Below, in pieces: positions 1 to 54,160 of a DNA stretch of 54,160 bases (positions are counted from its first letter, which is position 1; each line of letters begins with the position of its first letter). The stretch lies in NCBI GenBank assembly GCA_910592345.1, contig CAJVPI010000101.1, positions 1-54,160 of the forward strand, in the 5' to 3' direction. This stretch comes from Paraglomus brasilianum. Taxonomy: Eukaryota. The notes below the pieces were generated by a model, which was not told where the DNA came from, did no database searches, and saw nothing but the letters and a program-made list of their open reading frames with translations. A program made the position numbers and the translations under genes.

Positions 1-13400: not shown

Positions 13401-13544
13401 TGAAACGAATTGCACTCGACCAGATGTGACCTACTAATCCACTTACGCCTCATCTTCATGATAATAGGGGTTGAACATTCTGTGTTGGAGTATGAAGTTG
13501 ACACAGTGTTGAGAAGAAGTTTTCCGGCAGGTTCTTTGATCTAA
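10465..13544 (+). CDS. WD40-repeat protein, DUF2415 / S. pombe C2A9.03-like family, multi-exon; 5' exon structure uncertain
   Basis: Exons read QVTIQHW-QLRDLL, YLAVGGQRGQ, GGSINNSI, LISNNDQTIK, SVSPDGRKMVAVGDS, GFSCAWN, QDGYISVWDIR, VKFSP..DLLMFSE-HVSYVHLVD, ISGITF, RRSFPAGSLI*. Confidence 0.85.
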
Positions 13545-14452
13545 TATTATACATAGTCATAACGTAAATAATTTAGTTTAATATGAAGGCATTCAAATTA
13601 ATTGAACGTTTAATGCTACTTATTGGGACAAGTTTTCCGGTAGCTGACTAAACGTGTTTATAAATACATACCGAATAATTAGATTTCATACGTTAATAGA
13701 CATTAATAGACATTTCATCATACATATAACAACTGCATTTGATGGTATAAACCGAATCGTAGCAATTATACGATTAAGAAACTCTCCAAGATGTGGTCAA
13801 TTAAACTTTGACAAAATTCGTTTTCTAAAATGTCAATTGTTTTGATTTCGTTAATCTGCTTGACCTTTAACATTAAAGCATGTTTCTTTATTGATTGAAA
13901 AGAAGATAGCGTTGCGTTTAAGTGGCTCTATTTATTGTACAGCATTTGTTTTCACTATAAGGAAATACGAATCAATACCTATGTTTCCTTTTGGTCAGAT
14001 TCATGGTTGGCGCCGACAGTAAAGAGAAGCTATCAACGGGATCCCGTTTATGTGAAATAGAACCTAAGCCATTTTATGATCAACTTCCTCTGAGAAGACT
14101 CACATAGATCAGAAACTCGATATATTTTATTGACGTTTAATTGTCGCTTAATTGTTCACGACTTTTATTATTATGACAAGCAATGATTTTGCCCTACTTG
14201 GAGATTGCATAACTCGATACGTTGAACCAATTATTAATAGTACTCTCATTTTTATAGGCATGTGGGATTCGGTTGTGTTCAGTAAATTTATCCCAAGACG
14301 TCGTGTTCAGGATAATAAATATATATCATGATTTCTATGCCGAGTCAACCAGATTAACTATGAATTACTTAAAGATATTCATTAAGACGTTCTTGTTCAT
14401 TGTGATCTTTTCGCTCGTAATACTTTACACGGAAGCGCCAACCTTCTATTCT

Positions 14453-15653
14453 TTAGTTCTTCTTAGTCTTCGCGTCACTCTTTCCCGTCATGAAGTTAGC
14501 CAATGCACCAGAGATATCCGGCATTTCAAGTGAATTTTGTGGTTGATTTTCCTGTAATTCCTTTAGAGCTTCCGGGTCTGTAGCCAGGGAAATCAATTTC
14601 AATTATAAGTGTGTCTAAGATATACCAAACATACAGTTTGACAATATAAAAGCAATATTTTCGTACCGAGTCCTTCCATCATCTTTGGCATAACTAGCAA
14701 CAACACTACACTAACTCCCATCATGATAATTAGTGGGTTTGCAAACACGCTAGCAATACTAAAGCTCTCCCGAGGCTTTAATAAGAAAATCGAGCAAGGC
14801 GGGTTTGATTAGTAAAAATGTTATTTCGAGTGGACATTTCGATGGTAAACTTACCACAAAGTAATCCGCCATAGCCCTTGCTTTCAATTCGAGTGGATAA
14901 GGCAATGCATTCGCAGTTTTGGGTGCATTGACGTTAGAATGTTGAACGTTTTTGTTGACTGTATCAGGCCAATCGGCACCCAATATTGTGATAAATGCCT
15001 CGACCCCCGAAGCATCCACATTCACTCTTAGCTATATTGGAACAGAACATGTCGGTCTTAATGTTAGGGTATTATTGTCTCATTCCTAATACACGATACA
15101 TAATAGATCTACCCTTGGATACAGATATCTTCGCGAAGATACTTCCAGTAGATAAGAACCTGGGGGGACATTCTGACTAAGAGATACAATGCGAGTAATT
15201 GGTTAATCGACTTATCGAACGTGGAAATCATCAAAACGCTAATTCCTACATACATTGTGAATTTTCCATCCTTGCGGACTAGGGCCGAGTATTGTCCCCC
15301 ATTTATTAGTATTTTAGTGTTGGATTCTAGACTTGACACATCTGATCATACGAGTATGAGTTGGTAGGGACACACGAAACAAGATCGATTATCAGATACT
15401 TGGTACGCAAAATAGCATGCAAATGTTCCAACATAACGATATCACACCTTTCAAAATGTCGTTGGCGACTAGCCCGCCTTCTATTGTGTGTAGATCCGTG
15501 GCTATTACGGAACTTAACACGGCTAAACTGAAGTAGCGAGATAGAAACGTTTGTCAGTTGGTAGCGCTAAACAAACTTCACCCTTGTTAAAGAACTAGTA
15601 AAGCTTTAAAACCTTATTAGAAAAAGAGCCAGGTAAAGCTTCTTTAATACCAT
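14453..15653 (-). CDS. EMC7: ER membrane protein complex subunit 7, multi-exon
   Basis: Signal peptide MVLKKLYLALFLISLAVLSSVIA; LVRKDGKF, NVPPGSYLLEV, YPLELKA, FSIASVFANPLIIMM, TM segment, MPKMMEGLDPEALKELQ. Confidence 0.85.
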
Positions 15654-16449
15654 GCTTGTAATCGGTATTCACTTTGGTTGAGACTGTTGCTGCAAGAACT
15701 AATGATGTATATGGAGATCGCGTGATTGGCTGATTCAACAAGTTACATTTTAATTTTCCGTAATTTTAATGTAGATCGATCTTAAATCCGACCGTTCTTA
15801 TATCATATTATACGGCCTAGTTTTAATTAAAAATTCCAGTCATATTTGCCACAAAAACTATTATGGTCTCTAAACTTGCAGCTGTGCCACTAATCCTAAA
15901 GCAAACCATCATCAGTCACTGGTTAAATTTTCAGCCACATCAGTAAATGTTCACTTTGTCAATATAATAATAATAATACAGAAATAATATAATTGTTATG
16001 ATAGAATGTTTATCGTTGTTTCATTGTTAAAAATGAGCTAAAGTTCCCCGCCCTGAATCAAAAGTTTGTACCTTCATTTTTTTATGTACGCTACTGGGTA
16101 TTTGAAGGTTAGCGCAAAAGCAATTTTAGGAAATGAAGAACTCAAACATCAAATGAAAAGCATTGCCAAAATTATAACATATTTAGTATACGATTATGTG
16201 TATATAATACGAAGTTAATTTATATCAAATCCATTATGGAATCAAAGAATTACAGCACCATCATACATCAAAGCATTCTGAAAAAAGAACAAGGAGAAAA
16301 AATTGCTCCGTACGGTTTTAAAATCAATAATACCAAAATTCTCGAGGAATATCTAGATAAAGAAAAAATTACTTATGAAATTTATCAGCTATAAACAAAC
16401 ATTAAACCCCAACTTACGATGAACCAAGAAAATAGAAACATAAGCAATT

Positions 16450-17600
16450 ATTATTATCAATAAATATGAAAAGCCAGGCATCTTTTTTTACTTTATCTAA
16501 AATAAATTAACTTTGACAGTTAGAATAGATAAATTTATATGGTAGAAAGTAGCCAAGAATTTCCTCAATCTCTAAATTATTTCCTTAACTTCAATCAAGG
16601 TCATTTTTCAGTTTCTTTAATTTCAATTTGAGCAACTTGACCATCCTGTTGCTCTTTCAATAATTTGTTTTCCTCTTCTAATTGCTTAATTTTTCTTCTA
16701 AACTCTTTATCCTATCCAATAGTAATAGCTCTTGCTTCTACCTTTTGCTTGATTCTTCTAATTTCTCTTGAAATTTGGCTACTTCTTCTCTTTCAATTTC
16801 TAATTATTGTCGCTCATAAAAAGTGGTAAATTAGGAAGTCCTTTCTCTTTTTATTTTGCCTTTTCCCTGCAGTCACAAACAAATCCAAGTCAGTTTTGGT
16901 CTGCATTTTTCATGCTTAGTTAATTTATCATTCTCAAATTTTTCTTTACAATTACGTCTGCAATTAACTTATTGGTTGTCTCATGACGAGTTTTTATTAG
17001 ATTAACACATCTATTATTTTCATTATTACTATAATTAGAGCAAAAATCACAAGCCCTCCTATACTCTCACAGCAAATCTAAAAGTGTATATCTTAACTCT
17101 TTCAAAGCACTAAAAAATTATTTACTCTTAACTTCTATTTTAGCAACCATTTATTGCTTATTATTATGGTGTTTCACCTTTCTTCTTAGGTTTTGGACCT
17201 TAGTTGCTAATTCTTGGAACTTATGTTGTTTTTTATGTAAGTTAGGTAAAGGTTTTCCAAATAAGTGTTAGTAAATCTTCTAATTTTTTATAGTCTGCTT
17301 TCAACTTCTTGAATCCCTCATTATAATTAGTTTTTTTTCAATTCTTCTGCTTTTTCATCCCAATCTGCTGATTTTTTTTCATCCCATTTTTCAAAAATTT
17401 CATTAGCAGTCTCAATTTCCAACGATTTTTCTGCTATTACTATTACTATCTCTGCATGTAATTTATCCCTTAAGTTACCATTCAACCCTATTACTATATA
17501 ATATTCTTTAACAGCATTGTCAGATTCTTAACTTAAAGTTTTCTTCTAACAGCATATTATTTTCTTGAAGTTCCCCTAATATGTCTAATGATTTTTTGTC
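16450..17600 (-). other. AT-rich, CpG-poor degenerate coding remnant (Lys/Glu-rich, coiled-coil-like), probably transposon-derived
   Basis: Broken K/E-rich reading frames on minus strand, very few CG dinucleotides, adjacent to a transposase relic. Confidence 0.3.
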
Positions 17601-17679
17601 TAGTTTACTTATTTTTTTAAATACATATTATTATATTATTTTTATTGAGTATATAATTATTTTAATAGTATTTCTTTCC

Positions 17680-18560
17680 ATTAGGACCTTTGCCTATTAT
17701 TTCGTTCTCATCGAGAAGTAATTAATTTGTTCACATACTGCTTCATCTTGTATACCAAATAAATGCACTTTATGCTAATAAATTTTACTTACCGAATGGG
17801 GTATGTGATTTTGCGCTCAATTGTAATTGTAATGGGCAGTAGCATCAACGCTACAATAATCAGCTTTACCTCGTTATAAATTAATTTTCTCTATTGTTCT
17901 GCTAATTTTGTATCTTTGTTGTAATAGTTTCTTTCTAATTTAACCTTCACAAGATGTTCTTTGTAAATCTTTTGCTTCTTCTTCCTTATGAGCATTATAC
18001 TGTAAGCCGTTTCAAAAACGTTGGCACATGTCACATAAATCTGTTCTTGGACTCATGATTTGAATATAAGACGTCAATTGGTGCCATAACTTGCGGAATG
18101 CATCATACTTTAACAATTTCAACGTGCTATCGTTTTCTAGACCTGCAATAAAATCACAATAGACCGATTTGTAACTTGTTTTGGCTGGCAAAAATGTAAG
18201 CGATTGAGTAATTTCTACCGGGACTGGTAATCCATGAATTCCAGCATAATTCTCGAGAAAATTCTTCATGGTAGCAACAGTTATTTACATTACCATGAAT
18301 ACATGGTATTATGCCAGATGATGTGAATTTGACAATTCCTGACATCTTGAGATAAATTTTGGCAAAATGCATAATGCAATTCCAATAGTAAAAGGTTCTC
18401 TTCTTAGTACACATTTTCTTTTTAAGATGTAGACTGGCAGTTATCCCTCCACCATTCATTGTTTTCAGCTGGGCATTAAAAATATATCTTGTTCAGACCT
18501 AGAAAGAGCTTGAAAAGCTTCACACAACTCAGCAAACTTTTCTCATTTTGAGTAACCACA
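17680..18560 (-). mobile_element. Degenerate Sola-like (DUF7869-type) DNA transposase fragment
   Basis: NFLENYAGIHGLPVP...FRKLWHQL..YIQIMSPRTDLCDMC, followed by broken AQN.HIPH, KVHLFGIQDEA...QINY and ENEIIGKGPNG; frameshifts and stops. Confidence 0.6.
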
Positions 18561-19030
18561 AATGTGGCCTATCTCCAAGAAACATGTCATATTCAGTGCA
18601 GCCCTATATTAATATATTATATTCATTATTCTTCATATACAGATAATCTTATATATATAATTTTATCATTTAATAACAGTCTTGAACATGCGTTTTATTT
18701 ATGTTGCAAATTTTGTCTACATGTTGGTTTACTATTACCAATTATAACTATGGTACTGGCTTTAAGTAAAGAAACTTATTTGATACAAATATAACATTAA
18801 AACATAAAACATAAAACATACATGCCAAGTTACAAATTAAACACAGAACTCTTTATTGATTCATCACACTTCATCTTTACTCATGGAGCTGCTAATACAA
18901 AAGTTAAACTCAAATCACTAAAAGAAAATGCCAATGGTAGTCTACTGATATATGCAAAGTATAGTTAGATATTTAGGTAAAATCTGTCAGTGATAATGTC
19001 TTTACATACCTTTTATTGGTCCACGCCTAC

Positions 19031-19198
19031 TGAGCACAGAACACCCACCCGGACGAACCATAAACCTGTGACGAAGAGACAGGCGTAGGGGAAGTGCCTA
19101 GACACATGCCTCACAAGATAGACAAGGCGTATAACGGTTCCAAAGGGTTTAGTCAAAGGTCGGGCAATACGCAAAGAGGACATGTGGCCCTGTGTTCA
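19031..19198. repeat. Structured element copy 1 (candidate ncRNA domain)
   Basis: Terminal stem TGAGCACAG/CTGTGTTCA; core blocks 19042-19093 and 19134-19167 match copy 2. Confidence 0.85.
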
Positions 19199-19199
19199 T

Positions 19200-19383
19200 G
19201 CTGACAGCAAGAAGCACCCACCCGGACGAACCATAAACCTGCGACGAAGAGACAGGCGTAGGGGAAATGCCGAAGACACTGTATCTCCAAAGCTTCGAAG
19301 CTTGGGCAGTTCACGGTTCCAAAGGGTTTAGTCAGAGGTCGGGCAAACTTGCAAAGATAACATGTGCCTCTCCTGCTGTCAGC
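19200..19383. repeat. Structured element copy 2 (candidate ncRNA domain)
   Basis: Terminal stem GCTGACAGCA/TGCTGTCAGC; core blocks 19215-19266 (51/52 identical to copy 1) and 19313-19346 (33/34). Confidence 0.85.
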
Positions 19384-19521
19384 GGCGAGGTGGACATTAA
19401 AACAAAGAAAATCTGTTGATGGCGCGAAAATTTTTATTGCGCGCAATAATGTTTGTTGATCATGTGATAACAATATGTAACTGAGACGGCGCGAGCCTAA
19501 GCCCTCGTGTTTCTCATTACT

Positions 19522-21916
19522 ATGGAGATTGATAACAGGCTTAACTATCAAGTTCCTTACCAAGTGGAGAAAGTTGATAGATTTTTCAAAGATAATAAAC
19601 TGAAAGTTTGGGGTGACTATAAGACTTTTATTCAAACAAAGTTTGTTACTGGACACTACACCACCGCTCGTGCTATACATGGGCGATACTGTGGTTCATT
19701 GCTTGCCATTCAACAAAATGAAAGAGTAGGAGATGAAGTGAAAAAATATTGCGCCGACCTATACAAGGAAGCCAATGTACGTATGTAGACAGCCTGTGTT
19801 GAAAAAGCACGCGTCCTTATTTCCCACTTCTATGTAGACAAGTCGGAAAAGCGATTTCCTCTTATTAGTAGAGAATGTTATTGAATGCAAGCAAATAGAA
19901 CAAAACATTGAATCTATCCGGGTAAGCTTTGAAGGTAAACAAATCCTCTACATCGACAACATTTGAACACGTGAATTTGTATACTGTATAGGACAAAATT
20001 ACAAGAAAAGCAACGGAAGTCAGCGGTGAAATAGTAGATGATTCGTTGAAACAGTGGAGACCTTCTAAGAAACCCAAAACCGTTGATCAGTTGGAAGATT
20101 CTGATACTCAGGACAAGATAGCAGATATCACCAACACGTATGATGAGCTGTATAGGTTATACTATTCTTTACTTGCCAACAATCTTTGTCTCATGTATAT
20201 TCCCTCCGCACGTGAAAGGTCATTGCAAACAGATACAATTGAACTGCCACAGACTCCTCCCTCCAACCTGATTGATGCTGTTGACAGTGAGGAGGACGAA
20301 AGCATCCATTCAGAAGAATATCAAGCTGGAAGTGATGATGAAGATGGAAATACGCACATTGATGTTAATACCATATCATTTGATGATGCAGTAAATGAAA
20401 TACGTAACCCAAGCTGGACTCTCAAAGACGGCCGTCTACTCGTTGATGTGCTTGTGACCAATACCACTGAGTTGGTAAGACAGCTCATGCAAAAAAGCCA
20501 GAAAGAAAGAACACCTGCTCTCATGAGTGCTGCTCGGTATATGATGTCTTACTATTACTATATAAATGAAGAGCATGAATGGTTGCTTATTTTTGACACA
20601 GTTTAGGTCTTTCATCAATTGTCGATCTATCATCTGAATTTGAAGGTGGAATGTACAAGTGGTTTGGTCAAGACTGGGTAGATATCAAGGAAAAGGTGTA
20701 TGGAATGATAAATATGACACCATTATGTTTTGAAGGTGATGTAAAGAGTATTATTGACACAGTTGAAGATGTATGTGTATAATCTTGAGAGTCTGTGCAA
20801 GTCACTTTTCCTTTTAATAACTGTCATATTTGTAGATGTGCAACACATTCCGATATATTGATGCACGAACTTATCTGTATGAATTGCAGACCAGCAATCA
20901 TTCACCAATTGTTAAACAGATTGCAAATATTTACTTCATTGTGTATGTTGTCTAGTTTTGGTATTTGTCAGTATATCCTTGATAACTGCTCTGATGAACA
21001 TTTTGTTAGAATTTGTAAATTCATGAGAAACCCATTCATTTTTGTGAATGAATCTGGAAGACGTAAGGATCTCACTGAGATGGAATTTGTCATCAAAATG
21101 ATAGCACCTGTTTTTGATGAACTTTTTGCTGACATTTCAGATCTTGTAGAGCTTCGATGGTAATAGTAAGATATCACTGATCTTGATGTCACACATAATA
21201 TTTAATTTTAATTTTCATGTTTATAGGGGTGAGACAGTTACCCGTGCTGCCGTTCAACCAAGAAAGATTGATATGAGGATTGTCCACAGGACTCGACATA
21301 TTGAACTCAGTCACACAGAATGTGCAAGGCTTCTTACACCTGCAAAAGCTATTGGAGACCGCTCTAAGTGTTTACGGACACTAAAATGTGTGCTTGACAT
21401 GTATCTGGCAGAAGACATTTCAGATGATGCTGCAAATGATTCTACAATCATGGGGCTCCAATTTGCTGGTAAGATTTCAAGAGTTGGATTGTCAGCAAAT
21501 GTTAAAATGTTAATTATGTGGATTATCATCACATCAGGTCTTGAAGGACAAATCATAGGAATTGATTGTCTAGATGATGGTTTATACTTTGGTCTTGAGG
21601 GTCCCAAATTCAGATTTCCTGCACAACTGTCAAGTATAAAGGACCTCCGAAATACACTGGAAGCATTATTTTTCTTCAAAGTAAGGTCACATGTATGACT
21701 TGTGTGTGAGTTTTAGTTAATTGATGTATCCTTTTCTCTATCCAGGAAAATATTAATAGAAATGCCAAAGCACTACCTAATCCAACAGAGCAGGGCCACT
21801 TATATCAGAAAATTTTTCATGTCCACAGGGCACAAGCCAAGCATTTTAAAGTAGGTTTTACAAGGAAAACAAACTTCACTCCAAGTAAGCATAAGAAACA
21901 AATATTAATATTATAG
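19522..21916 (+). CDS. Multi-exon protein with acidic linker and C-terminal PD-(D/E)XK-like (Crinkler REase-type) nuclease domain; apparently intact
   Basis: GT-AG introns join frames into TEMEFVIKMIAP...ELRW-GE...RKIDMRIV...IELSHTECAR...DRSKCLRTLK...MGLQFAG...GLYFG...FRFP; motif order fits an REase fold with the Lys relocated. Confidence 0.65.
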
Positions 21917-23087
21917 GAAGAGTTTGTTAGTTACTATAGGATGATAGTGAAAAACATTGCTAATCTATAGAATTATATTATCATTTTGTTCCTCAACCTA
22001 AACCATTACTTGTCAATGGACTATATTAAAGAACAGAGTCCCCAATAAAATTGGGATTTCATGTAGAATTAGAATTGCAAAACAAAAAATCATACTGATG
22101 AATGTCACTCTACTGTATGTTTGTCTCCGTTGGTAATTGTTGAGATATACAAGTTTATTTGCGCGCCATTTTTTTCGCAACACACTGTATACTCTCCATC
22201 GGCCATTCTATACTATCCGTAATAATTATAAAATACATAACAATCAAATAAAAATTACAACACTTCAGATCTAATCGCTACTCTTAATGGCCTATTAATT
22301 TCGTTAATATATATTTTAGGGAATTAATAATATCGCTGTTTCATCATACAGATAATATATCACCGAAGGTCAGGTTCAACAGATGTTCCTAGTAAAACGT
22401 AGCGGACGAAGAAATGCCGCTCATATATAAAATATCTAATACCCATTATATATTATATCGTAGATATTATCTCGTTAATGAAGGTTAGTTTCAACCTCAG
22501 CATTAATATTTCTCTTTCCACACTGTAATGCTCCGATTGGATTTTCATCAAGAGTATCCGCATTTCGCTTCGTGTCTCTATCACACTCTATGGCTCTTAA
22601 CGTTTTGGCATAGGTTCCCTTCATTGACGAATAACAATTTAACTTGAACATAATAACGATAAATTCACAATAACCAATAACGATGGATTCACAATAACTT
22701 TTTGTTGTATATTACGAGTATTAGCCTTCTAACGAATATATTAAACTCTCGGTAATATACATTGTCTTTATTATTACGAACGCCTTTCCTGTGTTAAATA
22801 TAATCGCTTCCCTTATTAGTCGCCAAAATGTTACAACAAAGCATACTCTGTTACTGGTCTTATTAATCGCGAAGAACTTACATGCAAAGTGTCAGTTCAG
22901 AGAATAATATAATAACTGAATACTTTTCATGCCCTGCTTATTAATCGCCATGATTTTATAACATGTCTTATTAGAGAACAAATAATACATTATGATTTAA
23001 CAATACATCATTACACAAACTGTTTCACATGACGCCGCTGAAAATTGTGTCGCTAGTAAATTCTTCTCAACCTTACAACACCAAAGG

Positions 23088-24048
23088 ATGATTAAATCCG
23101 TGCTAATATTCAACAACCATGGCAGATCACGCTTGATCAAGTTCTATCAACAAATAGTAAGTGGCTTATACTATCATAACTCAGGCTATGGGTGAGCTCA
23201 GGTTGACTCTGATATACTTTTAGGACATTCCAACCCAGCAAAACCTAATTCAAGAGATATTTCAACTCGTTTCCAAACGCCCAGATTCTGTCTGTAATTT
23301 TCTAGAAGGAAGTCAAATGCTTGGTGGCAGCGACACTCGAGTCATTTACCGACACTATGCGACTTTATATTTTGTGTTTGTTGTTGACGAATCTGAGAGT
23401 GAATTAGGAATTCTCGATTTGATACAAGTGAGTGGAAAAGAGGAAGAAGGCAGAATTTATGTGATGTGCAAAAGGATCCATTACAAATGATGTGCGTGTA
23501 TTTAGGTTTTCGTAGAGGGTCTTGACAGGTGTTTTGAGAACGTTTGCGAGCTTGATCTGGTGAGTCATGTCACATTCCCATATTGTACCCGTTGATAAAT
23601 CGTAAGATGGCTAAATAAAGTTTTGTCTCCGAATCTTTCTAGATCTTTCATTTTGAAGAAGTAAGTTATTTACGGCCAATCACTTGTTTGATACAGTAAT
23701 TCGATTTGACATTTGACTATTCATAGGTGCATCACATACTCGCCGAAGTGGTGTCCGGTGGGATGGCAAGTACAAAAAGCTTTTGAAAATAACATAGGGT
23801 CTTTTGTCTTTCGCTCTTCTAATAATTGTTTGTTTCCAATTTAGGTCTTGGAAACGAACTTGAACGAAATTATTACTGCTGCGAACGAATCAAATAATAA
23901 AGTCAAAAAGCGCGTGGGAGCAATGGCTTCGATTACAAAAAGTAGCGCTGGTGCCGTTGCGCGTGATTTAGGTGCAAATATTGCCAATACTGCTACCAAT
24001 GTTTTACAGAGCACTATGAGCGCGACATTGCGACGTACTGGGTTTTAG
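23088..24048 (+). CDS. APS3: AP-3 adaptor complex subunit sigma, 6 exons including an 18-nt exon (23643-23660) and a GC-AG intron
   Basis: MIKSVLIFNNHGRSRLIKFY...VSKRPDSVCNFLEG...YRHYATLYFVFVVDESESELGILDLIQVFVEGLDRCFENVCELDLIFHFEEVH...GGMVLETN. Confidence 0.93.
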
Positions 24049-24839
24049 TTCAAATCTTAAACTTTGTGGATTCTGGTTGGGAATCGTTGCGTTGATCAAT
24101 GTATTATATATGTATGGCGCATTTAGAAAAATACGGAGGGAGTGGTGATTAGTAGAAACAATGTAATTTATGCATTTCAATTATAGACTATGCAGAGTGA
24201 ATTGAATAAATAACGTCTAAATCTAATTTCTGAACATTTAGACTGAAATATTAACAATTGCATCGATATACGTAATAATTATATGGCGGTTGATAACCAA
24301 CACTACTCTACTCCCAGCCCTCTCTCTTAGACATTGCAAGCCACCGATTGGGATCTTGCACATGTTACAGTATACTCGTTTTAAATAATACTTTCATCAA
24401 TAAATGGCTCAGAACTCCCGGCAATGTTTTATCGCTTTCACCAATTTTTGGTGCAATATACCCTCTTTTTGATTGACCCGGAAGTTGATGCTGTTATTAG
24501 TAAAGCTTTAATACCCTAAAACTCTAACCAAAATTATGATTTGGTTAGAAAAAGTGAAACAGGCAGCAAATTACACCCCGCATCCGACGACATCAGTTTA
24601 ATACAATTATCACACGAGCCGGATCAATTTTTACTTTGTGATTTATTTACTATATTGCAAGCTTTTCTGATATCTAGATAGCAGTGTGTGCGAATATCTC
24701 TCTCAAGACTTGTCTTGCGCTTACTAATTAGTAGTGTAAACCATGATTGATGATAAAGCTCTAAATGTAATTATATAAATATTGTTGTGCTAGTCAAATG
24801 CTACATGTTTCAGAATACTTACAAGAGTTTGTAAACATT

Positions 24840-25600
24840 CTCATATAGACCTTGAGAATTCAATGTTATAATTCTCATGATTAATAAAAAGGTAGTATTG
24901 GGTCTCTATAAAGGGGCTGTTTTGTTAAAGGTGGGGATTATCCCACTCATGTTTCGTTGGACAAAGAGGTATAAATTGGGATCTCACTTGACTGGGACAT
25001 TTTTGCAGAATCATTTAACTGATTTTTACAAGTTAAACTTTTGATGAAAGGAATTCTTGTAAGGTTGTTTGGATGATTGGGGCTCCAGTTGGTGGGTCTA
25101 AGTCCTGCAGGGATGTAGGTCCCTGATATTCATAAGACTCTAACTTCTGCCTTGTTGAATTCAGAATGGGTATGGGGACATGGCAGTTCCCAACAACAAG
25201 GGTCCCTTGTTTAATGAAGCAGCCTCACTTTCTTTCTCAAAGAGGAGTTGGATGAATTTGGTTCTGATGACTTTGGCTACTTCCCTCCCAGCCAGAGTAG
25301 AAGGCATTCTTTGAAGTAGAAGGTCTAGGAATGCAGAGACCAGTTCCACAGCTGGGGAAATTCTGGTGTTCTGTTTCAAGATTGCTTTGGGTATTTTCCA
25401 GTTAAAGATTTCAAACACCCTTTGGAATTTGACATAGTTTGAGTGGGGTCTGAGTTGTTGTTGTCCATAGGGGTACTGGTTGATGCTTGAGGGTTCATTG
25501 TAAACAAAATAAATCAGTTAGTATTGAAACAGGGTGGTTAGTCTGCTCTTTTGTTCTGTGATTCTGAATAGTAACTTAGTATTAGTGGTGCCGAAAATTA
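24840..25600 (-). mobile_element. CpG-depleted degenerate repeat/ORF remnant, probable transposon fragment of undetermined class
   Basis: Almost no CG despite moderate GC content; interrupted minus-strand ORFs such as 25161-25418. Confidence 0.35.
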
Positions 25601-25974
25601 TGTGTCTGTAAGTGGGCGAGTTTAATTACACAAGAAAAAGGGCATGCTAATGCGCGATTATAATTATTATGACTGGATGCTGAATAATTTGCTAAATATG
25701 GACTTTGATTAAAATATAAAAGCCGAAGCCGTATTGGGGATTTCTGTCGCTTTTATCAAATAAAGTTTGTGCATCTTATAGTGTTAAATTTTGCAAGGTA
25801 CAAGTCACAGGAAGTATATATGCCGGGCGTTCAAAATTTCCGCGCACGGGGTATATTTATATTTACGCTAGCTGATGGGGTTAGAGAATAAAATCTGATC
25901 AACCAATGAAAGGTCATGGATTTTCCTGAAACACGCGTTGTATTTATGAGAACTCGCGGCACAAAAACTGGCCC

Positions 25975-28020
25975 ATGCAATCGTTGCTCTGCACAGAAAG
26001 AACAATAAAGGCCCTACTATTGAAAATACAACCGCCGGCAAGTGACGATGACTTGAATCAGTTGATAGAAAGTGACAGAGAAAATGAAGAACTTATCTAT
26101 GAATTATGTGGTCTTGAAGGAGAAGAGCATAGCCATGTTCAATTTTCGCGGAGCAGCACAGATTCAATAGTATGGCATGCTAAAATGCCAGAGTCTTGGA
26201 CATTCCGCGAAAAGCGCTAGCGAGATTGGCGAAAACGGTGGTGGTGCCCTATGTTGCACCCGTCGTAGGATTTTCAGACAAATCATGTATCAAATGTTCG
26301 CCGTTTGCGAAAAATGAGGCAGCGACTCCCATTATCGAGGATATCTGAACATTTAGTACATATATCAGATAAGCAGTGATGAACTTGTTGAGATGCCACT
26401 ACATGGAATTGAAGCTGGATCAAAATACTATTGGGAACTGAACAAACTTTATATAAACACAAAGGCCGACCAACCTTACGGATGTGCCTATTCTGTTCCC
26501 AAAGAATCGAACGACAACATAAGCGCCCTTGTGATCAACCCGTACAACGAATCAGTGAAGTATGACCAGCCATTGAACGATTTCCTTGTAATGGAAAAAT
26601 CAAAATAAACCTTTGAGACAAGCCAATCTTACGTTCAATCACTTATACCATCAACAACCAACTTACCGCGAAACTAAACTCAAGTAACAATAAATTGGAT
26701 CAAAACAAATCTAAACCATAATCTGCGCAAGGCAGAATTTCATAAAAGCTTTCTGAGAAGCTGATAGATCTAACAAACACACTTATCATCAAGTGTACTA
26801 TTGGGCACGCACTCAACTTTCTTGCTGGGACAATATATAACAAATATAAAGATTATATGCAGCGACCTGAACTAATCAATGTGGGTTATAAACTAATCCT
26901 TCATATTGAAAATGATTTTGTTCGAGCACTTGGATTTACCACGCCTTTCATAAACGGCATTTCAAAGGACAACATTAACGAACTTATTATTGATTCCCAA
27001 TTCAAAAATTGCACGATGAGGTTGGTTTTGTGAATGAACAATAGGGAAACGATGATTGAAATACGCTTATGCAAAGAACAGAGCGAAAGACAGGAGTTTG
27101 CCTTAATAATTAATTGTGGAGGATTCGGAATGCCGCAAAATCCTATATATAACATTAATAATCGCGTTATGGTTCTTACAGCAAACATTCAATTATGTCT
27201 CTAGATAGTTTTCTATGTGTAAGCATTATCTTCTTCATATCTTCAAACTTCTCATTTGATATAAACCATCCTTCCCAAGTTGCGTAGCAGCGTCACTTAT
27301 CCGGATGTTCTTCTTTAGATATCTGGCATATTGAACGTGCTATTGATCGTAAAATAAACGAAAAAAATCACAAATCTCAATTCCGCGTGCAAGGGAGGCA
27401 AATGAACAAATCACCTTTATTGATCCGAACTGGATTCCTACAGGAAGACGAAGCGTTGTTAAATTAAGTTTCCTTATTTTGATGCTTCAGGCAAAGAGTT
27501 TTTCTGTCGAATACGATGGACAAATATTGGATCCGGAACTGCTCCTCGTAGAGACCGAAAAGAAATATGATGTTGAAAGTAGTGAGCATCCGTCTAAGCA
27601 GATGCAATGGCAGTTATGGACTTGATAAAAAAACTTCATCCGCTAATACCAGTAGATATAAATGTATTTCTTACATCCGACGAAATATATAACCGCCGCA
27701 CGTCTGAGGTCTCAATATTGTCGACAGAGAAATCTTGTTCACTTATGGGCGTATCTATGGATGAACTGGTATAGTAAGAAAAATTGGAAGCTTTTCGCTC
27801 GATCATCCTATCCAAGAGCCATGCTTATAGCAAGAACGACAATTATAGTTGAATCACATTAAACACAATTACAAATATAATTATAACAGACCTCGTCTCG
27901 ATCATTTAATAACAGGACGCCTGATCCCAGACATGTTGAACACCCTTGGCAATTATACAAAAACAATCGATCATATCCATCTTGGTGGAAAGCCTTCAAA
28001 GTTAGCCTTCTGGTTAAGAT
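25975..28020 (+). mobile_element. Degenerate MULE/Mutator-like transposase
   Basis: Fragments IWHIERAIDRKI (CxWH-type motif) and LWAYLWMNWYSKKNWKLFARS...RTTIIVESH followed by NRPRLDHL; many stops and frameshifts. Confidence 0.6.
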
Positions 28021-29355
28021 GATTCTTTTATACATACCATGTTTAAAATTTTAATAAATACAGTATTATTATTACATTGATTGGTATAGTGTATTATTAT
28101 TATTATTACGATATACACATGCTCTCGATGATTAAAGATCTTGCACGTGGCTGTGTGGCTTACAGTCACGTTACACATATTAAGGTCACACGCACAACAA
28201 ATTCTCCGAAAATCAAAGTACGTGATTGCTATACACTTTCACTCAACGCGCGGGCCATGAAGTGACATGATCAATTCTCTTCTTTACATTGACGCGTCCC
28301 CAGCTTTGCCCACGACAATCGAAACTAAATACTAATAACGACAAGGACCATGAAAACTTCCATTTGTGAAGACATCATAATAGGTCAGCCTCTAATAAAT
28401 CTAGTCTTTCCTTGCCTGGTTTTTCATTAAGAATCGGTTCATCTAACAAACTCCGCTCTATTCTTTTGTCAAATGTTTATTTTACTTTGCTCATAAGTTT
28501 AATGCTGGTTTGTTCTTTGCATCAATCGCTCGAAGAAGTTATGCCTGGGCGTGTCCGTAGTCTCGCAGTTGAATTTTGCAGTCAAACAGTTACAAACGCA
28601 TTTAATTATCCTAATTAGTTTGAAGTCTGTCAATAATGGCTTGATAGAAGTGATTCCTAAAGGGTTTTTTGTGTTTAGACATTTGAAGTCTGTATAATAT
28701 ATGATTCCATGTACATAATTTAAACGACAGAGATGCTTCTTCAATCATTATACCAAACGATTCTCATCAAGAACGCTTCTATCAGCATAACTAATTTCAT
28801 TGTTCATTTACTACGGATATATCATACAATAAGTTAACCGGATGATCTTTGGTTAGTTTGAATAAAAATTTAAGAGAGCGCTTGCCTTTGCTAACGACTT
28901 GTGACATTAGGATTTGAAACTATTTCTTCTTGGCAAATAGCAAGCATTAATATTAATGGCATAATATAAGTGAGAAATAAACTGACTACAGCAATCATGG
29001 GCTATAAATACTCCGTCCTTCTTACTGAGATTGATATCACAAGATAGCTCTGTTAACTCAAACTTCCGTTAATGAGAGACTATGGCACGATCAAAAACGC
29101 ATGAGAACAAGACTCCAAACAATATATTCACGGCAATGGTAATGATAATAGGAAACAGGAGCCAAATAGACTAAATAATTTAATCGATAGGATGCATTTC
29201 CAGAATAATTGCGGTAATTAAAATTAAAGGGTCTTCAATTTAGTATTAATTAATATACGCAACATCGAGTATTATCTGTTCGAAGCTAACCTAGAATGCT
29301 TGATCAGGCGGAAATTCCAAAGACTTTCGTCTGTTGCAGTGTGTACAAATCATAT

Positions 29356-32178
<2,823 letters not shown>

Positions 32179-32710
32179 CTAGAAATGAAAATTTTTTATA
32201 TGCAACGCAATTTTTTTCCCTTAGATACTGTCGCAATGACTTTTTTTTTTATTTTTTATTATTGACAACAGTGTTTTGACGTGAAATGTATATTTTTTTT
32301 ATTTTTAATATTTTTTTGGTTTTTTTATATTTGTCGGAACAAGAGGCAAAGAGTTGAAAAGGGGTTTGAGAAGTGCTGGGAGAGAGGAGACATATTCTTA
32401 TTAATGAGGATCTCTAAGATGATTGGAGCAGACGATTGTTACCATAAACAAACCGTCACCATGAGTATGATGACTATATTGCAAACATGGTATGATTTTG
32501 TGGGGCGTAGCATTAACTTGTATATAATTATATAATATATTGTAACATTGATTATTCATTATTTATATTGAAACTTTCTAGAGCATGTAACTCCCTGATA
32601 CCCGATTCTGTTGTCAATGTTCCATTGCCTGCGTTGGGGGAAAGGGTAAATTATAATACAATGGAGATGACAATAATAGTTCTCGATAAGTATTAATATT
32701 AATAACCCCA

Positions 32711-32744
<34 letters not shown>

Positions 32745-32801
32745 TCAAAACATCAACACAACGCAACAACAACACACAACAACAACAATAACAACAACAA
32801 T
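32711..32801. repeat. (AAT)n and imperfect (CAA)n microsatellites
   Basis: ~11 AAT units followed by a CAA-rich tract. Confidence 0.9.
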
Positions 32802-35800
32802 GAGTCTTGAGATAACCATAATAATATTAACAGTTAATAAAGTGTTAACAACCACAATAATAACATCATTATCATAACAACAACAATAAGCATAAGCATA
32901 TCGATCATATAAATCGTATTATACATGTTGTATAATCACTCATTGTCTATGTGGCCATCACAACGGTCTCTATATTCTGCCATTGTTTATCTCGTACATA
33001 CGCCATCATTTATTATTATCTTTCCATATCCCAGTTCTACTTTGACATGTGTACAAGTACTCATAAAATGACAATTCCATACTCTTTACTCCTGAATTCT
33101 AACTGGATGCAGGCAAGTAATGGTCGAATAAGATTGAATTGACCAAAGGGTAGAGTAAATGAAGACAAGTCCTGATTGGAGCGAGTCATGTTGTAATTGA
33201 AGCAACGAAAAGATTCATCTGATGTTTTATTATTCCATGATGGTGACATACGTATATAAAGCATGCAGCAGCAAGTGAACAGTTATTCGGATTGATTTAA
33301 TATATACATCATTATCTAAACGATAACGTGTTATTTATTGCCTATTTTATGCACAGGTACTTTGCCACTTGAGAACATTTGTATTTCTGTGTTACAGCTC
33401 AGGTTCTCACTGCAAAAAAAGTAACCGAAAGTATTAGCCCGCCAAAATTTCACATAAACCTTATTTATGTTGAGCATGCAATTCGTAGAGAGGCCTCGTA
33501 CGGTTGACAGCACACACAGAGTACCCTGTGAATAACCAAGTCTCGTTATATTCCGTATTACATTCACCCAACACTATCATCACCGTTATTTGTATTCATC
33601 TCATCTATCGTTATATGCTATTTATATTGAATGCGTCTTGTTTTACAACTCTAGCGTATTTGAAATAATATGCACCACTGGCGAGCAGGGTAATTAATGC
33701 GAATAAAAAAGGTTATCATACCTGCTGATCCGAGGGGCATCGTGACGTCGACAGAAAAACGATGCATATTCTATAAAACGAACTACAAGCTCGGGTTTTT
33801 ATTTCATGACGTATCACCGACACATTAATTAATTATATGCAGCGTTGTCCCATTGTCAATATCCCCTTGTCATCTTTATTTGTAGGATCCAGAATGCTTG
33901 TTTATATTTACAAAGGCTGACCTTTGTCCAAAACCAATGGCACGAGTAATGTAAGTGTTGGTACGGCATTTCAAGATGTATAAATCTGATAATCACAAAC
34001 AAATACCACGGTATTAACACAACCATTTCCCGCCCCCATCTCGAACCAATTTGTTTGGTATGAGGTAAAGTGCATGTGTTCTGCCATTCAGTCAAGAGAT
34101 GTGTTGTGACAAAGCAAACATTGCAAGTAGGTTTATACTACATTCTCAGGGTCGCATGTGTCGTCTATTTCACTAGATTGGTTGTGTCCTCCCGGTCTAC
34201 CTGTTATATACAAGTTCCGTCCGACTGTTATTAGACGTTATTTACACATGATTTTATCACGTATGACTTTATATTGCTTCAAATCTCATTGGGTAAGAAT
34301 GTTCGATTAACCAGTGCACGAACATTAATTCGGAGTGACAATCTCCGCGTGTACAGATGGCTTGTTTGTAGAACATTACATTAGTCGTATTAATCAATCT
34401 GATTACGTATGACTGATATCAACTCGGGCAGAACGGAGTGTAATACATCTTGACGGGGGCGGGTCAAGGAAATCTTTGTAAGATGCATCGTTGCCGCCAC
34501 ATCGTCACTGCGCCTGAGAATCGGTTGGGTATCCATCAACCTGTCCTGATTTGGTAACTGTCGGCAAGATCTTAGCACTCAAAAGGCTAAATTTCGAATC
34601 TTTTTGATCCAAATATATCTTACTCCACATATTAATATTGCTCCAGTTGTTATCCAGCAGTGCCCTTGTTATACTGCGGAGGGGGGATTAGTAGACAGAT
34701 TACATATAATAGGTAGGTGACACTCGACGCCATTTGATCGTGCGTCTCTGTTTACATAGACATTAACAGAATCCTTAATGAGTCAGTTACATGATTTCAT
34801 ATACTGTCCATATGGCTCTCGAACTTTCTGTCGTTGATTTTCGCATATCCGTCCGTGTATCCTTGGGTTATCGATTGAATTGTTATCGACTGTTATCGAC
34901 TATGACTACCCACGCCATATATTTTTCTCCAAATTTGCCATAAATTTCTATTCCATTCCTAAATTCCCCTTGGCTTTTTCGGCTCTTACTGAATTCACAT
35001 TTACGGTATTGTCGAATTTTTTGCCGAGATATCGATTTTCGATATTATACAAATATTGTCCAACTCCATCCAAACATACTCACTCTGTTGTTCTGCGTGC
35101 GTGATACCCCTTTACGTAAACTACAGAAAAAGAAAAGACTCTGTTCATAACACATACACAGAAAACTTCTTATTTTGTATATATATACCCACTCTTCCAT
35201 TTTGATAATACCACCTTCCTTTCTTCTCTTGGTTACTGTAGATAAATAAAACCTGGAATAAGTGGTTTTGCAAAAAATAGGGCCCATTCCAACCTATCTC
35301 TTGGGTTCCCAATAGAAATAAGAATATTAGGGTCTTTAGATTATTTAGCACTTATAGAAATCCCTTTGTCCTTTGTACATTTTCCCCCTCCTGTTCCAAA
35401 AGCAAGAGCATAATTCACTCGCTTGAGCTTTCCATTTCACATTCCATACTTTCTTTCACTTGTTCTTTTTTATTACAGTTGACTAGAAGATATATTCCTT
35501 GCGCATAAAAGTGTGTACAGATTTTGCGGTTTGCACAACCTTTCTTCTTTTCCTTTGTAGCTTTTTCTTTCAACAGTTTGTACGATAATATTTATTTGTG
35601 TAAGCAACTGAGTTTTTTCTTTTCTGTAAGGTATAGTACCATACGTTTAGGCTTTCACCAACTATTCTTTGTTGTGAACTGCTGTTATACGTTGTCTCTA
35701 CATAGTGGCCCAAACTTAACGATTTTCTTTCTTAAAAAATTTTAAACTCATCTCCCTCCTTATAAATAAACAATACCTTAGGAGCATTAAAGTTTAAAAG

Positions 35801-35972
35801 TTATGGAGGTATGAAGATTTACTATATTAAAAGAAGATTGCAACTGCCCCGCAGGGTGGGCATTGAGCGTCGAGATTACTGCGTTATCGTACACATTTAT
35901 CAGGCCGCTAATTCCTTCTTTTGTTTTGTTCAGTCACATGAGACAACAAAGACGGTTCACAATGCTTGGAAA

Positions 35973-38516
35973 ATGGTGAGTTTTATCATAAATGGTGCTT
36001 AACACCACAGCCAACTGATACACTACCCTAACTTAACTGTAGGAAGCAGAAAAAGGAGATTTGATCGATCCCGTATCATGTAGACAATTCATTGTTTGTT
36101 GGGCTTCGTTCTAACATGACGCTTTACTCTTTCTGTTATGTATGTTCCAAATTACCAATCTTGTCATTACGTACACATCTTTCCAAATTTCCCCTTCTGT
36201 TCCCCATAGTCCAAGTCCACCGGCAGATCCGGAAGCCCCGCTTCTGTCACACAAAAAACCTCTAATGCCAACGGTGATTCCCACAGCGGCAAGAACAGCC
36301 CGTCACCTGCCCCCAATTCGCCAACAACTTCAGTAGCTAGTGCTCCATACAGTCAAAGTTGGAAAGTCGTGGGAAGTCCACCGAATCGTGTCATTCACTC
36401 GATCCCTCCTAACTCTGATGACCAAGCCTCGACTGGTAAAAAATCTGATGACGATGCCCAGGAACCAAAACTACGCAGACCATCCAGCACTCCAGGTACA
36501 CCCCAAAGACACTTGAACGGAGGATCTGAGTTGACATCTCGATTGTTATCCAATGCTTCACCGTCGAAAATCCAACAACAGCAGCCGAATATTGTGCATT
36601 CAAACGGTGACGCTGCTAACGGTAAGTGGGGGGCCCTACCTGGTTTGCAATGGACGAGTACATCAATTTGGAACGGTCAAAATCAACAACAAGGATCTGG
36701 TTCAGGATCCAAAGGCGCTTCGCGTGCATCTCCGACACCAGCGCCGGTGGTAGCGAATGAAGAGGTCAATAATAATTCTTCTTATGAACGTGATATAGGT
36801 TCCCCACCTGGCATGGGGAAATTGCCTATACCAGTTCCACCGAATCCACAATATCGACAGCAGAGAAGTCTATCTTTCTCCGTTGGACAACATGACACTG
36901 ATTTATTTTTTGGATATGCTCCTCAATCTCGACGGGACAGTATTCCTTATCGTAATACACTGCAATCGCTGCCACTTATGGAGGAGGAAGTTGATGACCT
37001 GCCATACGCCGGTCGATTCCGGGGTCGTTCTAAATCTTCTGCTGCTGCATATGGAATTATTTCTGCCCACCAGGAAGTTCCTCATGCTGAAGATGTTAAT
37101 GATTATCGTCGCGATTCCGAGTATTCAGAGTCCGGGTCTATTTGGAACACTCAAGGTGCTCATAGTGAAGGACCATTGCTACATCACCGACGATCTATGC
37201 CTGGGACCTCTGATTATCCGGGAATGTGGGAAAGTTTTAATGCTTCGGCGCCAACTGCAGCCTATTTGGCGGCTATGGCTTCCACAACGGAACAGGATCG
37301 ATACGAGAAACTGAGACAAAGGAGGTTTTCAGTCTCGCAAGCTACTCCCTATGGGCATGAATATCGATTTATGGACGGAACGCCTGATTTACGTATGATG
37401 AGCAATCGGTAAGTAATCATACTGATGGTTCTGTAGCGGTATTAGCAGTGGTTTAACGGTGATCCAAATCATAAATATCAGCTCTAAGTTTAATGGCTAA
37501 TAACGAGCTCTTTAAATAATCGAATAACTAAAAATTGCAATTAAGATTCAATTTTCGGTTATTATCGTGATACGCATTTATCATATTATATATAACCGTT
37601 ACTAATTGTTTCATACTTTACTTATCCATATCATTGGTTAGCCCGACAATTGATCCTGCCGGCTATGCACATCTCGCACAAAGACGTCACTCAGTCGCTG
37701 GACCAGCTATATCCCTGCCTCAAACAACCCGTTACCATCTACCGGAAGCTCTTGAAAATCTTCACATTAGTAACCACCAACCCGTATCATACACAAATGA
37801 GACGAGCTACCCAAGTATTCCCGAAGACGTTGATGATTACTTTGACAATGACGAATCTCGCACGAGAGCATGGAACGAACTTGGCAAAGGTCTTCCACTT
37901 CATGCTATCCCAACTCACGGTCCTCTATATCTTGTCGAATTCAAAGCCGGACGTACGGATCTCTTCTACGTAACTGAAAATAGTGGTGTAGTTGTGAAGA
38001 AGGGTGATCTTGTAATTGTCGAGGCTGATCGAGGAAAGGATCTTGGTAAAATAACGAACGATTCAATTACACCACAACAAGTCCAAATTCTGCAGCAGCA
38101 AGCAGAAGCTATGAATGATGGACATCGAGTGAATAAAGAGATTCATCCCAAACGGATTTATCGACTGGCTCAGCCTGCAGAAGTTACTATGTTAGTAACC
38201 AAGAATCAAGATGAAGCGAAGGCGATGCTAGTCTGTCAGACCAAAGTTCGGCAGAAGAAGTTGCCTATGGAAGTTGTTGATGCTGAATACCAATGGTTAG
38301 TTTTTTTACGCCTATATTGCTGGCACTAGTTTGTGTAATTCCAATGCTGATAAATAATACTTGCTTATTAACAGGGATCGACGCAAGCTCACTTTCTACT
38401 TCATTGCTGAGCGTCGCATCGACTTCCGCGAATTGGTGCGCGATCTATTTAAGATCTACAAGACTCGTATCTGGATGTGTGCTGTAAACCCACTCATGAA
38501 TAAAGCAAAGAAATGA
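35973..38516 (+). CDS. PSP1 C-terminal domain protein; exons 35973-35975 (ATG only), 36210-37408, 37642-38295, 38375-38516
   Basis: [83 protein letters not shown]. Confidence 0.92.
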
Positions 38517-41047
38517 AATCAGTCAGTTATTATCCGAGGAACTAGACTAAAGCGTTTCAATTATTTGTCAATCGAATCGGTGATCTATATAAAAAGAGTT
38601 CTGCATATCATGCCAACCCCTTCAAGAGGCGTCAGGAACGACTTTATTTTGTTTAATATTTATACTTTTTGTAGAAAGAGATGATTATAATGATTACCTT
38701 TCAATTCCCTTTTCCGATAACCCTTTGTTTCCCATTTTTCTTTGTATCTATATTTTCATCACCCACACCATAATAAACTTGTGTGTTGCATTTAAAGTAT
38801 TATGGTACTCTTTAAAAGATGTCTACAGAGTTACCTAAAGAAAATATCTCTGTCCTTAACGCTGCTATCATTACAATCTTTTCACCATTACAATCTAGTG
38901 AACTCGAAGTTTCTCTACTCAATTGCTAAGCCTCTTGGAACGCATACGTTGATGCTTAGATTTGCACACGGGGAGCGCTATAACAAACGGAAAAAGTGAA
39001 TATAACTATTTAGGATTATATTGCGCGGCTTTATTACTAACTACCGAGTATGGGGTCAAGAATTTGCAAAAGATTTTGCATAAAAGTCGAGTATTAGTAT
39101 ACTTACTGAACTACCTCGACAATCAGTTCTACGGGATACATTAATTTGGGTAATGATAATATGTCAGTTGGCTTTTCGCGTTCAATTGGAGTTTGGGATC
39201 TAACTCGATGAGACGCTGACGAGATATCATATACATGTGCATGCTGTTAATATGGCATTGGCCTACATTAACATATTAATGACCATTAAAATTTGCGCCC
39301 TTGTTAGATACACACAAGTCTAACGCTATAGCGTCTTGTAATTATTATGACTAGTGGGATTTGTTACTTGAATCGATTTGAACTGGGTTTGCTGCTTTAC
39401 CGTTCACGTGACCTACCAACCGCGCTCCCCGCAAACGAAAACTACAAGTTGGGGATTGTCCCAAAGAACCTATAATCTACTATGTTATCTACTGTTAGAA
39501 CTGCCTATTATGTAATGCCATGTGGGACGTCTAATATCCCCACCACACATACCATTCGTGGCGGGACAGAGCCACAAAAAAAATAATCCCAAGTTACAGA
39601 ACGATGGAGAGTGGGAAAAAAGAACAGTGGGACAATCTATTAGGGAAGAATAGGAAGGGAGAGTGGAGTCTAGAAGAAAAGGAGGAAGTAGAAGGCGAAA
39701 GTAAAGGAGAACTATAGTTAGGTACATAGTTCCGGCAGAAAATTCGCTGTTAGGTAGATAATTAAAAGGACAATCTGAGGGGTTCTATTGAGTTCCTCGC
39801 GTTAACTTACTTCCTCACCCACAACTACCGCTATCGACATCCCATGGCTATTGGCCAACCCAAACATTAAATGCGACACCCTTCGCCTCATGCCATATTG
39901 CACAATCAATATGGGACACTGGCCACATGATATATGCGAATGGCACACATTCCTTAAGACGTAGCCATTAGTTTCAAGTGGATTCCGTTATTTTATTATT
40001 GTGATAATATACACCAACATTTTGGGTTGCCTTAATACTAATGATTCATACTGTATATTCATTTTGGTATCTTTTTTAGGTTTTGTCTCTTGCCAAATAA
40101 CATCTAATAGCTCATGTGACTGATAATTTACGCAAACCGTATTAGTATTTAATATCCGATCCAATAAAGCGCCTGGCCTAACCCATTGTTAAAGACTTAA
40201 CGGGCCGCTTCTCAGTGCAGACCTTGTAGAAGGGCAGATAGTTAAATGCAGTCAAATATTTATGTATTATCGTAATTGGTATTTTGACTATCTTGGGTAA
40301 GTTTGGGAGTTTTGGGGCGGAAGTTCAACATTTTTTCATTGAGTAAATTATATACGGTATATTAGGATATCATAATAATCATGTAAAAACAAAAATCGCC
40401 AAAAAGAAATCTAATGGTTGGCCTAATTAGTAAAAGAGGTGAATATCATTAATTGATGTTTGAGCATCTCGAAGAAAGCTTGGATACATAAATTGTTTCA
40501 TATCAATGTAACGATGACTGCTCGTTATAAAGTAATTGCTAACGTTTCCGTACAGAAACCAATTGAATATTAAAAGAGTGTTTCCAAAATAAGAATTCAA
40601 GGTTATCGTTGACGGGAGCATTCAATTCCTAACGACCGATTGATAGATTAAAAAATTCCAATTATGTAAACCCCGTTTTTCTAAATACAGTTACCAAGAG
40701 ACCCTGTACAATCTACTATACCACAAAAGTTATTCCTCCGTCGATCTTTCTCAAATTTGGATTAATCTAATGGATGCTGTACAACCTTCAGCATTAACCG
40801 AGAGTCGAGCATGTCCACATATTATATCCATTCTTTCTTTCATCCTTTATCTCTTGCCCAAAACACACTCCATATATTCCAAGGCTATCCTTGCCACGGA
40901 AAAAACTTCCTTTCTTTAATACCGCCCACAAGCGCTAGCTGAGCGCTTCCCCCTTCATCCTTTCCTCTCTCTCGTACATATACGGGAGACCTAGAACTCT
41001 CACTCCTTGGAAACACATAAGCTTATAGACATAGATCTTCTGTGAAG

Positions 41048-42586
41048 ATGGGATACTTCGGAAATAAAATATCAAGAATAGGTCTTTTAATACTGGTTCT
41101 ATGCCTTCTGCAAGTTAATGCCCAAATTCAGTGTTCGGACAAGTCTCCATGTCCAGAGTCAGCACCTTGTTGTTCAGGTTAGTGTCAAAGGCTTGAAAAG
41201 AAGAAAGCCTTATCAAGTCAAACTTCTTGCTGAATTCTAATTAATAACTCACAATAATGGGAACGCTGTTTAACTTATGCTCCAGAATTTGGTTATTGCG
41301 GTACCGATCGTTTCTGTCTTGGTAAGTAACCAGAATGTTAGCAAAGTTTCATTTATCATAATGAATTTCGCTCACGCTCATTTCTCTTCATTAGGCGGTT
41401 GCAACCCTTTTCTTAGCTTCAAACCGACTTCATGTGCACCTAACCCTATCTGTATAAGCAATCTGTACACATTTGATAAACCTGAAAGATTACAACCAAC
41501 CAGTTCGTATACTGGTGGAACGGATGTCGACTTTACTTACGAGGGGCAACCATTATTCACGGGCGGAAATTTAATTATGAGTCTTGCCAAAGGCACTCAA
41601 GGCACGCGTGTCTCGACTACAAGATATTTGTATTATGGTAGGGTTCTTGCTAAAATAAAGGCGGCAAGGTCTGTCGGTATCGTGACTGCTTTCATGTAAG
41701 TAGGTTTTTCAACGTAATATATTGTCTACCGATGATTGTGTTTAACATCAGTTTTGGTTTACCTTGCTTCCATCAGTACCATGTCCAATATCAAAGACGA
41801 GATTGACTGGGAATTTCTCGGCTACGACTTGCAGACTGGTCAAAGTAACTACTTCTATAGAGGATATATAGACTGTAAGTATAGCATAAACAACCATGTA
41901 TTTCTATATGTTATCACTTAAATATTCATACTATTTAATTCTCAGACACGAAGGGCGTCAAAGAGCCAGTTGGAGGAAATATCTACACTGATTTTCATGA
42001 ATACGGGATCGATTGGTCACAAGACCAACTCTCATGGTTAATTGATGGCAAAATTGTCCGTACAGTAAAGAAATCTGATACTTATAACAAAACAACAGGA
42101 AACTATGATTATCCTCAATCACCTTCTCGTATCCAACTGTCAATTTGGGATGCTGGTGACGGTCCTGAAGGCACCAAAAATTGGGCTGGCGGTGCAACTA
42201 ATTGGAATGCTCCAGATATTCAGTCGCCAGGTTATTTTTATGCCCAGGTCCAATCTGTAGTCGTAGAGTGCTATGGTGTACAGGGTGCGGGAAATATCAA
42301 AGTAGATCCTTCCTGGGGTTCGGTCGACAGCAGCGTGAACAGTTACGTCTATGATGCTAATGGAAACGTTACTATCACTAAGAGTGATGTCACTAAAGTT
42401 AATATTACAACACCACCGAGTCAAGGATTACCGCAGTCTCCTGACCAGAATCCAAATACTATTCCAAACATTACTGGTCAATATGTGGCTGATGCAATAG
42501 CTGCTGCCGCTATCGGATCACCTGCTGTTGTTAGTACTTCAATTGCCGTCTTTGCTGCAATTGCACTCGGTATTTTTGTGCTCTAA
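41048..42586 (+). CDS. GH16 chitin transglycosylase (Crh/Utr2 type) with N-terminal chitin-binding Cys module and GPI-type C-terminal signal
   Basis: Signal peptide; CPESAPCCS-EFGYCG...CLGGCNP; STTRYLYYG; catalytic DEIDWE; FHEYGIDWS; WAGG; hydrophobic C-terminus. Confidence 0.92.
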
Positions 42587-43835
42587 AGCGAACCGAGTGT
42601 ATCGATCTCGACTTTGATTGACAAGCTGACGCCCTTTCCCTACTTTCCCTGTGATATTTTCCTTCTTCCCCCCGAGTGTGGGCAATTTGTAACCACCCTT
42701 TCTTCTAATTTCGCGACACACAATTTACCACATTATTACCGCTCCTCATCTCTTCCTTTTTCCCTTACTTCGATCTGTACTGGCCTACATCTTAGTCTCT
42801 CACAAATGTAATAAAGGCTTAATCGTTAATTAATTTATTGAAACAAGGAATTTCAATTACGTGTACTCATAAATTAACTACTAAACACGTTCATTGGTAA
42901 AGTTCTTTTTTAGATCTATAGCCGTTAATCTTTCTTGAAATAATGTACCATCTCAACACATCCCTTGTTCGTTCGTATTTACTTCGTCGTGAATTGGAGA
43001 GCTTTTTAGCGGTTAAAGCTAGATACCAGTCATAGTCGCTATCAATATATACAGTGTGTCAGAAATTTGTTGATTTTGCTAATTGGTGACTTGTCATTGA
43101 TACTTGTTTGGTAGCCTATGACAAGGAAAATTCGATTAAAACTTGTTTCTCATTTTACTCTTACAAGCTAACATTAAATTAACCAAACTAATTAGCATGG
43201 CATTTGGAATTAAGCTCACCGTAAACTAAATCAATTCATCGCATCCACATTTCTTTCCGATAGGATAATATGACTTGCAGTAATTTTCCACGAAAGAAAT
43301 ATGAGGGATGTAAATGAATTGGATGCTTACAATATCACTTCATACATTTTTAACGCGCTTTGCCCAATGTTGATGATTCATATTCAGCCACTTTCATATT
43401 TAGTATAACCCATTATTTTCGTACACATCAATTTGTAATTATGATCAATGCGAATCTGAAAACGGTTCTTTACGTAATACTGTACTGAATGTTGAGACTC
43501 CTTTGTCTGGTTGACTCCAATGACAGTCCTAGAATATGTTATCAAATAATTGTATAAACTCCGAATCTCTTAGACATTATAGTCAACACTTTCATTAGGC
43601 AGAAATAAATCTCACTAAACAAGTTGTACTGAAAGAGCAATTATTACTTCTCATTACAACATGCTTTTCACGCGTTTTGAGGTAGTATACTTGAAATAAA
43701 CCCCCTTCGTTGTTTGACATACATTAGGGCCATACTAGAATCAAACTGGGAAAGAAATCTCAAGATGACTGTAGTAGTGCAATAAACGGCTTTTTCTATG
43801 CACTGTTATTTATTGACTTTCTTGAATTACAATAT

Positions 43836-45419
43836 TTAATCTCCGAAAACAAAGGAGTAAGCTGCCATTCCATTAACGCTGACTTTACAATGGTACCAAA
43901 TCAAGTCATCTTCGTCATAAGTAAAATGCGAATGTGAATTCTGATATTTCGTATTTGAGCAGGTTGTTTGTTCCTTTGCTCCTTTCCAATGTTCAAACTT
44001 GTTGGATCTGCATTCATGCGTTCTAGAGGCTGATGCATCATTGGACAGAATAGTATCACGCCCAAGTACGTCTTCTTGACTATTGTGACTTTTCTCTTTA
44101 AGGTGTGTTCCTGAATCTATATTATTGCTAGCATGTAACTGCTTTTGTGCATTTATAGCTTGTTTTTCAATCGTGTCCCACAAAAGTTCTTCGTGTTTTT
44201 TGATACCCGATTTATCCGATTTATTGCCTTCGCAATATGTATTTTTTGTCGAATTAGTGTACAGTATTCCAGTTATATCTTGTCCCTTACCGGTTTCTTC
44301 GGAACATTTCACTGAACACCCATTCTCCCGGGTTTCATCTGTCAGGCTCTTGTACTCACAGTCGCTTTTATTGTCATTACCATCGACTTTCTCTTCGCAT
44401 CCTTTTAACACTATTGTTTGTGGGTCAACTTTTATGCAGACATCCTCCATTTCGCAAGCTTCAGAAGACAAAGTCCTCCTTTGTCCTTCACATATAATAT
44501 TTTGCGACAATATTTTTGATGTATTGAGTTTGAACAATTGTTTTGGAATGAGTTCTGGCGGAGGGTTTTCTCTGAATGTCTGGAAGAGCAAATGGAGTCG
44601 ACTAGGGGCTAGCCGTTGTGGAAATCGAAATCAATAATATGCACTTTGGAGACCTGATTCACAGTCCCGACATTCGAATACCTGCGGGTACGTCACTCAT
44701 CGTATGAATCAACGATCTTAAGAACCGGCGTTCTGCAGCATCTTCTTGCTGCAACTGTGTTACGACAGTGTTCTCATCTACCTTTCTCATACGATCCGAG
44801 TACAAATTGACAAATTTTAGTAAATAAATCTCTTTTGGGTTGGTGGCAGAATGGCCTATTATAATCGAAAGAGATAGAGTCGGCAAACAGTCGTAATTGT
44901 CAAAAATATGCTGAAGCGTTGATTTTATACTGGCAAACATATTTTGTGATGATAACATAAACTATACAAAAAATCAATGGGTCTTGAGTAAAGCTTTTCG
45001 TAAACAAGACTCGAGAAATATACAAGCTTACTCGACATATGCTTACGTCTTTTATTTTCTTGTTGTGACACTTTTTCTTGTTAGAAGTCTTGTTCTCATC
45101 AACCTGTTGTGACAAGGTAGTTGCTCAAACATTCGTCAACTGTGTTATCCTTCGTTAAAAAGGGGAATATTAAATTGCGAACCGTTACTTGTTTCCCATT
45201 ACAAGCTTCCTGTAACAATTTTTCAATCTGCTGAAATGGACTTTTTTCAAGCAACAAAAATGGAAATTGAGCATAGTGTGTAATAAGATTCGCACAAGAC
45301 GCGTGTTTCTATTACCATGGTATTTGCCCTCTCATAAACAACAACTGCTTTACAAAGGAAATTGTAAGTCTTGCAGCAAACGATGCTGAAATTCCATGAG
45401 AAAAAGTTATTGTCGTCAT
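43836..45419 (-). CDS. p31comet (MAD2L1-binding protein)-like HORMA protein with long low-complexity insertion
   Basis: FVKQLLFMRGQIP-CPFQQI, IIGHSATNPKEIYLLKF, RRFLRSLI, DDLIWYHC..SVNG match the motif order recalled for p31comet. Confidence 0.7.
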
Positions 45420-45492
45420 TATTGGTAAAATTGGGGACAACTCAAAATTTTTGACTGTTCGAGTTGGTGTAACTTTTAAGAAACCACCAATC

Positions 45493-45498
45493 ACGCGT
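45493..45498. promoter_or_regulatory. ACGCGT (MCB-like) site in the short divergent promoter between the p31comet-like and DHHC genes
   Basis: Exact motif ~75 nt upstream of a cell-cycle gene start; function inferred. Confidence 0.3.
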
Positions 45499-45675
45499 TT
45501 GCTTCACCAAAATAGAGTTGATTTGTTTTCAGACTAATCTTAAGTTTCCCACAGCCTAGCATAAACACTCTAAGCAATCCAACTTATAACGTAACTTTTA
45601 CTGGAAACAGCACGGAAGGTTTTCAGGCTAAACTAAAATTTAGTACGGCTATTGTCAATACCGCTAAAATTCAAG

Positions 45676-47610
45676 ATGGTAAGTCTCAAGTTAAATGATG
45701 GAAAGTCTCCGAATTACGGAAAGTTGTCTAGTGTTGTGTGTAATGTATACATACGTTGTAGGATCCCTTTATTGCTATGGCGGCATACTTTGTCGTCTTT
45801 AGTTTTATTGTGTTTGTACTTTTAATGGGTCCTTCACAGAAATTCAGGTTTGGCTTGCGTGTATTTATTCGCCGTGAACTCATGTCATTGATCCTATCGT
45901 CACTAATGTGTTCTTTGTTTACAGAAATGGGCCGATTGGCATGATACATCGTTTCCTGACAGTCACTCTAGTAAACGGAATAGCGTATGTAAACTCTTGA
46001 CTTTTCCGGCAATAGAAGTGCAGTTTCTTTATTAATATGCTTTGTATTCTGGGACTATAGGAGCGTAAATAGGCGCATATGTGGCACTCGCCTGTCTGGT
46101 AAATTTGATGGTATATATCGATACCTAATGGAAGAGAAAAATCCTGCATTACAGGTGTGTGAAGGTGTAATCTCGCAAATGTTGATTTACGCTAAGCTTA
46201 TATAGAGACCTAAGTCTTTGGGAACAAACTATCCTTACTGAATTCATGTTATGCAATACTTACCGTATCTTTTAATAAGATGGTGTATCTTTTTCTAATA
46301 ACTGGTGCTGTCTATGCATTTTATGTGTCTGTATGGCCACATATTCCCGGACCATATCTTTCTAGGATTCATTTGTAAGTGCACGTCCGAGAGTGAATGC
46401 TACGAATCGCTGCAACGTCTGCAATTAACCATAGCATAAACGTCTGATCACATGGTGTGTATACACTCATGTATTGGTTATGCATAATTACTGACAGTTG
46501 ACAACTTTTTTGTTTAGATACACTTCGAACCTTATAATCATATTTACATATGCGACGATGTTCATTGCAAGTCGGAGCGACCCGGGAAGAGTCACGCGAG
46601 AAAACGTGTTTAAAGCTTGCAAAGCATTCCAGTATGACTTGGTGTTGTTCGAACCCAAACAATGTAGAACTTGTCTAATACAAAAGTATGAATAACTCCT
46701 AGTGTGCGAGTACCGTTGTTGGAATTGTTCTAACATATTTATTATTTCCTTTAGGCCTGCTCGCTCCAAGCATTGTTCGCTCTGCAACGTGTGCGTTGCA
46801 AAATGCGATCATCATTGTATGTCAAGATTTAGTAATTTGTTAGTATCAAATAATATCGTTAATATCGTTACTACATCTTAACTCGCGTAACCCTTATATA
46901 GGCGCATGGATCAATAATTGCGTTGGTTTAAAGAACTATCGGTACTTTCTACTATTTCTTTACGCAACAATTCAAATATGTTTCTACGGAACATACCTGG
47001 TTGTCTACGCATTTATGGGTATTGCAAAGGATATGAACTTGATGTCCGCTTATGTGTCTAACATTCAAACAGGCAAAAGTATGCCAATAACAACTTATCA
47101 AGCCGTGTTGGTAAGCAAATCGACCGTTCATATTTAAACCATTCGCTTTATGATAATCTCAATAACATCTATGATTCAATATTGCAGTTTTTAATCCACC
47201 AACAAAGACTCTTGGGTGCGTTAGGCATTTTCGCATTCTTAGTTGGTTTCGTGATTCTTGCTTTCCTAGGCTATCAGTTGAGTTTGATCAAAAGTGGCAT
47301 GACAGCAAATGAAGCATTCAAGTGGGAGGACCTTGACGAAATAATCCAAATGGGAGAGCTTTACATGCACGAGAAGGAGTTCGATGTAGATGATGCCAAA
47401 CTAGCCAAACACGCTAAAATATCAAAGAAAATAAAGCTTTATTGGAACGAAACAGCAGAAGAACGGAAGCAGAGGTTGGGTGGCCCAAGGGGTAAGAATG
47501 ATTATGATGGAACACAAGTTCAAAGTGTTAAAGAAGTCGAGAACATATTTGACAAGGGATTCTGGGGAAATTTGAAAGAAATCTTCTTTCCACCTTCTAT
47601 AGATAATTGA
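45676..47610 (+). CDS. SWF1: DHHC palmitoyltransferase, SWF1/ZDHHC4-like, multi-exon with ATG-only first coding exon
   Basis: [74 protein letters not shown]. Confidence 0.85.
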
Positions 47611-48015
47611 TGATATTTATTGTAATGCATTCAAATACAAGATTAATGACACATTAAATTAAACACGATTTTGATTTCAATCATTGAAGTCAGCTGTTTC
47701 GAAGCAATAAACTCTCAAATTCTGGGGGGCTAGTTGAATGGGCAGGAGTGACCTCTGATAAACCTGTTGACTTCAGGCATGAAATATTGTTATATTATTA
47801 AAAAGAAAGGGGAAATATTGAAAAGGTTGGGGTTCATGATTGCTGAATGTAGTTCGTAATATATAAGTAAATTTATTAGTGAAAACTAAACGCTTGCATC
47901 TATACAAGTAACAGTGTCCTTTTCCCCATCCCAATGTCAATTACACAACGTGCATCTATTCGTGAGTATTACTGAAAAGTTTCGTTTAGATTTTTGATCA
48001 GACCATCGTATCATG

Positions 48016-48950
48016 TCACGCCAATGCGTACTGAGAATGTTATGTAAAATAAGCTATTAAATGTCAAGACATTGGAAGATCGACATTTTACATGGAACTA
48101 GAAGCTTACCTTCTTTACATATTCTTTGGCAGTCTTGACGAACTTTGTCTTATTTGTATTATACACTTCTGCTACCGATGCCATTAAAGCATCATCAGGA
48201 TTTGGATTTTCGAGCAAACTGGCAAGAGACTCGAGTACTATTTAAGAGATATTCAATTTAATAATTACTTCATCGATCTATAAAATCTGACCATACGACA
48301 TACACATTTTACTCACCATGAGAGACCTTTGTTGCCGGTTTCCAAACATCGCTCTTCAACAAGTTTACACAAACGCCTCCATCGTCATCGATATTTGGGT
48401 GATAAATTCGTGTAGTAAACTTTAGCTATAAGTAAGTAATAAGCATTAGCTAATGACATGTAATATAACATTCGATACCATGACACTTACATTTGGCGGT
48501 TTGAACGGATAGTCTTGAGGAAACTCGATCCTGACCCGAAATGTGCCCCCTTTATACGGACTGTTTGCCTAGATGAAGAGAACAATATTCAGTCAAGTTA
48601 TATTGCAGTGTGTAATCTTTCAGATTTGGTGACAAGTCAGGCACTTACGGGACCCATAATCGTTCCTAAAGTGAAGGAAACAAAACGTTAACGACGGAAA
48701 CTATACCAAACGAACCACGCCAATAATAATAAACTACCTTGCCAGTGGAACATATCATCTTCAATAGGGCCAGCACTTATACCAACCGGCGGGCTCTTAC
48801 TGAGTTCAACGAGTTCCTGTGCGTGTGTGGGTGTGGGTGTGGGTGTGGGTGTGGGTGTGTGTGTGTGCGTTGTTAGCATCGTTAGCAATGAACTTCAACT
48901 GATCAGAAATCACAATCTGTACATACCCTTTGAATTCTCTTAAGTGCCAT
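48016..48950 (-). CDS. Ubiquitin-conjugating enzyme E2 (UBC4-like N-terminus, UBE2L3-like WKPATK), ~7 exons
   Basis: MALKRIQR-EL...HWQ-GTIMGP...FPQDYPFKPP...YHPNIDDDGGVC...WKPATK...PNPDDAL. Confidence 0.92.
48822..48867. repeat. (GTGTGG)n/(GT)n microsatellite in E2 intron 1, abutting the acceptor
   Basis: Direct reading of the sequence. Confidence 0.9.
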
Positions 48951-49242
48951 TGTAATGTATTGTATTATACAAAGAAAATAAGCTAAGCAATGTCTTTGGA
49001 TGTCTATTCTACAGAGTTACTATTGAGTGGGTGAGATCTTCCGTAGAGGGGGGTTTTATGGCCCCCTTTAAATAAGGATTTGCAATGTCACCCGTTGTCG
49101 CCCGCAGGATTTTTGCGCAGGTCATTGTCTTGTGTGTAACTTCCTATTGTAACCCGTGTTTCGGGCGAAATTGCTTGATTTGTAATGAATCAAATGCGAG
49201 GTTTGGGGTTTTTCTTTTCTTTAGCAAAGATATATATCAAAC

Positions 49243-50815
<1,573 letters not shown>

Positions 50816-50961
50816 GAGCGAGTTTAGGACGATTGGTTCAAGTGACAATGTTCGTTTTTATTTAATAAGATCGAAAACAAATAAAATGACTTGGAATGGC
50901 GACAACCGCAAAACGCAGTTGTTTGGCAAATCCGCATGTGTTATGACATAGTTTACAGACA

Positions 50962-52575
50962 TTAAAGAATGATTGGTTTGGAGAGATCTGAATTGAAACA
51001 AAAAAAAGTCAGTCGTATTGAGCGAAAATACGATTGGCCACTCAATGTCGAGGTTTTTACCTGGTCCGTTACCGACAGGAACGATGCCCGTGGGATTAAT
51101 GTTTTTTTGGCTCCCATAGTAATGATGCTTAATATGGTGCATGTTTACAGTCTGCGCAACTATTTGTAAAACCGAGACATTTTAGCACTCTCTCTTATCA
51201 GTATATATTAACAAGAAGAACCGAGTCGTAATTTACCCTTTGGCATTTGATAGATACGCCTGGCCCATCTGAGAATATGAGGATAGTCCTTTTCAATTGA
51301 TTTCGCATTACACTTGAAGTGTCCATGATATACAGGGTCGAATCTGTCGAAAGAGCATTGGAGAACGCAATATCAAATGTCAATATGCGTAAATACTTGC
51401 AAAAGACAATGATCTTTTATAATAACCTGATGATAGTAGTCCAGAGTCTAATATCTGCTTCGGTGAAAGTATTCCCAACTAGGAACTCATGCTCTGAAAA
51501 TATCTTCTCCAACCTATCTAAAGATTCAAACAACGGCGCTACGTTCTTCTCGTCTGATACAACAGAATAAAGTTAGCGTCTGGTAAAGGTCATGCAATTA
51601 AATATTGCATAAACTTACACGCTTCTTGAGTAGTAGCAAATCCAGATTTGTATACGCCATTATTCACTGAATCGTAAACCCACTCATTGATACTATCAAT
51701 TTCAGATTTTAGGTTTTCTGGGTAGAAAGTCAAGCCTTTCGCGTGTTCGGGTACAAAGTCGTCGAATGTCGTGTTGAATATGCGAATAATCTCTGATGAT
51801 TCGTTATTCACTGATAATCCAAACCGTCGAATGTTCTTAGTACAAGTCATCGAACGTGACAATTTAACTTTATTGTTATCCACTTACCAATAGTTCCAAG
51901 TTTCTTATCCCATAATACAGGTACCGTGAACCGTCCTTTATATTCAGGCCAAGCCATATAATAAAGCTCTGAAAGATACGCCTTGTTGTTAGCGGTGTCC
52001 GGGATAGCACCCGGACATTCCTCGGGTGTGGAAAACTTCCAACCTTTAGGTCCCAGGTGATGATCTACTACACTGAGACCAATTACGTCATCCAAACCCT
52101 TGAGGGCGCGGACAAGTACTGTTCTATGAGCCTGTGAGAATAACAATGACATAAAGGAAGAATAGATGAAATTCACGTATTAATCTTCTAATGCATATCC
52201 ATTGTACCGTGTATAGACGAGACGTATACAATGACATACCCATGGGCAAGCCCAGCTGATATACAGATGATATCTATCCCTAATGATGAAGCATTAAACA
52301 TGAATTTCATACTCAATTGTATCTTTTGATGTAAAAACATGCGTTGTATTTACTTCTCTGCAACAAATTGTGCTCCTGAATTGGCATCCTTTTCAATAAC
52401 ATTACGGAAGCTAGTCGGTGCTCTTCTGAATTCGCCATCCGTTGATGCCCATTTGTAAATTGGAGGAAGAGATTCTTGGTTGGTACTAGTACTAAAGAAA
52501 CGTAATGGGGGCATCAACAATAAATGTATAAATCAAACAACAGAATTCGAATTCAACTTTTTCATACCTTGACAT
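50962..52575 (-). CDS. ECM4: Glutathionyl-hydroquinone reductase / omega-like glutathione S-transferase, multi-exon
   Basis: DGEFRR, RYHLYISWACPW-AHR, FTVPVLWDKK, VNNESSEIIR, NNGVYKSGFATTQ, HIKHHYYGS..INPTGIVPVG. Confidence 0.93.
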
Positions 52576-52922
52576 GGTTCGTCTTATCCAATATCGACTT
52601 GAGGGTAGTGATGTTTGGTTTCGGCTGAATGCAATTAGAGCCTTAAATGAAGAGTCTAATATTTTTGATGCAAACGGGCCGTACATTTTCTATTATAGCG
52701 GCAGGTCATGCAATATTTATACACAGTTCTAATGACATCATCCAAGCTTAACATCGTGATGATTACTAAGGACTTTTGGATGGCGTACTTTTGACAATTT
52801 AATTATTCAGCTATCATGATAATCAGAATTATTCAGCTCTCACAAGGATTTGATTGGATGATGATAACAATTAACAAATGCATAACAACAACAATAATAA
52901 TAACTATAATAATAATAATAAC

Positions 52923-53083
52923 TACACCGGTTTAACGAAGTGCTCCGTTCCATCGCCTGACTTCGTTAATACGGACTACGTGTATTTGTTAATGCGGACT
53001 CTATTTTTATAATATATGAATGAAACAGTTCCAAAAAAACTTCGTTATAAAGCCATCTTCGTTAAACCGGACTTTACTGTGTA
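52923..53083. mobile_element. ~160-bp pogo/Tigger-like MITE
   Basis: Perfect 14-bp inverted repeat CCGGTTTAACGAAG (52927-52940) / CTTCGTTAAACCGG (53057-53070); right end reads CAGTAAAGTCCGG on minus; internal CTTCGTTA repeats. Confidence 0.65.
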
Positions 53084-53539
53084 TAGCGGGCACTACTTCC
53101 GTTTCGCCGGTTTCCAAATAAAAGTAACTAATTTAAATTAGGTTGGTTTGGAATTTGCATTATTCTGATCTTTGTTGGCGCCTTACATGACTGGGGATCA
53201 TGAATTATTATAATGGCGCAGGATAAAACTATCATTATTCGAAACATTAGTAAACTTGCTTCATGAGATCAAATAAGCGTGCGTGATGACGTTAAAGCCT
53301 TTTCTTTTACCTAATTTGATGATAAAGTTGAACAGATAGATAGCATGGAAGGTTTCATGATCCATTTGCAATTCTACAAATTATCCGTTTATGAATATCA
53401 TATACATAGGCAGACTCGATAAGTCGGTCACGGATGGCTGGCCCTGGTAGACCGACTTATCGAATCTACGTGACTAATTTAGTAAAAATTTATTTTATAG
53501 AAAGCGAATCGTTAGATGGAAAAACCATCATTCTAAATA

Positions 53540-54160
53540 AATATCCATGCTCATTTGAATCGAAGAATCCGTTCGCTTCTTCACAATTTTCCATTTTAAG
53601 TCTCTTAACCCTGAAACTAATAAACTGCTTACTTTTATATCGTTATTCTGCTGCAAATAGTTATATAAATTTTGAATGCTTTCTAAAGCCACTTTGTTAG
53701 ATTACCATCAAAACCCATTTTTGTCATCATCTTCTCCTTCATCCTCAGGAGCTTCTTGGACGGCTGCAATATTTTCATTATCATTAGGAATATTGTTTGT
53801 TTCTAAAGTACTGTCAATTTCAATATAGTCTTTTCCTCTCATGACGGAATAGTCAACAACCCATTTGATCAATAAGTGATTGTACGATTTCATCTTCTAT
53901 CTCAATGTCATTATCTGAGTTAATGACTTCCGACTCGTCAGGCAGAATATCAGTTCTCTCCCAGCACCTATTACTATATATTACATCTGCATTTAAAATA
54001 TTTAAAGTAGGAATCTCAGTTCCATATTATTATCCTCGAGTATTTTATATTAGCATTACAGTGTAATTAATAAGATGTATCGACCCTTGAAATTGAATCC
54101 AATATGAATAAATAAAGTTAGTCTTTACTATGCATATCGTATCCCATATAGGTTCAAGTC
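53540..54160 (-). mobile_element. Degenerate pogo/Tigger (CENP-B-like DDE) transposase C-terminal fragment
   Basis: Minus-strand fragments NRCWERTDILP, DYIEIDSTLET, acidic stretch, ALESIQNLYNYL; frame-broken. Confidence 0.5.

What the first reader, a model, noticed from the sequence alone, without database searches (positions are those of the whole stretch)
19019..19395. Tandem pair of covarying, possibly pseudoknotted ~175-nt structured elements inside one closing stem
Seen: two copies (19031-19198, 19200-19383) share blocks of 52 nt (51 identical) and 34 nt (33 identical), while the segments between are rewritten yet still pair. Terminal stems differ in sequence (TGAGCACAG/CTGTGTTCA vs GCTGACAGCA/TGCTGTCAGC), and the central variable segment is a different hairpin in each copy (ATGCCT..AGGCGT vs CCAAAGCTTCGAAGCTTGG). 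The constant blocks can pair with each other: CCC-ACC-GAC with GTC-GGT-GGG, TAAACC with GGTTTA, and GAACC with GGTTC in crossed (pseudoknot) order. GTCCAC-GCC (19019-19027) and GGC..GTGGAC (19384-19395) can close both domains. Several G-U pairs favour the minus strand; A-rich loops favour plus. Inference: invariant core plus freely covarying peripheral stems is the signature of a selected RNA or ssDNA fold such as a ribozyme, ligand sensor or RNP scaffold, not a neutral duplication. I cannot match it to tRNA, 5S, snRNA, hammerhead, HDV, twister, pistol or TPP consensus.
Basis: partly seen in the sequence, partly recalled or inferred. Interest (0 to 1): 0.9.

Follow-up and report, generated by a model that had tools for sequence, protein, structure and literature searches.

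The report
Uncatalogued two-domain RNA, mycorrhizal fungus
A root-symbiotic fungus transcribes and splices a roughly 380-base RNA made of two similar units predicted to fold alike; it matches no catalogued RNA family and most likely acts as a stand-alone RNA that holds two copies of the same partner, though its job is untested.

Summary
The tandem pair is real (51 of 52 and 33 of 34 identical, rewritten but pairing terminal stems). The window is from Paraglomus brasilianum. New here: RNA-library contigs cover the element in 7 of 7 RNA-type runs laid (chosen because they hold it), and one error-free contig skips a 68-nt GU..AG intron on the MINUS strand that starts 9 nt behind the closing stem. 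Natural variants also favour a minus-strand RNA: 7 of 19 calls keep a pair only there, 1 only on plus, 3 break pairs. A diverged tandem relative exists. No Rfam family, ribozyme core, TTAGGG template, snoRNA boxes or conserved reading frame was found. The pseudoknot is possible but unproven: all 20 of its pairs are invariant, and an alternative nested fold is 4.8-8 kcal/mol more stable before pseudoknot energy. No intact gene follows. Best reading (0.4): a stand-alone, spliced non-coding RNA that presents one conserved core twice, as a bivalent scaffold. Main rival (0.25): a two-state tandem sensor controlling that intron. Covariation is not statistically established; too few homologues were reachable.

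The parts
19019..19395 (-). Whole structured element: two domains inside one closing stem; first exon of a spliced non-coding transcript
19200..19383 (-). Domain B (first in the transcript): long closing helix extended by G-U pairs, conserved core, variable hairpin
   Evidence: allele L008; relative X14 record 8
19031..19198 (-). Domain A (second in the transcript): same core, rewritten closing helix and variable hairpin
19384..19395 (-). 5' arm of the closing stem P0; no RNA contig reaches it, so its presence in the transcript is inferred
   Evidence: contig ends
19019..19027 (-). 3' arm of the closing stem P0; lies in the stretch 19004-19049 matched by a diverged contig
   Evidence: X20 record 4
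19215..19266 (-). Long conserved core block, domain B
19042..19093 (-). Long conserved core block, domain A
19313..19346 (-). Short conserved core block, domain B
19134..19167 (-). Short conserved core block, domain A
18942..19009 (-). 68-nt spliceosomal intron, GUAUGU donor, CUAAC branch-like site 23 nt from the AG
   Evidence: joint 18941-19010 in X12
19012..19017 (-). AAUAAA between the closing stem and the splice donor (possible poly(A) signal; inference)
18852..18941 (-). Second exon, AT-rich, no long ORF; RNA support down to 18912 only; AAUAAA at 18852-18857
19400..19520 (.). Gap between the RNA and the divergent plus-strand gene; probable shared promoter (inference)
   Evidence: sequence; plus gene spliced in X11

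Best explanation
A spliced minus-strand transcript of Paraglomus whose first exon is predicted to fold into two homologous domains inside one closing stem, and which most likely works as a stand-alone non-coding RNA that presents the same conserved core twice to bind two copies of one partner, probably a protein. Shown: tandem anatomy, presence in RNA libraries, a minus-strand intron 9 nt behind the stem, a diverged tandem relative, no intact downstream gene. Inferred: RNA polymerase II transcription from 19400-19520; peripheral helices as interchangeable struts; the core as binding surface; the adjoining donor and AAUAAA as the 3'-end-forming signals, as for fungal telomerase RNAs.
For: Spliced contig, 238 nt, 0 other letters, ends CT..AC on plus. 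All 9 RNA-type contigs on the element lie within 18912-19372; none covers 19373-19655 although DNA runs on there. 7 of 19 variant calls keep a pair only on minus, 1 only on plus, 2 form one compensated pair. Alignment covariation term -0.64 on minus, +3.01 on plus. Terminal stems rewritten yet paired. Spliced transcript holds only short upstream ORFs in differing frames; the relative has 1, 1 and 9 nt indels; ORFs over the element have no homologue. Downstream minus-strand coding pieces are broken and about 450 nt away. A 5'-3' closing stem is typical of stable stand-alone RNAs (general knowledge).
Against: No partner is identified; binding is pure inference. Splicing rests on one contig with 30 nt on the short side, laid at 80% likeness; contigs are unstranded and 3 others read into the intron. 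Runs were chosen for holding the stretch, so coverage and abundance are circular. 3 of 19 variant calls break a pair on both strands, most variant contigs have depth under 5, and the close allele L008 has 5 changes in 184 nt, no fewer than its flanking gene. Copy 1 alone folds no better than shuffles. No pair shows a two-sided change in the aligned core. No Sm site.
Confidence: 0.4

Rival explanations
1. A tandem two-state sensor (riboswitch-like) in a transcript leader: each core switches between a nested fold and a long-range, pseudoknotted fold, and the state sets use of the adjoining 5' splice site.
For: Two mutually exclusive pairings both fit every core sequence fully (28 and 20 pairs), which would explain low variation. 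The long-range helix beats 13 of 5000 shuffles when the crossing strand is looped out (segments chosen after the fact; 1189 of 5000 without looping out). The 5' end can pair with intron bases +10 to +16 within 1.0-2.4 kcal/mol of the closing stem, and similar intron bases stand in a diverged contig. Spliced and intron-containing contigs both occur. Tandem aptamers before one platform are known in bacteria (PMC9481103, passages).
Against: No intact gene follows the intron, so nothing obvious is regulated. The alternative end pairing has probability 0.01 in the ensemble. Intron-containing contigs may be DNA or pre-RNA. No ligand clue from neighbours.
Confidence: 0.25
2. A relic of a mobile element or a decaying duplication whose core identity is kept by gene conversion; transcription is read-through from the divergent promoter.
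For: Lies in an AT-rich stretch of broken ORFs. Two of the five L008 changes match copy 1. No homologue outside near relatives.
Against: Rewritten but paired stems, strand-biased G-U variants, a diverged tandem relative and a kept donor site. Contigs with flanks carry this locus's own flanks; no sign of dispersed copies in the window.
Confidence: 0.15
3. Two ribozymes of an unknown class in tandem.
For: Size, conserved core with variable periphery and possible pseudoknot resemble catalytic RNAs (general knowledge); variant HDV ribozymes escaped earlier searches in fungi (PMC5640933 section 7).
Against: No Rfam hit; no HDV-like topology or hammerhead, twister or pistol core motif on either strand (recalled motifs). 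Every junction from 18947 to 19368 is bridged by some RNA-library contig, so uncut RNA or DNA is present.
Confidence: 0.1
4. A highly diverged member of a known class: telomerase RNA or a long rRNA-guiding or chaperone snoRNA.
For: Terminal intron with GUAUGU donor recalls fungal telomerase RNA processing (PMC4299874, passages). Each domain holds CUAAACCCU, which would template TTTAGGG. Three 7-8-nt words are antisense to one 60-nt region of large-subunit rRNA (12 and 13 of 300 shuffles on a 361-nt target), where long yeast snoRNAs act (PMC13015370, passages).
Against: Rhizophagus telomeres are TTAGGG (10.1101/2022.10.19.511543, passages) and no such template lies here; two templates, both paired in the models; no Sm site. 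The rRNA cluster was picked after the fact, is not significant on a second target (208 and 244 of 300), and one word is broken in the relative. No H box hinge, terminal ACA or C box; pocket candidates had their halves in different domains or used variable parts.
Confidence: 0.1

Closest known systems
Fungal telomerase RNAs ended by spliceosomal cleavage (S. pombe TER1 and others; PMC4299874, passages read)
   Same: Structured non-coding exon followed at once by a spliceosomal intron; long branch point to AG distance (23 nt here).
   Different: Two homologous domains, about 380 nt, no TTAGGG template, no Sm site, branch site not a perfect U2 match, full splicing seen.
Tandem-aptamer riboswitches such as glycine (PMC9481103, passages) and fungal TPP riboswitches that control splicing (recalled)
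   Same: Two similar domains in tandem next to a possible control point; alternative pairings predicted.
   Different: No Rfam match, no TPP CUGAGA; lies in an exon, not the intron; no coding gene downstream; domains about twice as large and enclosed by one stem.
Candidate structured fungal RNA motifs of Li and Breaker 2017 (PMC5640933; abstract and sections 7, 14, 15 read)
   Same: Uncatalogued structured fungal RNA found by comparison.
   Different: Not the HDV variant, atypical snoRNA or group I core described in the sections read; the other motifs were seen by name only.
Long yeast H/ACA snoRNAs with scaffolding arms (snR37; PMC13015370, passages)
   Same: Several hundred bases, RNA helices that recruit proteins; the scaffold role proposed here.
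   Different: No H or ACA box in the right place, no valid pocket, duplicated domains.

Membership tests
Any Rfam 15 family | Covariance-model hit on either strand | tested here: not met
   0 hits at gathering score in the window; at E up to 10 in 18700-19700 only one AT-rich chance hit outside the element
Telomerase RNA | Template for the host repeat (TTAGGG in Rhizophagus) | tested here: not met
   the Paraglomus repeat itself could not be read (no genome)
Telomerase RNA | Terminal spliceosomal intron behind the structured exon | tested here: met
Telomerase RNA | Sm site before the 3' end | tested here: not met
   (recalled consensus)
Telomerase RNA | Binds TERT and supports repeat synthesis | not testable with these tools
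   experiment needed
HDV-like ribozyme | Nested double pseudoknot P1-P2-P3-P1.1-P4 with catalytic C | tested here: not met
   own descriptor, 0 hits on both strands; descriptor not validated on a positive control
Hammerhead, twister, pistol, hairpin ribozymes | Conserved catalytic core words | tested here: not met
   only one hairpin-loop half word matched
TPP riboswitch | J3/2 CUGAGA plus P4-P5 with GCG | tested here: not met
   GCGUAGG on plus only, no CUGAGA; L008 changes that word; plus is not the spliced strand
Riboswitch (any class) | Ligand-dependent fold change that regulates a downstream gene | not testable with these tools
   alternative folds predicted; no intact downstream gene
Box H/ACA snoRNA | Hairpin-H box-hairpin-ACA with bipartite pocket | tested here: not met
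   domains are 1 nt apart; pocket scan on partial LSU rRNA only; SSU not tested
Box C/D snoRNA | Terminal C box and D box | tested here: not met
   no C box on either strand
Group I intron core | P3-P7 core with R and S elements on one strand | tested here: not met
   R-like and S-like words lie on opposite strands; no Rfam hit
SINE or other dispersed repeat | Many genomic copies, target-site duplication | tested here: inconclusive
   one tandem pair in the window; genome not held
Protein-coding repeat | Frame kept between copies and relatives | tested here: not met

The most novel reading that the evidence does not exclude
A eukaryotic tandem riboswitch of a new class, not TPP, in which two large two-state domains control splicing of the intron right behind them in an arbuscular mycorrhizal fungus; or an abundant new ribonucleoprotein RNA class of Glomeromycota.
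Probability: 0.2. Interest if true: 0.9.

Novelty: categorically new. Interest (0 to 1): 0.66.

Why it matters
Structured non-coding RNAs of early-diverging fungi are barely charted, and large conserved folds outside the housekeeping classes are rare in eukaryotes. A transcribed, spliced, two-domain RNA in an obligate plant symbiont is a concrete candidate for a new RNP scaffold, or for a second natural eukaryotic riboswitch class beyond TPP (recalled as the only validated one). It is short enough for direct probing, cleavage and ligand tests. 'Categorically new' here means it failed every family test that could be run; its function is not shown.

Tried and rejected
Homologue searches: viral contigs, four element patterns: only 7 chance 16-mer hits, none scoring with the model; prokaryote genomes 0; phages and plasmids only 20-31 nt chance pieces; metagenomes 1 hit, a near-identical allele. 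ORFs over the element as protein bait: nothing; representatives gave the same locus and one unrelated repeat protein. Model search of the window: no third copy. Apparent sense matches to rRNA fell in the phage part of chimeric contig L009. DNA run X9 laid nothing, no evidence either way. Earlier-findings look-ups by sequence and place found nothing. The broken minus-strand ORF pieces could not be classified (Pfam nothing; atlas unavailable). One search used a mis-registered structure string and is disregarded; searches used wrong coordinates.

Full report
Observation. The two copies and their blocks are as described: 51 of 52 and 33 of 34 identical bases, with unrelated but pairing terminal stems (9 and 11 consecutive pairs; 59 and 3 of 5000 shuffles as good; cross-pairing between copies 4) and an all Watson-Crick closing helix. 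The element is a 54% GC island in 28-39% GC surroundings. Folding energy alone is weak evidence: z -1.8 and -1.4 for the whole, about -2.8 for copy 2 and none for copy 1. Rfam finds nothing on either strand. A model built from three sequences finds no third copy in the window.

Context. The window's adenosine kinase is identical to a Paraglomus brasilianum protein on a contig of the same length, so the host is an arbuscular mycorrhizal fungus. No whole genome was held. To the right lies a divergent plus-strand gene of a Mucoromycota hypothetical family, spliced in one RNA run. To the left lie broken, AT-rich ORF pieces on the minus strand without Pfam match.

Transcription and strand. Twenty of 24 listed runs hold part of 18900-19500. 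I laid 8 of them: 6 on record as RNA, 1 guessed RNA, 1 DNA. All 7 RNA-type runs, from 7 studies, gave contigs on the element, 9 in all, within 18912-19372; the DNA run gave none. The runs were chosen for holding the stretch, so this shows presence, not level. One contig (X12, 238 nt, no other letters, 30 nt on the short side) joins 18941 to 19010, skipping 68 nt that read GUAUGU...CUAAC...AG on the minus strand. The donor is 9 nt behind the closing stem. Three contigs read into the intron and may be pre-RNA, retained intron or DNA. No contig covers 19373-19655, while the DNA allele L008 runs on there: a weak hint at a 5' end near 19400, and the 5' arm of the closing stem is therefore not shown to be transcribed.

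Variation. L008 differs at 5 of 184 positions of domain B, no fewer than its flanking gene. X14 record 8 is a diverged relative that spans the junction of the two domains (21 other letters, 11 gap positions; only 11 substitutions are listed). X20 record 4 matches only 19004-19049, that is the 3' arms and the donor. Of 19 listed variant calls, 7 keep or make a pair only on the minus strand (6 distinct positions), 1 only on plus, 2 together turn a mismatch into an A-U pair, 3 break a pair on both strands (one partner not covered) and 6 are neutral. Most come from contigs of depth under 5 and may include errors. RNAalifold's covariation term is -0.64 for minus and +3.01 for plus on three rows. 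With the intron this makes the minus strand the likely RNA.

Fold. On the minus strand each domain has a long closing helix extended by G-U pairs, a small 5' subdomain, a 4-bp and a 7-bp helix, then the variable hairpin and a conserved hairpin (28 core pairs, 3 one-sided changes, no two-sided change). It shares strands with the nested fold, so the two exclude each other. Without pseudoknot energy the nested fold is 8.0 (B) and 4.8 (A) kcal/mol better; with the crossing strand looped out the long-range helix beats all but 13 of 5000 shuffles (chosen after the fact). So the pseudoknot is possible, perhaps as a second state, but unproven. At the ends, the 5' segment can pair with intron bases +10 to +16 within 1.0-2.4 kcal/mol of the closing-stem state, depending on the stretch folded, though at probability 0.01 in the ensemble.

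Rivals tested. Coding: short ORFs differ in frame between the copies, the relative has frameshifting indels, and no protein homologue exists. Telomerase RNA: the terminal intron recalls TER1 processing (PMC4299874, passages), but there is no TTAGGG template or Sm site, Rhizophagus uses TTAGGG (10.1101/2022.10.19.511543, passages), and the TTTAGGG-type word is duplicated and paired. snoRNA: three short words antisense to one LSU rRNA region reach 12-13 of 300 shuffles on a small target chosen after the fact and not on a second one; one word is lost in the relative; boxes and pocket geometry fail; SSU rRNA was not tested. Known ribozymes and TPP: no model hit or core motif (motifs recalled). Mobile element: not excluded without the genome.

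Mechanism. I commit to a stand-alone, spliced non-coding RNA whose two domains each present the same core to one kind of partner, with the peripheral helices as struts and the adjoining donor or AAUAAA setting the 3' end (0.4). Transcription, splicing and anatomy are shown; fold is predicted; partner binding and end formation are inferred. The two-state splicing sensor (0.25) explains the double pairing but lacks a gene to control.

Literature. Searches listed no paper on such an RNA in Glomeromycota; several were broad and filled with general reviews, subscription journals are not covered, and no supplements were read, so absence from print is not established. Read: PMC5640933 (abstract, sections 7, 14, 15); passages only of PMC4299874, PMC13015370, PMC9481103, PMC9453076, PMC11952901, PMC12449055, 10.1101/2022.10.19.511543 and 10.64898/2026.01.14.699541.

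Verdict. A real, transcribed, uncatalogued two-domain RNA; function open; homologue depth too small for a covariation statistic. Interest 0.66.

Noticed in passing
window 19420-19460 and about 22150-22180: E2F-like word (recalled consensus) and a perfect 16-nt palindrome in the gap between the RNA and the plus gene; a similar GC-word cluster lies behind that gene, possibly promoter sites or element ends.
   Followed up: no
window 16600-18500, minus: Broken, frameshifted AT-rich ORF pieces with a Cys motif; diverged RNA contigs in X12 suggest a multi-copy family; unclassified.
   Followed up: partly
window 19522-21900, plus: Intron-containing gene of a Mucoromycota hypothetical family without Pfam match; intron 19777-19837 is spliced in X11.
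   Followed up: partly
window 18942-19009, minus: The donor is predicted to pair over 10 bases with a segment behind the branch site; a near-identical segment lies in domain A. The acceptor is a tandem NAGNAG, the second AG is used.
   Followed up: partly
L009 1-130: Viral-collection contig that begins with eukaryotic LSU rRNA and continues as phage-like DNA; probably chimeric.
   Followed up: no
window 1-680: Six 108-nt tandem repeats encoding Sel1 repeats.
   Followed up: no

Follow-up and report, generated by a model that had tools for sequence, protein, structure and literature searches.

A duplicated, transcribed RNA element beside a nuclease-like gene of Paraglomus brasilianum

The locus studied here lies in a 54,160-nt stretch of the Paraglomus brasilianum genome (contig CAJVPI010000101.1; "the window" below). 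A tandem pair of GC-rich units stands just upstream of a gene with nuclease-like motifs, and the question is whether the pair belongs to that gene. The initial annotation allowed that it might be a dedicated RNA partner of the nuclease (guide, scaffold or antitoxin), a 5' leader or ribozyme, or the origin of a nuclease-encoding selfish element. We describe a real, expressed and unclassified element, for which a new RNA is a likelier explanation than membership of a nuclease module.

The duplicated element and its transcript

The double element is real. It comprises roughly 380 nt in two tandem units of about 175 nt (repeat families D6 and D11; alignment), joined by a hinge of 1 nt and 81% identical over 163 nt (BLAST). 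A covariance model made from both units, whose matches to those units are given by construction, scored them at 227 and 155 bits, with the next best match in the whole window at 8.8. The tandem arrangement first proposed is borne out by the repeat families, the alignment and the two strong model matches; so is its placement about 125 nt before the ATG at 19522, the outer stem stopping at 19395, 126 nt short of it. GC content is 54% in the element, 26% in the left flank and 38% in the right flank, and the plus strand of the element contains 113 A, 62 T, 106 G and 96 C. The core halves of the units are identical at 55/57 and 49/56 positions, the internal arm at 22/42 and the closing strands at 10/16 and 10/17. 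The coordinates of all features are collected in Table 1.

Table 1 Features of the locus, in positions of the window. +, plus strand; -, minus strand.
Feature	Position	Strand	Remarks
Broken transposase-like remnant	17660..18650, ends approximate	-	many stops and frame changes; from translation
Start of exon 2 of minus-strand transcript, AT-rich	18912..18941	-	spliced RNA contig
Spliceosomal intron, 68 nt	18942..19009	-	donor GTATGT, CTAAC branch-like site, AG acceptor
Twin-domain element	19019..19395	-	outer stem 19019-19027 with 19384-19395, 3-nt bulge; predicted Y shape
Unit 1 (3' unit on minus strand)	19031..19198	-	9-bp closing stem, unlike unit 2 in sequence; core shared with unit 2
Unit 2 (5' unit on minus strand)	19200..19383	-	14-bp closing stem, conserved core, variable arm
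Gap, 126 nt, putative two-way promoter	19396..19521		three GCGCG sites: 19422, 19439-40, 19489
Intact 9-exon gene, 621 aa	19522..21916	+	likely PD-(D/E)XK-type nuclease domain, C-terminal
Gene exons 1-5	19522-19776, 19838-19921, 19992-20536, 20602-20770, 20836-20942	+	
Gene exons 6-9	21010-21159, 21227-21468, 21538-21680, 21746-21916	+	

In the MFE folds of both strands, each unit is closed by a stem of its own and the outer stem closes both, giving a predicted three-way junction; the closing stems of the two units differ in sequence, yet both pair. Pair probabilities for the closing and outer stems are 0.67-0.97 on either strand (0.92-0.97 for the outer stem alone). Stems as stable were found in 0.4-1.5% of 5000 random 16-mer pairs for unit 1, in at most 0.04% of 5000 for unit 2 and in 0.3-1.0% of 3000 random draws for the outer stem, percentages that are optimistic because the stem boundaries were set after the fold had been seen. 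The whole element folds only modestly better than its shuffles (z of -1.8 on the plus strand and -1.4 on the minus strand; unit 1, -0.9 and -0.2; unit 2, -2.35 on both strands). The description of the pair as structured thus holds for the closing stems, which stand out against random pairs, and less well for the element as a whole, whose folding energy is modest.

In the minus-strand model, one 3' strand of 21 nt could pair with any of four distinct 5' segments (80 of 81 cells paired), and the variable arm of unit 2 contains a hairpin at 19287-19305. Among the three sequences compared, 0 of 27 pairs of the core model showed two-sided changes, and helix probabilities are 0.01-0.04 for P3 and 0.27-0.29 for P4, with only P5 high at 0.73-0.99. 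The internal fold is a prediction that lacks covariation support, and a pseudoknot is a possible alternative to it. By eye, the 3' tail of the minus-strand RNA (19021-19030) could also form 7 bp with the conserved linker at 19080-19090 or 19253-19263; such pairing in place of the outer stem is a possible switch.

Of 24 sequencing runs listed, 20 carry part of the stretch (4 possible source; 15 soil or rhizosphere; 1 other organism); six runs are on record as RNA, and contigs from four of these six were examined. Contigs of the element occurred in all four (four studies), although the runs were chosen for carrying the element stretch, so that presence but not abundance can be read from them; five of the eight contigs lay on the element. 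One contig crosses it unspliced and may be DNA (X11 record 1). Another (X12 record 3; one contig of one run) joins 18941 to 19010 at a depth of 22 with no mismatches and a short side of 30 nt, the excised ends reading CT..AC. By this minus-strand GT-AG joint, the element is the first exon of a transcript directed away from the nuclease gene, with the intron donor 9 nt past the outer stem. The CTAAC of the intron lies 23 nt from its end, within the 15-27 nt range between branch site and acceptor in the introns of the neighbouring gene; the word itself is present in one of the nine introns, that of the element, and in none of the neighbour's eight.

None of the five element contigs extends beyond 19372 or joins the nuclease gene (contigs cannot prove ends), and no contig bridges 19372-19656. 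The direction of the RNA rules against a leader of the nuclease mRNA, and with the one spliced contig on the minus strand this part of the initial annotation is not supported. Its more general proposal of a noncoding RNA fared better: a transcribed, conserved noncoding element is supported, whereas a dedicated guide or antitoxin is possible but has a low probability. Exon 1 contains seven ATGs that open frames of only 11-56 aa, which makes it a poor leader for scanning. A 180-codon minus-strand frame over the element was rejected as coding; it is mostly antisense to the gene, and indels of a homologue (-1, -1, +9) shift it.

Base composition conflicts with splicing in the strand that it indicates. 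Most G-U pairs suit the minus strand: the closing stem of unit 2 has two of them, P3 three, P5 one and P7 one or two. One G-U pair in the unit-1 closing stem fits the plus strand, which is A-rich and T-poor; an H-type pseudoknot with 1-nt and A-rich 4-nt loops suits a plus-strand RNA better, and the outer and unit stems form equally well on that strand.

An exact-pattern scan of metagenomes returned one locus (L001), the same locus in another strain: it is 97.7% identical, covers unit 2 together with the gene's first exons, and differs at much the same rate within the element as beyond it. A diverged RNA homologue (X14 record 6), which the exact pattern would have missed, has 21 differing letters and 11 gap letters in some 200 nt and appears to span the junction of two units. 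Its changes mostly spare the core, and 9 nt are inserted where the arm hairpin has its apex; one P5 pair is broken (19229). Its closing stem, read by hand from the listed changes and eight loose end letters, would pair on the minus strand with one two-sided change, a tentative reading since changes near contig ends are not listed.

Searches for known classes were negative within their scope. Rfam gave no match in the window at gathering score and none in 18900-19530 at E 10. Simple, strict ribozyme descriptors (hammerhead, HDV-like, twister, pistol, hairpin) found no CUGANGA, no HDV fold and no pistol or hairpin motif on either strand, and one isolated twister-like word; within these descriptors and Rfam the ribozyme reading gained no support. 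The Sm site AU4-6G is absent from both strands of 18990-19420, and on the minus strand there is neither an ANANNA between the units (H/ACA) nor a box C (C/D). Viral contigs gave no match with any of four patterns, prokaryote genomes one chance 20-mer lacking the rest of the element, and a phage BLAST search nothing. Likenesses to riboswitches (TPP, cobalamin), to group I and lariat-capping ribozymes, and to RNase P/MRP, U4, Alu and an rRNA-antisense guide were considered and rejected, the defining order or pairs not being kept. In the literature searched, no account of structured noncoding RNAs, ribozymes or telomerase RNA in arbuscular mycorrhizal fungi was found, nor any of the present RNA; the accessible part of PMC5640933 mentions neither these fungi nor tandem motifs.

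The neighbouring gene and its surroundings

The neighbouring gene is intact, with eight GT-AG introns of 61-70 nt, one stop and no break, and its intron 1 is spliced on the plus strand in an RNA contig (X11 record 2). The intact multi-exon gene with E, WGE, KID, TECAR and DRSK motifs that had been described was recovered as such (621-aa numbering: EMEF 410, WGE 437, KID 450, TECAR 467, DRSK 481). The database model P0001 (724 aa) fuses the gene with a downstream clathrin adaptor small-chain gene (19522-24050) and omits 35 residues of exon 3, while the window's own frame stops at 21916; residue numbers in P0001 plus 35 give those of the 621-aa model.

One search returned 92 matches to the protein, the named ones all from Glomeromycota plus one Endogone, and a wider library held 404 clusters of the family at 50% identity. 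The family is multi-copy, with at least three members in Paraglomus brasilianum and several in P. occultum, Funneliformis, Gigaspora and Rhizophagus. N-termini vary across it, and the first 200 aa of our gene product had no BLAST match among 96 homologues. K415, D417, E433 and D446 (P0001 numbers) are invariant in 20 sequences at 19-26% identity; E39, D81, E97 and K113 are nearly invariant in a 68-sequence set; K449 is not among the conserved residues listed in the distant set. The invariant acidic residues and lysine would fit a PD-(D/E)XK site.

The structure model has a pLDDT of 60.7 (residues 109-179 below 50); that of full-length P0001, at 49, is unusable because P0001 is fused to another gene. 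Foldseek with the half-confident model gave no match. VIA ranked an unrelated structure best (Z 4.7), and 8 of the 50 matches listed were restriction or NucC nucleases (Z 2.4-3.9); the Atlas structure neighbours included a PDDEXK_12 cluster at TM 0.69, below the naming bar, and a cluster with 17% Crinkler members at TM 0.65. A sequence search of the PDB found nothing relevant, Pfam Crinkler and PDDEXK models matched neither P0001 nor 8 close or 29 further homologues, nor did any other Pfam family give the protein a name, and no fused homologues of more than 1120 aa were found. For a Crinkler N-terminal LFLAK/DWL header there was likewise no Pfam Crinkler match, the N-terminus being predicted helical with low confidence. 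A REase fold, as first proposed, is likely from the motifs and the weak structure matches.

The remnant at 17660..18650, presumably a transposase by motif likeness, runs in the same direction as the minus-strand transcript and is cut off near 17660 by AT-rich DNA. It has no Pfam match. No transposon ends surround the module among the 25 longest of 217 inverted repeats.

Further observations in the window are as follows. Positions 1-720 hold six or more 108-nt tandem repeats, partly frame-shifted, which resemble Sel1-type repeats. At 4960-5046, near a Gar1/Naf1-domain gene, lies an inverted repeat of 26 nt with 81% complementarity and a spacer of 35 nt, a possible intronic hairpin. Fragments at 8400-9250 (plus strand) have a YGIVTTG..W.F motif of the kind typical of Crinkler-type nuclease domains; they are unrelated to the nuclease family studied. 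Since a profile of that family matched only the gene at 19522..21916, the other nuclease-like remnants of the window fall outside it. Further broken coding remnants with cysteine clusters at 25650-28100 have no Pfam match and are probably mobile DNA. GCGCG words cluster in threes in two intergenic gaps (19422-19493 and 23910-24024), where they may be promoter elements; window-wide the word is not enriched (24 seen, 24.7 expected).

What the element may be

The reading we prefer, and to which we give about an even chance, is a stand-alone, lineage-restricted, twin-domain noncoding RNA that shares a short two-way promoter with the gene. The 126-nt gap is taken as that promoter because two transcripts appear to leave it in opposite directions. 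RNA polymerase II would start there, making the element leftwards and the nuclease gene rightwards; exon 1 would be almost exactly the folded unit, and the spliceosome would act 9 nt beyond the closing stem, exon 1 being either released as mature RNA, as in fungal telomerase RNAs, or joined to a short AT-rich exon. The RNA would fold as a Y whose two near-identical domains bind two copies of one partner, the two invariant cores serving as a two-handed protein scaffold, and the nuclease-like gene, one member of a scattered multi-copy family, would be a neighbour by position.

This reading is favoured because the exon end and the presumed start hug the outer stem, because the closing stems diverge yet pair while the cores are near-identical, and because the insertion in the diverged homologue sits at a hairpin apex; the minus strand is favoured because most G-U pairs fit it. 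It is weakened by the plus-strand composition, the unit-1 G-U pair and the pseudoknot geometry, which favour the plus strand; by the want of two-sided changes in the core and its low helix probabilities; by the P5 pair broken in the homologue; and by the lack of any signals (Sm, H/ACA, C/D) by which an RNP could be named. Being expressed, built of two domains with invariant cores and bordered by an intron, the element is a candidate for a novel class of RNA in arbuscular mycorrhizal fungi. Should it bind the neighbouring protein, it would be the first regulator for the large orphan nuclease-like families of these fungi.

We consider it unlikely that the element belongs instead, as a structured 5' leader, to the transposase-like gene, now decayed, that follows it on the minus strand, controlling 5'-UTR splicing or translation somewhat as a tandem riboswitch does. 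Fungal TPP riboswitches do control 5'-UTR splicing, the remnant is on the same strand and begins about 300 nt past the intron, and an ATG lies 57 nt into exon 2 of the transcript. That gene, however, has many breaks, whereas the element is transcribed and its stems are preserved; the seven upstream ATGs, the empty riboswitch search (Rfam, E 10) and the absence of an element end near the promoter gap (25 longest of 217 inverted repeats) also tell against it.

That the element is a dedicated partner of the nuclease (inhibitor, scaffold or guide), expressed together with it from the two-way promoter, appears to us quite unlikely. RNA and gene are both transcribed and the gene is intact; the 126-nt head-to-head spacing is kept in the second strain, although this is the same locus and not an independent association; and the first 200 aa, unmatched by BLAST in 96 homologues, leave room for a private partner. 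A guide role is argued against by the variable arms, which self-fold and match nothing elsewhere in the window. The protein family occurs across all Glomeromycota, whereas the exact motif was met at one metagenome locus, a weak objection as the pattern was blind to the diverged homologue. Beyond position, nothing ties the RNA to the protein. We are equally sceptical of a head-to-head cassette in which a spliceosome-cut twin-domain RNA binds two nuclease copies and restrains or aims the nuclease; no RNA partner of this fungal nuclease family would have been found before it.

It is improbable that the working RNA is the plus strand, as a transcript of its own or a long leader of the nuclease mRNA, with the spliced minus strand an antisense by-product. 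The A-rich, T-poor plus strand, the unit-1 G-U pair and the pseudoknot loops described above agree with it, and the stems are equally good there; the only strand-specific evidence points to the minus strand, which also suits more of the G-U pairs, and no contig bridges element and gene. We hold it very improbable that a GC-rich fragment of a mobile element was neutrally duplicated in tandem and is transcribed by read-through from a promoter: the modest folding z, the adjoining decayed DNA and the similar rates of difference inside and outside the element in the second strain would suit it, but the closing stems differ in sequence and each still pairs, the outer stem closes both units, the cores are far more alike than the arms and the homologue's insertion falls at an apex.

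To our knowledge, a telomerase RNA with two templates would be unprecedented. That the element is the telomerase RNA of this lineage, its core duplicated, we hardly credit: each minus-strand unit has CUAAACCCU, which would template TTTAGGG and is unchanged in four of four unit sequences, and an intron lies directly downstream as in the fungal telomerase RNAs treated in part of PMC4299874, but Rhizophagus telomeres are TTAGGG in the accessible text of bioRxiv 10.1101/2022.10.19.511543, there is no Sm site, and CUAAACCCU can be base-paired in the predicted pseudoknot.

Comparison with known systems

RNA-plus-nuclease modules include Fanzor with its omegaRNA, type III toxin-antitoxin systems, and lariat-capping ribozymes with homing nucleases. 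The locus shares with them a structured RNA beside a nuclease-type gene and differs in that its RNA lies on the strand opposite to the gene and is directed away from it; neither a segment resembling a guide nor a catalytic motif was found, nor element ends among the 25 longest of 217 inverted repeats. With the Crinkler-linked REase and PDDEXK_12-like proteins, as far as the available part of PMC6131194 describes them, the gene shares the pattern of helix-E, strand-D, strand-E and helix-D/K, and its family shares variable N-termini and multiple copies in mycorrhizal fungi. The gene product differs from them in having no Pfam Crinkler or PDDEXK match, and nothing indicates that it is secreted or has an RNA partner.

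Tandem riboswitches have two homologous domains in series. The element has two such domains as well, beside a 5' splice site as in TPP riboswitches, and a plus-strand stretch of it loosely resembles the P4/P5 half of the TPP riboswitch. Against a TPP riboswitch stand a change in the would-be P4 strand in the second strain, the lack of a metabolic gene downstream and the lack of an Rfam match.

The telomerase RNA of S. pombe, at 1,213 nt in the source consulted in part, is far longer than the element of about 380 nt, which is internally duplicated and has no Sm site. The template-like CUAAACCCU fits TTTAGGG and not TTAGGG, the known mycorrhizal repeat, given for Rhizophagus in the part available of bioRxiv 10.1101/2022.10.19.511543; a telomere repeat for Paraglomus was not found in the literature, and the TeloBase supplement has no mycorrhizal entry. 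The likeness lies in processing: according to the portion of PMC4299874 available, the spliceosome makes the 3' ends of fungal telomerase RNAs such as S. pombe TER1 and its relatives, and there as here an intron follows just past the folded body and spliced and unspliced forms occur, the branch site of the element's intron being stronger than those of the eight introns of the neighbouring gene.
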